This document shows, piece after piece, positions 1 to 64,000 of a stretch of DNA of 64,000 bases. Within the stretch, counting starts at the first letter, position 1; the number at the start of each line of letters is the position of its first letter. The stretch lies in NCBI GenBank assembly GCA_043827405.1, contig JBDRPD010000054.1:64001-128000 (forward strand), in the 5' to 3' direction. Source of the DNA: Elusimicrobiota bacterium. Lineage in GTDB: Bacteria; Elusimicrobiota; Elusimicrobia; UBA1565. Below the pieces are notes generated by a model. The model was not told where the DNA came from and did no database searches. It was given only the letters and a program-made list of their open reading frames with translations. The position numbers were made by a program, and so were the translations under genes.

Positions 1-120
1 GAGTACAGCCGGATCAGCATACAGGGGCGCCGGGCACGGCGCACTGACGGAGTCAAGGAGACCTTGGGCTGGCTGAAGGTCACTTTCAATATCGGCCCGC
101 ACGGCGCCCATCCTTTCTGA
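1..120 (+). CDS. C-terminal fragment of a zinc-regulated outer-membrane receptor/porin (partial, runs off window start)
   Basis: Frame 1 reads ...GWLKVTFNIGPHGAHPF*. The terminal beta-strand plus GxHxAHxF tail is typical of OM proteins encoded just upstream of Zn/Mn ABC binding proteins. Confidence 0.65.
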   Translation, partial: EYSRISIQGRRARRTDGVKETLGWLKVTFNIGPHGAHPF

Positions 121-133
121 ACGTAAGGAGATT

Positions 134-1051
134 ATGATGAAAACCATTACCGCAGCTGTTCTGTTGAGTTTACTGGCGTCGCCAGCATCCGCGAAGCTTC
201 GGGTCGTCGCTACCACCCAGGACCTGGCCGCGATCGCCCGCGAGATCGGCGGCGAGCACGTCGAGGTCGAAGCCATCGCCAAAGGCTATCAGGATCCCCA
301 TTTCGTGGCGGCGAAGCCCAGCTACCTGCTCAAGCTCAAGCGCGCCGACCTGTTTATTCAGGTCGGACGGGAACTGGAGGTCTCCTGGGCGCCGCCGCTG
401 CTGCTGAGCGCGCGCAACCGGAAAATACTGCCGGGAGGCGCCGGCTACCTCGACGCGTCGGCCGGCTGTGATGTGCTGGAAGCGGGCGCCGCCGCGGACC
501 GCTCACAGGGCGACGTGCATCCATCGGGCAATCCGCATTACTGGCTTGATCCTGCGAATGGGCGGATTATCGCCGGGAATATCGCCGAGAAACTGTCCCT
601 GCTGGCGCCGGAGAGCGCCGGCGATTTTAGGCGAAATCTCAAAAGTTTTGAGGCGGCTCTCGCGAGCAAAGAAAAATCCTGGGAGGCGTTGACGGCGGGA
701 TTTGTGGGAACCAAGGTGGTTACGTATCACAACTCTTGGCCGAACTTCATGCGGCGCTTCAAATTTAAGGTCATCAACTATGTGGAGCCGAAACCGGGAA
801 TTCCGGCTTCTCCCGCGCATGTGCGGGCGCTGATCGAGCAGATTCGCCGCGAACAGGTGCCGTTGCTGATCATGGAGCCGTATTTCGACGACAAGTTGGC
901 GCGGAAGATCGCCGCGGAGACCGGCATCCGCATTGTGGTGCTGCCGCCTTCCGTCGGGGCGGTACCGGAGGTTCGCACGTACTTTGATCTGTTCGATCAT
1001 GACTTGAAGCTATTGGCCGAAGCGCTCAAGCCCGGCGGGAGACGTCCATGA
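134..1051 (+). CDS. Zn/Mn ABC transporter substrate-binding protein (ZnuA/TroA family)
   Basis: Signal peptide; DPHF, GNPHYWLDP and YHNSW metal-ligand motifs; SD aaggag. Confidence 0.92.
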   Translation: MMKTITAAVLLSLLASPASAKLRVVATTQDLAAIAREIGGEHVEVEAIAKGYQDPHFVAAKPSYLLKLKRADLFIQVGRELEVSWAPPLLLSARNRKILPGGAGYLDASAGCDVLEAGAAADRSQGDVHPSGNPHYWLDPANGRIIAGNIAEKLSLLAPESAGDFRRNLKSFEAALASKEKSWEALTAGFVGTKVVTYHNSWPNFMRRFKFKVINYVEPKPGIPASPAHVRALIEQIRREQVPLLIMEPYFDDKLARKIAAETGIRIVVLPPSVGAVPEVRTYFDLFDHDLKLLAEALKPGGRRP

Positions 1052-1866
1052 TGGAGATCGCATCGCTTTTCTTGTGGCCGTTTTTGGCCGTATTGGCCAT
1101 CACCGCTATTCATGCCTATCTGGGGCTGCATGTGGTGGAGCGGGATGTGATCTTCGTTGATCTCTCGCTGGCGCAGGTCGCCGCTCTGGGCGCCGCGGTA
1201 GCCGTCCTTATGGGGATGGACCTGCACGGGGGCGGAGCCTATATGTTCTCTTTAGGCTTCGCGCTTTTGGGCGCCGTATTTTTTTCGCTGACCCGGACGC
1301 AGGAGGGCAAGGTGCCGCAGGAGGCGGTTATCGGGATCGTCTACGCGGTGAGCGCCGCGGCCGCCGTGATGATAATGGACCGCCTGCCGGAAGGGGCGGA
1401 GCACCTTAAGCACATCATGGTGGGCAATCTCCTCGCGGTCTCCCCCGCGGACGTGGTCAAGATGGCTCTGCTCTACATCGCGATCGGAGCGGTCCATTGG
1501 ATATGGAGAAGGCCGCTGCTGCTGATATCGACCGATCCGGCGGAAGCGAGACGACGGGGACTGAAAATATGGTTGTGGGATTTTTTGTTCTACGGGACGT
1601 TCGGTGTGGTCGTGACCGTCTCGGTGCCGATCGCCGGCGTATTGCTGGTTTTCAGCTACTTGATAGTGCCGTCGGTGGCCGCGCTGCTGTTTACGGACAA
1701 AGTCGGCGGACGGCTGGCGATCGGCTGGGGAATGAGCGCCGGAGTCAGCCTGCTGGGATTGGCCGCTTCGTATTGGCTGGATGCTCCCACCGGCGCTACC
1801 ATTGTCTGCGTGTTCGGGGCGATGCTCGCTTGCGCCGCCGCGGCCAGACGGATATTCGCCGGCTAG
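1048..1866 (+). CDS. Zn/Mn ABC transporter permease (ZnuB/ABC-3 family)
   Basis: Multi-TM protein, GVLLVFSYLIVP motif, ATGA overlap with the binding-protein gene. Confidence 0.9.
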   Translation: MMEIASLFLWPFLAVLAITAIHAYLGLHVVERDVIFVDLSLAQVAALGAAVAVLMGMDLHGGGAYMFSLGFALLGAVFFSLTRTQEGKVPQEAVIGIVYAVSAAAAVMIMDRLPEGAEHLKHIMVGNLLAVSPADVVKMALLYIAIGAVHWIWRRPLLLISTDPAEARRRGLKIWLWDFLFYGTFGVVVTVSVPIAGVLLVFSYLIVPSVAALLFTDKVGGRLAIGWGMSAGVSLLGLAASYWLDAPTGATIVCVFGAMLACAAAARRIFAG

Positions 1867-1869
1867 TCT

Positions 1870-2370
1870 CTAGACGATTTTCTTGTACTTCTCCGGCGGC
1901 AGCTTGCAGATCGGGCAGCGGTCTTCCGGCTGGCCGATATGGATATGGCCGCAGACCGGGCACAGGTAGACCTCGTCGCCCGTCATATCCTTGCCGCCTT
2001 CCAGGGCGTCCGCCGCCTGCTGATAAAGATCGGCGTGGACCTCTTCCGCCTGCAGCGCCAGGTTAAACATGCGCATGGCGCGGTGGCCGTCCTTGTCCGC
2101 CTGCTCGAGCATCGGGGGATACATCTCCTTGTACTCGTAGGTCTCGCCCTGGACCGCGTCCTTGAGGTTGTCGAGGGTCGAGCCGACGCCTCCCATGGCG
2201 TCGAAATGGCCGAGGGCATGAATGGTTTCCGCTTCCGCCGCGGCGCGAAACAGCCGCGCGATCTGCGGGTGCCCGTCCTTGTCCGCTTTGCGGGCATAGG
2301 CGGTGTACTTGCGGTTGGCCTGGCTCTCACCGGCAAAAGCGGTCTTAAGGTTCTCTTCGGTCGTCGACAT
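1870..2370 (-). CDS. rbr: Rubrerythrin
   Basis: AFAGESQANRKY, EAETIHA, GETYE, EEVH diiron motifs plus C-terminal CPVCG..CPIC rubredoxin domain. Confidence 0.95.
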   Translation of the reverse strand: MSTTEENLKTAFAGESQANRKYTAYARKADKDGHPQIARLFRAAAEAETIHALGHFDAMGGVGSTLDNLKDAVQGETYEYKEMYPPMLEQADKDGHRAMRMFNLALQAEEVHADLYQQAADALEGGKDMTGDEVYLCPVCGHIHIGQPEDRCPICKLPPEKYKKIV

Positions 2371-2381
2371 GAATGTTTCTC

Positions 2382-4097
2382 CTAATTCTTCTTCTTTTTC
2401 GGCGGCGGCTCCGGCTTTTTCCAGGCGCCCTTGAGTTGGACGGTGCGGTTGAAAACCAGCTTATCGGGGCCGCTGTCCGGATCGACGCAGAAATAGCCCA
2501 TGCGCTCGAACTGACAGCGGTAGCCGGGCTCGGCGTCTTTGAGGCTCGGCTCAACGTAGCCGTCGCTTACCGTGAGCGACGCCGGATTGATGTGTTTCTG
2601 CCAGTCGGCGGCGGCTTCCGGATCTTCCTCAAGAAACAGGTGATCGTAGAGGCGCACCTCGCACTTTAGGGCGTGCCGGATCGAGACCCAATGCAGCGTG
2701 CCTTTAACCCGGCGCCCATCCGGGGAGCCGCCGCCGCGCGATTGCGGGTCGTAGGTGCAGCGGAGCTCCGTCACCTCACCCTTGCCGTCCTTGATGACTT
2801 CAGTGCAGGTGATGAAGTAGGCGCAGCGCAGGCGTACCTCGCGCCCGGGCGCCAGGCGGAAAAACTTGCGCGGCGGGTCCTCCATGAAATCGTCGCGCTC
2901 GATATAGAGCTCGCGCGAGAAGGGGACTTCGCGTTTGCCGGCGCTCTCGTCCTCGGGGTTGTTGGCCGCCGCGAACTCCTCGGTTTTGTCCTCGGGGTAG
3001 TTGGTGATCACGACCTTGAGCGGCTTGAGCACGCCCATAACCCGGGGCGCGGTCTTGTTGAGGTGCTCCCGCAGGTGATGTTCGAGGAGCGTATGCTCTA
3101 CCGTGCGGTCGCGCTTGGTGATGCCGATATCCTTCATGAAGGCGCGGATGCCTTCAGGCGAGTAGCCGCGGCGGCGCAGGCCGCGCACCGTCGGCATGCG
3201 GGGGTCGTCCCAGCCCTGGACGCCGCCGCTTTCCACCAGCTCGCGCAGCTTGCGCTTGCTCATTACCACATGCGTCATGTCCATGCGTCCGTATTCGAGC
3301 TGCCGGGGGTGGTAGGCTTCCAGCTGGTCGAGGAACCAGTCGTAGAGCGGACGGTGGTTCTCGAAGCCGACGTCGCACAGGGAGTGGGTGATCTTTTCGA
3401 TCGAGTCGCTCTGCCCATGCGCCCAGTCGTAAGAGGGGTAGATGCACCACGTATCTCCGGTGCGGTGATGCTGCGCCCGCAGTATGCGATACATCACCGG
3501 ATCGCGCATGTTCAGGTTGGGATGGGCCATGTCGATCTTGGCCCGCAAAGTGCGGCTGCCGTCCGGAAACTCCCCGGCGCGCATGCGCTTGAAAAGATCC
3601 AGGTTCTCTTCGCCGCTCCGGCCGCGCGACGGCGAGTCCTTTCCGGGCGGGGTTACGCGCCGGCCGTCCTCTTCCACGACCGCGGTGCCGCGGTACTCGC
3701 GGATGGCTTGCTCGTCGAGGTCGCAGACGTAGGCCTTGCCCTGCCGGATAAGCTCGACCGCCCAGTCATGCAGCTGCTCGAAGTAGTCGGAGGCGTAGAA
3801 TAGACGGTCTTCCCAGTCGAAGCCCAGCCAGCGGATGTCCTCCCGGATCGCCTCGACAAACTCCGTTTTTTCCTTGGCCGGATTGGTGTCGTCGAAGCGC
3901 AGGTTGCACTTGCCGTCGTAGTCCGCCGCGGTGCCGAAGTTGATGCCCATCACCATGGCGTGGCCGATGTGCATGTAGCCGTTGGGCTCCGGAGGGAAGC
4001 GCGTATGCACGCGCCCATCGAACCGACCGGAATCGTTGTCGGCGTCGATATGCTCGTGGATGAAGTCCGTCGGCTTTTCTTTAGCGCTGTCGGGCAT
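2382..4097 (-). CDS. glnS: Glutamine--tRNA ligase (divergent active-site motifs)
   Basis: [43 protein letters not shown]. Confidence 0.93.
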
Positions 4098-4111
4098 TAA
4101 AGCGGGAAGGA

Positions 4112-4627
4112 TCAGGCGCCTCCCTTGCTCGCCATGAAGCCCTTGGGCGGAGCGCCGGCTTCCGCCGCGCCGCCGGCGATCTTGGCCAGATACGAGTTGC
4201 CCAGCTCCTTAATGTGGTTGAGCACGTCGTCGAAGTAGTTGAGGTGCTCCTGCTCTTCTTTGATGATCTGCTCGAAGAGCTTGGCGCTGATGCTGTCGTT
4301 GTTCTTTAGGCAGATATTCATGTACTTGTTGTAGCTGACGAGGGCGCCCTGCTCCTCTTTGGAGTCGTGGGCGAGGGCCTGACGGATATCCTGGCCTTTC
4401 TTCGCCGGCTTGTCGGGCGTGGTGGTGGGCATGCCGCCCAGCTCATAGATGCGCTCGGCGAACATTTCGGCATGGCGCATCTCGTCGATGGCGATCAGCT
4501 TGATATTGGCCGCGACCTCGCCGTAGTCGTTGTCGGCCAGCCTGTAGTGCTGGGCCATGTACTGCAAAATCGCGCCGAGCTCGTCCGCGCGAGCCTTGTT
4601 GAGAACGTCGATGACTGCTTTATTCAT
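4112..4627 (-). CDS. bfr: Bacterioferritin
   Basis: [15 protein letters not shown] (heme Met), EEQEH ferroxidase motifs. Confidence 0.88.
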
Positions 4628-4737
4628 AATGTCCCTCCTGGCGGGGAATCCTGCTGCCCGGTGATTCTAGCGTTTTCCGGCGTCAATGCGAAAGCCCTCC
4701 GGGATTGCTATTATGGGGCCGATATAGGGGGGTATTT

Positions 4738-6366
4738 ATGGCGACCAAGACCAAGCAGGCGGCTTTTCATTATCAGGATCCCTTTCCGCTGGGGCCCGAC
4801 AAGACCAAGTACCGGCTTTTAAGCAAGCGCCATGTGCGCACCGCGAAATTTCAGGGCAAGGACGTCCTGGTCGTCGAGCCCGAGGCCCTGACTATGCTGG
4901 CCCGCGAGGCGATGAAGGATATTTCATTCTTCCTGCGGCCCGCCCATCAGCAGAAGGTGGCGGCGATACTCAAGGATCCTAAAGCATCCAAGAACGACAA
5001 GTCCATCGCCCTGGCCATGCTGCGCAATTCGGTAATCGCGGCCAAGGGCGTGCTCCCGACTTGCCAGGATACCGGGACCGCTACCGTCGTGGCCAAGAAG
5101 GGCCAGCAGGTCTGGACCGGCGCCGACGATGCCGAGAGCCTGTCGAAGGGCATCTGGAAGACCTATACCGGCGAGAACCTGCGCTATTCCCAGGTTGCGC
5201 CGCTGACCCTTTATGAGGAAAAAAACACCGGCTGCAACCTGCCGGCGCAGATCGATATTTATGCGACCAAGGGCATGGAGTACAAGCTGCTGTTCGTGGC
5301 CAAAGGGGGCGGCTCCGGCAACAAGACGACGCTGTTCCAGCAAACCAAGGCCCTGCTCAACCCGGCGTCCTTGAAGAAGTTCCTGACCGAGAAAATGAAA
5401 ACCTTGGGCACGGCCGCCTGTCCGCCCTATCACCTGGCCTTCGTGGTCGGCGGTACCTCGGCCGAGACCTGCCTTAAGGTCGTCAAGCTGGCTTCGGCCG
5501 GCTACCTGGACAATCTGCCGACCAAGGGCAATCAGCACGGCCAGGCCTTCCGCGACCTTAAGCTTGAAAAGGAGCTTCTTGAGGCAGCGTACAATATCGG
5601 CTACGGCGCGCAGTTCGGCGGCAAGTATTTCGCGCATGATGTGCGCGTCATCCGCCTGCCGCGTCACGGCGCCTCCTGCCCGGTCGGCATGGGCGTCTCC
5701 TGCTCGGCGGACCGGAATATCCTGGCCAAGATCAACAAGAAGGGAATCTGGCTCGAAGAGATGGAGCGCCATCCGGAGAAACTCATTCCCAAGGAGTTCC
5801 TGAATGCGGTCGAGGAGGGCGTGATCAGAGTGGACCTCAACCGGCCGATGAAGGAGGTCTTGGCCGTGCTGAGCAAGCATAAGGTCACGACGCGCCTCGC
5901 GCTGACCGGCCGGCTGGTGGTGGCGCGCGACATCGCGCATGCCAAGCTCAAGGAGCGTCTGGACGCGGGCCAGGGGCTGCCGCGGTACTTTAAAGATCAT
6001 CCGGTCTACTATGCGGGTCCGGCCAAGAAGCCCGCGGACAAGCCGTCGGGTTCCTTCGGTCCCACCACCTCGGGCCGCATGGATACCTATGTGGACCTGT
6101 TCCAGTCGAAGGGAGCGTCCATGGTTATGCTGGGGAAGGGCAACCGCACCCAGCAGGTGACCGATGCCTGTAAAAAGCATGGCGGGTTCTATCTCGGATC
6201 CGCCGGCGGCGTGGCGGCGCTGTTCGCCGAGAACTGCATCAAGAACGTCGAGGTTATTGATTACCCGGAGCTCGGCATGGAGGCGGTATGGGCGATCGAC
6301 GTCGTCGATTTCCCGGCCGCGATCCTGGTCGACGACAAGGGCAACGACTTCTTCCAGCAGATCTAG
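4738..6366 (+). CDS. fumA: Class I Fe-S fumarate hydratase
   Basis: [34 protein letters not shown]; start placed at ATG 4738 after a gggggg SD. Confidence 0.95.
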
Positions 6367-6368
6367 CG

Positions 6369-9300
6369 GTGGTGAGGGGTAGAGCCGTACGACTTGTCGC
6401 GGCCGTCTGCTGGGCAGTACTTCTCGCTGCGGGAGCCGCGGCGGCGGAACGGCCTCAGCTCGTGGTACAGAGCGGGCATACGCGGCAGGTTCGCGGGCTC
6501 GTCTTCACTCCCGACGGCCGGCATCTCGTCACGGCGGGCTACGACCAGGTGGCGCGGCTGTGGGACGTCGAATCGCGGACCGAGCTCCGGACCTACGCCG
6601 GCCATTCCGGCCTGCTGAACACGCTCGGCATCGGCGACGGCGGCCGCATGATAGTTACCGGGAGCGGCGATGGTACGGCCCGGTTGTGGGACCTGGCCAG
6701 CGGCGAGCAGCGGCGGCGGTTTACGACCGGCGAGCTGACCGACCAGGTCTTTGCCGCCGCGCTCGGCCCGGACGGAAAGTACGTCGCCACCGGACATTGG
6801 ATCACCGGCGCCAGTATTTGGGATGCGCAGAGCGGCAAGCGGCTGCATCATCTGCAAGGCCACGCCCGCAGCGATACCATCGCCGCGGAGGTCCATGTCT
6901 ATGGCATCGCGATAACGCCGGACGGCAAGCATGTGCTGACTGCCGGTGATGACGCGACGGCGAGGCTATGGGATATCCGCAGCGGCGAGCAGCGTCGCGT
7001 CTATGAAGGGCATAAGCAGCGGATTTTTGCGCTCGCGGTTTCCGCCGACGGCAAGTACTTCGTGACGGGCGGCTATGATCGCACCGTCCAGTTATGGGAT
7101 CTTGAAAAGAATCGTTCGATCAGTTCTTTTGCCGAGAGCGCCCCCGTTTATTCGCTGGCGTTCAGCCCCGATGGACGCTATGTCGCGGCCGGATTGGAGA
7201 ACGGCAGCGTCAGCGTCTGGGACCTGCAGACGGGAGTCCGGGCGCATACGCTGACGGCCCATGCCAAAATAGCGGGCGCCGTCGCTTTCAGCCCGGACGG
7301 GCGGACGCTCGCCACCGGCGGCGACGATGCCAAGGTCGTGCTGTGGAACGCCGTTGACGGCAAGCGGATCGCGGGGCTGGAAGGCAATGCCCGGCCGATC
7401 GATCAAGCGGCATTCAGCCCGGACGGCAAGCATATCCTTGCCTTGCGCAGCGATCGATCTGCTCGGCTGTGGGATACCCGCTCCGGCAAGGAGCTGCGCA
7501 GCTACCGGGTTCACTGGCTTCAGTTCGACGAGATGTACGAACCGCTGGCCTTTGCTCCCGACGGACGCAGCTTCTTTGTGAACAGTGTAAAACACACTCC
7601 GCGGCGATGGAGCGTGGACTCTCTGGACTTTATTAGTGCTTACCGAGGACATACCACCTACGTAACGACGCTGGCGGTCTCCCCGGACAACCGTCTCCTG
7701 CTTAGCGGCGGACAGGACAGCACTTTGCGGCTATGGGAAGTGGACAGCGGCAAAGAGCTGAAAACTTTGTGGCGACGGGACAGCGGCATCATTAAAGCCG
7801 CCGCCTTCAGCCCCGACGGCAAGCTCGCCGCCGCGGTCAGCCATTACGAACTGCGAATCTGGGATGTCGCGGACGGACGGTTGCTGCATGAGCGCAAGCA
7901 CTCCGAGCAGATGGCTCATGTCTGGTTCAGCCCGGACGGGCGCAATGTCGTGACAGCAGGCGGGCAGTATAAGGTCTCTAAAGTGGTTAAGTGGGACGCG
8001 GTCAGCGGGCAGAAGGTGCGGGAGTATCGAGCCGAGTATCCCGCAGGCGTCTACCGAGCCGCTTTGGCGCCGGACGGCCGGAATTTACTGACCGTCAGCG
8101 GCGACCAGAAGCTGCGGGTTCTGGATCTGGAAACCGGTAATTGGGATCGAGTTCTGTTCGAACTCAGCGTGGATTTCAACTCGGTTTCCATCAGCCCGGA
8201 CGGCAAGTTCGTCCTCACCGGCAGCGCCGACGGCACCGCACGCATCTGGGACTTTAAATCCGGACGCGAACTGTGCCGCTTGGTCTCGGGAAAGCCCGGC
8301 GAATGGGTGGTCGCAACTCCGGAGGGCCTGTTCGATGGTTCGCCCGAGGGGCTCAAGACCCTCTATTGGACGACCGGCGACAAAGCCTACCCGCTGGAGG
8401 CCTTCTCCGAGAACCATTATTCTCCCGGTCTGCTGGCGCGCATCCTCGCCGGCATGGAGATCAAGACCGCGGCGGCACCGGACCTTTCGCAAGGCTTTAA
8501 GGCGCCGCCCAGCATCGAGTTCGTCTCCCCGCGCGCCGGCGCGGCCTTCAGCAAAACCAGCGTCGAGGTCGAGGTGCTGGCACGCGACATGGGCGGGGGG
8601 ATTGATGAGATCCGCCTCTACCACAACGGCAAGGCGCTCGGAGGTTCGGCCCGCGATATCAAGGTCGTCGAGAAGGCCGGGGAGCTGCGGCGTAAATTTC
8701 ACGTCGCGCTGCTGGACGGCGAGAACCGGCTGCGCGCGGTGGCGCTGAGCGGCGAGCGGATAGAAAGCGCGCCCGCCGAGATCGCAGTGACGCTCAAGGC
8801 GCCGCAGAAAGAGGCGGCTTTGCATCTGCTGGCGGTCGGGATCAACAAGTACCGCAACCCGGCGCTGAACCTCAACTACGCCGTGCCCGACGCCAAGGGG
8901 CTGGCCGGCTTCTTCGCCCAGGGCGCGAGCGGATTGTTCCGCTCCGTGCGCGAGCATACGCTCTACGACCAGGACGCCACCAAGGCCGCCATCCTCGCCA
9001 AGCTCAAGGAGCTGGAGAATACGGCGCCCCAGGATGTGGTCGTTGTTTACCTCGCCGGACACGGCGAGAGCTTGGGAAACACCTGGTACTTCCTGCCGCA
9101 CGAGCTGATCTATCCCGAGCGCGAGGACAAGATCAAGGAGGGCGGGCTGTCATCGGCGGAGCTGCAGGAGCGCATCCGCGCCATCGGCGCCCGCAAGGTC
9201 CTGCTGCTGATGGATGCCTGCAAGTCCGGCGGAGCGCTATTGGCCTTTGCTGCCCGCGGCTTCGAGGAGCGCAAGGCTTTGGCCCAGCTGGCGCGCGCCG

Positions 9301-9572
9301 CCGGCGTGCACGTCGTGGCGGCCAGCTCGCAGGACCAGATCGCGGCCGAGGTCAAAGAGCTCGGCCATGGCGTCTTCACCCATACTTTGCTCGGCGGGCT
9401 GGGGGGCAAGGCCGACGGCAGTCCCAAGGACGGTACCGTGACCGTGCGCGAACTGCTGAGCTACGTCGAGAACGTCCTGCCGGAGATATCGCAGAAGTAC
9501 AAGGCTCAGCCGCAGTTTCCGGTGGTGGACAGCCGGGGCATGGACTTTCCGCTGACGCGGCCGAAGAACTAG
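6369..9572 (+). CDS. Secreted WD40 beta-propeller protein with C-terminal caspase-family (C14) peptidase domain
   Basis: Signal peptide; many GH...(F/L)SPDG...WD repeats; LAGHG and MDACKSG His/Cys dyad. Start is approximate (GTG 6369 or 6372). Confidence 0.88.
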   Translation: MVRGRAVRLVAAVCWAVLLAAGAAAAERPQLVVQSGHTRQVRGLVFTPDGRHLVTAGYDQVARLWDVESRTELRTYAGHSGLLNTLGIGDGGRMIVTGSGDGTARLWDLASGEQRRRFTTGELTDQVFAAALGPDGKYVATGHWITGASIWDAQSGKRLHHLQGHARSDTIAAEVHVYGIAITPDGKHVLTAGDDATARLWDIRSGEQRRVYEGHKQRIFALAVSADGKYFVTGGYDRTVQLWDLEKNRSISSFAESAPVYSLAFSPDGRYVAAGLENGSVSVWDLQTGVRAHTLTAHAKIAGAVAFSPDGRTLATGGDDAKVVLWNAVDGKRIAGLEGNARPIDQAAFSPDGKHILALRSDRSARLWDTRSGKELRSYRVHWLQFDEMYEPLAFAPDGRSFFVNSVKHTPRRWSVDSLDFISAYRGHTTYVTTLAVSPDNRLLLSGGQDSTLRLWEVDSGKELKTLWRRDSGIIKAAAFSPDGKLAAAVSHYELRIWDVADGRLLHERKHSEQMAHVWFSPDGRNVVTAGGQYKVSKVVKWDAVSGQKVREYRAEYPAGVYRAALAPDGRNLLTVSGDQKLRVLDLETGNWDRVLFELSVDFNSVSISPDGKFVLTGSADGTARIWDFKSGRELCRLVSGKPGEWVVATPEGLFDGSPEGLKTLYWTTGDKAYPLEAFSENHYSPGLLARILAGMEIKTAAAPDLSQGFKAPPSIEFVSPRAGAAFSKTSVEVEVLARDMGGGIDEIRLYHNGKALGGSARDIKVVEKAGELRRKFHVALLDGENRLRAVALSGERIESAPAEIAVTLKAPQKEAALHLLAVGINKYRNPALNLNYAVPDAKGLAGFFAQGASGLFRSVREHTLYDQDATKAAILAKLKELENTAPQDVVVVYLAGHGESLGNTWYFLPHELIYPEREDKIKEGGLSSAELQERIRAIGARKVLLLMDACKSGGALLAFAARGFEERKALAQLARAAGVHVVAASSQDQIAAEVKELGHGVFTHTLLGGLGGKADGSPKDGTVTVRELLSYVENVLPEISQKYKAQPQFPVVDSRGMDFPLTRPKN

Positions 9573-10132
9573 CGGCAGACCGGCGCGCCGTCGGGGATGG
9601 CGTCGCGCATGTAGGTCCCGCGGAACCAGGTCTGGATATCGACGGCTTCCCACTCTTCGGCATCGCCCATTTCGGTGACGTCCTTGTACTTGACCTGGAG
9701 GAAGTGCACCAGCTCATGGGCCAGGGAGTCGTCGATAAAGCGCCCCATCTTCATATAGTAGGCGGCGTCATCGAGCAGGTATATCCTGTTGAACCGGAAG
9801 ACGTAAACGTTGAGGACGATGTCCGGGCGCATACCCCACTGAGGCTCGACGGCGTCGTTGAACTCCTCCGCCGGGGTTTCGCTGCCGTAGCGGACGGAGG
9901 GCAGAGGAATGTCCTCCCGCAGGGTCACCTTCTTCTTCCACGCCACGGCCCGCACGATGCATTCCCTGGAGTAGCGCGGGCGTGCGGTCCCGATCTTCTT
10001 GGCGGTCTTTTTCACTGCCGTCTGGGCAAAAGTCTGCGCCTCGCCTAGCGAGAAGCCGGCGGTAAATCCCTGGGCCGGGACGCAGGCCGCCAGGACGAGG
10101 GCGCGGATCAGCATGAAGCAGAGGAATCTCAT
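9569..10132 (-). CDS. Secreted hypothetical protein, putative zinc metallopeptidase (HELVH)
   Basis: Signal peptide; SLAHELVHFLQ followed by EEWEA. Confidence 0.65.
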   Translation of the reverse strand: MRFLCFMLIRALVLAACVPAQGFTAGFSLGEAQTFAQTAVKKTAKKIGTARPRYSRECIVRAVAWKKKVTLREDIPLPSVRYGSETPAEEFNDAVEPQWGMRPDIVLNVYVFRFNRIYLLDDAAYYMKMGRFIDDSLAHELVHFLQVKYKDVTEMGDAEEWEAVDIQTWFRGTYMRDAIPDGAPVCR

Positions 10133-10141
10133 ACTGGCAAT

Positions 10142-10208
10142 AGGATAGCGGGATTACCGGATTTGACCTGAGCACGGGGGCCCTCTCTTTTCTGGGCCCT
10201 TGGGCCTA
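10142..10208 (-). promoter_or_regulatory. Paired palindromic operator sites plus -10 box upstream of the 10132 gene
   Basis: TGGGCCCTTGGGCCTA at 10193-10208 and TGAGCACGGGGGCCCT at 10169-10184; minus-strand TATCCT at 10142-10147, 21 nt from the proximal site. Confidence 0.55.
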
Positions 10209-10278
10209 TGCGGGCCGTGGCGAACGCGCCAATTGAAATTGTAGAGTGAGGGCAGATTTTCGCTCCACTGGAGGATAT

Positions 10279-11577
10279 ATGGCACTTTTCTCGCAGCGCA
10301 CATCCAAGATCGACACGGAGAACGCCTTCAAGATCGGCCCCCATATCGTCAAGGTGGAGGGTTCCGGCAAGAAGGTCGTGAAGTTCAACCTTGGAGAACC
10401 GGACTTCGACCTGCCGAAGTATATCGGCGACGAGATCAAGCGGCAGATTGATCTGGGCAATACCCACTACTGCGACCCCCAGGGCATCCCGACCCTGCGC
10501 AAGACGCTGGCCGCGCACCTGACCAAGAGCCGCGGCATCACCGTTACCCCGGACCGGATCGTCGTCTTCCCCGGCGGCAAGCCGCCTATCGGGCTGTGCC
10601 AGCAGGCATACTGCGATCCGGGCGACGAGGTCATCTATCCCAGCCCGGGCTTCCCGATCTATGAGTCGTTCATCCGCTACGTGGATGCGGTCCCGGTGCC
10701 CCTGCACCTTAAGGAAGAGCTCGGCTTTTCCTTCACCGGCGATGACCTGGCTCCGCTGATCACGCCCAAGACCAAGCTCATCATCCTGAACTTCCCGTCC
10801 AATCCGACCGGCGGCGTGGCGACCCGGGAGCAGCTGGAGGGGATCGCCAAGGTGATCGAGGAGAAGTGCAGCCCCGACGTCCGCGTCTACTCGGACGAGA
10901 TCTATGAGCACATTCTGTTCGACGGCTCCAAGCACATCTCGATCGCCGCCATCGGCGGCATGGCCAAGCGCACGGTGATCGCCAGCGGCCATTCCAAGTC
11001 CTTCGCCTGGACCGGCGGCCGCGTCGGCTATGCGGCGTTTCCGACCGTGGAGGAGGCGCAGGTCTTCAAGAACCTCAACATCAACTACTTCTCCTGCATC
11101 CCGCCCTACAACCAGGAGGCGGCCCGCGTCGCGCTGGAGTCCCCGGAGTGCGATGTCGAGGTCGGCAAGATGGTGCGGGCCTTCGAGGAGCGGCGCGACT
11201 ACGTGGTGCCGGCGCTCAACGCCATCGAAGGCATCAAGTGCCAGAATCCCAAGGGGGCGTTCTATGTCTTCCCCAACATCTCCGGCATCTGCGAGCAGCT
11301 CGGAGCCTTCGAGCTCTTCAAGGGACTGCCCGACGACCTGCGCAAGAAGCTGAGCCCGTCGACGCTGTTCCAGATGTTCCTGCTCTACGAGTACGGCGTC
11401 GCCACCATGGACCGCAAGTCCTTCGGTAAAATCGGCGCGGAGAATTGTCATTATCTGCGCCTGTCGATCGCCAATAAGCTCGAGGAGCTCAAGGAAGGAA
11501 TCGCGCTCATCGAGAAGGCCTCGCAGGACGAAGACGGCTTCGCCGCCTTCGTCAAAAAAGGCGAGAACCTGATCTAG
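10279..11577 (+). CDS. PLP-dependent aminotransferase class I/II (aspartate aminotransferase-like)
   Basis: GEPDF, NFPSNPTG, SDEIY, SKSFAWTGGRVG (PLP lysine), GAFYVFP; SD ggagga. Confidence 0.92.
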   Translation: MALFSQRTSKIDTENAFKIGPHIVKVEGSGKKVVKFNLGEPDFDLPKYIGDEIKRQIDLGNTHYCDPQGIPTLRKTLAAHLTKSRGITVTPDRIVVFPGGKPPIGLCQQAYCDPGDEVIYPSPGFPIYESFIRYVDAVPVPLHLKEELGFSFTGDDLAPLITPKTKLIILNFPSNPTGGVATREQLEGIAKVIEEKCSPDVRVYSDEIYEHILFDGSKHISIAAIGGMAKRTVIASGHSKSFAWTGGRVGYAAFPTVEEAQVFKNLNINYFSCIPPYNQEAARVALESPECDVEVGKMVRAFEERRDYVVPALNAIEGIKCQNPKGAFYVFPNISGICEQLGAFELFKGLPDDLRKKLSPSTLFQMFLLYEYGVATMDRKSFGKIGAENCHYLRLSIANKLEELKEGIALIEKASQDEDGFAAFVKKGENLI

Positions 11578-11718
11578 GGCGCGGGCGCACAGCGTTCATC
11601 CATAGATAAAAACTATGCGTTGAGTGTTGTTAGGTGGTGTCTTTTCGCATAGAAGGGTCTTCCTCCGTATCTTTCGATTACTGTAACCGCAGGTGTGCGC
11701 TCCGCGCGCTTTTCCCGC

Positions 11719-11747
11719 TTGACGGGAAATCAAGGCGGGCGTATACT
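11719..11747 (+). promoter_or_regulatory. Sigma70-type promoter
   Basis: TTGACG-17 nt-TATACT; the -35 is embedded in the inverted repeat tttcccg/cgggaaa. Confidence 0.7.
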
Positions 11748-11770
11748 GCTCAATCGTTACAGGGGGAAGC

Positions 11771-12439
11771 ATGGACCAAGGCAGGAAACCCTTCAAGCTC
11801 GCACTCATCTCAACGCACGGAACCGGAAAGACCACGCTGTCGTTTGATGTCGCGGCCCAGCTCAAGAAGCGGGGTCTGAAGGTTAAGGTTTTTTCCGAGA
11901 TCGCCGCGCGCGCCTGTGAGATGGGCATTCCGATTAACGAAGGGACGACCCTGCCCGCCCAGCTCTACATCCTCTTGCAGCATATGTGCGAAGAACTGCG
12001 CGGCGCGATCCGCGGCTACGAAGTCGTGATCTGCGACCGCAGCGTGTTCGACAACTGGATTTACCTTGAGCGGCGGTGCGGGCGCGATGACAACGGCTAC
12101 ATCATCGATTTTATCCGCATGTATGCCGACCAGTTTCCGTACGACGCCATCTATAAGCTTCCCTTGGTCGGCGATCTCGTGGACGACGGCATCCGCGAAG
12201 TATTCAGCAAGGACTTCCAGGAGGACGTATACTCCCGGCTCAATAACCTGCTGACCGATCTGCGCGTCCAGCATAAAACCCTGCCGATGCCGACCTCTGT
12301 GCTCAGGAGCGAATGGTGCGACCTCATCGTCGAAGAGACCATGGCCAGCCTGCAGCAGCGAGGGGCCGGCGCAATTAACGGCCGGCGCTTCACCCTGGAG
12401 AAGACCAGCGGGAAGGCCGTTCCCGTCTCTCACGTCTAA
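11771..12439 (+). CDS. P-loop NTPase/kinase, AAA_28 (NadR/thymidylate-kinase-like) family
   Basis: Walker A STHGTGKTT; VICDRSVFD motif. Confidence 0.75.
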   Translation: MDQGRKPFKLALISTHGTGKTTLSFDVAAQLKKRGLKVKVFSEIAARACEMGIPINEGTTLPAQLYILLQHMCEELRGAIRGYEVVICDRSVFDNWIYLERRCGRDDNGYIIDFIRMYADQFPYDAIYKLPLVGDLVDDGIREVFSKDFQEDVYSRLNNLLTDLRVQHKTLPMPTSVLRSEWCDLIVEETMASLQQRGAGAINGRRFTLEKTSGKAVPVSHV

Positions 12440-12502
12440 GCGGCCGCCCAATTTTGCAGAATATCCTACCGGGGCGCCGGTTCGCCCTAGGAGGGCGGCT
12501 AT

Positions 12503-13528
12503 ATGAAGGCGCTGGTAAAGAAGCATGCGAAGGAAGGGCTATGGCTCGATGATGTCCCCGAGCCCGAGGTTTCCGAAAACGACGTTCTGATCCGCATCAA
12601 GAAAACCGCCATTTGCGGGACCGATGTCCATATCTACGAGTGGGATGCCTGGGCGCAGAAGAATATTCCCGTAGGGCTGCATGTCGGCCACGAGTTCGTG
12701 GGCGAGGTGATCGAGATCGGCAAGGCCGTCAAAGGCGTGGAGGTCGGCCAGCGGGTTTCCGGCGAGGGGCATGTGGTTTGCGGCCACTGCCGCAATTGCC
12801 GCGCCGGGAAGCGGCACCTATGCCGCAATACGCAGGGCGTGGGCGTCAACCGCGCGGGGGCTTTCGCCGAGCGGCTGTCGATTCCCGCGAGCAATGTGTT
12901 TCCTATTCCCGACGGGATATCGGATGAGGAAGCCTCTATTCTGGATCCGCTCGGCAATGCCGTGCATACGGCTTTGTCCTTCGATCTGGTGGGCGAAGAT
13001 GTGCTGGTAACGGGCGCGGGTCCGATCGGCATTATGGGCGCCGTGGTCGCTCGTCACGCCGGCGCCCGCCACGTGGTTATTACCGATATCAACGATTACC
13101 GTTTGCAGCTGGCGAAGAAGCTCGGCGTCCAGCGCGTCGTGGACTCGCGCAGCGAAAAGCTCGCCGCGGTGATGCGGGAGCTCGGTATGACCGAGGGGTT
13201 TGACATCGGCCTCGAGATGTCGGGCGCGGCGCCGGCATTCCGCGATATGATCGCGGCGCTTAAGCATGGCAGCAAGATCGCGCTGCTCGGCATTCTCCCC
13301 GATGAAACGGGCGTCTCGTGGAGCCAGGTCATCTTCAAAGGGCTTATTATCAAAGGCATCTACGGCCGCGAGATGTACGAGACCTGGTATAAGATGTGCG
13401 CCATGCTGCAGAGCGGTCTTAATATCAAGCCGATCATCACCCATCGTTTTTCTTACGAGCAGTACGAGGAAGGCTTCGCGGTGATGCGCGCCGGCAAGTC
13501 CGGCAAGGTCATCCTGGATTGGGAGTAA
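12503..13528 (+). CDS. tdh: L-threonine 3-dehydrogenase
   Basis: [25 protein letters not shown]n site, [15 protein letters not shown]. Confidence 0.97.
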
Positions 13529-13589
13529 ATGCAAAAAACATAAATTTCCCTAAGGTACTAGAGGCCGCCGTCAGGCGACCCAAAGACGA

Positions 13590-13656
13590 TAGGACTATTT
13601 TCTTTAGTGTTTTTAGGGCCTTTTCCTTTGTTAGCGGTCTCTGAGCTCCCTATAAT
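13590..13656 (+). promoter_or_regulatory. Degenerate paired operator half-sites plus -10 box upstream of the 13683 gene
   Basis: Left half-sites TAGGAC (13590) and AGGGCC (13615), 25 nt apart; TATAAT at 13651-13656. Confidence 0.4.
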
Positions 13657-13682
13657 TCCCTTATGAAAGGAAAGGGGGAATT

Positions 13683-14231
13683 ATGAATAGAATCATCATT
13701 TTAACGGCACTTTGCGCTATTTTTGCAGCTCCAGCAGGAGCTGAAGAGCCGGCCGGACCGGTAGGCGAGCCCTTTTCGGTCGCTGCCGTTGAGTCGTTTA
13801 AGCACCCCACCTGCGAGATCATGCCTTGGGGCGTGCTTACCGCAGTGCAGGTCAAAAAAACCGTCAACTACTCCTGGGACGAGGAGCTCGACATCAAGGC
13901 GCTGTTTGCGGCCAAGGGCTACCGCTCAAGCGGGAAGCTGGTGTCTACCGACAAGCTGCCGGAGGGAGCGCTCTTTACCTATATGGTGACTTCGGTCGGC
14001 AAGGAGACGAGGTTCTTCCGCACGCAGTATCTCGGCTTCACCATCATCCATATCCGCGTGAAGGACAGCTCCACCGAGGGGGGCTCGCGCATTCTCTTCC
14101 AATATAAGCCGCCGACCAGCATGATGCAGAGCGATCCCCATGACATAACGGGGGCGCAGGTGAACTCGATTCGAGTCGCGCTGCGCGGCATCCCGAACTG
14201 CGAAGCGGAGAAGACCCCGCCGCAGGACTAG
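13683..14231 (+). CDS. Secreted hypothetical protein
   Basis: Signal peptide ending AGA, SD aggggg; two Cys near the ends of the mature domain. Confidence 0.7.
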   Translation: MNRIIILTALCAIFAAPAGAEEPAGPVGEPFSVAAVESFKHPTCEIMPWGVLTAVQVKKTVNYSWDEELDIKALFAAKGYRSSGKLVSTDKLPEGALFTYMVTSVGKETRFFRTQYLGFTIIHIRVKDSSTEGGSRILFQYKPPTSMMQSDPHDITGAQVNSIRVALRGIPNCEAEKTPPQD

Positions 14232-14235
14232 CAGG

Positions 14236-15123
14236 CTACCTCTTGGGGCAGGGGCAATTCCCGCCGAATGTTTTCTGCGTCTGCAGGCAGATCGAGGCGG
14301 TTATAACCGCTCCGCAGCGGCAGCCGTCGGCCAGAAATGACTGCTGCCGGCTCCGGCATTCCATTACCTCGTCCCGCTTGGCTTGAATCGCCGCCCGCTC
14401 CGCTTCTTTTTTCTCCTCCAGCTCTCTTAGGGCCGCGTTGCGCATGGACGCATCGACGCGGTCCCGCGCCAGCTTCACGTCCGCCTCATGCTTGGCTTCG
14501 GCGTAGCCGAGAATTTTATTGACCCGCGCTTTGTCGGCGCCCAGCGCTCCGACCACTTCCTTGAAGTCGGCCGGCGCTTTGCCCTCTTTCATCGCGGGGA
14601 CATGGTCCGCGAGGTAGTTGACGGTCGCTTTTTCATATGCGTCGGTCAGCGCCGCCTTGTCTTTGGCGGGCAGGTCGAGGCGCATCGCCGCCTGGTAGCG
14701 CTGCGGGTAGCTCTTCGGATCGAAGCGGAAGGTCTGCAGATCGCGCCGGAGGTCGTAGGCGTCAGCCTCCCTCTTCTGCGCGTTGGCCGCGGCGGATTTC
14801 TCGCGCAGGCGGCAGGCGGCCTCCAACCCTTTCTTGATGAAGCGCGGCTGACAGGCCATCTGCGCCGTTCCTCCGCCCATGCGCATGGTGTAGGTGCATG
14901 TCCCGTCCTTCTCGACCGTCAGGCCGGCATTTTCCACCGCTATCCATTCCTGTTTCGTGAGATCGAGTTTATGGAATATGCCGCCGGTTAGGTCGGCGTC
15001 CTGCTGCGCAGCCTGACACGGGTCTTTGGGCGGGGCCTTGCCCGCATGCGCCGGGCGCACGGCGAGGGAGAACAGAACGGACGCGCTCAAAATCCAGACA
15101 GCGAAGCATTTGCTGCGGGCCAT
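14236..15123 (-). CDS. Secreted Cys-rich hypothetical protein
   Basis: Signal peptide (AHA), coiled-coil core, Cys-rich termini; SD ggagg. Confidence 0.65.
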   Translation of the reverse strand: MARSKCFAVWILSASVLFSLAVRPAHAGKAPPKDPCQAAQQDADLTGGIFHKLDLTKQEWIAVENAGLTVEKDGTCTYTMRMGGGTAQMACQPRFIKKGLEAACRLREKSAAANAQKREADAYDLRRDLQTFRFDPKSYPQRYQAAMRLDLPAKDKAALTDAYEKATVNYLADHVPAMKEGKAPADFKEVVGALGADKARVNKILGYAEAKHEADVKLARDRVDASMRNAALRELEEKKEAERAAIQAKRDEVMECRSRQQSFLADGCRCGAVITASICLQTQKTFGGNCPCPKR

Positions 15124-15186
15124 GGCGGCCTCCACAATACGGCGGATTGTGCTCCGGTATTTAGTTTAGCAGAAGAACTTGACGTG

Positions 15187-15567
15187 TCAAGAGGCGGGGG
15201 CGGCGCAGTGGGGGTGCTCGTCGCAGACGGAGGCGTCGTGCAGGCGTTCAAGCTTGCCGGCGTGCAGGAGGCGCAGGTTCTCCTTTACCGTATCCGTTTC
15301 GGCGGCATAGACGGGGATGCCCGCGGTTCCCAGGCGCTGCAGCCCTTTGCGGCCGATCTCCTTGGTGATCAGGCAGCCCGCGCCGCATTCGATCAGCGTA
15401 CTGGCCGGGCCGCAGAGGCCTTGCGCCTGCCTCCGGTCGGAGTTCAATACCTGGGTGACCTTGCTCTGCTCCCAGTTGATCACCAGAAACATTTCCGCCG
15501 CGCCGAAATGCTCGCATAGCCGGCTGCTTAAGCCCTTGTCATGTTCTACAGGGAAAAATACACGCAT
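15187..15567 (-). CDS. NifB/NifX family iron-molybdenum cofactor-binding domain protein
   Basis: EHFGAAEMFLV and IGRKG..L...GIPVY motifs; His/Cys-rich tail. Confidence 0.85.
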   Translation of the reverse strand: MRVFFPVEHDKGLSSRLCEHFGAAEMFLVINWEQSKVTQVLNSDRRQAQGLCGPASTLIECGAGCLITKEIGRKGLQRLGTAGIPVYAAETDTVKENLRLLHAGKLERLHDASVCDEHPHCAAPAS

Positions 15568-15682
15568 AGTTCCTCCGCCGGGGTGAGGGGGAGAATTCTC
15601 CGAATACGTTAAGGTCTTGGGCTTGCGCTGTCTATGGCATATGTCAATAAACCGGTTCGTGAATTAACTACACTAGGGATGC

Positions 15683-17485
15683 ATGACCGAGCGCTGGTTC
15701 GCCTATATCGATAAAAAGCTGCAGGGGCCGTATACGGCGCAAGAGCTTAAAGCGCTTCCCGGATTCGGCCCGGATACCGAGGTCACTTTATCCGACCACG
15801 AGGAATTTTGGCTGCCCGCCAAAAAGGATAAGGTCCTTAGTAAGCTGTTCGCGGCGCCGGCCGCCAGGAAGGAATGCCGAACCGCCGGGGCGGACAAGCG
15901 ATACGTCGTCTGCCCGCAATGCGGCGCCGGGATGGAGCTGGAGGCGGGTCGGCACCGGACGCATTGCGCCTACTGCGAGTCGCCGCTTACTTTCGAGAAA
16001 GGCAAGGGGACGGGGGGAGTGCTCGTCGCCGCCGACTGTCCTTCCTGCGGCGGCATGGTGCAGTATCCCGAAGACTCGCGCACCGCGCACTGCGCCTACT
16101 GCGACGCCTATCTCGTCATTCTGGGCAGCAACCGTCTTTACCGCTTCTACGCGCCGGCCCGCATTACGCGGGACCAGGCAGCGGCCGAAGCGCGCGCAGG
16201 ACTGCGCGGTTGGACGCCGGAGGATGTCGACAGCGCGCTGCAATTGAACTATGTCCCGTATTGGCGTTATCACGCCATGGTCTTCTACTGGAACATCGGC
16301 CTCAAGACCCAGGATATCCCGGGCTTCCGTGCCGAGGACCTCAGCGGCGAGGAGATCCAGAGTATGGGCGGCCTGGTCCCCGGCAGCGGCAAGATCAAGG
16401 AGCGGATGCGCGATTTTCGTTCGCGGCGGCTGGACCGCAGCATGCGCGCCGCGAGTGAGCCGCTGGGCTATCCTGGCGCGGGTGACCGCGTGAGCCGCCT
16501 GCCGCTGCGGCCTTACAGCCGCGATGAGATGCTCCGAGACGGCGAGATCCTGCACGTCGTGGTCACGCGCGAAGAGGCCGAGAAGGCGATCGGCGTGACC
16601 GCCTATGAGGGGTTCAAGGACGATACGCTTATTCAGGAGTTGGAGCATGGAGCAATTCTTAATGGAAGGCTGTCGGTCGTCTACCTGCCGTTCTGGACGG
16701 TGGATGACGAGAAGGGCCGGCACCTGGTGCTGGATGGGATAGAAGGGCATGCGGTGAAGCCTTACGGCGCGTCCGCCGAACTGGCCGGGCGGCCGCCGGT
16801 GGAAGACGGCGCCGCGCCTCCCAAGTGCGTGCTGGCTCAGTGCGCCCGCTGCGGCGGCGAGCTGAAGATCCAGAACTTCCAAGTCTTGTTTCTCTGCCCC
16901 GACTGTCAGCGGGTATGGCGCATCGCGGGTGACCGTCTGGTCGAGCAGAGCTTCCGCCTGGTCGAGCCCGCCGCCAAGTATCGTGCTGGACTAGCCGCGG
17001 GGCTCTACATGCCCGTATGGCGGCTGCGCGTCACGCTGAAATCCGGCGCGCGCGCGATCGCCGACCAGCAGGCGCTGCGCGAGCTGGTCCCGGACACCGT
17101 TTATACCCGGATAGCCAAGGACCCGGGCAAGCCCGTATATCTCTACATTCAGGGCTGGGGCAATATGGTCTACCCGCGGCTGAGCAAGGTGCCGCAGCGC
17201 TACACCCGCCGGCAGCCGGAACTGGAGTTCGCGGAGAAGGGCTCTTTCGGCGCGGTCGTGCGCGCGGTCTACGGGCCGGAAGGCGTGCGGCGCATGCCCA
17301 TGCTGATGCTGCTCGGCGTCGCCCACCTGCGCAAAAGCGTCATCGAGACGCTGCGCGGCATGGAGATCGAGATAGCGGAGACGGAACTGCTCTTGATCCC
17401 CTGCGTCGAAAAGCACGGCCAGTACATCGAGAGCCTGCTGGGCATCGCCGTGGGCAAGCCGGAGTTCAGCGAAGCGCGGCGCTGA
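15683..17485 (+). CDS. GYF_2 (DUF4339-like) domain protein with multiple zinc ribbons
   Basis: N-terminal WF...QGPY...L; CPQCG/CAYC, CPSCG/CAYC and CARCG/CPDC pairs; YVPYW, YLPFW and YMPVW repeats. Confidence 0.7.
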   Translation: MTERWFAYIDKKLQGPYTAQELKALPGFGPDTEVTLSDHEEFWLPAKKDKVLSKLFAAPAARKECRTAGADKRYVVCPQCGAGMELEAGRHRTHCAYCESPLTFEKGKGTGGVLVAADCPSCGGMVQYPEDSRTAHCAYCDAYLVILGSNRLYRFYAPARITRDQAAAEARAGLRGWTPEDVDSALQLNYVPYWRYHAMVFYWNIGLKTQDIPGFRAEDLSGEEIQSMGGLVPGSGKIKERMRDFRSRRLDRSMRAASEPLGYPGAGDRVSRLPLRPYSRDEMLRDGEILHVVVTREEAEKAIGVTAYEGFKDDTLIQELEHGAILNGRLSVVYLPFWTVDDEKGRHLVLDGIEGHAVKPYGASAELAGRPPVEDGAAPPKCVLAQCARCGGELKIQNFQVLFLCPDCQRVWRIAGDRLVEQSFRLVEPAAKYRAGLAAGLYMPVWRLRVTLKSGARAIADQQALRELVPDTVYTRIAKDPGKPVYLYIQGWGNMVYPRLSKVPQRYTRRQPELEFAEKGSFGAVVRAVYGPEGVRRMPMLMLLGVAHLRKSVIETLRGMEIEIAETELLLIPCVEKHGQYIESLLGIAVGKPEFSEARR

Positions 17486-17555
17486 CCGCTCGCGGGTAAT
17501 TTTTTGGTATAGAGCCCTTGCCAAGAGGCCGCGCATCCCGCATGCTATTGATGTA

Positions 17556-19022
17556 ATGCGACCACCGAGAAGCATGCTCGTGAGCGCCGTTCTGCTTATC
17601 GCCGGTCCGGCATGCGCCGGCGGTTCCGATGTCGCTCTTATCACCGCGGCGCTGCATTTACGGCAAAGAACATACAACGCCGATCAGGTGGTCGAGGATA
17701 TCGACAAGCAGGTGCTGCAGGACCTGTACACCGCACAGTCGGCCCAGGGCGTGCTGACCGATATTCACGTCGCGCTCAGCGGGATATCTCCCGACAGCAC
17801 CCGCTATTTCGGGGGGCTGGGGCCGGAGCTGTTCGCCGCGCGGCAGAAAATCGAAGGGGGCGTCGGTGCTCTGGCCGGCGCGCCGGGCGACTGCAAAACC
17901 GGCTCGCTCGCGCAATGGCAGCTCGCCGTCGACGGGCGCCGCCGCATACAGGATGCCGTGGCGCTCGCCGCCCGGGCGCGAACGCGGGTCCGGCGCTTGC
18001 AGGAGCTGGAGGAACGACTCGCGTCGCAGGTCAGCGAGCAGCGCCGCCGCGGCGATTCCCAGTTCGTCCGCCTGGAGCGTCTGCGGCAGGACTATAAGCG
18101 GGCGATAGAGCGTATCGCCGCGCATCTCGACTCCGGGCTGGGTGCGGCGGCTCTGCGCGCGATAAATGTCGCCGGCAAGCCTGACTGCGCGGAGGCGAAA
18201 GAGCTTTATCGGATGTCCACAACCGCGGGCATCGGCGCCGGCCGCGGCGGGGCGCAAAACGGCGAAAGCGCCGCGGCGGGAACCGTCCCGGTATCCGCGG
18301 GCGGGGGCGTCTCCTCCGCTCTTTTGCCGCGCGCACCGACCGAGAGTTCCTGGGTCGACAATCGGGTGACGGGCGCGGTGAGTACGGGGAAGACGCTTTC
18401 GGCCCTGGAGGCCTACGAGAAAAACACCTACGGCTCCTCTTACCCCATCTTAAGCCGTGAGGATTGGGGCGCGCGGACGATGAAGCGGGCGCCGAAGAAG
18501 CATAACCCCAACCGCATGACCGTGCATCATACCGTGGGGCATCAGGCGATCAGCCGGGCGGACGCCGTGCGGAGCATAAAAGGCGCCCAGAACTTCCATA
18601 TGGATACGCGCGGCTGGAACGATATCGGCTACCACTTCCTCGTCGACGGAGCCGGCCGCGTTTTTGAGGGCGTGCCGGTCGATGTCGTCGGCACCCATGT
18701 CGGCAACAATAATACCGGCAATATCGGCATGTCGCTGATGGGAAACTTCGAAGTGCAGAAGCCGACGACCGATCAGCTGGGCAGCCTCGAACGCCTGGCG
18801 TCGTTTTTAACCGTTCGCTATCACATCGACGCCGCCAATAAGCTGCTGCCGCATCGGCACTATAATGCCACGGCATGTCCCGGACGCAACGTGGTCGCCG
18901 TTCTCTCCTGGTTCCGGATGCAGGTGGCGCGGCGGGCCGGCGTCCTGTCCGGCCAGCTCCTGGCGCAGAGCGGTGCGGACGAGGGGTTTATTCCCCTCGT
19001 TGTCGTCCAGCCCCGGACCTAG
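17556..19022 (+). CDS. Secreted N-acetylmuramoyl-L-alanine amidase (PGRP/Amidase_2) with long N-terminal helical region
   Basis: SREDWGA, VHHT, GWNDIGYHFLV, HRHYNATACPG (Zn ligands intact). Confidence 0.85.
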   Translation: MRPPRSMLVSAVLLIAGPACAGGSDVALITAALHLRQRTYNADQVVEDIDKQVLQDLYTAQSAQGVLTDIHVALSGISPDSTRYFGGLGPELFAARQKIEGGVGALAGAPGDCKTGSLAQWQLAVDGRRRIQDAVALAARARTRVRRLQELEERLASQVSEQRRRGDSQFVRLERLRQDYKRAIERIAAHLDSGLGAAALRAINVAGKPDCAEAKELYRMSTTAGIGAGRGGAQNGESAAAGTVPVSAGGGVSSALLPRAPTESSWVDNRVTGAVSTGKTLSALEAYEKNTYGSSYPILSREDWGARTMKRAPKKHNPNRMTVHHTVGHQAISRADAVRSIKGAQNFHMDTRGWNDIGYHFLVDGAGRVFEGVPVDVVGTHVGNNNTGNIGMSLMGNFEVQKPTTDQLGSLERLASFLTVRYHIDAANKLLPHRHYNATACPGRNVVAVLSWFRMQVARRAGVLSGQLLAQSGADEGFIPLVVVQPRT

Positions 19023-19537
19023 CGCTCGATCGCCAGAATCTCGACTTCGAAGGTCAGGTCCTTCCCGGCATAGGGATGGTTGAAGTCGAGCGTCGCGCTG
19101 GCGCTCCCGACCGCGACCACCGCGGCCGACTCCAGGCGTCCGCCCTGCATGCCGTGGACCTTGCCGCCCGGCTTTAGGTGCTGCGCCTGTTCGCCGAAGC
19201 GCGCGAGCGGGACGCTGCGGACCGCGTCGGGATCGCGGAGGCCATAGCCGCTTAGCGCGGGGACCTGAACCGTCTTTTTCTCTCCGGGCCGCAGTCCGAG
19301 CAGGGCTTCGTCCAGTCCCGGCACCAAATCTCCCGCTCCCTGCACTACCGTCATCGGCTCGCGGCCGTGGGTTGTATCAACGGGCTTCCCGTCCGCCGCG
19401 GCCGAGAAGTGCAAGCGGACGGTCGAGCCCGGGTGAACCGCCCGTCTCGTTTGTCCGTACTTGATCAGAAACGCGGATGCCGCGGCGAAAAGGATCGCGC
19501 CGATGATCCAGGGCCATAGTGAGCGGCGAGTGGACAT
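19019..19537 (-). CDS. FKBP-type peptidyl-prolyl isomerase (SlyD/SlpA-like) with N-terminal TM anchor
   Basis: LVPGLDEALLG, GYG, DFNHPYAGKDLTFEVE; start taken at MSTRRSLW. Confidence 0.85.
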   Translation of the reverse strand: MSTRRSLWPWIIGAILFAAASAFLIKYGQTRRAVHPGSTVRLHFSAAADGKPVDTTHGREPMTVVQGAGDLVPGLDEALLGLRPGEKKTVQVPALSGYGLRDPDAVRSVPLARFGEQAQHLKPGGKVHGMQGGRLESAAVVAVGSASATLDFNHPYAGKDLTFEVEILAIER

Positions 19538-19539
19538 GG

Positions 19540-20694
19540 CTACTTCAGCTTCTCGACCGCGCCGAACTTCCGGTCGGGAGAGAAGATAGCGAAGATCTCG
19601 CGGTCCTCGGCGGTGAGTTCGCCCTTGACCAGCTTGACGAGATAGACTCCGAGGCCGGGGCCGAGCATGAGCCCCTGCCCGCACATACCGACGGCCTGCA
19701 GGAAGCCTTCGGCTTCCCGCGACCAGCCGACGAGAGGTGAGCCGTCGGGCGACATCGGATAGAGTCCCCGCCAAGTGCGCCGGACCTTGAGGTTGGCGAG
19801 CTTGGGCATCAGGTCCACCATGCGCCGCGTGATCAGGGGCAGGAAGTCGGATGTTTCGCGGCGGTCGGTCCCCACCATGGGCGGGTCCGGGGTGACGCAG
19901 AAGATTACCTGGCCGGTGGTATGCTGGTAGAAGTAGTAGTTGGCGGAGCCGGGCGCCGGCCGGATGTCGACGACCATCGGTTGCAGGAAGCGCGCTACCG
20001 GTTCGGTCACGCCGGCTTCGTGAGAATCAGGGTTTACCGGGACGTCGACTCCCGCGAGCCGGGCGACCTCGCGGGCCGCGCCGCCGGCGGCGTTGATGAC
20101 TATGGGCGCGCTGTAGGCGCCGGCGTCGGTCTTGACGCCGCGGACCTTGCCGCCCGCGACAAGAATTTCCGTTACTTTTTCACTGAAGCGGAATACCGCG
20201 CCCCGCTCCCCGGCGTGCCGGTAGAAGGCATGATTGAGCAGCAGCGGGGAGACATTGCCGTCGTCGGGAGAAAGCGTGCCGCCAAGGAGGCCGTCGGGGT
20301 TGAGACCCGGCACCGCGCGCAGGAGATCGTCGCGGTTGAGCCAGCGGATATTTAGGCCATGCTCGGTCTGCACCCTGAGGAGGTCCTTGAGGATGCGCTC
20401 CTCGCGTTCGCGGTAGGCGACGAAGGAGTAGCCTCCTTGGTACCATTCGATTTCGTCGCCGTAGGTTTCTTTCCAGGTCGACAAAATCTCCAGGCTCTTG
20501 AGACCGACGCGGATTTTGGCGATATCGGAATGGGTCGCACGGATGCCGCCGATGGCCGCCTTATTGGCGCCCTGGCCGACGCTGGGATAGGCGTCAAGCA
20601 CTAAAGTCTTCAGGCCGGCCTCCGCCAGGTAGAAGGCGGCGGGGGTGCCGATGCTGCCGGCGCCGATAATGATAACGTCGAAAGTCTTAGCCAT
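19540..20694 (-). CDS. FAD-dependent oxidoreductase, sarcosine oxidase beta / L-proline dehydrogenase beta-like (DAO family)
   Basis: IIGAGSIG, RTWRGLYPMSPDGSP, GMCGQGLMLGP. Confidence 0.88.
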   Translation of the reverse strand: MAKTFDVIIIGAGSIGTPAAFYLAEAGLKTLVLDAYPSVGQGANKAAIGGIRATHSDIAKIRVGLKSLEILSTWKETYGDEIEWYQGGYSFVAYREREERILKDLLRVQTEHGLNIRWLNRDDLLRAVPGLNPDGLLGGTLSPDDGNVSPLLLNHAFYRHAGERGAVFRFSEKVTEILVAGGKVRGVKTDAGAYSAPIVINAAGGAAREVARLAGVDVPVNPDSHEAGVTEPVARFLQPMVVDIRPAPGSANYYFYQHTTGQVIFCVTPDPPMVGTDRRETSDFLPLITRRMVDLMPKLANLKVRRTWRGLYPMSPDGSPLVGWSREAEGFLQAVGMCGQGLMLGPGLGVYLVKLVKGELTAEDREIFAIFSPDRKFGAVEKLK

Positions 20695-22784
20695 CAGCCT
20701 TCCTCAATCTTCGCTCCCGCAAGCACGCCCATGGGCACTTCGATGAACATCGGCCGGCCGACGTCCAAAGTTACCTCGTCGAGCGGGACGCCCTCCTGCC
20801 GGAACAGAAATTTGATTAGGCTGGCGCAGGTCTTGGCGCCGCAGGCCCCCATGCCGGCCCGGGTGATGGTCTTGATCTCGTTCATGTCGCGCACGCCGTC
20901 TTTGATCAGCTTGCGGATGTCGCCTGCCAGAACCCGTTCGCAGCGGCAGATGACGGTGTCATCGGTCAGGCGATTAACATAGGCTTCCATCGGCACAGAC
21001 ACTTCCTGGCCTTGTACGCGGAGGCCGGCGATGCGCGCGGCGATGTCTTTGGGCGCCAGGAGCTTGACGAGCAGCGTGCGGTTGAGCTTTTTGGCGGCGA
21101 TGACCTTAAGAACTTCGACTTCCCCGAGGTCCTTGCCGTCGATGTCGAGCACCTTGACCCGGTCTCCCTTCTCGATGCGGTCCTTGGGGAACTCATGGGC
21201 TAAAGTAACGACGGGATGCTCGGGATCCTTTTTCGAGTCGACGAGCGTGATGGCGAGGCCGGGGCAGATCGTCACGCACTGGCAGCAGCCGGAGCAGCCT
21301 TTCTCGCTCTTGCCGCGCGCGAAGAGCGGCGTTCGGCGCAGGTCGCCCTCCATCTCGATAAGATGCTCCGGACAGACCGAGGTGCATGGATTACAGGGAA
21401 TCTCCTGCCGGCAGTGGAATATCGGCCGTACGCCTTCCGTTTTCTGCGGCAGCAGCTCCTCGGCGACGGGCCCCGGCTTGGACTTCAGAATCTTCTCGGT
21501 CTCTACCCAGTCGGCGAGAATCTCGGTCGCGCTGCGCCCGAGGGCGCGGGCGATTTCCAGCCCTTTGATCTTGCCCGAGAACATCGCCGCCGAGGCCTCG
21601 GCGATTTCGTGGGCGTCTCCGGCGGAGTAGGCCTTGAGCCCGAACTTTACCGCTTTGCGGTAAAACTCGTCGACCGGGTCGAGGCCGACGGCGACTAAAA
21701 TGGTATCGCAGGCGAAGGAGCGTTCGGTGCCGGGGACCGGCCGCCACTGGTCGTCGATTTTGGCGATCGTCACCGATTCCACGGAGTCTTCGCCGTTGGC
21801 GCTGAGCACGGTATGCGAGGTGTGGATCGGCACGCCGAAGCGGAGCAGCTTGTCTTCGTGGACTTTGTAGCCGCCGCAGCGAGGGAGCGCCTCGATCAGG
21901 CCGACTACCGCGAGCCCCGCCTGCAGGGCATGATAGCCGGCGATCAGGCCGACATTGCCGCCCCCGACGATGAACAGCTTCTCGGCCGGGCGCACCAGAT
22001 CGCGATTCACCAAAGTCTGGAAGGCTCCCGCGCCGTAGACGCCGGGCAGGGTATTGCCTTTGAAGGCCAGGGACTTCTCGCGCGCTCCGGCAGCGACCAG
22101 CAGCGTCCGGGGAGCGACCAGCACGTATTCGGTGCCGCCGCGCAGCAGGCCGACTTTGCCGTCGCTGAAGACCGCGATAGCGGTGGTATTGAGCCAGCGT
22201 TCGACGCTCGGATGCGCCGCGACCTGCTTTTCGAGCAAGGTCGCGATATCGATGCCCCGCGTTCCCGCGTAGCAGGCGTCGATCGAGCCGAAAAACTTGT
22301 GCGTCTGCAGGACAAGCTTGCCGCCCAGGCGGTCCTTATCGTCGACGAGGAGCACTCCGGCCCCGGTCTTGCCGAGCTCGACCGCGGCGGAAAGCCCCGC
22401 CGGGCCGGCGCCGATGATCAGGCATTCTACCTCCAGTTTCCGGGTCGCATGAAATCCGTTCGGCGCTTTCATTTCCGGCAGTACGGGGTTGCCCTCCGCC
22501 GGTTCCACGCGCAGCCCTTCGCGGACGGGGAACATGCAGGACTTGACCGGCAGGTCGTCGGCCAGCACCATGCACTGCGAGCATTGGCCGTTGGCGCAGA
22601 AGATGCCCTGAGGCGAGCCGTCCTTGTGATGATGCCCGAAGATGCGGATGCCGTTGGCGAACAGCGCGGTGGACAGCATCTCGCCGTTTTTTGCGGAAAG
22701 CCGATCGCCGCGCCAGGTGAAGGTGACTTTTTCGCCTTCGGCAACGGCGAGTATGGGATGGGATTTAATCCGATGGTCGCTCAT
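20694..22784 (-). CDS. Fused 2Fe-2S / FAD-NAD / 4Fe-4S / BFD oxidoreductase (sarcosine oxidase or proline dehydrogenase alpha-like)
   Basis: FCANGQCSQC, IIGAGPAG, VGGGNVG, CRQEIPCNPC...CP, CSGCCQCVTICP, ICRCE...GMGACG..C. Confidence 0.88.
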   Translation of the reverse strand: MSDHRIKSHPILAVAEGEKVTFTWRGDRLSAKNGEMLSTALFANGIRIFGHHHKDGSPQGIFCANGQCSQCMVLADDLPVKSCMFPVREGLRVEPAEGNPVLPEMKAPNGFHATRKLEVECLIIGAGPAGLSAAVELGKTGAGVLLVDDKDRLGGKLVLQTHKFFGSIDACYAGTRGIDIATLLEKQVAAHPSVERWLNTTAIAVFSDGKVGLLRGGTEYVLVAPRTLLVAAGAREKSLAFKGNTLPGVYGAGAFQTLVNRDLVRPAEKLFIVGGGNVGLIAGYHALQAGLAVVGLIEALPRCGGYKVHEDKLLRFGVPIHTSHTVLSANGEDSVESVTIAKIDDQWRPVPGTERSFACDTILVAVGLDPVDEFYRKAVKFGLKAYSAGDAHEIAEASAAMFSGKIKGLEIARALGRSATEILADWVETEKILKSKPGPVAEELLPQKTEGVRPIFHCRQEIPCNPCTSVCPEHLIEMEGDLRRTPLFARGKSEKGCSGCCQCVTICPGLAITLVDSKKDPEHPVVTLAHEFPKDRIEKGDRVKVLDIDGKDLGEVEVLKVIAAKKLNRTLLVKLLAPKDIAARIAGLRVQGQEVSVPMEAYVNRLTDDTVICRCERVLAGDIRKLIKDGVRDMNEIKTITRAGMGACGAKTCASLIKFLFRQEGVPLDEVTLDVGRPMFIEVPMGVLAGAKIEEG

Positions 22785-22843
22785 GCTGTAAACGTCGACA
22801 CGCAAAGGGTTCAGCCAGGAATTTTTACCATTTTTGCCGCGCG

Positions 22844-23686
22844 TCAGGCGCCCGGCTTGAAAAAGCCGAAACGCAGCGCCCGCTTGGGGCATTTCGCGAC
22901 GCAGATGCCGCAGGAGGTGCAGTCGGCGAGCCACGAGCTCTTTCCTTCGAGCAGGCCGTGGATCGACGGGCAGGGCGAGAGCTTAAGGCAGGCGGAGCAG
23001 TCCCGGCAGAGGCCTCTTTCCAGCCGCACACCGAGCAGGGCGAAGCGCTCCAGCACCCAGGACAGCAGGCCCACCGGGCAGATCAGGTAGCAGTAGGGAC
23101 GGTAGTAGAACAGGCTGGCCCCCAGTATGCTCAAGAACAGCGCCACCAGGTGCGTCGTCGGCTTCCAATGGAACATCTCGAAGCCGTTGAAGTAGTCGTA
23201 GGTTATGGTGCCGAAGAAGAACAGGCCGATAAGGAATATCGCGAAGAGCGCGGTGCGTACGGCGTTGGTGATTCGGAAGGGGAGGTTTTTTAGTTTCTTG
23301 ACACCCGGGATCATGAAGACCAGCTCCTGCAGGGCGCCCAGCGGACAGGCCCAGCCGCAGAAGAGCTTCTTGCCGATAAGGCTGAGCACGATGATAACGC
23401 CGATCCCGGCGATCAGGGGAGGGGGATACTTCCCCTGCAGCCAGCCGAAGGCCATCAGCTTGGTGAGGGTGCACATTGGACTGGGGTGCATGCCCAGCAG
23501 GCGGCCAAGCTCAGGGATGACCAGGCCGCCGAGTCCGCCAAGCAGTAATACAGAGCCGATCAGCGCGGTGATGCGTGCGGGTTTTTTGCTGCGGCGTGTG
23601 AGCAGGAGCGCTATTCCGAGCGCGGCGAGCAGAAAGAAGACGAGATGCTTGACCGAGAAGATCAGCGAGGCCCCGCTATGGTGCAT
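22844..23686 (-). CDS. Membrane 4Fe-4S binding protein (NapH/MauN/NosR-like polyferredoxin)
   Basis: FCGWACPLG and YCYLICPVG motifs, TM helices, two CxxCxxC clusters. Confidence 0.85.
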   Translation of the reverse strand: MHHSGASLIFSVKHLVFFLLAALGIALLLTRRSKKPARITALIGSVLLLGGLGGLVIPELGRLLGMHPSPMCTLTKLMAFGWLQGKYPPPLIAGIGVIIVLSLIGKKLFCGWACPLGALQELVFMIPGVKKLKNLPFRITNAVRTALFAIFLIGLFFFGTITYDYFNGFEMFHWKPTTHLVALFLSILGASLFYYRPYCYLICPVGLLSWVLERFALLGVRLERGLCRDCSACLKLSPCPSIHGLLEGKSSWLADCTSCGICVAKCPKRALRFGFFKPGA

Positions 23687-23756
23687 ATTCCCTCTATTTT
23701 TAGGATAGCATATCGCGGCGGCTAAGAATTTGTATCCTCAATACCGGTATTCGCTG

Positions 23757-24575
23757 ATGAAATACACCGTTCTTATACGCGCGGACGAAGATTTCGACCG
23801 CAAGGTCCTCGCCCAGGCCTTGGCCGCCAGCCGCGGGGTGCCGGTAATCGATACTTTGCCGGCCGCCATGCGATGCTGGGGAATCGTCGAGGAGGATATC
23901 GAGCGCGCGGCCGCTGAAAAGCTCGCAGCGGAGCTGCGCGCGGCCGGCCTGGAGGCGTATGCCGCCGAGAGCGGCGCGCTCGTGAAGCTCCCCGCGGCGC
24001 TGCCGGTTAAATCTTTGGCGTTCACGGATGCGGGGCTCGATGCGGTATGCGAGCCGAGAGAAAAGTTCACTATTCTGCCGGACGAGGTCTCGCTGATCGC
24101 GGCGGCGATCATCCCGCATACGACGATACGGGAGACGGCGCAAGAGCAGAAGCCGGGCATGGCGCAGAAGCTGCAGAAAACCGCCCTCAATCTCGCCGTT
24201 CCCGGACTCGGGCATGTGCTGGAGGCGGTCCGGCCCGGCGCGCAGGCGACGGTACGGAAGACCGGCGATGCGGGCCACCTCCTGTTTTTGGATATTTTCG
24301 TCGGCTCGCCGGGGAGGCGGCTCCGTTTCGACGGCAACCGGCTCCAGTACGGCTTTCTCGGCGATAAAATGGTGCACAGCACCCTGATCAATTTTAACCT
24401 GTTCGTTAAGGGGCTGGTTAGGATGGCCGTTCGAGCCAAAAGCAATAAAGGCGCGCGCATTATTCAAAGCGGCCGGCCGGTGAGAGAGATGGGATACGCG
24501 TCGATAGACGATATGGACCGTGAATCACGGTGTATCCTGACCGGCATCAAACAAACGAGTTCGGGTGAACCATGA
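23757..24575 (+). CDS. Hypothetical protein
   Basis: Long ORF with host-like codon usage; ATGA overlap with gpmI. Confidence 0.7.
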   Translation: MKYTVLIRADEDFDRKVLAQALAASRGVPVIDTLPAAMRCWGIVEEDIERAAAEKLAAELRAAGLEAYAAESGALVKLPAALPVKSLAFTDAGLDAVCEPREKFTILPDEVSLIAAAIIPHTTIRETAQEQKPGMAQKLQKTALNLAVPGLGHVLEAVRPGAQATVRKTGDAGHLLFLDIFVGSPGRRLRFDGNRLQYGFLGDKMVHSTLINFNLFVKGLVRMAVRAKSNKGARIIQSGRPVREMGYASIDDMDRESRCILTGIKQTSSGEP

Positions 24576-26188
24576 AACTTGAGAAACTGTCCGGCTACAA
24601 TAAATTCCCCGGGCCCCTGGTAACGGTGATCATGGACGGCATGGGCATCGGCAGGCCCGACGCCTCCAACGGCCTCCACGTCGCGAAGATGCCGCACCTC
24701 AACGCCCTGCTGCGCGAGCCCCTCTACGTCCAGCTTAAGGCGCACGGCAAAGCCGTAGGCCTGCCGTCGGATAATGATATGGGCAACTCCGAGGTCGGCC
24801 ATAACGCGCTGGGCGCGGGCCGGGTCTTCGCCCAAGGGGCGCAGCTCGTCAATAAGGCGATCTCTTCGGGACGCATCTTTACCGGCAAGGCCTGGAGCGA
24901 GCTCGGCCGGCGTGCCGCCGGCGGCGGCACGCTGCATCTGATCGGCATGGTTTCGGACGGCAACGTCCACAGCCATGTGGACCATCTCAATGCCCTTATC
25001 GACCGCTGTGCCGGCGACGGCGTCAAGCGTCTGCGCGTGCACTGCCTGCTCGACGGCCGCGATGTCGGCGAGAAGAGCGCGCTCGACTACCTGGAGCCGC
25101 TGGAGAAGAAGCTCGCCGCGGTCTCCGGTTCCGGCAGGGATTACCGCATCGCTTCGGGCGGCGGCCGCATGGTCACTACCATGGACCGCTATGCGGCGGA
25201 CTGGAGCGTGGTGGAGCGGGGCTGGAAAGCGCATGTCCTCGGCGAAGGCCGGCAGTTCGCTGCGGCGTCCGCGGCCGTCAAGACGTATTACGACGAGAAT
25301 CCCAAGATCACCGATCAGTATATGGACAGCTTCGTGATCGCCGAGGCCGGCCGGCCGGTGGGGACGATCGAGGACGGCGATGCCGTGGTTCTTTTTAACT
25401 TCCGGGGCGACCGGGCCATCGAAATTTCACGCGCTTTCGAAGACGCGGATTTCACCGCGTTCGACCGCCGGCGCCGCCCCGACGTCTTCTATGCGGGGAT
25501 GATGCAGTATGACGGCGATGCGCAGATTCCAAAAAACTACCTCGTTGAGCCGCCGGCCATCGGCCGCACTCTCGGCGAATATCTCTGCGCCGCGGGCCTG
25601 ACCTCTTACGCCATTTCCGAGACTCAGAAGTTCGGCCATGTGACCTACTTCTGGAACGGCAACAACTCCGGCTATCTCGACGAGAAGCTCGAGCGGTATG
25701 TGGAAATCCCGTCGGATAGGGTGAACTTCGATCAGAAGCCGAAGATGAAGGCGGCGGAAATCACCGACGCTGTATTGCCGGCGATCGCCGGCGGCGAATA
25801 CAAGTTTATCCGCCTGAACTACGCCAACGGGGATATGGTGGGCCATACCGGGATCGAATCCGCGATCATCACCGCGGTGGAAGCGGTGGACGAGTCGCTC
25901 GGACGGCTGCTGCGGGCGGTCGAAAAAGCGCAGGGCGTCCTGCTGGTGACGGCCGATCACGGCAATGCCGACCAGATGTGGACGGAAAAAAACGGCAAGC
26001 GCTCGCCGTTTGTCGCGCATACCTTGAACCCCGTGCCCTTCATCGTTAAGGACTTCTCCGGCGCCGACCAGTGGAAAATGACGGCGGTTGAGAACCCCGG
26101 GCTGAGCAATGTCGCGGCGACGATATGCCGCCTGCTGGGCTATGCGCCGCCGGAAGACTATGATCCCGCGCTCATGGCGCTGAGGTAG
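24572..26188 (+). CDS. gpmI: 2,3-bisphosphoglycerate-independent phosphoglycerate mutase
   Basis: MGNSEVGH, SDGNVHSH, DGRD, NFRGDRA, DMVGHTG, ADHGN. Confidence 0.96.
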   Translation: MKLEKLSGYNKFPGPLVTVIMDGMGIGRPDASNGLHVAKMPHLNALLREPLYVQLKAHGKAVGLPSDNDMGNSEVGHNALGAGRVFAQGAQLVNKAISSGRIFTGKAWSELGRRAAGGGTLHLIGMVSDGNVHSHVDHLNALIDRCAGDGVKRLRVHCLLDGRDVGEKSALDYLEPLEKKLAAVSGSGRDYRIASGGGRMVTTMDRYAADWSVVERGWKAHVLGEGRQFAAASAAVKTYYDENPKITDQYMDSFVIAEAGRPVGTIEDGDAVVLFNFRGDRAIEISRAFEDADFTAFDRRRRPDVFYAGMMQYDGDAQIPKNYLVEPPAIGRTLGEYLCAAGLTSYAISETQKFGHVTYFWNGNNSGYLDEKLERYVEIPSDRVNFDQKPKMKAAEITDAVLPAIAGGEYKFIRLNYANGDMVGHTGIESAIITAVEAVDESLGRLLRAVEKAQGVLLVTADHGNADQMWTEKNGKRSPFVAHTLNPVPFIVKDFSGADQWKMTAVENPGLSNVAATICRLLGYAPPEDYDPALMALR

Positions 26189-26192
26189 GGCT

Positions 26193-27086
26193 TTGCTGCA
26201 CTTCGCCGTCTCGGGCGTCGACGCGCCGCTGTGGCTGCCGCCGCTGTTCGCTTTTGTCGTCTCCTTTTTCACCTCGATGGGCGGTGTGAGCGGGGCTTTC
26301 CTGCTGCTGCCTTTCCAGGTAAGCGTGCTGGGCTACACCTCGCCGTCCGTCAGCGCCACCAATCAGGTCTACAATATCGCGGCTATCCCCAGCGGCGTCT
26401 ACCGCTATGTGCGCGAAGGACGCATGCTGTGGCCCCTGACCTGGACGGTGATCGTGGGGACTCTGCCGGGAGTCTTTATCGGCTCCTGGGTGCGGGTCGC
26501 CTATCTCCCCGATCCGCAGAACTTCAAGCTCTTCGCCGGTCTGGTGCTGCTCTATATCGGCGGGCGGATGGCGGCGGATGTCCTGCAGAAGAAGACCAAG
26601 GCGGCGGCCGACGTCCAGCCGCGATCATTGGACGCGGTCAGGGTTTTGCGGTTTACCGCCCGCCGTTTGGAGTTCGACTTCGGCGGCGGGACCTACGCCT
26701 TTTCGCCGGCGGGAGTCTTTATTATGTGCCTGTTTGTCGGCATGGCGGGGGGGATCTACGGGATCGGCGGCGGGGCGATACTCGCGCCGGTCTTTGTGTC
26801 GGTGTTCGGCCTGCCGGTCTACGCGGTGGCCGGAGCCACCTTGATGAGCACCTTCGTCACCTCGATAGCCGGCGTCATCTTTTATCACGTCCTCGCCTTG
26901 TACTATACGGGGTTGACCGTGGCTCCCGACTGGCTGCTGGGGCTGCTGTTTGGGGCCGGGGGGGTATGCGGGATGTACTTGGGCGCGCGTTGCCAGCGTT
27001 TTGTTCCGGCGCGGCTGATCAAAGGCGTCCTCTGCTTCTGCATCCTGTTTGTCGCCCTCAAATACGTTATTGGATTTTTTGTCTAA
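26193..27086 (+). CDS. Sulfite exporter TauE/SafE family membrane protein
   Basis: GGVSGAFLLLP and GIYGIGGGAILAP repeats; TTG start. Confidence 0.88.
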   Translation: MLHFAVSGVDAPLWLPPLFAFVVSFFTSMGGVSGAFLLLPFQVSVLGYTSPSVSATNQVYNIAAIPSGVYRYVREGRMLWPLTWTVIVGTLPGVFIGSWVRVAYLPDPQNFKLFAGLVLLYIGGRMAADVLQKKTKAAADVQPRSLDAVRVLRFTARRLEFDFGGGTYAFSPAGVFIMCLFVGMAGGIYGIGGGAILAPVFVSVFGLPVYAVAGATLMSTFVTSIAGVIFYHVLALYYTGLTVAPDWLLGLLFGAGGVCGMYLGARCQRFVPARLIKGVLCFCILFVALKYVIGFFV

Positions 27087-27092
27087 TTCGCA

Positions 27093-27159
27093 TAGGACGT
27101 AAGGCCCAACGGCGCACGGGCCTTCGGACCCGACGTCTCCCGCCTGGTTCGTCTATACT
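27093..27159 (+). promoter_or_regulatory. Paired palindromic operator sites plus -10 box upstream of the 27171 gene
   Basis: TAGGACGTAAGGCCCA at 27093-27108 and CGGGCCTTCGGACCCG at 27117-27132; TATACT at 27154-27159 (21 nt gap). Confidence 0.6.
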
Positions 27160-27170
27160 TAATAGATCTC

Positions 27171-28112
27171 ATGCGTGTATTTATTTTCCTGCTTTCAGCG
27201 CTTCTTGCCTCGCCGCTTCATGCCGAGCGGCTGGAGTCCGCTGCCCTCTCCGGCGCCGCCGGCTTCGGCGCGCTGCCGCGCATCCAGCCCGCCCCCGTCG
27301 CCGCCCCCGCCGGCATTTCGGTCGTCGATCCGTCGTGGATCGTCGTCGAAGGCCGCGGCGCCGAGCTGGAGCAGGCCAAGCGGCTGTTGATCGCTGCGGC
27401 CGCCATCATCGGCCGCACGCCCACCGGCCAAATTCTCGCCCGCACCTTGACCCAGGGCGGCGGCCGCGTCATCGTCAATAAGGACGGCAGCTTCTACGTT
27501 TCCGACGACGACAACGCCGTCGTCGCCGGTCCCGATTTCGTCAATCCCCGGACGCCGGCCGTGCTCTCGCCCTTGTTTGCGCACGAGCTCGAGCATCTGG
27601 TGCAGGGACAGGGCGGCGTCAAAGGCAAGTCTGCGCGCGGCGCGCGCGAGCTGGGAGCTTTTCTTGTTCAATGCCGCCTTTGGATCGAGGCCGGCGCGCC
27701 CACCAATGACGCCGACTGGGAGCGCAACGGCAGCAACTCGCAGGACATGTGGGCCTGGATCGAATATCCGCACTCCGCCATGGCGGCGCTCAAGCTGCGC
27801 GGAAGGCTGGACTTCAGTTTGGCCGAGCGCAAGGTTCGGCGCTACTGGCGGGATGTCCTAGGCGAAGAGGCGTCCTGGCGCGGGAAGTGGTCGGCGAAAT
27901 TCCCTAAAGATCGCGACAGCCGCGAGGCGGCGCTGTTTATTCTGGAGCAGGCTTCGCGGTTCGCTGAGGGCCGTTTGGGCGGCAAGGTCTCGCCGTGGCT
28001 GCCGGATTATCTTGAAGACCTGGCGGCGGGCCGTTCGCCCAAGCTTCCCGAAGACGCTTCCGCCAAAGACCGCGCCTTTATTGAGACCATGAGTTCCGTA
28101 TTCGGCCGTTAA
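27171..28112 (+). CDS. Secreted hypothetical protein with HExxH motif
   Basis: Signal peptide; FAHELEHLVQ...RELGAF. Confidence 0.65.
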   Translation: MRVFIFLLSALLASPLHAERLESAALSGAAGFGALPRIQPAPVAAPAGISVVDPSWIVVEGRGAELEQAKRLLIAAAAIIGRTPTGQILARTLTQGGGRVIVNKDGSFYVSDDDNAVVAGPDFVNPRTPAVLSPLFAHELEHLVQGQGGVKGKSARGARELGAFLVQCRLWIEAGAPTNDADWERNGSNSQDMWAWIEYPHSAMAALKLRGRLDFSLAERKVRRYWRDVLGEEASWRGKWSAKFPKDRDSREAALFILEQASRFAEGRLGGKVSPWLPDYLEDLAAGRSPKLPEDASAKDRAFIETMSSVFGR

Positions 28113-28828
28113 GCGGTCTCCCAGATTAGAACCTCGGCGCCGTTTTCAGCTTCGGCGCGCAGCTCCAGAGAGCCCGCTTCGGTAAGCCGCGCGGCGTCGC
28201 CCTGTGCCAACATCCCCGAGCCCGCCAGTTCGGCCGCGCCCTTGGCGATGAAAACGTGAACGTGCTTGGCGCTCGGGATCGGGACCTTTTCGCCGGGCTT
28301 GAGCCGTCCGGCCCACAGCGCCGCGTCCTTCTGGTGGATCATGATCGCCGCGTCCCCGGCTTTGCCGGAGGCGACGCAGACGAGGCCCCCACGGTCGAGC
28401 TGGTCGTTGACGTCGAGCTGCTCATAGCCGGGCCGCACGCCGGCGGTGTCCGGCCGCACCCACATCTGTATCAGCCGTACCGGCGCGGCGGCGCTGGGGT
28501 TCATCTCCGAATGCCAAATGCCGAAGCCCGCGCTCATGCGCTGAATGAGGCCGGGGTATATGACTCCGCGGTTTCCCGTGGAGTCTTTGTGCGCTAGCTT
28601 GCCGTCGAGAACCCAGGTCACGATTTCCATGTCATGGTGCTGGTGCGTCGTAAAGCCGGTGCTCGGCAGGATGATATCGTCATTGAGGACGATCAGCAGG
28701 CCGTGTCCGGTATTGCCCGGCTCGTGATGCGGTCCGAAGTTGAAGGAATGATGCGACTCCAGCCATGGCAGGTCGGTGCGGGCGCGCTCGGCGGCCCGCC
28801 GGATGTCGACGCGCTCGGCGGTCTTCAT
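28109..28828 (-). CDS. Pirin family protein (YhhW-like)
   Basis: HSFNFG, HQHHDMEIVT, HKDSTGN, MSAG.GIWHSE. Confidence 0.93.
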   Translation of the reverse strand: MKTAERVDIRRAAERARTDLPWLESHHSFNFGPHHEPGNTGHGLLIVLNDDIILPSTGFTTHQHHDMEIVTWVLDGKLAHKDSTGNRGVIYPGLIQRMSAGFGIWHSEMNPSAAAPVRLIQMWVRPDTAGVRPGYEQLDVNDQLDRGGLVCVASGKAGDAAIMIHQKDAALWAGRLKPGEKVPIPSAKHVHVFIAKGAAELAGSGMLAQGDAARLTEAGSLELRAEAENGAEVLIWETA

Positions 28829-29412
28829 GCGATGAACTTCCCGGCAAAGGCGATCTCAGCAAGCCGCTTGCGCCCGGAAGGCGCCTCCTGCGCGCGCAAT
28901 TCTTCGGGCAGCTTGATCTTGTCCGCGGGCACGCCGACCGCCGCCATGGCCTGCACCTCGTAGCCTTCGGGTACGTCAAGGTCGGCGCGGGCTCTTTCGT
29001 GATCGAAGCCGCCCATGCCGTGCGCCGCCAATCCCATGGCGGCCGCCTGCAGGGCGAGGCTCATCCAGGCCGCGCCGGTGTCGTAGGCATGCGCGGCGTT
29101 CGGCTGATCATTGTGCTCAAAGTGCGTGCGCGACAGGAAAACGAAGAGGGCGCCGCTCTCTTTGGCCCAGCTTTGGTTGAAGGGAACGAGCAGGTTGAAG
29201 AGCTTGTTCCAGGAGCCGGTCCCCTTGCGGGCATAGACGATGCGCCAGGGCTGGCTGTTGTAGCATGAGGGGGCCCATTTGGCCGCTTCGATAAGCGAGC
29301 GCACCTGTTTTTCCGACAGGGGTTCTCCGCTGAAGGCGCGGGGGGACCAGCGATTGATGAAGAGCTCGTTCACGTCGGCTTCGGGGGTTCGTGTTTTAGC
29401 TGCTGTGCTCAT
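28825..29412 (-). CDS. Nitroreductase family protein
   Basis: RWSPRAF, WAPSCYNSQPW, YDTGAAW. Confidence 0.93.
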   Translation of the reverse strand: MSTAAKTRTPEADVNELFINRWSPRAFSGEPLSEKQVRSLIEAAKWAPSCYNSQPWRIVYARKGTGSWNKLFNLLVPFNQSWAKESGALFVFLSRTHFEHNDQPNAAHAYDTGAAWMSLALQAAAMGLAAHGMGGFDHERARADLDVPEGYEVQAMAAVGVPADKIKLPEELRAQEAPSGRKRLAEIAFAGKFIA

Positions 29413-29465
29413 ATGGTTTTCTCCTTAGGTCGTCCGCCCATAGTATAGGCGATCAACTATTATTA

Positions 29466-29507
29466 ATCAAATAAATTGATTTAATATAATAAATAGATTC
29501 TATCTAT
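29466..29507. promoter_or_regulatory. AT-rich divergent control region with LysR-type (T-N11-A) boxes
   Basis: ATCA-N7-TGAT at 29466-29480 and ATAG-N7-CTAT at 29493-29507. Confidence 0.5.
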
Positions 29508-29551
29508 GATGGTATCGCGCCGGTTCCGCGCCGAAAGCTATACTTTCCAGG

Positions 29552-30784
29552 ATGCCGACGCAAAAGAAGCGGGAGATCGAACGCAACCTTCCTCTCTATA
29601 AAATCCTGTCTCTCCTGAAATTCACGCCCTTCATGCTGCCGGTGATCGTGCTGTTCTGGCAGGAGAACGGCATGGATATGTTCGACGTCTATCTCCTGCA
29701 GGGCATTTACGCGGTTTTCGTGGTGCTGCTCGAGGTGCCGACCGGCATGGTGGCCGACCGCATCGGCAAAAAGACGAGCCTGCTCATGGGTCTGTTCGCC
29801 TTCATATTCGCGGTGGCGGTTTACGGCTCGGGTCACTGCTTTCTCACCTTTCTCTGGGCGGAACTCGTGCTGGCTGTAGGGAGCTGCCTGATGTCGGGTG
29901 CCGACAGCGCCCTGCTCTACGATTCGCTCCAGTACCTCGACCGCGAATCCGAGTACCAGCAGCTGGAAGGCGAGGCGCGCTCGCTGGCCATGGTCGGCTT
30001 CGCGGTCTCCAACCTGCTGGGCGGCGTCATCGCCCATATCCTGTCGTTTCGCGCCACGGTGTGGATTACCGGTATCGGACCGATTTTGGCGCTGTTCGCC
30101 GTCTGCGGTCTGCGCGAGGTGCAGATCGTGCGCCGCTCCGCGACGTATAAGGCCGAGGCCGCCGCCTACCTGCGGCTGATCGGGGATGCGCTCAGGTTCG
30201 TGCGCAAGCAGCAGCTTGTGCGCTGGCATATCCTGCTCTTCGCCGTGCTCGGCGCGAGCAGCACCTGGCTGCTGTGGCTGTATCAGCCCTATATGACCTT
30301 ATGCGGCCTGCCGGTTTGGTCGTTCGGCGTAATCTTCGCCCTCTTCAACTTTTTCGCCGCTTTTATGAGCGCCATCGCGCATCGCGTATCCAAGCGCTTC
30401 GGGGACCAGAATACTCTGACGCTGCTGATGAGCCTGCAGATCCTGCCGCCGCTGTTAATGAGCCTGTTCGTGACGCCTCTCAGCTTCCTCTTCATCCTCG
30501 GCCACCAAGCGGTGCGCGCCTTCATGTTCCCGTTCGTGCAGGATCTGGTCCTGCGCCATACTTACGAGGACAAGCGCGCCACCATGCTGTCGCTGTGCGC
30601 CATGTCGAGCCGGCTGTTCTTCGCGCTGACCTGCCCGTTCATCGGGCTGATGGGAAAGCACCTCGCCATACCGACGAACATGGCGGGACAGGTGGTCATG
30701 CTGGTCGTCATTTTCGCTGTGCTGTCGGCGATGTATCTCCGCATTCCAGCCAAATACTTCACCGTGAAGACCAGAGAGGCATGA
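29552..30784 (+). CDS. MFS transporter
   Basis: EVPTGMVADRIGKK motif A, SGADSALLYDSL, about 12 TM segments. Confidence 0.9.
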   Translation: MPTQKKREIERNLPLYKILSLLKFTPFMLPVIVLFWQENGMDMFDVYLLQGIYAVFVVLLEVPTGMVADRIGKKTSLLMGLFAFIFAVAVYGSGHCFLTFLWAELVLAVGSCLMSGADSALLYDSLQYLDRESEYQQLEGEARSLAMVGFAVSNLLGGVIAHILSFRATVWITGIGPILALFAVCGLREVQIVRRSATYKAEAAAYLRLIGDALRFVRKQQLVRWHILLFAVLGASSTWLLWLYQPYMTLCGLPVWSFGVIFALFNFFAAFMSAIAHRVSKRFGDQNTLTLLMSLQILPPLLMSLFVTPLSFLFILGHQAVRAFMFPFVQDLVLRHTYEDKRATMLSLCAMSSRLFFALTCPFIGLMGKHLAIPTNMAGQVVMLVVIFAVLSAMYLRIPAKYFTVKTREA

Positions 30785-30785
30785 T

Positions 30786-32240
<1,455 letters not shown>

Positions 32241-32268
32241 ATTATGCGCTTCTTCATCGGAGGCCCCA

Positions 32269-32523
32269 GTGGACGTTCTTGAGTACGCGAAGAGCCGAGA
32301 GACGGATATGGTCAAGCTCTACAAAAACTTGGCCGAGCAGTCTTCTCAAGAGTCCATACGTAAAGTGTTCCTGGCCTTGGCCGAGGAAGAGGCCGAGCAG
32401 TTTTACCTGATGGCGGCGCGCAACGAGGAGAATCCCGTTCTGCAGGAAGTATTTCGCTGGCTGGCCAAGCAGGAGGGGCGGCACCGGGAGGTGCTGGGCC
32501 GGGCCAGGGACCGCATCCGCTGA
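32269..32523 (+). CDS. Short ferritin/rubrerythrin-like protein, possibly internally deleted
   Basis: E...Y..LA...F..LAEEE joined directly to FY...F..LAKQE..H; SD ggagg and GTG start. Confidence 0.55.
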   Translation: MDVLEYAKSRETDMVKLYKNLAEQSSQESIRKVFLALAEEEAEQFYLMAARNEENPVLQEVFRWLAKQEGRHREVLGRARDRIR

Positions 32524-32717
32524 GCGCTGTGGACTCCCTTTCTCCTGCGCGGCGGCCATCCCGCGCCGCCGAAGGTCTCTCGTCGTTCATGAAAAATGCT
32601 TTAATACACGTCCCCAGGCCATCCTCAGTAATCCGGTCAATCCCGCATACTGCTGCGTAGGCCGCAAACGATGCCGGGGCGCGTATTATCGCCGGAAAAT
32701 CGGTGGAAACCGGGTTT

Positions 32718-33755
32718 ATGACACAGGGCAGAAAGAAAGAGCATCTGAGAATTTGCGCCGAGATGGACGTCGAATTCCAGCATAAAACGACATTGCTGGA
32801 GCATGTCCATCCGGTCCATGCCGCCTTGGCGGAGATCTCAATCGATGAGATAGACACCGGGACGAGCTTCATGGGACGGAAGCTGCGCGCGCCGCTGCTG
32901 ATCAGCGCCATGAGCGGCGGGGTTACGCACGCTCGCGACCTCAACCGGGACCTGGCGCGCGCGGCGCAAAAGCTCGGTATCGGTTTCTGTCTGGGCAGCC
33001 AGCGTCCCATGCTGGAAAACCCGAAGCTGATCGGCACCTATCAGGTCCGCCGCTTCGCTCCCGACGTGCCGATTCTGGGAAATATCGGCGTTCAGCAGGC
33101 CGCCGCGGCGAAGCCCAGGGACATCGAGCGGTTGGTGACCTGTATCGAGGCCGACGGTTTGGCGGTGCATCTCAACCCGGCGCAGGAGCTGAGTCAGCTC
33201 GAGGGCGACCGGCGCTTTCCGGACGGCTACCGTACCCTGAAGATTCTCGCCAAGCGCCTGCCCGGCCGGATCATGGTCAAGGAGACCGGCTGCGGCATCT
33301 CGCGCGAGGTCGCCCGGAAGCTTAAGCGGGCCGGCATCCGGGTCGTGGATACGGCCGGCGCCGGCGGCACCTCGTGGACCCGGGTGGAGCATCTGCGCAA
33401 CGGAGTGAAGCCCGCGGCGCGCGGCTGGCTCGACGAATGGGGCATCCCGACGGCGGCGTCCCTCATGGACGTGGCCCCGCTGGGGCTTAAGGTCGCGGCA
33501 TCGGGCGGGCTGCGCAGCGGCTACGACGCGGCCAAGTGTCTGATGCTGGGCGCCGACGTCTGCGGCATGGCGCTGCCGGTCCTGCGCGCCTATATGCGGG
33601 GAGGTTATCCCGCCGTACTCGCTTTTTTCGAACAGGTCCGGCGCGAGCTCAAGACCGTCATGCTGCTGGTCGGCGCCAAGGATATCCCCTCGCTCAAGAA
33701 ACATAAGCCGGTAATCACTGGAGAACTCGCGGAATGGGCAACCCGGACAAGATAA
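32718..33755 (+). CDS. fni: Type 2 (FMN-dependent) isopentenyl-diphosphate delta-isomerase
   Basis: RKKEHL, AMSGG, GSQR, HLNPAQE, VKETGCG, GAGGTSW, SGGLR. Confidence 0.95.
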   Translation: MTQGRKKEHLRICAEMDVEFQHKTTLLEHVHPVHAALAEISIDEIDTGTSFMGRKLRAPLLISAMSGGVTHARDLNRDLARAAQKLGIGFCLGSQRPMLENPKLIGTYQVRRFAPDVPILGNIGVQQAAAAKPRDIERLVTCIEADGLAVHLNPAQELSQLEGDRRFPDGYRTLKILAKRLPGRIMVKETGCGISREVARKLKRAGIRVVDTAGAGGTSWTRVEHLRNGVKPAARGWLDEWGIPTAASLMDVAPLGLKVAASGGLRSGYDAAKCLMLGADVCGMALPVLRAYMRGGYPAVLAFFEQVRRELKTVMLLVGAKDIPSLKKHKPVITGELAEWATRTR

Positions 33756-35098
33756 ACCAGCCGAACGATCCGAAAGAAGAGAAGCCGCAGCATCGCACCT
33801 CGCGGCTGTCCGGCTTCTATAAGCTCGACGTCTCGGAACGGCTGGACAAGCTCGACGAATGGCTTCCCCTTTCAAACGAGGAAAAGTGGATGCTCAAGAA
33901 GGAGACGCTGTCGCTCGAGAAGGCCAATATGATGATCGAGAACGTCATCGGCATTTTCGGGCTTCCCCTCGGTCTCGCGGTCAACTTTCGCATCAACGGC
34001 AAGGACTACGTCATCCCGATGGCGGTGGAAGAGACGTCGATCGTCGCCGCCGCCGGCAATATGGCCAAGCTTATCCGCGAGAACGGCGATCTCACGGCCT
34101 CCTCCAAGCGCGCCATAATGGAAGGGCAGATTCAGCTGTTCAACGTCGACCGTATCGAGACCGCCGTCAAGAAGATTGAGAAGGCGAAGGAACGGCTCCT
34201 GCGGGTAGCCAACCAGCAGGACCGGATGCTGGTCCGGCTGGGCGGCGGGGCCAAGGATCTTTACTGCCGCAAGATCTCCACCGAAAGCGGCCCCATGCTC
34301 ATCGTCCATCTGGCCGTCGCGGTGGTCGACGCCATGGGCGCCAACGCCGTCAACACCATGGTGGAGACGCTGGGACCCATTATCGCGGAGATCGCACAGG
34401 GAGAGCTGCTGTGTCAGATCATCACCAACCTCTGCGATAAGTCGCTGATCCAGGCACGTTTCGAGATCGGCGTCGACTGTCTCGCGAAGGGGGATTTCTC
34501 CGGGCTGCAGGTCGCGGAGCGGATCGTGAAGGAGTATCACTTCGCCGACGCCGACCCTTACCGCGCCGCGACGCATAACAAGGGCGTCATGAACGGTATC
34601 GACGGGATCGTCATCGCCACCGGCAACGACTGGCGCGCCGTCGAGGCGGCCGCCCACGCCTACGCCGCCCGTACCGGCCGCTATCGGTCCCTGACCAAGT
34701 ATCGCATCGAGGATAATAAGCTGATCGGTGAGATTGAGCTGCCGCTGGCGGTCGGCGTGGTCGGCGGCGTGACCAGGCTGCATCCTGCCGTCGAGATCCT
34801 GCTCAAGATTCTAGGCAAGCCGTCGCGGCGCGAGCTGGCGGAGATTATGGCGGCCGCCGGTCTGGTGCAGAACTTCGCCGCGGTGCGCACTTTGGTGACC
34901 GAGGGAATCCAGCGCGGGCATATGACTCTGCATGCCCGCAATGTGGCCTACTTCGCCGGCGCCATCGGCGAGATGGCGGTTCATGTGGCCAATCAGATGG
35001 AGCGGGAAGGGCTGATCCGCTTCGACCGGGCCAAGGAGATTCTGAAGAATCTTCTCGTGCACCGGCAGAACGAGAACGGCGACGGAGAGGAAGCGTAG
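33734..35098 (+). CDS. mvaA: Class II HMG-CoA reductase
   Basis: ENVIG, MAVEETSIVAA, DAMGAN, ATHNKG, GNDWRA, GIQRGHMTLH. Confidence 0.95.
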   Translation: MGNPDKINQPNDPKEEKPQHRTSRLSGFYKLDVSERLDKLDEWLPLSNEEKWMLKKETLSLEKANMMIENVIGIFGLPLGLAVNFRINGKDYVIPMAVEETSIVAAAGNMAKLIRENGDLTASSKRAIMEGQIQLFNVDRIETAVKKIEKAKERLLRVANQQDRMLVRLGGGAKDLYCRKISTESGPMLIVHLAVAVVDAMGANAVNTMVETLGPIIAEIAQGELLCQIITNLCDKSLIQARFEIGVDCLAKGDFSGLQVAERIVKEYHFADADPYRAATHNKGVMNGIDGIVIATGNDWRAVEAAAHAYAARTGRYRSLTKYRIEDNKLIGEIELPLAVGVVGGVTRLHPAVEILLKILGKPSRRELAEIMAAAGLVQNFAAVRTLVTEGIQRGHMTLHARNVAYFAGAIGEMAVHVANQMEREGLIRFDRAKEILKNLLVHRQNENGDGEEA

Positions 35099-35109
35099 AC
35101 TCAAGCCGT

Positions 35110-36084
35110 ATGAAGACCGCAACCGAGAAGGCTCCGTCAAAGCTGATTCTGCTCGGCGAGCATGCCGTGGTCTACGGGCAGCCGGCGATCGCGGTGCCGC
35201 TGCGCGAGCCCTCCGCTGAAGCCGTGGTGACCGAGACGAGCGAATCCGAGCCGGTCGCCGTCGAGCTGAAGGATTTCGGTCTCCGTTGGACGCGAGGCGA
35301 GAAGGCGGAGGCCGAGGAAATCCTTCCGTTCGCGCATATCGTCCGGTCCTGCATCGAAGACGGCGGCCGCATGCCGGGCCGCGGCTGGAAGCTCTCGATC
35401 CGATCGGACATTCCCATCGGCTGCGGTCTGGGCAGCGGCGCCGCTGTTTCCACCGCCGCGCTGCGGGCCATCCATCGTTTTTTCGGCTTCGCTATCGCGC
35501 CGCGAGAGCTGTCCGCGCTCGTCTACGAGACGGAGCGGATGCTGCACGGCACGCCGAGCGGCATCGATAATACCGTTATCGCGACCGAGCGTCCCGTTCT
35601 GTTCCGTAAGGGAGAGGACGGGGAATTTATCGAGCCGCCGGCGGCTCCCATCTTTTTCGTCATCGGCTATACGGGCAAGCGGCATAAGACGTTCGCGGTC
35701 GTGACCGAGGTCGCGGAGGCGCGCGCGGCGGATCCCGAGACCTACGACGGGATATTCGCGGACATCGGCGAGATAACCCGTAAAGGCGCCGCCGCCTTCC
35801 GGGCCGGCGCGTTTGCCGAGCTCGGCCGGCTCATGGACGAGAATCACCGGCTGCTGGAAAGGCTCGGCGTTTCCTCACCCGAGCTCGAGCGCATGGTCCA
35901 GGCGGCGCAGGCCGCGGGGGCGCTCGGCGCCAAGCTGAGCGGCGCCGGCCGGGGCGGCTGCATGGTGGCGCTGGCGCCGGACGCCGTCGTCGCCGGCAAG
36001 CTTGAAGAGGCGCTGCGCCGGGCCGGTTCGGTTATGACCGTGACGACGGGAATTCTGCGGCGCAAGGCGGCGGCATGCGGGTGA
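35110..36084 (+). CDS. mvk: Mevalonate kinase
   Basis: LLGEHAVVYG, PIGCGLGSGAA, HGTPSGID, KLSGAGRGGC (GHMP kinase motifs). Confidence 0.93.
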   Translation: MKTATEKAPSKLILLGEHAVVYGQPAIAVPLREPSAEAVVTETSESEPVAVELKDFGLRWTRGEKAEAEEILPFAHIVRSCIEDGGRMPGRGWKLSIRSDIPIGCGLGSGAAVSTAALRAIHRFFGFAIAPRELSALVYETERMLHGTPSGIDNTVIATERPVLFRKGEDGEFIEPPAAPIFFVIGYTGKRHKTFAVVTEVAEARAADPETYDGIFADIGEITRKGAAAFRAGAFAELGRLMDENHRLLERLGVSSPELERMVQAAQAAGALGAKLSGAGRGGCMVALAPDAVVAGKLEEALRRAGSVMTVTTGILRRKAAACG

Positions 36085-36629
36085 TCGTCGGGCTCTCCGG
36101 CGCGTCGGGCGTGGTGATCGGCGTCCGCTTGGTCGAAGAGCTGCTGGCCCGCAGCTGCGAGGTGCATGCGGTCGTCACCTCTTCGGCCTGGGACGTCCTG
36201 CGCCACGAGATGGGGGCGGACTTCAAGTTTCCCGCCGGGGCCGCGCTCTACGAGCAGAAAGACGCGAAAGCGCCGTTCAACAGCAGCTCTTTTCGCGCCG
36301 CCGCGATGGTCGTGGCGCCCTGCTCCATGAAGTCGCTGTCCGCGATCGCCGCCGGCTACGCCGATAATATTTTAGTGCGGGCGGCGGACGGCATGCTGCG
36401 TACCGGCGGGAAGCTGATCCTGGTTCCCCGGGAGACGCCGCTGTCGCTCTCGGCGCTGGAAAATATGGCGTCCTTGCGGCGTGACGGCGCCCTGATCGCT
36501 CCGCCGATGGCGGCGTACTACCACGGACCCAAGACCGTCGACGATATGACGAATTTCTTCGTCGGCAAGCTGCTCGATCTGCTGGGTCTCGAAAATGATC
36601 TGTACCGGCGCTGGAGCGGTGGAGCATAG
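36075..36629 (+). CDS. ubiX: Flavin prenyltransferase (prFMN synthase)
   Basis: GLSGASG, APCSMKSL, VPRETPL, PPMAAYY. Confidence 0.93.
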   Translation: MRVIVGLSGASGVVIGVRLVEELLARSCEVHAVVTSSAWDVLRHEMGADFKFPAGAALYEQKDAKAPFNSSSFRAAAMVVAPCSMKSLSAIAAGYADNILVRAADGMLRTGGKLILVPRETPLSLSALENMASLRRDGALIAPPMAAYYHGPKTVDDMTNFFVGKLLDLLGLENDLYRRWSGGA

Positions 36630-36630
36630 A

Positions 36631-37905
36631 ATGGATATCGGCTCGATTATCAAGATGTTCCAGGACGCCGGCGAGCTCACGACGGTGGGGGAAGAGCTCG
36701 ACCCCGTGCTCAAGGCGGCGGCAGCGATCCGCGCCGCCGAACCCGCGCCCGTGCTCCTGGATAACGTGCGAGGCAGCCGGATCCTGGCCAATATCATGCC
36801 GACCCGGGACGCGCTGGCGCGGCTGCTCGGGGTCGATCCCGCCCGGTTTTTGCCCGAGCTGGCGGCCAAGCTGGAGGGGGGCGGCGCGGGCTGTGTCCGG
36901 CGCGACGCCGTCTTCGGCGACGAGGAGATTCCGCTGGCCGAGCTGGAGCGGCTGCCCTTTTTGACCTACTACAGCGTGGACGGCGGGCCCTATCTGACGG
37001 CGGGCGTATGGGTCGTTCGCGATCCCCGGCATGGAGTGAATCTTTCCTATCACCGCATGATGCGGACCGGCCCGGGACGCGGTACCGTGCGCGTTGTGGA
37101 GCGGCGCGGCACCGATACCGCGATGAAGAACAGCGGCGGCACGCTGGAGGCGGCGATCTGTATCGGCGCTCCCGCGCCGGTGCTGTTCGCGGCGGCGCTG
37201 TCGCCCGCGCCCGACATCAACGAGCTGGACATCGCCGCGCGCTTCGGCGAGCTGGAGCTGGTCCGCTGCAAAACGATCGACGTGGAGGTCCCCGCTTCCT
37301 GCCAGCTGGTGATCGAGGGCCGGTTCACCGGGGAGACCGGGGCTGAAGGTCCCTTCGTGGATATCACGGGGACGGTAGATGTTGTCCGGCAGCAGCCGGT
37401 GTTCGAAATTACGCGGGCGGCTCGCCGCAGGGATGCCGTGCTCTACGATATCGTACCGGGACGGTCCGATCACCGGACGCTGATGGGGATTCCCAAAGAG
37501 CTGGATATTTACCGCGAAGTTTCCAAGGTCTGCCGCTGTCTCGACGTATCCATCACGCCGGGCGGCGCTTCCTGGCTGCACGCGGTCATCCGCATCGCCA
37601 AAGAAAAAGGGCAGGACGGACGCGCGGCGCTGGCGGCGGCGTTCGCCGCGCACCGCTCGCTCAAACACTGCGTTGTCGTCGATGAAGACATCGACATCCG
37701 CAATCCCGCCGCGGTCGAATGGGCGCTGGCGACGCGGTTCCAGGCCAATACCGACCTGCTGCTGCTCGACGATCAGCCGGGCAGCTCGCTTGATCCCTCC
37801 GTGCATCACGAGAGCGGCAAGGGCAGCCGGGGCTCGAAGCTCGGGCTCGACGCCACGATTCGCGAGGGCGGCGAACCGTCGCTGTTCAAGAAGATAACCG
37901 AGTGA
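36631..37905 (+). CDS. UbiD-family decarboxylase; by context trans-anhydromevalonate 5-phosphate decarboxylase
   Basis: DGGPY, SYHR, EGPFVDITG, VVVDEDIDI, VEWALATR, LDP; lies inside the mevalonate operon. Confidence 0.85.
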   Translation: MDIGSIIKMFQDAGELTTVGEELDPVLKAAAAIRAAEPAPVLLDNVRGSRILANIMPTRDALARLLGVDPARFLPELAAKLEGGGAGCVRRDAVFGDEEIPLAELERLPFLTYYSVDGGPYLTAGVWVVRDPRHGVNLSYHRMMRTGPGRGTVRVVERRGTDTAMKNSGGTLEAAICIGAPAPVLFAAALSPAPDINELDIAARFGELELVRCKTIDVEVPASCQLVIEGRFTGETGAEGPFVDITGTVDVVRQQPVFEITRAARRRDAVLYDIVPGRSDHRTLMGIPKELDIYREVSKVCRCLDVSITPGGASWLHAVIRIAKEKGQDGRAALAAAFAAHRSLKHCVVVDEDIDIRNPAAVEWALATRFQANTDLLLLDDQPGSSLDPSVHHESGKGSRGSKLGLDATIREGGEPSLFKKITE

Positions 37906-39143
37906 ACCTGTCCGCGGAAGAACAAGATGTCCTCGACGGCAAGCAGGGCGCCGGGGCCGCCAAGGCCATGGAGATTCTGCGGGCGCTGGGCCGCATCAGC
38001 GGGGCGCCGGATATGGTCCGGGTCGGCTCAGTGCAGGTCTCGGGCGTAAGCTACAAGAATATCGGCGAGCATGGGCTCGCCTTTCTCAATGAGTGGGCGG
38101 CCCAAGGCTCCAAGGCGGCGGTACCCGCTTTCATGAATCCCGGCGGCGCCGACCGCAAGCTGTGGAAGGCCTTGGGCTTTCCGGCGGATTTCGTCGAAAA
38201 ACAGGCGCAGGTGGTCGCGGCGCTGGAGGGCCTGGGCGTGCAGCCGACCTTGACCTGCACGCCGTACCATATCGGCATCAAGCCGCAGCCCGGCGAGCAT
38301 GTCGCCTGGGCGGAGTCCTCGGCGGTCGTGTTTGCGAACTCGGTGCTCGGGGCCCGGACCAACCGGGAGGGCGGACCGTCGGCGATCGCCGCGGCGCTGA
38401 CCGGGCGGACGCCCCGGCACGGCCTGCATACCGACGAGGGGCGGCGGCCTACCCGCGTCGTTCAGGTGAAATGCGGGGTCAAGACGAGCGCCGATGCCGG
38501 CGCGCTCGGCTACCTGATCGGCCGCGTCCTGGCGCAGGACAGCAAGGGCGGAATCCCGTATATCGCGGGGGTCGAGCCGCCGGAAGGAGCGGCGCGGCTG
38601 GCTTGGCTTAAAGCGCTCGGCGCCGGGATGGCCGCTTCCGGTTCGGTAGGCCTGTATCACCTGGAGGGCGTGACGCCCGAAGCGGCCGCCGCGGGGGCCG
38701 GGTTCGCCGACGCCGCGCCGGAGCGTACGGAGATCGTCTCGCTGGCGGAAGGCTATCGTAATCTGAACGCCAAACAGGGCGCTATCGACGTGGTGGCCCT
38801 CGGCTGCCCGCATGCCTCGCCCGAAGAGCTGGAGCATGTTGTGCGGCTGCTGCGCGGCCGCCGGACCAAGCTCCCGCTGTGGATTTTCGTGGCGGAAGGC
38901 GTGCGCCGGGAGGCGCAGGCCGCGGGCGTCGCGGCGGAGCTCGAGAAGTCGGGAGCGGTCCTGCTCGCCGACACCTGCCTGGTGGTGGCGCCGCTCAAGG
39001 AGCTCGGGATCCGGGGCGCGGTGACCAACTCGGCCAAGATGGCATTTTATCTGCCGTCGCATCACGGCGTAGGCGTGCGCTTCGGCTCGACGGAAGAAGG
39101 CGTTGAAACCGCGGTCGCCGGGGAGTGGAAATACGATGCCTGA
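37902..39143 (+). CDS. Aconitase X catalytic (large) subunit; by context phosphomevalonate dehydratase large subunit
   Basis: SGVSYKNIG, TLTCTPY, WAESSAVVFANSVLGARTNREGG, LGCPH, DTC; GTGA overlap with the ubiD-like gene. Confidence 0.88.
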   Translation: MNLSAEEQDVLDGKQGAGAAKAMEILRALGRISGAPDMVRVGSVQVSGVSYKNIGEHGLAFLNEWAAQGSKAAVPAFMNPGGADRKLWKALGFPADFVEKQAQVVAALEGLGVQPTLTCTPYHIGIKPQPGEHVAWAESSAVVFANSVLGARTNREGGPSAIAAALTGRTPRHGLHTDEGRRPTRVVQVKCGVKTSADAGALGYLIGRVLAQDSKGGIPYIAGVEPPEGAARLAWLKALGAGMAASGSVGLYHLEGVTPEAAAAGAGFADAAPERTEIVSLAEGYRNLNAKQGAIDVVALGCPHASPEELEHVVRLLRGRRTKLPLWIFVAEGVRREAQAAGVAAELEKSGAVLLADTCLVVAPLKELGIRGAVTNSAKMAFYLPSHHGVGVRFGSTEEGVETAVAGEWKYDA

Positions 39144-39534
39144 GAAGCGGCTGGAGGGGCGGGTGATCTTCGGCGGCGCCGCCGCGGGCCGCGTCTTGAA
39201 GTCCGAGCAGCCTTTGGGCTTTTTCGGCCATATCGATCCCGAGACCGGCGTTTACCGGGAAGCGGGGCATCCGCTGGACGGCCGGCTGCTCAGCGGCCGG
39301 GTGCTGGTCTTTCCGCGGGGCAAAGGCAGCACGGTGGGCTCCTACATCATCTACGCGCTGCGCAAGACCGGCAAGGCGCCCGCGGCGATGATCATCGGCG
39401 AATGCGATACCATCGTCGCCGTCGGCGCCATCATCGGCGAGATCCCCGCGCTGGACAGCGTCGACCTTTCATGCCTCAAGGACGGCGACGCGGTGCGGGT
39501 GCGGGACGGGGAGGTTTTCATTGAGCAAGCTTAG
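39136..39534 (+). CDS. Aconitase X swivel (small) subunit (DUF126); phosphomevalonate dehydratase small subunit
   Basis: IDPETG...HPL.G, FPRGKGSTVGSY, APAA. Confidence 0.88.
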   Translation: MPEKRLEGRVIFGGAAAGRVLKSEQPLGFFGHIDPETGVYREAGHPLDGRLLSGRVLVFPRGKGSTVGSYIIYALRKTGKAPAAMIIGECDTIVAVGAIIGEIPALDSVDLSCLKDGDAVRVRDGEVFIEQA

Positions 39535-40315
39535 CGTCTTCGTCAAGCTGGGCGGGTCGTTTATCACCGACAAGAATGTGGCCGACAGCCTGGCCGGGCC
39601 GCGCATTGAGACCGCCGCGCGCATGATCGGCGAGGCGCTGGGGCAGAGCGAAATGTCCTTGGTGCTCGGCCACGGCGCCGGCTCGTACGGCCACATCCTG
39701 GCGCAGAAGTACGATGCCGTGCGGGGCGTGCATCCCGAGTTGGGCTGGGAAGGCTACTACAAGATCCGCGAGTCGATGACCGAGATGAATTTGCGTTTCG
39801 TGCGCCACTGCGGCGCCGGCGGGCTGCATCCCGTGACGATCTCGCCGCATGCCGTGGCGGCGGCGGCGGACGGCCGGCTGGAGCGCATCGATACGCGCAA
39901 TATCTCCGAGCTGCTTAAGCAAGGGCAGATTCCGCTGCTGCACGGCGATATCGTCCCCGACCGCGTGCGCGGCTTCACTATAGCCTCTACCGAAGCCCTG
40001 CTCGCGGGGCTGGCCGAGCATATGCGCTTCGACCGGGTGGTGATGATCAGCGATACCGTCGGCGTGCTTGACGAGAAGGGCCGGACGATCGAGATGCTCG
40101 ACGACGGCGGGTTCGCCGCGGCCGCGGAGCATATCGGCGGAGCCGGCGCGCCCGACGTTACCGGCGGGATGCGCCGGAAGGTGGAGCAGCTCTTTTCGCT
40201 GATCCGCGCCGGCCGTATCGGCGAGGCGCGTATTACCACCTGCGCTGAAGAGCCCGAGAACCTGCGGCGGGCGATCCTCGGCGACGGCGGCGGCGGAACG
40301 CTGCTGCAGGCCTAA
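39521..40315 (+). CDS. ipk: Isopentenyl phosphate kinase
   Basis: VKLGGSFITDK, HGAGSYGH, HGD, DVTGGMRRK (IPK signatures of the amino acid kinase family); TTG start with ggaggt SD. Confidence 0.9.
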   Translation: MSKLSVFVKLGGSFITDKNVADSLAGPRIETAARMIGEALGQSEMSLVLGHGAGSYGHILAQKYDAVRGVHPELGWEGYYKIRESMTEMNLRFVRHCGAGGLHPVTISPHAVAAAADGRLERIDTRNISELLKQGQIPLLHGDIVPDRVRGFTIASTEALLAGLAEHMRFDRVVMISDTVGVLDEKGRTIEMLDDGGFAAAAEHIGGAGAPDVTGGMRRKVEQLFSLIRAGRIGEARITTCAEEPENLRRAILGDGGGGTLLQA

Positions 40316-40326
40316 CGGAGGAGAAT

Positions 40327-40749
40327 ATGCCCTGTCTTGAGATCACCCTGCCGAAGACCGACCGCGAGACCAAGGCGAAACTCGCGGACTGCCTGACCGA
40401 GGCCTTCGCGAGCAGCACCCTGTTCGGCAAGGAGATATTCGGCGTGCGGTTCTTCGAGTACGGTCCCGGCGAGGCGGCGGTCGGCGGCCGGCTGGTGGAC
40501 GGCGATGAAAAGAGCCCCTATCTGCACGCCCTGCTGTACTGTCCCCGGATTACGCGCTCGACCAAACAGAAGCTGGCGGAAGCCCTCACGGAAGCTTTTG
40601 TTCGGGGTACGGGCCGGGAGGACTGGAGGCCGGTTATCCATATCTGCGAGCACCCCTACGACAATGTCGCGGTGGAGGGGCGGGTCTTGTCCGAGGCCTT
40701 CGAGGAGTGCGCGAAGAAAAGCTTCTACTACGAGCTGCCCAAGGATTGA
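40327..40749 (+). CDS. Tautomerase superfamily protein with two fused beta-alpha-beta units
   Basis: N-terminal Met-Pro; repeated (E/S)TKxKLAxxLTEAF; NVAVEG. Confidence 0.75.
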   Translation: MPCLEITLPKTDRETKAKLADCLTEAFASSTLFGKEIFGVRFFEYGPGEAAVGGRLVDGDEKSPYLHALLYCPRITRSTKQKLAEALTEAFVRGTGREDWRPVIHICEHPYDNVAVEGRVLSEAFEECAKKSFYYELPKD

Positions 40750-40750
40750 A

Positions 40751-41593
40751 ATGTCCGACGCCTTCGCGCCCGGAACCCTGCGGCGCCTTGTGCTGGGACG
40801 TACCGTCAGCGCACTACAGAGCGGCGCCCTGCGTCCCATCCCGACCGGAAGTGAGCTTGTCGCACAGGACGGCGTCGAATTCGTCGTGCGCATTTTCACC
40901 AACCTCGCCCGGAAGGAGACGCACCGGAAGGGGCGGGACAACAAGAACCCGTTTTTACCGCCGGAACAGGACCTGACGGTTGCCGGCGTCTCCGCTGCGC
41001 ATTTTTGCATTCTTAACAAGTTTAATGTCTTCGCTCATCACCTGCTCATCGTCACCCGGGAGTTCGAGGAACAGGAGCGCCTGCTGACGGCGGCGGACTG
41101 CGCGGCGCTGCTGCGCTGTATGGCGGAATATGAAGCGCTCGGTTTCTATAACGGCGGCGAGACCGCCGGCGCGAGCGAGCGGCACAAGCATCTGCAGCTG
41201 GTGCCGCTGCCGCTGACGACGCGCGGGCCGTCGGTGCCGATCGAGGCCGCGCTTGCAGGAGCGGAATTCCGCCACGGCATCGGGATGTCGGTCCGGCTGC
41301 CGTTCCGGCATGCGCTGGCCGCCGTGGAGCCGCGGTGGTCTGCGGACCGGATGCTGGAAGCTTATCACGGCCTGCTCAACGCGGTCGGGGTCGACGGGGC
41401 GGCGCCCTACAACCTGCTCATGACCCGGCGCTGGATGCTCGCGGTGCCGCGGGCGGCGGAGAAATTCGGGTCGGTATCGATCAATGCCCTCGGCTTCGCG
41501 GGCTCCCTGCTCGTGCGCAACGCCGCTGAGCTGGCCAAGCTCAAGGAGCTCGGCCCGATGAACGTGCTAAAGAGCGTCGGCTGTCCGCGCTGA
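40751..41593 (+). CDS. ATP adenylyltransferase / Ap4A phosphorylase II
   Basis: NPFLP, LNKF, FYNGG..AGASERHKHLQ (HxHxQ), YNLL, INALGFAG. Confidence 0.88.
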   Translation: MSDAFAPGTLRRLVLGRTVSALQSGALRPIPTGSELVAQDGVEFVVRIFTNLARKETHRKGRDNKNPFLPPEQDLTVAGVSAAHFCILNKFNVFAHHLLIVTREFEEQERLLTAADCAALLRCMAEYEALGFYNGGETAGASERHKHLQLVPLPLTTRGPSVPIEAALAGAEFRHGIGMSVRLPFRHALAAVEPRWSADRMLEAYHGLLNAVGVDGAAPYNLLMTRRWMLAVPRAAEKFGSVSINALGFAGSLLVRNAAELAKLKELGPMNVLKSVGCPR

Positions 41594-41596
41594 CGC

Positions 41597-42136
41597 TTAT
41601 TTCTTCTTCGCTTTCTTGACCCGCGCGGTGATGATGTCGTCGAGCCCTTCCGGCTTGTCCGGCAGCTTGAAGTCGTACTTGAGCTGCGACTGGCGCGTGC
41701 GGGCGCTCAGGAACCAGCCGTCCAGGCAGACCTGGAAGACTTCCTTTTCGCCGGCGGCCAGCGGGCCGCGGCCTTCGATGCGGATGCGCACCTGGCGCGT
41801 CTCGCTGCGGTAGGGGATTTCGTGACAGATCTGCCCGGCCGGCGGGATGTTCTGGCAGCGCTGCTCGTAGATGGTCGCTTTGAGGAACTTCATCTCCGAT
41901 AGCGGCCCGTCGCCCTCTTTAAATGTTATGTCCTCGCAGTCGCGGGTCCAGCGGGAGATCATGCCCGCGGTCTGAAAGCCGGCTGGGGCGGCTGCGGCGG
42001 TCTTGCGCGCCTGCTTGACGACCGCTTTGACATCGATCGATCCCTGGTCAAAATTGATGTTGGGCTCCGCGGCGGCGAAGCTCCAGAGTCCTGCGGTGAC
42101 GGCGAAAACGGCGGCGATTCTGATCCCGTGCTTCAT
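41597..42136 (-). CDS. Secreted hypothetical protein
   Basis: Signal peptide, then AEPNINFDQG; 4 Cys; SD ggagg. Confidence 0.7.
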   Translation of the reverse strand: MKHGIRIAAVFAVTAGLWSFAAAEPNINFDQGSIDVKAVVKQARKTAAAAPAGFQTAGMISRWTRDCEDITFKEGDGPLSEMKFLKATIYEQRCQNIPPAGQICHEIPYRSETRQVRIRIEGRGPLAAGEKEVFQVCLDGWFLSARTRQSQLKYDFKLPDKPEGLDDIITARVKKAKKK

Positions 42137-42161
42137 GTTTTGCCTCCTGAAAGGTAAATTT

Positions 42162-42286
42162 ATTGTACACCCGGACGCGCTATGACAATATAGGTCGATA
42201 GTCCCAGTACTTTTTCATATAGGCCCTAGGGCCTATATTCCGCTAGGCCTCCCGGCCCGGGGAGTCCTGCTCCCGCGCGCTAACCT
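42162..42286. promoter_or_regulatory. Divergent promoter region with three palindromic operator sites
   Basis: TAGGTCGATAGTCCCA at 42191-42206, perfect 22-bp palindrome ATATAGGCCCTAGGGCCTATAT at 42217-42238, TAGGCCTCCCGGCCCG at 42244-42259; -10 boxes TACAAT (minus, 42162-42167) and TAACCT (42281-42286). Confidence 0.65.
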
Positions 42287-42293
42287 ATTAGCG

Positions 42294-42932
42294 ATGGAGC
42301 GCATGGGGGAGATAATGAAAAACAGAATTCAGAAGGCGGTCATTTTGCTGCTGGCTTTCATGCTCCTTCCGGCCGTCGCGGCGCGGGCGGCGAAATCCGC
42401 CAAGCGCACCTGCCGTTTCTATGTCGCCAACAGCAAGAAGTCCGGTTCCCGCTTGCTGTGCCTCAAAACCTGCCCGTCATGGACCTATTCAGTGCGCCTG
42501 CAGGGGCAGAGCGACCACTTCTGCATGCCGCGCCACGTCTTCGGATCGGAAGGAAAGCGCAACGCTTTTGTGCGCGATAATATGGGCGGCGCCGCGAATA
42601 ATACCGTGCGGCGGGCGGGCTCCAAGCCCGGCCGGAAGATCAGCAGCACCGGCAGCGGCGCCTATGTCGGCGACGATCCGGCCAACAATGTCCGGGTGAG
42701 CTGCAGCGGGCCCAAGCGCATTACTTTCGGCACGGTGGTGGATGATAAAGGCCGCTTTCTCGGTTATGATCGTTCCACTATCGAGAAGGCCGTACAGCGG
42801 GGCGATATTACCGCGCAGGAAGCCGCCGGTATGACCATCTCCCCGGTCGCCAAGCGGCGGCGTGCCGACGGCACGGCCTACTATACCGACAGCCGCACCG
42901 GCAGGATCGTTGATCCGGACTCCTTTAAATAA
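42294..42932 (+). CDS. Secreted Cys-containing hypothetical protein (alternative start 42315)
   Basis: Signal peptide, Cys-rich N-terminal domain. Confidence 0.65.
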   Translation: MERMGEIMKNRIQKAVILLLAFMLLPAVAARAAKSAKRTCRFYVANSKKSGSRLLCLKTCPSWTYSVRLQGQSDHFCMPRHVFGSEGKRNAFVRDNMGGAANNTVRRAGSKPGRKISSTGSGAYVGDDPANNVRVSCSGPKRITFGTVVDDKGRFLGYDRSTIEKAVQRGDITAQEAAGMTISPVAKRRRADGTAYYTDSRTGRIVDPDSFK

Positions 42933-42943
42933 CACCAAAGTTG

Positions 42944-43280
42944 ACTCCGTCGTAAGAACACCGTCGTGTGGCGCGTTCGCGCGGGGGCGCCTTACGCAGG
43001 TAAGGCCGCGCCCTCCAAGGCCATCGTGGGTGCTTGCGTCCAGTACCTCAGCGCCCGCCGCAGGTTGCACCCCGCGGCCTTGAGCTGCACCACCAAATTC
43101 GTCCGACGTCCCCGTCTCACCCGCAACTTCCCCAGCCCCGGCCCCCGCTTGAGCTCCGAGTTCGTCGCCTCGATCCCCGCCCGAATCGCGCAGCGCTCCT
43201 TGAACTCGGGTTGCGCCTCCTGCTGCTTGAGCCACTCCCCGGCCTTCGTCCGCCCGGTCGGGCACTTCGCCGCCGGCGCC
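42944..43280 (-). mobile_element. Truncated transposase remnant, C-terminal DDE part, IS1182-like
   Basis: A minus frame absent from the ORF track reads ...EFKERCAIRAGIEATNSELKRGPGLGKLRVRRGRRTNLVVQLKAAGCNLRRAL...*, stop at 42992-42994. Possible IS end near 42944-42960. Confidence 0.7.
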
Positions 43281-43281
43281 T

Positions 43282-43460
43282 TTACTCGGCGCCATCCAAA
43301 ACGCGCCGGGCCTTCGCCTCGCCAAGATGCCGTCGTGGCTTCGGCAATACCAGCAGGTCGCAGTGCATCGCGTCAAACACGCGCCGCCAGGTATCCAGTC
43401 GAGCGTCCGTCCGTCCGGATTCGAGTAGTTGAATATGCTGCTGGGATGTCCTTATAGAAT
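43282..43460 (-). pseudogene. N-terminally truncated XRE-family HTH regulator fragment
   Basis: SQQHIQLLESGRTDARLDTWRRVFDAMHCDLLV is the second half of an HTH_3 domain; helices 1-2 are missing. Confidence 0.55.
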
Positions 43461-43854
43461 CCTGACCGGCCGCTTGTATAGGGATCCCATCCCATGTGAG
43501 AATAACATAGTTAACTATGTTATCGCCAGAGGGGATTAAAGAGGGATTAAAGTCTCCTATGGCCGCCACGGAGCCGACATATGCATCCTCCCATTCGGCG
43601 AAACAGCCGAGGCAGGCCCTTCGCTTCGCCTGCGGCGGGCGGCTTTCGCCCCGTCCGGCTGCGCCGGCCGGCGCGAAAGCTCCTTAACGACCGCTCCAAT
43701 CATGGCGCCGTGTCCGGACGTGGGATCACCGGGACTTTTTACGAGGGAACCAAAGTTACCTGCCCATCCGCGTCAACATTTCGTAAAATTGCCCATTAAG
43801 GGGCCTCGCCCCAATTTTCCTCATTGACCCCAGCGATGATGCAGGAGCCGTGAA

Positions 43855-46521
43855 ATGAAGGCCAAGCGAAAAATAAAATCCCGCAAACGGAAGCCTCCGG
43901 AAACGGCGCGCGCGGAAAGCGATGCGATGCTGCGCGCCACCGTCGAAGGCCTGCCCTGCTGCTTTTTTACCCTGGACGACAAGGGCCGCTATACCATGCA
44001 GAATTCGCTCTGCCGGAATCATTGGGGAGATATTACCGGCAAGCGTCCAGGAGATATCGCGCCCAATGCCGAGGCCGCCGCGTTGTGGAAGGTCAATAAT
44101 CGCCGGGTGCTGCGTACCGGCGCGGTGGTCGAGAGCGAGATGCGGTTTCCCGAAAATGGGCGGATGAATTACCACCGCAATATCATTTCGCCGATCCGCA
44201 TCGGCGGCAAGATCAAGGGAATCGTCGGCCTGGATTTTGATATTACCTCGCGCAAGCGGGCGGAAATGGACCTGCGGCTGCACAGCGAGATCATGCGCCA
44301 TGTCGCCGAGGGCATTTGCATGGTGCGGTTGGATAAAGAGCAGATCGTCTATGCCAACCCAAAGATGGAACGGATGTTCGGCTACGATCCAGAAGAGCTG
44401 CTGGGCAAGCATGTTTCCACCCTGGGCGTGTTGGACGCCGTTTATGTCAAGCAGCTGTTAAAGACGATTACCCAGGGGCTGGATGATGAGGGCCGTTGGC
44501 AGGGCGAGGTCCACTGCAAGCGCCGGGAGGGCGCGACCTTCTGGTGCAATCTGAGTATCAGCACCTATGAACACCCCGAATTCGGGATGGTTTCGGTCGG
44601 GGTGTATCATGATATCACCCGGCGCAAGCTGGCGGAAGATACGCTTAAGTCGAATACGGAGATGATGCAGCGTGTTGTCAATTCCTCGGTGCTGCAGATG
44701 TTCCTTTATCAGAAGGAAGGAAGCGACTTCATCCTGCGGGAAGTTAATAAAGCGGTCCGTGATCTCGGCGGGGGCGAGGGGGCGTCGCTGCTGGGGCGCC
44801 GCCTGTCCGAGATCGCGATCAATGAGCCAAAAATTCAAAAGGCGATCAGAACCTGCTATCGAGAGCAAAGCGTCAATATGCGGGTTGAGGCCGAGCATAA
44901 GCAGCATTCGACCGGAGTGCTTCGGCAGTACTCCGCGGTCTGCACCTTCGTACCCCCGGATAAGGTATTTGTGAGCGCGGAGGATATTACCGAGCGCGAG
45001 CTGGCCAAGCGGGATGCCGTCGTCGCCGAGCGCTGCTATACCGAGCTTTTTGAGCAGGCCGGCGATTTTATCCTGGTGCTGGAGCCGGTTGGGGAGGGCC
45101 CGCCGATCATTATCGACGCCAACGAAGCGGCCTTCAGGCAGCATGGCTATACGCGCAAGGAGATGATCGGCCGGCCGGTCTCCATGCTCGAGACCGCGGA
45201 GTCGGCGATGAATGACCCGCAAAGGCTGGCGCAGCTGGCGGCGGAGGGGTTCGCCTGCTTCGAGGTTGAGCATCGACGCAAGAACGGCTCGCTCTTCTGG
45301 GCCGAGGTCTCGGCCAAGATGGCGGAGGCCGGCGGCCGCCGGGTCATTATGTGCATCGAACGCGACGTTACCGAGCGGAAACGCGCACAGGCGGCGCTTA
45401 TTAAAGGGCAAAAGATGGAATCCTTGGGCCAGTTGGCCGGCGGGCTCGCCCACGATTTCAATAACTTGTTGACCGCTGTTATCGGCAATATTTCCATCGC
45501 TAGAAAAAAGACGGATTCCAGCGATGTCCGCGAGCTGATCGATGAGACTCTGGATGCTACCCGGGCCGCCCAGAGTTTGGCGCAGCAGCTGCTGACCTTC
45601 GCCCGGGGAGGGAAGCCGGTTGCCGCAGTCGTCGATATGCGAGCGCTGTTAAAGGATGCGGTTGTCTTCGCGGCGCGCGGTTCAAAAGTCAAATGCGTTT
45701 TTTCCCTGAACCGGGCCCTGCATCCCGTGAAGGCGGATGCGGCGCAGTTAACGCAGGTGCTGCAGAATATTGTCATCAACGCGGTGCAGGCCATGCCCCA
45801 GGGCGGCAAACTCCGGGTACGAGCGGTCAATACTGAGCTGGCTCCCGCTAATGCTTTGGCGCTGCCGGCCGGGTCCTATGCAAGTGTCGAGATCGGCGAT
45901 GAAGGCCGCGGCATCGCGGCGGAGCATCTGGAAAAAGTATTCGAACCTTACTTCAGCACCAAGGAATCAGGCCGCGGCTTCGGGCTGGCTATCAGCCATT
46001 CGATTATCACCAAACATGGCGGGCATATCGCGGTGCAATCCACGCCGGGAGCGGGGGCTGTTTTCACTATCCATCTCCCCGCGCTGCCGGGAGTGCGGCC
46101 ATCGGCCGTTGAGAAAACGGGCAGGCTCAAGGCCGGACGCGGCAAGCTGCTCATTATGGACGATGAGCCCCAGGTCGCCAAGGTGCTCTCGCGCATCGTC
46201 AAGGAGCTGGGCTATACGGCGTACACCGCGGCCGACGGGAGCAAGGCGCTCAGCGCCTGGCGCAAAGCCAAAAAGGCGGGCCAACCCTTTCGTGCCGCCA
46301 TTATGGACCTGACCATCCCGGGCGGTATGGGCGGCGAGGAAGCGATCAAGAAGCTGCGCCGTACGGACCGGGCGGCGGTGGTGATCGTTTCCAGCGGCTA
46401 TGCCAATGCGCCCATCCTGGCGAACTACGGAGATTACGGCTTCGCTGACGTTCTGGTCAAGCCTTACCGGATCGGCGACGTGTCCAAGGTGTTGAGCCGG
46501 GCCTTGAGCCGCCGGCAGTAA
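43855..46521 (+). CDS. Cytoplasmic multi-PAS hybrid sensor histidine kinase / receiver
   Basis: About 4 PAS/PAC units (DIT.RK), AHDFNNLL H-box, NAVQAM, DEGRGI, FSTK, GFGLA, C-terminal REC domain (MDD, MDLTIPG, KPY). Confidence 0.93.
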   Translation: MKAKRKIKSRKRKPPETARAESDAMLRATVEGLPCCFFTLDDKGRYTMQNSLCRNHWGDITGKRPGDIAPNAEAAALWKVNNRRVLRTGAVVESEMRFPENGRMNYHRNIISPIRIGGKIKGIVGLDFDITSRKRAEMDLRLHSEIMRHVAEGICMVRLDKEQIVYANPKMERMFGYDPEELLGKHVSTLGVLDAVYVKQLLKTITQGLDDEGRWQGEVHCKRREGATFWCNLSISTYEHPEFGMVSVGVYHDITRRKLAEDTLKSNTEMMQRVVNSSVLQMFLYQKEGSDFILREVNKAVRDLGGGEGASLLGRRLSEIAINEPKIQKAIRTCYREQSVNMRVEAEHKQHSTGVLRQYSAVCTFVPPDKVFVSAEDITERELAKRDAVVAERCYTELFEQAGDFILVLEPVGEGPPIIIDANEAAFRQHGYTRKEMIGRPVSMLETAESAMNDPQRLAQLAAEGFACFEVEHRRKNGSLFWAEVSAKMAEAGGRRVIMCIERDVTERKRAQAALIKGQKMESLGQLAGGLAHDFNNLLTAVIGNISIARKKTDSSDVRELIDETLDATRAAQSLAQQLLTFARGGKPVAAVVDMRALLKDAVVFAARGSKVKCVFSLNRALHPVKADAAQLTQVLQNIVINAVQAMPQGGKLRVRAVNTELAPANALALPAGSYASVEIGDEGRGIAAEHLEKVFEPYFSTKESGRGFGLAISHSIITKHGGHIAVQSTPGAGAVFTIHLPALPGVRPSAVEKTGRLKAGRGKLLIMDDEPQVAKVLSRIVKELGYTAYTAADGSKALSAWRKAKKAGQPFRAAIMDLTIPGGMGGEEAIKKLRRTDRAAVVIVSSGYANAPILANYGDYGFADVLVKPYRIGDVSKVLSRALSRRQ

Positions 46522-46555
46522 CGGCGGCGCGGTCCAACGCACTCACCGGCGCCCG

Positions 46556-47203
46556 ATGAACGAAAAATCCCAATTCTGGAAAGAGCGGGCCATCTGGCTC
46601 GCCCGGTTTACCATCGTCTACAACCTGCTGGAGGGATTCGTCTCCATCGGCTTCGGGGTCAAAGACGAAGCGCTAAGCCTGGCGGGTTTCGGCGCCGACA
46701 GTTTCATTGAGGTGGCTTCGGCTTTTGTCGTTCTGTGGCGCCTGCGCCGGGAGACCGGGGCGGATTCGCCGCTGTCGCTGGACGCGGAGCGCCGGGCCAC
46801 GCATATTATCGGCTGGCTTTTTCTCGCGCTCGCGGCCGTCGCAGCGTCCGCTGCCGTTATGAGGCTGGTGATGCGCGGCGCTCCGGATACAACGGTCCCA
46901 GGTCTAGTGATCTCGGTGCTTAGCCTTTCCTTCATGTTCTATCTATGGTCGGCGAAGCTCAGGGCGGGGCGGGCGCTCGACAGCGCGACCATAATGAAGG
47001 ACGCGGCTTGCTCGCTGGCTTGCATTCAGCTGTCCTTCGTATTGTTCGCCGGCAGCCTGCTCTATATCGCTCTGCCCGCTCTGTGGTGGGCCGACGCGGC
47101 GGCGGCAATTCTGATCGCAGGCTTCATCGCCCGGGAGGGGGTCGGGACGGTGCGTGCCGCGCGCCGCCCGGATTTTAAGGGAGGATGCGGCTGCTGCTCC
47201 TAA
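46556..47203 (+). CDS. Cation efflux (CDF-like) membrane protein
   Basis: SLAGFGADSFIEVAS, WWADAAAA, about 6 TM segments, C-terminal CGCC. Confidence 0.78.
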   Translation: MNEKSQFWKERAIWLARFTIVYNLLEGFVSIGFGVKDEALSLAGFGADSFIEVASAFVVLWRLRRETGADSPLSLDAERRATHIIGWLFLALAAVAASAAVMRLVMRGAPDTTVPGLVISVLSLSFMFYLWSAKLRAGRALDSATIMKDAACSLACIQLSFVLFAGSLLYIALPALWWADAAAAILIAGFIAREGVGTVRAARRPDFKGGCGCCS

Positions 47204-47205
47204 AC

Positions 47206-48324
47206 ATGCACTTTTTCCTCGTCGCCGTTATCGCAATCTATTTGGGAATGCAGTACTACCTGGCGTGGTGGGTGGTGCGCAGTTTCCCCGGCCTGCCGCT
47301 GTCCCCGTACGCGATCCGCTTGATTATCCTGTCGATCGCGCTGAGCTTCCCGCTGTCTTTTTATCTGCTCCGGCGTTTTCCCAGCCCACTTACCGAAGTC
47401 TTCGGCGTCGTCAGCCTCGTCTGGTTCGGCATGTCTTTTCTTTGTCTGGCGACGGCGGTCGCCAGCGACGTTATGCTGCTGGCCGCCCGTTGGGCCGGCG
47501 CGCCGCCGCAATGGCGTCAGATATACGCTTGGGGGACGCTCGCGCTGATGGCGTCATTAAGCCTGTTTTCTTTTTGGAACGCGCTGCGGCCGCCGCTGGT
47601 CAAGACCGTGGAGGTCCCGCTGCATAATCTCCCCGCCGCGCTCGACGGATTTTCCATCGCTCTCGCGTCCGATATCCACCTCGGAATCACCCTGCCGTTT
47701 AGGCACCTCGAGCGGTCGGTTGAGCGTATCAATGCCATGGACGCCGATCTCGTCGTCTTCGCCGGGGATATCATGGACCGCGGCTTCCGTCATCAGGAGC
47801 GCTCGATCACGCTGGCCTCCTCCATTCGCGCCAAGCACGGCAAGTATGCGGTTCTCGGCAACCATGAGTTATATCATGGTGTCGCCGAATCCGTGGCCTG
47901 GCATGAGCGGGCGGGTTTTGATCTGCTGCGCGGCCGGACGGTCGTGCTGCCCAATGGCCTGCAGGTCGCCGGGGTCGACGATGTGCGGACCGCCCGGGTT
48001 ACCAAGGAAGATATGGCCAGGCTCTTTTCCGGGCTCGACGCCGGCAAGCCGTCCGTGTTTATCTCCCACCAGCCTCAGGTTTTCGACCTCGCCGCGGCGC
48101 ATGGCGTGGGGCTGACCCTGTCCGGCCATACCCATGGCGGACAGATATTCCCGTTTCACCTCCTGGTCAAGCTGGCCAACCGCTACCTTTACGGGCTCTA
48201 CGAGAAGAACGGTTCCTACCTCTACGTCACGCAAGGGACGGGCTATTGGGGCCCGCCCATGCGCCTGCTGACACGGTCCGAAATCACGCGGATAGTCCTC
48301 AAGGCGCCGGTCGCGGCGAAGTAG
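47206..48324 (+). CDS. Membrane-anchored metallophosphoesterase (YkuE/YaeI-like)
   Basis: SDIHLG, AGD, GNHE, SHQP, SGHTHGGQ; N-terminal TM segments (alternative start 47185). Confidence 0.9.
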   Translation: MHFFLVAVIAIYLGMQYYLAWWVVRSFPGLPLSPYAIRLIILSIALSFPLSFYLLRRFPSPLTEVFGVVSLVWFGMSFLCLATAVASDVMLLAARWAGAPPQWRQIYAWGTLALMASLSLFSFWNALRPPLVKTVEVPLHNLPAALDGFSIALASDIHLGITLPFRHLERSVERINAMDADLVVFAGDIMDRGFRHQERSITLASSIRAKHGKYAVLGNHELYHGVAESVAWHERAGFDLLRGRTVVLPNGLQVAGVDDVRTARVTKEDMARLFSGLDAGKPSVFISHQPQVFDLAAAHGVGLTLSGHTHGGQIFPFHLLVKLANRYLYGLYEKNGSYLYVTQGTGYWGPPMRLLTRSEITRIVLKAPVAAK

Positions 48325-48344
48325 AACGGCGCGGCGCTGTTCGG

Positions 48345-49550
48345 CTAAGCGACCGCGGCGGGTTCTCTTTCCACGGGCACGGCGCTGCGCAGGTCGCAGA
48401 CCGGCAGGCGGAGCGCGTAGCGCGGAGCGGCCGCGCCGGGCGCGGTCCGCTCGTCGAAGCGCCCATTATGGCTGTCGAGAATCCACTCGACGCCTTCAGC
48501 ACCGCTGTCCGTGGCGGCTTCTTTCTGGGGCGGCGGCGCATCCTCCATTTCCATCGGCGTGCCCGTGATTTCGATCCGCAGCCAGGCTTTCAGGTCCTTG
48601 CCGAGCTCCCACCATTGGGCGGCCCGCACCTCCGAGGTCATGGCGATCTTGCCGCCGGCGGGCATCGCGCCCATAATCTCCTTGAAGACGCTGTAGAAGA
48701 ACGTGGCCAGGTGTTCCTTGCTGGCCGCGATGTGGACCCGCGGAACGTCGGTGATATCGATCTCGTAGTTCTTCTCGTGTACCGCGGGCCCCAGCTTGTA
48801 GATCGTCCGCTCCAGCGCCTCCTCGATATCCATGGGGGCGAGCACTACGCTCACTTGTCCGAATACGTCGCCCATGCGTTTGAACTGGCCGCGGATGCCG
48901 TCGATTTCCCAGAGGATGTCGTCTTTGCTCTTGCCGGTCAGGCCTTGGGTGGCGGTCGAGATGCGGTCCATGGGTTTCAGGACGGTGCCCTGGACCTCGT
49001 TGAACAGGCGGCGGCTCGCCGCCAGGTGTTCGCGCCACAGGACCTGCTTCCTCTCCGCTTCCGCCAGGGCGCGGCGTTTTTCGTGGATGAGGCTCGAAAG
49101 GAAGGTGCTGAAGAAGGAGGCGACGATCAGCATGGCGAACGGCAGCAGGTGCTCAGGCTTGGAGAAGGCCTCCGGGGCAAAAGCCGCGGTTATGCCGTAG
49201 AAGGAGCAGGCGATACCGGCGACAATGAAGCCGCACAGCAGGTTCTCCATCAAGAGCGCCCCGATGATCGCCACAAAGTAGGCGATGTAGAGGTTGACGT
49301 CGAGGCCGCTGGTGGCATAAATCACCAGCGTGATCACGCCGATATCGAGGAGCGAGGCGTAGAGGCTCCAGTCGGGCGGGATCTTCTGCCGCCGCATGCT
49401 CCAGACCAGGCCGAAATGGAGCAGCGCATAAATAAACAGCAGAGCGACGGATAGCCCTTGGGGCAGCCGCGGTTCGGGGCTGTAAAGCACCGCGAGCAGA
49501 AGAGTTAGAAACAGTACGGCGCGCAGGTAGAAGAGTTGTCTTAGTGCCAT
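48345..49550 (-). CDS. Membrane sensor-like protein with degenerate histidine-kinase domain
   Basis: Multi-TM N-terminus, coiled coil, HATPase-like remnants (AMPAGGKI, ILDSHNGRF, ALRLP) but no H-box His, N-box Asn or G-boxes. Confidence 0.6.
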   Translation of the reverse strand: MALRQLFYLRAVLFLTLLLAVLYSPEPRLPQGLSVALLFIYALLHFGLVWSMRRQKIPPDWSLYASLLDIGVITLVIYATSGLDVNLYIAYFVAIIGALLMENLLCGFIVAGIACSFYGITAAFAPEAFSKPEHLLPFAMLIVASFFSTFLSSLIHEKRRALAEAERKQVLWREHLAASRRLFNEVQGTVLKPMDRISTATQGLTGKSKDDILWEIDGIRGQFKRMGDVFGQVSVVLAPMDIEEALERTIYKLGPAVHEKNYEIDITDVPRVHIAASKEHLATFFYSVFKEIMGAMPAGGKIAMTSEVRAAQWWELGKDLKAWLRIEITGTPMEMEDAPPPQKEAATDSGAEGVEWILDSHNGRFDERTAPGAAAPRYALRLPVCDLRSAVPVEREPAAVA

Positions 49551-49608
49551 GGTAGCCGCATTATATCATCCCCGGCGGTCTAGACAATAAAGCAGGGATG
49601 AAATTGCC

Positions 49609-49637
49609 TTGACGCTCATCCGAGCGGTTGATACTCT
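49609..49637 (+). promoter_or_regulatory. Sigma70-type promoter of the M48 gene
   Basis: TTGACG-17 nt-TACTCT with extended -10 TG. Confidence 0.55.
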
Positions 49638-49654
49638 AGAGGCCGGAGGGAGCC

Positions 49655-51784
49655 ATGGATTGTCCTAAATGCGCGCAGCCGACTCTTAAGGAATCGCTCG
49701 GCCCCAGGGGCGTCGCGGTCGACTTGTGCAAGCGATGCTACGGGATATGGTTCGACAAAGGGGAGATCTATTCCTATGTCCGGGACCAGGAGCGGGTCTA
49801 CGATTTTCTGCGCGAGGCCTACCAGGAGACCAAGGACTCCCAGCGCAAATGCCCCCGCTGCACCACCGCCATGCGCGAGGTCGAGCTTAAGGACGCGGGG
49901 ATCGTCATTGAGGCCTGCTCGACCTGCGGCGGCAACTGGTTCGACGAGGGCGAAATCGTCCAGCTTAACCGCACTCTCGGTACCGGCATCAACCCGCAGG
50001 AGCCGGACTACATCCAGGCGGTCGAAAGCTCCTGGCAGGCGGCGGCGCGCGGGGAGAAGCCGCGTCCGCAGATGGAGAGCGCTGCGGGGACGCTGACATT
50101 TGCCGCTGCGGGCGACGCGTCCTGGAAGGCCATGGCCGGCGCTCCCCTGGCCGCCCTGCCCGACCTGGCGCTGCGCTCCTGGGGGACGCTGGCGGCTCTC
50201 TACGGCGTCCTCACGGCCTTCATGTTCGTCATCGTCTTCTACCTTAAGGTGGATATGGACTACGCCTTCGCCTTCGGCGCGCTCGGCATCGTCCTGCAGT
50301 TTTTGCTCGCGCCGTACCTGACGGACCTCTCGCTGAGCTGGCTCTACAAGATGCGGTGGCATCAGCCCGCGGAGCTGCCGCCTTTTTTGCGCGAATTCAT
50401 CGCCGAAGCCTTCGCCAAGGAGAAGGTCGCCTTCCCGCGCGTCGGCATCATCGAGGACGGCAGCCCCAACGCCTTCACCTACGGCCACTATCCGGGCGAC
50501 GCGCGCTTGGTCTTCACCCGCGGTCTGCTCGACATCCTCGATGAGGACGAGGCGAAGGCGGTGGCGGCGCATGAGATCGGCCACGTCATGCACTGGGATA
50601 TGGCGGTCATGACCATGGCGGCGCTGGTGCCCTTCATCCTCTACTATCTGTACCGGCTGTTCCGGGACCTCTCGAACAGCAGGAGCCGCTCCTCGTCGTC
50701 GAAGAAAGGCAACCCCTTCCCGCTGCTGATGATCATCGCCTACGTCCTCTACCTGATCACCCAATACCTGGTGCTGTTTTTATCGCGCGTGCGCGAGTAC
50801 TACGCCGACCGCTATGCCGGAGAGATTACGCAGATGCCCAACAAGATGGCCACGGCTTTGGTCAAAATCGCCTACGGTCTGGCCGGACGGCGCAAGAGCA
50901 AGCAGGAGAAGGAAGAGGGGGCGCCGCCCGCCGTCAAATCCCTGGGCATCTTCGACGCCGCTTCGGCCAAAGCCATGGTCGCGGCGTCGCTGGGAGCCGA
51001 AAAGAACGTGTCGACCGAGAACCTTCTCGGCGCCATGCAGTGGGACCTGTGGAATCCCTGGGCCATGTACTACGAGTTCAGCTCGACGCATCCCCTGACC
51101 GCCAAGCGCATCCAGCGCCTGGGCGAGCAGGCGGCCAGCTGCGGCCAGCGGCCGCTGGTGCTCTTCAACCTGGAGCAGCCCGAGAGCTACTGGGACGATT
51201 TCTTTGTCGATCTGTTCTACGCCTGGCTGCCGCTGATCTTCGTCGCCGCCGTGGGGTGCTTTCATTTCCTTTCGGGACGCGAGATGCCGACTCAGCCGGC
51301 CTGGCTCGTTTACGTGGCGGCGCTGTGCATGGGCTATATCGGCAAGACGATGTTTTCCTGCCGGACCGGCTTCTTCCCGGAGATGAGCGTGAGCGCGCTG
51401 CTCAAGCGGGTCAAGGTATCCAAGGTGCGCGGGGTGCCGGCCACTATTGAGGGTACGGTCATCGGCCGCGGCGTTCCCGGCTATATCTTCTCTGAAGACC
51501 TGGTGCTGCAGGACCAGACCGGCTTCATCTTCATCGACTACGAGCAGCCCTTGGCCGTCTTTGAATTGCTTTTCGCGATCACCAAGGGCCCGCGGCTCAT
51601 CGACCAGAAAGTGATGGTGGAGGGCTGGTACCGACGCGGACCGGTGCCTTTTTTCGAGGTTCGTCGCATCCATCACCGCGAGGGTGTCAGCACCTGCTGG
51701 ACGCTGGAGGCAAAGTACGTCCTGGCGGGGCTGTTTCTGGCGCTGTCGCTTTTGTGCGGGCTCGGGATTCTCGGCACCTTCTAA
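49655..51784 (+). CDS. M48 (HtpX-like) membrane zinc metalloprotease with two N-terminal zf-TFIIB zinc ribbons and a C-terminal extension
   Basis: CPKC..CKRCYGIWFDKGE, CPRC..CSTCGGNWFDEGE, PNAFTYG, AHEIGH, SRVREYYAD, STHP. Confidence 0.88.
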   Translation: MDCPKCAQPTLKESLGPRGVAVDLCKRCYGIWFDKGEIYSYVRDQERVYDFLREAYQETKDSQRKCPRCTTAMREVELKDAGIVIEACSTCGGNWFDEGEIVQLNRTLGTGINPQEPDYIQAVESSWQAAARGEKPRPQMESAAGTLTFAAAGDASWKAMAGAPLAALPDLALRSWGTLAALYGVLTAFMFVIVFYLKVDMDYAFAFGALGIVLQFLLAPYLTDLSLSWLYKMRWHQPAELPPFLREFIAEAFAKEKVAFPRVGIIEDGSPNAFTYGHYPGDARLVFTRGLLDILDEDEAKAVAAHEIGHVMHWDMAVMTMAALVPFILYYLYRLFRDLSNSRSRSSSSKKGNPFPLLMIIAYVLYLITQYLVLFLSRVREYYADRYAGEITQMPNKMATALVKIAYGLAGRRKSKQEKEEGAPPAVKSLGIFDAASAKAMVAASLGAEKNVSTENLLGAMQWDLWNPWAMYYEFSSTHPLTAKRIQRLGEQAASCGQRPLVLFNLEQPESYWDDFFVDLFYAWLPLIFVAAVGCFHFLSGREMPTQPAWLVYVAALCMGYIGKTMFSCRTGFFPEMSVSALLKRVKVSKVRGVPATIEGTVIGRGVPGYIFSEDLVLQDQTGFIFIDYEQPLAVFELLFAITKGPRLIDQKVMVEGWYRRGPVPFFEVRRIHHREGVSTCWTLEAKYVLAGLFLALSLLCGLGILGTF

Positions 51785-51812
51785 GCGGCGTATTCCGTGC
51801 TACAATGGCGGG

Positions 51813-52874
51813 GTGAAGTTTCCAGGGCTTGCGGCCGCCTGCCTGCTCGTTTTTGCCGTTCCGGCGCTTGCTGACGCTCCGAACGAGTCTCTGAGCTCTC
51901 AGGCGCAGCGGGCGTTCCATGAAGCGGCGGCGTCGTCTCCCGGCGCTTACCGTCCCCGGTCTCAGCCCTTTAAGCCCTTCTCCTTCGCCGTGATCGCCGA
52001 CTTTCAGACCGGTGAAGGGCATGACGATTTCGGCACCCCCGGCTATGACGACCGCTTCGAATCTCTGCCGCCGGAAGACGAGCGTATAAAGAAGATTCAG
52101 CTGGCGATCGACAAGGTCAACCGCCTGGCCGGCGCGCAGGATATCCGTTTTGTATTTATCGCCGGAGATCTCACCAACAGCGCCGAGCGCTCGGAGTTCC
52201 AGGCCGCCAAGTCCATGCTCGACGGGCTGCAGGTTCCGTATTTCCCGATCATCGGCAACCACGACATGTGGCCCTATGTCTGGAAGGGCGCCGAGGCGCC
52301 GGCGCCGCTGGGCAAGCAGTACTTCGACGAGGTGTTCGGCAGCTACGTGAAAACGCTGCCCGATATCTTTCCCGGCAAGATCCGGTCCGCGGGCGGCGGC
52401 GAGTTCGTCAACTACATCTTCTCCTACCAGGGCATCGGCTTCATCGTCGCCGACTGGAACTCGCGGACGGCCAGCCCGTTCGGCCCGGGCGCCAGCCCGG
52501 GCGCGCGGCTGCACGATTTCGCCGGCGGCACCTACCGTTGGCTGACGGATTTGCTGCGCGGCGGCTGGCAGGACGACAAGTCCCGGGTGTTCCTGTTCCA
52601 GCACCACCCCTTTCGCGCCAAGATGCCGCGTGAAATCGCGGGCTGCTTTACCCGCGGCGATACCGCGCGCATGCGCGACCTGCTGCGGGAGCGGATCGGA
52701 AGCCCGCGGCTGGCCGCGGTGCTCGCCGGCCATCAGCACCGAACCTTCGACGGCCCCGCCTTCGACGGCTGGCCGGAGCTGCGGCAGATCGAGACCGACT
52801 CCGCCAAAGAGGAGTCTTCGGTGACGGTCGTGACCGTGGATTCGCCGGACTCTTTTACCTTCCGCCGCTACTGA
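51813..52874 (+). CDS. Secreted calcineurin-like metallophosphoesterase
   Basis: Signal peptide, ADFQ, AGDLT, GNHD, QHHP, AGHQH; GTG start. Confidence 0.85.
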   Translation: MKFPGLAAACLLVFAVPALADAPNESLSSQAQRAFHEAAASSPGAYRPRSQPFKPFSFAVIADFQTGEGHDDFGTPGYDDRFESLPPEDERIKKIQLAIDKVNRLAGAQDIRFVFIAGDLTNSAERSEFQAAKSMLDGLQVPYFPIIGNHDMWPYVWKGAEAPAPLGKQYFDEVFGSYVKTLPDIFPGKIRSAGGGEFVNYIFSYQGIGFIVADWNSRTASPFGPGASPGARLHDFAGGTYRWLTDLLRGGWQDDKSRVFLFQHHPFRAKMPREIAGCFTRGDTARMRDLLRERIGSPRLAAVLAGHQHRTFDGPAFDGWPELRQIETDSAKEESSVTVVTVDSPDSFTFRRY

Positions 52875-52880
52875 GCCCGG

Positions 52881-53843
52881 CTACTCGATCTCGTCGCCGA
52901 TCATGTCCTCGAGCACGTCCTCGAGGGTGACCACGCCTACCAGCTCGCCGTCGGAGCTCAGCACCACCCCGATCTGGGTACTGTGGCGCAGGAACAGCTC
53001 CAGGAGCTCGTTGATCGGCATGTCGTCGCGTACGAACCGCACCGGGCGCATGAGCTCGACCATGGTGGTGCTGTGATCCAGCTCCATCAGGGCTTTGAAT
53101 ATGGTCTGCCGGTAGACCACGCCGATGATGGCGTCCGGGGCGCTGCTCATGCAGATGAGGATGCGCTTGTAGCGCCAGTGCGCCGCCTCCACCTTGGTCA
53201 TGGCCAAGGTCATCTTCTCCGGCAGCCGGCGGATCTTGGAGTAGGGCGTCATGATGTCGCGGGTCTTGATGTCGTTGAGGCGCAGGGCGTTGCGCAGCCA
53301 CTTGGCTTCCTGCGGCAGAATCTTGCCGCCCTCCATGCTGAGCAGAGCCGTGCTGACCAGGTCTTCTTCCGTCGGCGACGCGATGCGGCCGGACTTGCCG
53401 AAAAAGCCGCTGACCGCCTCGGCGACGCGGATATACGGCCACAGGCACCAGACCGCGATCTGCAGGGGCATGGCGAGCTTGGGCGCCAGGGTGTCGGCGA
53501 AGCGCACGCCCAGGCTTTTGGGGGTGATCTCGCTGCAGAACAGCACCGCGGCGGTATACCCGAGGGAAAACGGCATGAGCCAGTAGTGGCCGTACTGGAT
53601 TTCCACCAAAGCGCCCGCGAGGACGCCGCCCATGGCGTTGAATATGGTATTGAGCGCCAGGATCGCGGCGATGGGCTGGTCGATGTTCTGGCGCAGATGC
53701 GCCAGCGTCTGGCCGCCCGGGCTGCCCAGGCGGCGCAGCGTTTCGATGCGTCCCAGGGGGATGGAGTAGAAGGCGGCTTCGGTCAGCGAGCACAGGAAGG
53801 AGCCGGCGAGGCTGCCCAGGACGATGAGGGTGATCAGGTTCAC
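52881..53843 (-). CDS. CNNM (DUF21)-CBS domain protein, CorB/HlyC family, paralogue 2
   Basis: CSLTEAA, IAAILALNT, SEITPKSLG, IMTP, GVVTLEDVLEDMIG. Confidence 0.9.
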   Translation of the reverse strand: MNLITLIVLGSLAGSFLCSLTEAAFYSIPLGRIETLRRLGSPGGQTLAHLRQNIDQPIAAILALNTIFNAMGGVLAGALVEIQYGHYWLMPFSLGYTAAVLFCSEITPKSLGVRFADTLAPKLAMPLQIAVWCLWPYIRVAEAVSGFFGKSGRIASPTEEDLVSTALLSMEGGKILPQEAKWLRNALRLNDIKTRDIMTPYSKIRRLPEKMTLAMTKVEAAHWRYKRILICMSSAPDAIIGVVYRQTIFKALMELDHSTTMVELMRPVRFVRDDMPINELLELFLRHSTQIGVVLSSDGELVGVVTLEDVLEDMIGDEIE

Positions 53844-54806
53844 CTAGTCGATCTCCGCGCCGATCATATCTTCCAGCACGTCCTCCATGGTGACCACGCC
53901 GACGAGCTTCCCCTCGTCGCTCTTGACCACGGCGATCTGGGTCTTGTTCTTGACGAAGAACTCGATCAGGTCATGGGACGGCAGGTTGGAGCTCACGAAA
54001 TGCACGGGGATCATGAGCTGCTTCATCGTGGTGTCGGGGGCGCGCCGCAGCTTGGCGGCGAAGACGCTGCGCCGCAGCACCAGGCCGAGAATCTCGTCGG
54101 GATTGTCGTCGTTGGCTATCAGGACGCGGCTGTAGCGCCAATGGCTCCAGTCCGCCTTGACCTCCGATAGCGGGAGGACGTCCGGTATCCGCTTGATATT
54201 CTCGTAGGGCGTCATGATGTCGCGGGTTTTGATGTCGTTTAGCCGCAGGATATTGCGGATCCACTTGCCTTCCTGCTTGAGGATCTTGCCGCTGGCCTCG
54301 CTGAGCATGGTCATGCTGATGATGTCCTGCTCGGTGGGGTGCGAAAGCCGTGAGGAGCCGCCGATAAAGCGGGTAACCAGGGACGAGATCTTGACGAACG
54401 GCGCCAGGGTCCAGATGAGGATCTGCAGCGGCCAGGCCAGGGCCGGAGCCAGGCTGTTGGCGTAGCGCACGCCCAGGCTTTTCGGCACGATCTCGCTCAC
54501 GAACAGAATCAGGACCGTGAACGCGCCCGAGAAAATGCCGATCCCGAGATTGCCGTAATACGTCTCGACCAGGGCGCCGGACCAGATGGCGCCCAAAGTC
54601 ATCACCATGGTGTTGACGATGAGGATGGCGGCGATCGGTTCGTCGACGCGCTCGCGCAGCTTGGCGAGGCGGAGCCCCAGCGGGCTCTGCAAGCGCTTAA
54701 GCGTCGCGATGCGGCTGCGCGAGACGGAATACAAAGCGGCCTCGCTCAGCGAACACAGGAATACGCCGATGAGGCTGACGACGACAATAACCGCTATAGC
54801 GAACAT
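53844..54806 (-). CDS. CNNM (DUF21)-CBS domain protein, CorB/HlyC family, paralogue 1
   Basis: CSLSEAA, IAAILIVNT, SEIVPKSLG, IMTP, GVVTMEDVLEDMIG. Confidence 0.9.
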   Translation of the reverse strand: MFAIAVIVVVSLIGVFLCSLSEAALYSVSRSRIATLKRLQSPLGLRLAKLRERVDEPIAAILIVNTMVMTLGAIWSGALVETYYGNLGIGIFSGAFTVLILFVSEIVPKSLGVRYANSLAPALAWPLQILIWTLAPFVKISSLVTRFIGGSSRLSHPTEQDIISMTMLSEASGKILKQEGKWIRNILRLNDIKTRDIMTPYENIKRIPDVLPLSEVKADWSHWRYSRVLIANDDNPDEILGLVLRRSVFAAKLRRAPDTTMKQLMIPVHFVSSNLPSHDLIEFFVKNKTQIAVVKSDEGKLVGVVTMEDVLEDMIGAEID

Positions 54807-54831
54807 TCGTTAGGCGAGGGAGGCTTGTACA

Positions 54832-54860
54832 TATATAAGGTGCGGAGCGGAATTTTTCAA
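54832..54860 (-). promoter_or_regulatory. Sigma70-type promoter of the CNNM pair
   Basis: Minus strand TTGAAA-17 nt-TATATA. Confidence 0.5.
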
Positions 54861-54928
54861 GGGCGGATCAGCGGGAGTATACGAAATCAGCGTTCGGGGT
54901 TGGGGGAGCCAACCGGCGGCCTCGCCCC

Positions 54929-55150
54929 CTACTCGACGTCCTTCGTCATGGAGTAGAGGTCCGCCGCGAAGAGCGCCCCGAGAAGGAGCGTCAACCCGAC
55001 GGCCGCCGTTATACGGGTCGGCGCCGGCTGGACCAGCAGCCATTTCCCCATCGCCCCGAGCTTCATGAAGGTCCCCAGACAGAAGGCCCAGACGAGAAGA
55101 GTCAGCGGCGGTGCGTAGTGGCAGCGTATCGCCACGTCGCGCGCGCGCAC
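54929..55150 (-). CDS. Possible small two-TM membrane protein
   Basis: Two hydrophobic segments; starts 2 nt after the stop of the upstream gene. Confidence 0.35.
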   Translation of the reverse strand: MRARDVAIRCHYAPPLTLLVWAFCLGTFMKLGAMGKWLLVQPAPTRITAAVGLTLLLGALFAADLYSMTKDVE

Positions 55151-55152
55151 TA

Positions 55153-56670
55153 TCAGCTCTGCGGCCGGCCGGGGAAGTCGATCTTGAGTCCTGCGGCGTT
55201 CTTGATGAGCCGGCCGGGGAGCTCGGCTTTAAGCACCAGGCCGGTACCGGTGATCTCGAGGCTCTCAAAGAACGTCTCGCCGTCGGCGGGCCGGGCGGGG
55301 GCGCCGTCGATGCGGATCACCGCGTCGGCGGGGAGGAGGAAGTCCTCGTCGCCGTCAGAACGGTTGATCATATCGATCTTTGTGAGTCTGAGCAGATAGC
55401 CGGGACCCGCGGCCTCGAAGCTGTTGACCGCGGGCATGAGCCAGGAGCCGTCGTTTAGCACGAAGTTCTTGCTGAAAGAGAAGCTGCCGTCCACGCCCTT
55501 CGGGGCGCTGATGCGGACATGCGTCAGCGGCGAGGTCTCGAAGGCCTCCAGGGCCTCGGCGATGGCGCGCAGTTCGCCTGAGAGTTCGGCGTTGGAACGG
55601 GCCAGCAGGGCGGGGAAATCAAACTCGGCCTTGGCCGCGGCGACCAGGGCCGCCTCATCGGCGGGAGCGACGGGATAGGCGGCGCGCATCTGTGAGAAGA
55701 CGGCCTGCCCGGCCGCGACGGCGGACTTCCAGCCGGCCGTACCCGCCGCGTCCAAGAGGTAGCCCTGCCCCGCGCCGGTGGAGTAATAGCGCCACTTGCT
55801 CATCTGGCCGAACTCGACCGGGTTTTTGAGCCGGCCGATCAGTTTGTCGGTCCCCCGCATCACCTTGCCCGGACCGCCGGTCAGTTTGAGTTCGGCGTAG
55901 TGGGCCATGCCCTCCAACCGCTCCTGACCATCCTCCACGTCGGCGCAGCCCTGAGGGTTGGCCTGGCGGCGGGCGTTGCGGACGGCGATGAACATGCGGG
56001 CGTAGCGGCGGGCGTCGGGGGTGCGTAAAGCGTCCACGGCCGCCGCGAGGGCGGCATTGGCAAGGTTGGCCAGGGCCACGTCCGTCCCGTCCGCCTTGGG
56101 GTAGCGGGAGGGGAAGTGCTTCATCGTGAAGGCGGTCTCTTGGAAGACATGAAAGCGCTCATGGACCACGGTCGCCACCGTCCGGTCGGCCTTCCAGCCG
56201 GCCTCGGATTTTATGGCGAAGGTGTCCTCGCCGCCCAGCGGGGTATGGAACAGGAACGGGCCATTGAAGGGCGGAGTCACGTCGGTCGCGTGATGCACCG
56301 TGATGCCGCCCTGCCGCAGAGGCCGGTAGCCGGCGGGGGGAGCGGGGTGGTTGATCAGGAAAGCCCCGCCCGCACCGTCGAAGATCTGGATGGGCTGGGC
56401 CAAGGGTTCGTAGCCGGGCCAGACGGAAGACGCGGCGTTCTCACGAGCGGCCGCCAGGAGACCGGCCGGGATGAGGGGGAGGTTCGCGGTCTTCTTGGGT
56501 CGGATATCCGGCGTCAGGTCCGGCATGACCGGCACGGCCGGGCCCTTTCGCGGGGCGGCCCCGTCGAATTCCCGGTCCCAGCGGGCCTTGTCGGCCGCGC
56601 CGGGGACGAGCAAGACTTCCCCGCGGGCGGCGGGAGCGAACAGCACGAAAAGGGCCACTAACAGCCTCAT
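55153..56670 (-). CDS. Secreted putative gluzincin-type metallopeptidase
   Basis: Signal peptide, Pro-rich linker, VVHERFHVFQ...LEGMAHYAE...YYSTG. Confidence 0.7.
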   Translation of the reverse strand: MRLLVALFVLFAPAARGEVLLVPGAADKARWDREFDGAAPRKGPAVPVMPDLTPDIRPKKTANLPLIPAGLLAAARENAASSVWPGYEPLAQPIQIFDGAGGAFLINHPAPPAGYRPLRQGGITVHHATDVTPPFNGPFLFHTPLGGEDTFAIKSEAGWKADRTVATVVHERFHVFQETAFTMKHFPSRYPKADGTDVALANLANAALAAAVDALRTPDARRYARMFIAVRNARRQANPQGCADVEDGQERLEGMAHYAELKLTGGPGKVMRGTDKLIGRLKNPVEFGQMSKWRYYSTGAGQGYLLDAAGTAGWKSAVAAGQAVFSQMRAAYPVAPADEAALVAAAKAEFDFPALLARSNAELSGELRAIAEALEAFETSPLTHVRISAPKGVDGSFSFSKNFVLNDGSWLMPAVNSFEAAGPGYLLRLTKIDMINRSDGDEDFLLPADAVIRIDGAPARPADGETFFESLEITGTGLVLKAELPGRLIKNAAGLKIDFPGRPQS

Positions 56671-56677
56671 ACCCTAT

Positions 56678-56746
56678 AGAGTAGAGGGAATGGACGGCGT
56701 CGGCATGAGCCGTTAGGGGCGGTCCCGGGGAGGGACCTTCAGCCCG
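56678..56746 (-). promoter_or_regulatory. Paired palindromic operator sites plus -10 box upstream of the 56670 gene
   Basis: AGGGACCTTCAGCCCG at 56731-56746 and TGAGCCGTTAGGGGCG at 56706-56721; minus-strand TACTCT at 56678-56683. Confidence 0.45.
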
Positions 56747-56793
56747 TATTAAAATGCTGCTTCCGGAAGCTTTTTGCATCAGCGGCGGGAAAA

Positions 56794-58170
56794 TCACCGC
56801 GCCGGCGCGCGCAGCACGTCTTCGGTCACCAGCCGGTCGGTGATCCGCGACCATTCGATGCGCAGCTTGCGCCGCAGCACTCCGTGCTGTATCCGGCTGA
56901 AGCGGTTGGCGTCGAGCACGTTGACGGCGGAGATATAGTCGTTAAGCGAGGCCTTGGCGTAGGTATAGTTCTCGGACTCGTCTTTGAGGACGTTCTCCGC
57001 CAGCCGAATCTTCGTGTCGGTGATCTCTTCGAGCCGGGTTTCGCGCTCCATGCGCAGGTGGAGGTTCAGGATGTCGGCACGCAGCCGCTCATGGGTGTTC
57101 TGCGTCGCCAGCTCGGTCCGGCGCCGCTCGACCTTGGCGATCTCGTGCGCGGCCTTCCCCTGCTGATCGGTAAAGAATGGGAATTCGATGGAAACCCCCG
57201 CCATGGCCTTGTTCTCCGGCTTCTCGATGCCGGGCTTTTCGCCCCGGCGCTCGTACTCGAAGAGCAGGCTGATCGACGGCAGCAGGGCGTCCGCCTCGCG
57301 GGAGACCTCGAGCGAACTCTTGTCCTCCAGCAGGCGCAAGGTCCGGTAGGTGCGGCTGTCGCCGCGGAAGCGCGCGTACATCTCATCGAAGCTGCCCGTG
57401 AGAGGCGCGGGCGGCGGGGGCGCCGCCGGGACCAAAGTCTCCGCGCTCTTGTGCCGCAGGACGCGCTGGACGAGGTTGAGGCGGCTCACATAGGCCTCCT
57501 CCAGGTCGACCAGCTTCTCCTTTTTGCCCAGAACCTGCAGCTCGATCTTGTTGACGTCGATGGTCTTGGCGATGCGCGCATTCGAGCGCTGGCGCATGTT
57601 CTCCAGCAGCTTCAGATTCTCTTCATAGGAAGAGCGGCCTATCTGCAGGTTCTCATAGGCCTCGTACCAGTCCAGGTAGAAGCCCTGGACGGCGGCCAGA
57701 TAGTCCTCGTAGGCTTCGACGATCTGGTAGCGGGCGACGTCGGTCTCGAGGCCGACGATCTTCCTGAGCAGGCGCGTCGAGCGGCCGAAGGCGTTCTCGG
57801 CGATCGGCTGGGCCAAAGCGAAGGTTAGCGCGGCCGCGTCGTGATTGGGGCGGCTCGCGGGCGGCGTCAAGGTGTAGGAAGCATCGAGCTCGGTTCCCGC
57901 CAGTGGGAAGAGCTTGCTTAGGCCCGCCGTCGTCTTGTCGTCGTTTTCATCGATGTCGAGCGAGGCCGACAGCTCTTCCCGCACGCTGAGGACGAAGTCG
58001 CGCGCGGGAAGGCGCAGGTCCTGCCGGTGCTTGAGGGCGAGCTCGGCGATCAGGATCTCCTCGAACTGCGTGTCGTTACGGACGGCGAGGCGCAGGAACT
58101 CGTCCATCGTCAAGGTCCGCGTCGAGGCCGCGGCGGGGACCGCAAAAAGCAGCAGGAACATCAGCTTCAT
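56794..58170 (-). CDS. TolC-family outer-membrane efflux protein
   Basis: Signal peptide, OEP helical/beta repeats (LLPSISL, GVSIEFP); ATGA overlap with the RND gene. Confidence 0.85.
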   Translation of the reverse strand: MKLMFLLLFAVPAAASTRTLTMDEFLRLAVRNDTQFEEILIAELALKHRQDLRLPARDFVLSVREELSASLDIDENDDKTTAGLSKLFPLAGTELDASYTLTPPASRPNHDAAALTFALAQPIAENAFGRSTRLLRKIVGLETDVARYQIVEAYEDYLAAVQGFYLDWYEAYENLQIGRSSYEENLKLLENMRQRSNARIAKTIDVNKIELQVLGKKEKLVDLEEAYVSRLNLVQRVLRHKSAETLVPAAPPPPAPLTGSFDEMYARFRGDSRTYRTLRLLEDKSSLEVSREADALLPSISLLFEYERRGEKPGIEKPENKAMAGVSIEFPFFTDQQGKAAHEIAKVERRRTELATQNTHERLRADILNLHLRMERETRLEEITDTKIRLAENVLKDESENYTYAKASLNDYISAVNVLDANRFSRIQHGVLRRKLRIEWSRITDRLVTEDVLRAPAR

Positions 58171-61100
58171 GCCGCGCCTCCCCACAGCCGCGTGCGCCAG
58201 GACTGCAGTACGGCGTAGAGGCAGGGGACCATGAGCAGGGTGATGACGGTGCCGAAGAGCAGCCCCCAGCTTAGCGCGAGCATCATCTCGGCCAGCATGT
58301 CGTCGTAGCCTGCCAGGCCGTAGGCGGTGGGCAGCACGCCCGCCACCGTGGTCAAAGTGGTGAGGATGACCGCGCGCAGGCGCGTCTTGGAGACTCCCGC
58401 GATCTTCCGGTTGATTTCGCCGGCCGCAGCGGGGGCGACGAACTCGTCGTCGAGCTTGACCAGCATGACGATTGAGTCGTTGATGACGACGCCGGCCAGT
58501 CCCAGGGCGCCTACCGCGGCGAAAAAGCCGAAGAGGACCTTGCCGTGCAGCAGGAAGGCCAGGGCCACTCCGGCCGCGCCGAAGGGAATGGCCAGCATGA
58601 TGATGAGGGGCTTTACCCCCGAGTCGAAGAGCACCGCGAGGACGATGTAGATCAGCAGGAGCGTTAAAAGGATGGCGTTTCTGAAGTCCTTCTTGGACGC
58701 CCGCGTATCTTCCACCTCGCCGGTGAAGGTCAGCCGCGTCGTCGGGTACTGGGAAAGGATGTCGGGGAATACCTCGTTTTCAAAGTGCTCGGCGATCTCA
58801 AGCGGCGTCATTTTCGCTTTTTCGATGAGATCGGCGTCGATCGTCGTCGTCCGCTTCATCTCGCGCCGGGAGATGGAGGTCGGCGAGGTGACCTGCTCTA
58901 CCGAAACGATGTCGCGCAGCGGCACCAGGTAGTTGCGCGTGTTCTCGACCGGGATGTCGAGGACCTTCTCGATGTCGTTTTTGGCGTCGTCGACCGTGGT
59001 CAGCCGGGCGCGGACCTCTTCGTCGCCGTTGGAAAACTCGTAGACGATGATGCCTTCCAGCGCGGCGCGGAAGGTCGAGGAGACGTCGGTCGGGGTGATC
59101 GAGAGCCGCTTGATCTTCTCGCGGTTGATGGAGATCCGGTACTCCTTGGTGAAGAAGCCCTCGTCGATCTCGGCGTTTTTCAGCTGCGGATGGCTGTTGA
59201 AGCGCTGGCGCAGCTCAGCGGCGACCTTTTTGCGGATAGCGTCGTTGTTCTCCTGGACGAGAAGCTCGATGGGGCTGCCGGAGTCCGCCCCCCAGCGTCC
59301 CTTGCTGAAGCGTAGCTTGTCGAAGCCCTTGAGTTCCGCGATTTTGGCTTCCAGCTCTTTGACGATCTGACCGGCGGACTTCTTGCGCTCTTCCTTGGGT
59401 ACGATCTCGATGAGGTAGCGGAACTGGTTCTCCTCAACGGCGCCGCCGCGCCGGCCGCGCGCTATCATGGTGCGAAAGCCCACCATTTCCTTGCCGATAT
59501 AGGGGATCAGGATATCGTCGATCTGCTGCGTCATGCGGGCGGTATCGTAGCGCGTCGAACCCGGCGGCGTATAGCCGCTGAGCGCGATGTCCCGCGTCTC
59601 TTCGCGGGGGAACATGACGAACTTCATGCGCGCGGCCGACAGATAGGCGATGCCGACCAGGAGCGCCGCCAGCGTCGCGAGTATCAGCCAGCGGTACGGC
59701 AGAACTCTCTCCATGGCGCGGCCGTAAGCCGCTTCGACCTTGTCGAACCAATGGCCGTCGGCCGCGGCCGCTTTCCGCGCGCTGGCCCAGGGCAGGTGCA
59801 GGTTCATGTGGCCGGGCAGGATGAGCAAAGACTCGAACAGGCTCGCTCCCAGCATGAGGAAGATGATGGGGGGGATAAAGGCGACGAAGCGGCCGAAGTG
59901 CCCGGTGAAGAAGAACAGGGGGATGAAGGCGATGCAGGTGGTCACGACGCTGGCGATGATGGGCATCATCACGTAGGCCGTGGCCTTGACCACGGCGACG
60001 CTCTGTTCGACGCCCTTCTGCACCTCGCGGGTGATGTCTTCCGCCACGACGATGGCGTCGTCGACGACGATGCCGAGCACGATGATGACGGCGGCCAAGG
60101 TCGTCCCATTGATGGTATAGCCGAGCCAGGCGCCCATGATCATGGTAAAGGCGATGGTGAAGGGGATGCCCATCGCCACCCAGACGCCGGAGCGCTTGTC
60201 CAGGAAGATGAACAGCGTGCCCAAAATAAGGAGAAAGCCGATGCCGCCGTTGATGCCGATCAAAGACAGGCGGTTGCGCACGTCGATCGATTCGTCGTCG
60301 AGCAGGACGGCGCGGATCGTGGTCCCTTTAAGGTTGTTTTTACGATAGCGTTCGACGGCCGCTGTGACGGCGTCGAGCGAGTCGAGAATGCCGAAGGACG
60401 GGCTCTTGACGATGCTGAACATGACGGCCTCGCGGCCGTTGACCTTGATGACGGACTTGTTCTTCTCGTAGGTGGCCTCGATTTCGGCGACCTGGCCGAG
60501 CCGGATCACCTGGCCCTCGAATCCGCCCTGCACCACGAGGTCGCCGAGGCGTTCGACGGTGTTGAGCTCGGAGAGCAGGGTGACCTTGGGTTCGCCCTTG
60601 GCCTCGATCGAACCCGCCGGCTGGCGGATGTGGTTGGAGCGGATCTCCCGCATCACGGTATTGAAGGGGATGTCGTATTTGACGAGCTTTTGCGGGTAGA
60701 GCCGGATCTGCAGCTCCTCTTTGAGGTAGTTGGACTTGTCAACGCTGTGCACCTGGGGCAGGTTTAACAGCTGGTTTTCCAGGGCGAAGGCGTAGCGCTG
60801 CAGCTCGCGGCGTTTCTCCAGGTCGAAGATCACGGCGTTCTCGTCGTAGAGCGCGACGTCGAGGATGGCCTTCTTGGCGGTCTTGAATACCCGGATCGAG
60901 GGATCGTCGATCACGTCGTCGGGGAACCGCACATCAAGGACGGCGTTGCGGATTTCGGCGATCACCTCGTCGATGTTCGGCAGGTCCGGCTCCAGCTCGA
61001 CCGAGACGCTGCCCTGGCCGACGGAGCTCGTGCCGGAAAGGCGGTAGACCCCGTCGAGAGAACGGACTTTTTCTTCGATGGGCTTGGTAACGTAGTACTC

Positions 61101-61298
61101 CACGTCTTCCGCCGGCGCACCCGGATAGCTTACCGATATGCTCACCCGGTCGAAGGTCACCGCCGGCATCTCCTCCTTCTTGGTCTGCCGCCACGCGAAG
61201 GCGCCGCCGATCAGGACCAGGAGGAACAGGAGGTTGGTCAGCAGGTGTCTTTTTGCGAAATAGGCGATGAAGTGTTCAAGGGGTGTATAGTCCGGCAC
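58167..61298 (-). CDS. RND efflux transporter permease (AcrB-like)
   Basis: YPGA, TKPIE, LGIVVDDAIVVAE, GVVINDSIV, RLRAVILTTLTT. Start placed at GTG 61298 because ATG 61325 falls inside the ECF promoter spacer. Confidence 0.92.
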   Translation of the reverse strand: MPDYTPLEHFIAYFAKRHLLTNLLFLLVLIGGAFAWRQTKKEEMPAVTFDRVSISVSYPGAPAEDVEYYVTKPIEEKVRSLDGVYRLSGTSSVGQGSVSVELEPDLPNIDEVIAEIRNAVLDVRFPDDVIDDPSIRVFKTAKKAILDVALYDENAVIFDLEKRRELQRYAFALENQLLNLPQVHSVDKSNYLKEELQIRLYPQKLVKYDIPFNTVMREIRSNHIRQPAGSIEAKGEPKVTLLSELNTVERLGDLVVQGGFEGQVIRLGQVAEIEATYEKNKSVIKVNGREAVMFSIVKSPSFGILDSLDAVTAAVERYRKNNLKGTTIRAVLLDDESIDVRNRLSLIGINGGIGFLLILGTLFIFLDKRSGVWVAMGIPFTIAFTMIMGAWLGYTINGTTLAAVIIVLGIVVDDAIVVAEDITREVQKGVEQSVAVVKATAYVMMPIIASVVTTCIAFIPLFFFTGHFGRFVAFIPPIIFLMLGASLFESLLILPGHMNLHLPWASARKAAAADGHWFDKVEAAYGRAMERVLPYRWLILATLAALLVGIAYLSAARMKFVMFPREETRDIALSGYTPPGSTRYDTARMTQQIDDILIPYIGKEMVGFRTMIARGRRGGAVEENQFRYLIEIVPKEERKKSAGQIVKELEAKIAELKGFDKLRFSKGRWGADSGSPIELLVQENNDAIRKKVAAELRQRFNSHPQLKNAEIDEGFFTKEYRISINREKIKRLSITPTDVSSTFRAALEGIIVYEFSNGDEEVRARLTTVDDAKNDIEKVLDIPVENTRNYLVPLRDIVSVEQVTSPTSISRREMKRTTTIDADLIEKAKMTPLEIAEHFENEVFPDILSQYPTTRLTFTGEVEDTRASKKDFRNAILLTLLLIYIVLAVLFDSGVKPLIIMLAIPFGAAGVALAFLLHGKVLFGFFAAVGALGLAGVVINDSIVMLVKLDDEFVAPAAAGEINRKIAGVSKTRLRAVILTTLTTVAGVLPTAYGLAGYDDMLAEMMLALSWGLLFGTVITLLMVPCLYAVLQSWRTRLWGGAA

Positions 61299-61303
61299 AT
61301 GGG

Positions 61304-61334
61304 TTAGACGTTGATGCGGGGTCATAAGTGTCGC
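61304..61334 (-). promoter_or_regulatory. ECF sigma-dependent promoter of the RND-TolC operon
   Basis: Minus strand GCGACACTT-N15-CGTCTAA. Confidence 0.65.
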
Positions 61335-61363
61335 GGAACTTGTACAATCAATCGGCTTAAGCG

Positions 61364-61894
61364 ATGACGGAAAGAGACGATAATATAATAAAAAAAGTTC
61401 AGTCCGGCGATACGGAAGCCTATGCTGAACTGGTGCGGCGGCACCATCAGAGCATTTTGCGGCTATGCCGTTCCATGCTGGGCGGCGGCGCCGACGCCGA
61501 GGATGCCGCCCAGGAATCCTTTATCAAGGCCTACCGTTCTCTAGCGGGATACCAGGGGCAGGCTTCCTTCTCTACCTGGATATACCGGATCGCTTCCAAC
61601 AAGTGCCTGGATGTGCTGAGAAAAAGGGGACGCGAGAGAGCCGAGCCGTTGGAGGCCGCGGGAGAGCTGGCGGAACCCGTTGAGGACCTGGAGAGCCGCG
61701 AGCAGGCGGCGGCCCTGCTTTCCGAGCTGTCTCCGGAGTACCGCCTGGCGCTGACTTTGCGGGAGCTCCAGGGCTTTACCTATGAGGAAATCGCCGAGAC
61801 CATGAACTGCTCTTTGGACTCGGTCAAGGCGCGGCTGAGACGCGCGCGCGCTGAGCTGGCGCGACACTTTTTAGTGTCCCGGAGCGTCCAATGA
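61364..61894 (+). CDS. ECF RNA polymerase sigma factor
   Basis: DAEDAAQESF, FSTWIYRIASN, YEEIAE, SVKARLRRAR. Confidence 0.93.
   Translation: MTERDDNIIKKVQSGDTEAYAELVRRHHQSILRLCRSMLGGGADAEDAAQESFIKAYRSLAGYQGQASFSTWIYRIASNKCLDVLRKRGRERAEPLEAAGELAEPVEDLESREQAAALLSELSPEYRLALTLRELQGFTYEEIAETMNCSLDSVKARLRRARAELARHFLVSRSVQ
61861..61891 (+). promoter_or_regulatory. ECF sigma-dependent promoter inside the 3' end of the sigma gene
   Basis: GCGACACTT-N15-CGTCCAA, matching the site at 61304-61334. Confidence 0.65.
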
Positions 61895-61907
61895 GTAAGA
61901 GGACAGC

Positions 61908-62210
61908 GTGACCGACGATGAAATAACGGAGAAAATCCGCCGGCTGTTTTCCCTGGAGCCGATGCCCGGCCCGGATGACGGCTTCGTCCGCGGCGTCATG
62001 GCGGTGATCAGAAAGGAGGAGGCCGCCGGCATCGAACTGCCCTTTCGCTGGTGGGCGCCGGCTTTCGCTTTCGGCCTGGCCGCCGCTATTTTTGTGTTCA
62101 GCCTGCCGCAGCCGGAGACCGCGGCATCCGCCGGTATCATGCTCGCGGCCGCGGATACGGAGCCGGCCGGCATTGACGAAATGCTGGGGATATCGTTGGA
62201 GGAGCAATGA
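61908..62210 (+). CDS. Putative single-TM anti-sigma factor
   Basis: Directly follows the ECF gene; P..DGFVRGVM motif then one TM helix. Confidence 0.65.
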   Translation: MTDDEITEKIRRLFSLEPMPGPDDGFVRGVMAVIRKEEAAGIELPFRWWAPAFAFGLAAAIFVFSLPQPETAASAGIMLAAADTEPAGIDEMLGISLEEQ

Positions 62211-62572
62211 AGCTGGACAAGAGGCAGGTCGCGATGTGGCTCAGCCTGGGCGCGGTCCTCGGGGCCCTCATAGTCGGCGTACTGGGAAGGTGCCATTTCC
62301 AGCGTCACAAGCGCTACCGCGACCCCGAGCATGTGGTCAGGAAGATCAGCTCCGGCCTTGATCTCGCTCCGGAGCAGCAGCTGGAGATTAAAAAAATAAT
62401 CATTAAAAAACAAGAAGATTTCAATTCCCTGCGCGATGAGGCCAAGGCCAAGCGCAAGGTCCTGCGGGAGGATATGCGCGACCATATCCGAAAAGTGCTC
62501 ACCCCCGAACAGGCGGCCAAGTTCAACGAGCGCGTCGCCAAATGGGACAAGCCTCACAAGCGCCGTAATTGA
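62207..62572 (+). CDS. Spy/CpxP-like periplasmic (heavy-metal sensor) protein
   Basis: N-terminal TM, LDLAPEQ and VLTPEQAAKF (LTxxQ motifs). Confidence 0.75.
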   Translation: MKLDKRQVAMWLSLGAVLGALIVGVLGRCHFQRHKRYRDPEHVVRKISSGLDLAPEQQLEIKKIIIKKQEDFNSLRDEAKAKRKVLREDMRDHIRKVLTPEQAAKFNERVAKWDKPHKRRN

Positions 62573-62665
62573 CCCGCCTCAATATCCCCCGCCATTAGTT
62601 TTTTGTACCATGCAGGCGCTGCCAATGCGCGAGGCGGTAGGCGCTGACAGAAGGAGAGAAACACT

Positions 62666-63610
62666 ATGCGAAAGAAAGTATCGTTGATCGGCGGCGGACA
62701 GATCGGCCAGATTTTGGCCATGCTCGCCGCGCAGAAGGAGCTGGGCGACATCGTCGTTTTGGACATTCCGGAGCTCGAGGGCGCCGTCAAGGGCAAGGCT
62801 TTGGACCTGGTGGAGATGGCTCCGCACGGGAACTATGACGCGAACCTTATCGGTACCAGCAACTTCGAGGATATTAAGGATTCCGATGTCGTTATCATCA
62901 CCGCGGGCCTGCCGCGCAAACCCGGCATGACGCGCGAGGATTTGCTCGCTACCAACATCAAGATCATCAGCAACGCGGCCAAGCAGGTCAAGAAGTACGC
63001 CCCCAAGGCTTTCTGCATCGTCGTGACCAACCCGCTGGACGCGATGGTCTACGTCTTCCACAAGGTCAGCGGACTGCCCAAGAACCAGGTCGTCGGCATG
63101 GCCGGACAGCTTGATGCCGGCCGCTGGCGTGCCTTCATCGCCATGGAGCTCGGCGTCTCGGTCGAGGACGTGGCCGGCACCGTGCTGGGCGGTCATGGAC
63201 CGACCATGGTTCCGCTTCCGCGGCTCACCACCGTGGGCGGCGTGCCGCTGACCGACCTCCTCGACAATGCGGCGATCGAGCGCATCTCCAAGCGTACCGC
63301 CGAGGCGGGCACCGAGATCGTGAAGCTGCTGGGCAAGGGCTCCGCCTTTTTCAGCCCCGCCTACAGCGCGATCAGCATGGCCGAGGCCTATCTCAAGGAC
63401 AAGAAGCGCCTCATCCCCTGCGCGGCGCTGTGCGAGGGGGAGTACGGCGTGGACGGGCTCTACCTCGGCGTGCCGGTGCGCATCGGCGCCGGCGGCGTAG
63501 AGAAAGTCTATGAGATTACTCTCACCGACGACGAGAAGGCGAAGCTCGCCAAGACGATCGAGGCCGTCAAGGTCACCGTTAAGGAGTGCGACGTCGAGGT
63601 GACCGCGTAG
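62666..63610 (+). CDS. mdh: Malate dehydrogenase (LDH-like)
   Basis: IGGGQIG, TAGLPRKPGMTREDL, VTNPLD, LGGHG. Confidence 0.95.
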   Translation: MRKKVSLIGGGQIGQILAMLAAQKELGDIVVLDIPELEGAVKGKALDLVEMAPHGNYDANLIGTSNFEDIKDSDVVIITAGLPRKPGMTREDLLATNIKIISNAAKQVKKYAPKAFCIVVTNPLDAMVYVFHKVSGLPKNQVVGMAGQLDAGRWRAFIAMELGVSVEDVAGTVLGGHGPTMVPLPRLTTVGGVPLTDLLDNAAIERISKRTAEAGTEIVKLLGKGSAFFSPAYSAISMAEAYLKDKKRLIPCAALCEGEYGVDGLYLGVPVRIGAGGVEKVYEITLTDDEKAKLAKTIEAVKVTVKECDVEVTA

Positions 63611-63633
63611 GCGTCAGCCTCAAGTCGATTGAA

Positions 63634-63667
63634 AAGCCGGGGGAGGGCCAAGGCCCTTCCCCGGCTT
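63634..63667 (+). terminator. Stem-loop downstream of mdh, probably a terminator or stabiliser
   Basis: aagccgggggagggcc-aa-ggcccttccccggctt; short U tail. Confidence 0.55.
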
Positions 63668-63697
63668 ATCGATTCCGCGTTCATTCAAGGAGCTATC

Positions 63698-64000
63698 ATG
63701 CTAGCACGCAAGAAGATTGCCGTGATCGGGGCGGGCCATATCGGATCGGCGCTGATCGGGGGGATGCTCAACGCCAAGCTAGCCGCGCCCGGGCAGATCG
63801 TCGCAACCCGGCGCAGCGCCGCCGCCCGCGATGAGCTCAAAAAGAAGTGGGGCATCGCCGCGACCGGCGACAACCGCAAGGCCGCCGCCAAGGCGGACAT
63901 TCTGCTGATCGCGGTCAAACCGCAAAACGCGCGCGAGGTGCTGGAGGACCTCGCTCCGGCCGTCACCACCCGGCACCTGCTGGTCAGCGTTATGGCCGGC
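63698..64000 (+). CDS. proC: Pyrroline-5-carboxylate reductase (partial, runs off window end)
   Basis: IAVIGAGHIGSALIGG, ILLIAVKPQ, LVSVMAG; SD aaggag. Confidence 0.9.
   Translation, partial: MLARKKIAVIGAGHIGSALIGGMLNAKLAAPGQIVATRRSAAARDELKKKWGIAATGDNRKAAAKADILLIAVKPQNAREVLEDLAPAVTTRHLLVSVMAG

Follow-up and report, generated by a model that had tools for sequence, protein, structure and literature searches.

A predicted archaeal-type mevalonate pathway operon in an uncultured groundwater Elusimicrobiota bacterium

The archaeal (Aeropyrum-type) mevalonate pathway is known from the phosphomevalonate dehydratase (PMDh, AcnX type IIb), anhydromevalonate phosphate decarboxylase (AMPD, a UbiD), UbiX and isopentenyl phosphate kinase (IPK) of Aeropyrum pernix, Methanosarcina mazei and Thermococcus kodakarensis (PMC10040528, PMC8184944, PMC12547664). 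AcnX of type IIb has two subunits and three cysteines for a [4Fe-4S] cluster, without a site-C cysteine, and the archaeal-pathway enzyme is oxygen-sensitive (PMC10040528); the T. kodakarensis protein (TkAcnX) was itself inactive when assayed (PMC8184944). Chloroflexota have been named as the sole bacteria with this route (PMC13001223), and as the sole bacteria with the related MPD/IPK route (PMC6107057). Classical bacterial mevalonate operons replace the MEP pathway (PMC6107057, PMC13001223), and KSB1 entries in the supplement of PMC6107057 appear in trees of PMVK and other classical-route enzymes. Two cultured Elusimicrobiota are MEP users in a published listing. An archaeal mevalonate pathway was reportedly described by Kanno et al. 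in 2024 in Ca. Promineifilum breve and other Chloroflexota. The accessible parts of the literature held no report of this route in Elusimicrobiota or KSB1; Kanno et al. may list other phyla.

The locus was found in a 64-kb stretch of DNA (the window) from an uncultured groundwater bacterium, whose genome is 98% complete with 0.48% contamination and 108 contigs. The preliminary description had deduced a diderm host, apparently outside Chloroflexota, and the taxonomy check placed it in Elusimicrobiota. Of the flanking genes cited for this, a TolC-type OEP and GlnRS were present in the window, but the OM receptor was not located among the 18 window proteins scanned. Eight ORFs, all on the + strand and none with an internal stop, occupied positions 32718–40315:

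32718..33755, +, fni, type 2 isopentenyl-diphosphate isomerase (IDI-2), 345 aa; TIGR02151 345.2 bits, cut-off 281.3
33734..35098, +, hmgR, class II HMG-CoA reductase, 454 aa; TIGR00532 401 bits, cut-off 260
35110..36084, +, mvk, mevalonate kinase, 324 aa; TIGR00549 245.8 bits, cut-off 163
36075..36629, +, ubiX, flavin prenyltransferase (prFMN synthase), 184 aa; TIGR00421 201.5 bits, cut-off 108.9
36631..37905, +, ubiD-family AMPD candidate, 424 aa; TIGR00148 301.8 bits, cut-off 245
37902..39143, +, AcnX large subunit (AcnX-L), PMDh-L candidate, 413 aa; PF04412 457 bits
39136..39534, +, AcnX small (swivel) subunit, PMDh-S candidate, 132 aa; PF01989 104 bits
39521..40315, +, ipk, isopentenyl phosphate kinase, 264 aa; NF040647 146.9 bits, cut-off 120

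Each gene was single-copy in the genome, and intergenic distances, 5' to 3', were −22, +11, −10, +1, −4, −8 and −14 nt. ORFs, family scores and residue alignments bore out the earlier account of eight overlapping or abutting genes with intact motifs. Alternative starts were present for fni (GTG at 32703) and the ubiD-family gene (36595). The closest solved structures of HMGR were class II enzymes. The top PDB matches of MVK were the mevalonate kinases 6MDE/4HAC (146 bits) and those of IPK were IPKs (3K4O, 99 bits), with the motifs KLGGS, HGAGSYGH and DVTGGM aligning with 3K4O. GC content was host-like, as first described (62–69%, GC3 0.81–0.87, similar to flanking genes), and so was codon usage (index at the 37th–82nd percentile among 2,338 roughly called ORFs). 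A promoter and terminator scan of the locus gave matches at chance level only, and matches from two RNA runs were scraps of 30–45 nt. A tautomerase and an Ap4A phosphorylase are encoded downstream of the operon and a glycerol kinase upstream; none of the three adjoined it in relatives, and they were dropped as parts of it.

The operon has the same enzyme set and the same Fe-S and substrate residues as the Aeropyrum-type archaeal pathway, and its core order mvk-(ubiX)-ubiD-acnXL-acnXS-ipk recurred on the archaeal contigs L184 and L197. In contrast to the archaeal pathway, the host is bacterial, and fni and hmgR head a single eight-gene block. Chloroflexota are bacterial hosts too, with ubiX-ubiD-acnXL-acnXS-ipk synteny in common (identity 48–55% for AcnX-L and 43–48% for UbiD), and the Chloroflexota genomes checked contained archaeal-type HMG-CoA synthase and class II HMGR. 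However, they are another phylum and not the sister group, which is KSB1, and their clusters lack fni, hmgR and usually mvk, all three of which are in the Elusimicrobiota operon. Classical bacterial mevalonate operons resemble it in being operon-borne, patchy and tending to exclude MEP, but use phosphomevalonate kinase and diphosphomevalonate decarboxylase, neither of which it encodes.

We propose, with a probability of about 0.9, that the operon is the host's route to IPP and DMAPP through the archaeal (trans-anhydromevalonate) mevalonate pathway. The chemistry, which we infer by homology to the Aeropyrum, Methanosarcina and Thermococcus enzymes, would start with conversion of HMG-CoA to mevalonate by HMGR and of mevalonate to mevalonate 5-phosphate (MVA5P) by MVK. 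The two-subunit [4Fe-4S] AcnX would dehydrate MVA5P to trans-anhydromevalonate 5-phosphate, which UbiD, with prenyl-FMN from UbiX, would decarboxylate to isopentenyl phosphate; IPK would then yield IPP, and IDI-2 would convert IPP to DMAPP. Such a route would cost two ATP, as against three. The case rests on the genes, their families, catalytic residues, phylogenetic placement, co-occurrence and MEP gene loss. The lack of a phosphomevalonate kinase and a diphosphomevalonate decarboxylase, part of the preliminary description, extended to the rest of the assembly. A profile search of the 98%-complete genome found no diphosphomevalonate decarboxylase. Only four GHMP-kinase matches occurred in the genome: the operon MVK, an IspE-like ORF, and two ORFs that were judged sugar-kinase-like and homoserine-kinase-like by eye, given their context. 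The search therefore yielded no phosphomevalonate kinase. As no GGGP/DGGGP synthase match was found in the genome, the isoprenoid products are presumably bacterial polyprenols, not ether lipids; UppS and two trans-prenyltransferases were present. Both dsrA and dsrB scored over the cut-off, in keeping with an anaerobic life that would suit an oxygen-sensitive enzyme.

An identical gene order was found in 11 other genomes, all from one Elusimicrobiota order. Of 41 genomes, 9 had AcnX, HMGR and UbiD, and none had one of these without the others; of 401 genomes, the 9 with AcnX-L over the cut-off were also the 9 with IPK over it. The MEP gene search suggested earlier, run for dxs, dxr, ispE, ispF, ispG and ispH, left only a degenerate ispE in the 98%-complete genome; dxs, dxr, ispF, ispG and ispH were absent, and the IspE-like ORF had lost the lysine of PAKVN, which was kept in 9/9 relatives aligned. 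Approximately 55 nt separated the end of cdsA from rseP, where dxr is located in relatives, and dxr is cleanly gone from this site. It was missing in 8 of 12 carriers, 4 retaining it, versus 2 of 32 non-carriers; the association of operon carriage with MEP loss (Fisher p = 0.003 for dxr, 0.001 for ispG) is overstated because related genomes are not independent. Close genomes showed every state: MEP only, both pathways, archaeal mevalonate only and a decaying operon. A switch from MEP to archaeal mevalonate is caught in progress within the order, visible here, unlike in Chloroflexota, through close relatives still on MEP.

In the AcnX, UbiD and HMGR trees alike, KSB1 proteins were sister to those of Elusimicrobiota. 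We infer an old acquisition shared with KSB1, as the suggestion of an old, assimilated operon had anticipated, which then moved as a block within one Elusimicrobiota order, some carriers losing MEP afterwards. The locus is a known pathway, of predicted activity, in a new phylum; it adds Elusimicrobiota to the phyla with the archaeal mevalonate route and points to KSB1 as another. With close genomes in all states, comparison can address the long-standing question of what makes bacteria exchange one isoprenoid pathway for another, and by which steps. For engineering isoprenoid production in E. coli at low oxygen, this natural, translationally coupled eight-gene bacterial operon would also be a ready-made module costing two ATP (compare PMC12547664).

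The pathway had been called complete from HMG-CoA onward, which holds for all eight genes, but this wording masks a missing HMG-CoA synthase: the synthase, archaeal thiolase and DUF35 were absent from the genome even at E ≤ 1. The synthase was searched with TIGR00748, PF01154 being too insensitive for the archaeal type and giving FabH-like false matches. An archaeal-type synthase occurred in 8 of 12 operon carriers and 0 of 32 non-carriers (Fisher p = 0.0002, overstated since kin are not independent), and its absence here may reflect loss or an assembly gap. Leucine/isovalerate breakdown is a plausible if tentative source of HMG-CoA; a synthase gene within an assembly gap is possible but doubtful, feeding by scavenged mevalonate somewhat unlikely and any other supply improbable. 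A different reading has the same lower pathway fed solely by environmental mevalonate, with HMGR running oxidatively and HMG-CoA lyase burning the surplus. The missing synthase, an HMG-CoA lyase (372.6 bits, cut-off 246) and the label 'degradative' of the HMGR family TIGR00532 fit this reading. We consider it unlikely, as HMGR is fixed within the biosynthetic operon in 12/12 genomes, 8 of the 12 carriers have the synthase, the lyase is in a separate gene block and no transporter was kept next to the operon across the relatives compared. For the biosynthetic pathway, a second genome (G036) likewise lacked both the MEP markers and HMG-CoA synthase. That the route has an old and mobile branch in diderm bacteria (Elusimicrobiota, KSB1 and one Planctomycetota-labelled contig), displacing MEP genome by genome, is well supported; that, in addition, these two genomes use leucine/isovalerate-derived HMG-CoA, without acetyl-CoA/pyruvate entry, makes a joint reading that is speculative.

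Alternatively, the AcnX/UbiD pair could have a different acid as its substrate, be it hydroxyproline, a quinone precursor or an acid of the aromatic or furan type, the mevalonate neighbours being incidental. The preliminary pathway assignment, a prediction from sequence, is supported against this by residues, PDB scores and both trees, and we regard the alternative as very improbable. AcnX-L best matched TkAcnX (7CNR, 303 bits, versus 201–206 for AtAcnX), as did the small subunit (7CNR chain B, 142 versus 66 bits). The [4Fe-4S] cysteines C119, C302 and C359 correspond to Tk C110, C283 and C342, with Val at the site-C position. The MVA5P-binding residues of TkAcnX (large subunit G48, V49, S50, N53, N79, E129, S130, S131, K361 and Y365; small subunit S62, T63, V64 and L27) were identical in 13 of 14 positions (G48-V49-S50, N53, N79, E138-S139-S140, K379 and Y383; small subunit S65-T66-V67). 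The exception, Phe30 for Tk Leu27, also occurred in 6/65 metagenome and 1/17 Chloroflexota rows; Tk Ala47 was replaced by Ser47, as in 11/18 Chloroflexota rows. The set SG[VI]SN...C...ESS...C...C...K...Y was present in 11/11 relatives sampled and shared with Chloroflexota, while N53 occurred in 0/42 other bacterial AcnX-L.

In the trees, AcnX-L was placed on the archaeal PMDh side (support 100/99) with KSB1 (100/98), grouping with archaeal and Chloroflexota pathway enzymes and not with hydroxyproline dehydratases. AU tests rejected grouping with the Asp-signature (hydroxyproline-dehydratase-signature) AcnX (p = 1.4e-7) and gave p = 0.038 against an Elusimicrobiota–Chloroflexota grouping. The Asp-signature proteins share the fold family, but differ in binding residues and cluster ligands across the 100/99 branch, and their 42 loci lack surrounding mevalonate genes. 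This identity was rejected for the operon AcnX, which scored 285 of 700 bits and has S47, S50, F30, V67 and a single Cys359 in place of Asp203, Ile206, Trp35, Thr72 and Cys508/Cys510 ([2Fe-2S]). In a language-model atlas AcnX-L was nearest to Pseudomonadota/Bacillota-dominated clusters, a comparison that does not discriminate.

The operon UbiD (motif EGPFVDIT) was nested, with Chloroflexota and KSB1, among AcnX-adjacent archaeal UbiDs (support 100 for Elusimicrobiota with KSB1, 98 with Chloroflexota added) and did not group with aromatic-acid decarboxylases. These AcnX-adjacent UbiDs are metagenome loci, of which three were checked and all had archaeal marker genes. The AMPD-clade motif was EGPF[VIL]D[LI]T, versus EG/D-x-x-x-E in four outgroups. 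Trees and gene context make this UbiD an AMPD candidate, in a tree without a characterised AMPD sequence. Resolution of deep branches is weak, and since names were obtained for just 7 of 30 clusters looked up, the majority of archaeal rows carry no label. Its best PDB match was another UbiD-family decarboxylase (6H6V, 210 bits). An aromatic-acid or quinone decarboxylase identity was rejected, the scores falling below the cut-offs of the models for VdcC (139/650), E. coli UbiD (115/788) and menaquinone (107/496 bits) and Asp replacing the second Glu of EGPFGE.

Assembly chimerism or archaeal contamination, to which the archaeal-type gene set and a MAG split over 108 contigs might point, is refuted in our view by host-like GC and codon usage, the operon's presence in 11 other genomes of the order (51–76% protein identity), contig pieces of a possible source run covering it at even depth (13–19), one 8.6-kb piece spanning hmgR through the downstream flank, near-identical pieces from a second study, one joining the upstream gene to fni, and contamination of 0.48%. 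Flank-gene identity (53–73% for locus L001, 41–46% for L002, 28–57% for Chloroflexota loci) is weak as a host test.

The class II HMGR had been taken as a possible sign of a bacterial–archaeal mosaic. This was not upheld, because on two archaeal contigs the same cluster also includes a class II HMGR, and the sister group of the operon HMGR is KSB1 (99/94), as for AcnX and UbiD. Five further HMGR-family matches in the phylum, 22–29% identical where alignable (4/5), were unrelated to the operon.

The eight open reading frames of the operon, fni (IDI-2)-hmgR-mvk-ubiX-ubiD-acnX (large)-acnX (small)-ipk, lay where the preliminary description had placed them, all intact, with neighbours overlapping or abutting. 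Six of the proteins scored above curated NCBIfam cut-offs and both AcnX subunits passed Pfam. The genome (G000; 4.33 Mb, 108 contigs), whose contig C54 holds the window at 64001–128000, was 97.97% complete with 0.48% contamination, and the base and codon composition of the operon resembled that of the host. The operon and its 3' surroundings in the window were:

32718–40315, + strand: eight-gene operon
40327–41593, directly 3' of ipk: double-length tautomerase-family ORF and Ap4A phosphorylase
43034–43569: lower-GC stretch holding a short HTH-gene-like fragment

The tautomerase-family ORF and Ap4A phosphorylase did not adjoin the operon in other genomes. Read depth climbed at the lower-GC stretch, which is probably a small mobile remnant; the HTH gene that its fragment resembles also occurred on another contig (C44:13849–14205).

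The AcnX large subunit scored 303 bits against the Thermococcus phosphomevalonate dehydratase (PMDh; 7CNR) versus 201–206 bits against the Agrobacterium hydroxyproline dehydratase, and the small subunit 142 versus 66 bits. At the positions named in the available parts of PMC8184944 and PMC10040528, the three cysteines of the cluster were all retained, as were 13 of the 14 residues of the substrate site, and none of the hydroxyproline-specific residues listed there was present. Asn53 and the small-subunit STV were found in 11/11 relatives and in 0/42 non-syntenic bacterial AcnX. In a large-subunit tree (IQ-TREE, LG+G4 without mixture model, 30 hand-picked rows), a branch at 100/99 put the protein on the side of the archaeal rows, which include the Thermococcus PMDh. 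Its clade (96/97) also held Chloroflexota, one Lokiarchaeota protein and an archaeal contig (L197), and KSB1 was the protein's sister (100/98). A 66-row tree agreed near the tips and was weak at depth. Scores and residues set AcnX apart from the hydroxyproline dehydratases, grouping with which the preliminary description had named as refuting. Placement with three unlabelled Asp-signature AcnX, which were picked after viewing a 322-row FastTree and are not characterised enzymes, was rejected in the 30-row tree (p=1.4e-7). Four PMDh-clade large subunits (P0122, P0123, P0130 and P0142; 541–564 aa) carried C-terminal extensions, possibly a small subunit fused behind the large one, the reverse of the type I arrangement.

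UbiD, the candidate anhydromevalonate phosphate decarboxylase, had 6H6V as its closest solved relative (210 bits); no structure of that decarboxylase was among its solved relatives. In a 53-row tree it grouped with KSB1 (100) and next with Chloroflexota (98), nested within 25 AcnX-flanking UbiDs of metagenome loci and apart from four plasmid UbiDs, one a VdcC; a position among aromatic-acid decarboxylases, named in the preliminary description as refuting, was not recovered. Three examined loci of the 80 from metagenomes carried archaeal markers (e.g. RpoD, L18e, RpoF, Trm1, GGGP synthase), and the remainder are presumed to be archaeal. One protein (P0392, 616 aa) was a UbiD-UbiX fusion by Pfam content. 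By every lower-pathway feature testable in sequence, the operon is an archaeal mevalonate pathway, and judged from these features it would work like one in G000. The pathway is already known and the phylum is new for it: the available parts of PMC13001223, PMC6107057, PMC11052028 and PMC12547664, a comparison outside which the key Chloroflexota paper falls, contain no Elusimicrobiota case.

The closest named homologues of the AcnX large subunit, UbiD and HMGR were from Elusimicrobiota (55–74% identity), in agreement with the non-Chloroflexota host proposed initially, followed by one Planctomycetota-labelled contig, KSB1 and Anaerolineae; the KSB1 and Planctomycetota occurrences rest on protein names. 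In three trees, the Planctomycetota-labelled AcnX large subunit, UbiD and HMGR (P0029, P0337 and P0469, on a 1.09-Mb contig) nested within the Elusimicrobiota clade, reflecting either onward transfer or a mislabelled bin. AcnX, HMGR and UbiD occurred in the same 9/41 genomes of the family and order. Across the phylum, the AcnX large subunit and IPK exceeded cut-offs in the same 9/401 genomes, all within one order, and in 0/341 genomes outside it. The union of both surveys comprised 12 carriers with identical gene order and differing flanks. Two further loci titled Elusimicrobiota (L001, L002) had all eight genes in the same order and were left out of the genome counts, as they may duplicate counted genomes. 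In three gene trees, G012 (family f1) grouped with G025/G036 (family f2; 94, 93 and 100/98), which suggests that the operon moved laterally inside the order. Six genomes of one other family (G395, G362, G162, G390, G356 and G257), without AcnX or HMGR, encoded IPK-like kinases (92–114 bits, cut-off 120).

HMGR shared 59–64% identity with KSB1, 49–52% with Chloroflexota, 45–49% with two archaeal cluster copies and 41–49% with plasmid-borne class II enzymes. KSB1 was its sister (99/94) in a tree that did not settle deeper origins. With KSB1 the sister of HMGR as of AcnX and UbiD, the operon appears to have moved as a whole; the bacterial-archaeal mosaic suggested earlier from the class II HMGR did not hold, as archaeal clusters contain such copies too. 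Chloroflexi HMGR-II is likewise near archaea according to the available part of PMC6107057. An HMGR labelled Patescibacteria (P0491) was sister to the Elusimicrobiota clade (100/99). Five Elusimicrobiota outside the carriers' order (G304, G110, G109, G214 and G271; L149–L152, L156) had an unrelated HMG-CoA-reductase-family gene without AcnX.

MEP replacement is visible in the Elusimicrobiota carriers. The MEP gene search foreseen in the preliminary description gave no match to dxr, ispG, ispH or ispF in the 97.97% complete G000 (controls matched as expected), and dxs had partial matches only, all below cut-off. On contig C8 of G000, rpsB-tsf-pyrH-frr-uppS-cdsA-rseP were contiguous without dxr, and at the same site G025 and G039 had the order cdsA-[operon]-dxr-rseP. 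In these two loci (L117, G025:C62; L119, G039:C81), the operon is divergent from dxr and right beside it, the gene that the operon can replace. Among the 41 genomes, dxr was absent from 5/9 carriers versus 2/32 non-carriers and ispG from 5/9 versus 1/32; dxr was also absent from 3/3 further carriers. Four carriers kept both genes, including G022, whose operon had split HMGR and IDI-2 genes and a UbiD with an internal stop, either decay or sequence error. The ispE cut-off was passed by 37/41 genomes, and the three without a match were all carriers. G000 retained one related ORF:

C93:35714–36610 (L284:2715–3611): IspE-like ORF, score 101, cut-off 138.7

It stood at the usual site, before spoVG-glmU-prs, with an open frame that had lost conserved N-terminal residues, and may be either an MEP remnant or a pseudo-enzyme.

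The preliminary description called the pathway complete from HMG-CoA onward; the eight lower-pathway genes are intact, but no member of a trio of archaeal-type HMG-CoA synthase, archaeal thiolase and DUF35 was found in G000 (tblastn, E<=1; profiles on all six frames). The trio was present in 5/9 carriers, 0/32 non-carriers and 3/3 further carriers, and missing from G000, G022, G036 and G039. In G008 it followed a block syntenic with contig C39 of G000, which at that point had HMG-CoA lyase instead, then 30 kb more contig. In G036 a carboxyltransferase-hydratase-biotin carboxylase-carrier run, which in the congeneric G025 precedes the trio, stopped without it, about 8 kb from the operon. From context, we take these genes to be the leucine (Liu) route to HMG-CoA, which may also supply G000. 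Leucine feeding of mevalonate has been proposed for an archaeon (PMC12979851, available part). However, of the genes assigned to this route HMG-CoA lyase alone passed a specific model. Against such a supply in G000, the lyase competes for HMG-CoA, the genome's single biotin carboxylase did not adjoin the carboxyltransferase, and the latter occurred in 36/41 genomes, carriers and non-carriers alike. A second carboxyltransferase type (57–62% identity) matched in 6/9 carriers and 0/32 non-carriers. Two carriers (L127, G005:C120; L128, G008:C41) had second, diverged trios, 56–58% identical to the first type.

G000, an Elusimicrobiota genome, also contained dissimilatory sulfite reduction genes:

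C105:40919–52762 (L285): dsr genes, with dsrA and dsrB above cut-off

Genes resembling dsrD, dsrC and dsrMKJOP, named by eye, followed 3' of these, and Elusimicrobia DsrAB are already mentioned in the available part of PMC10504309.
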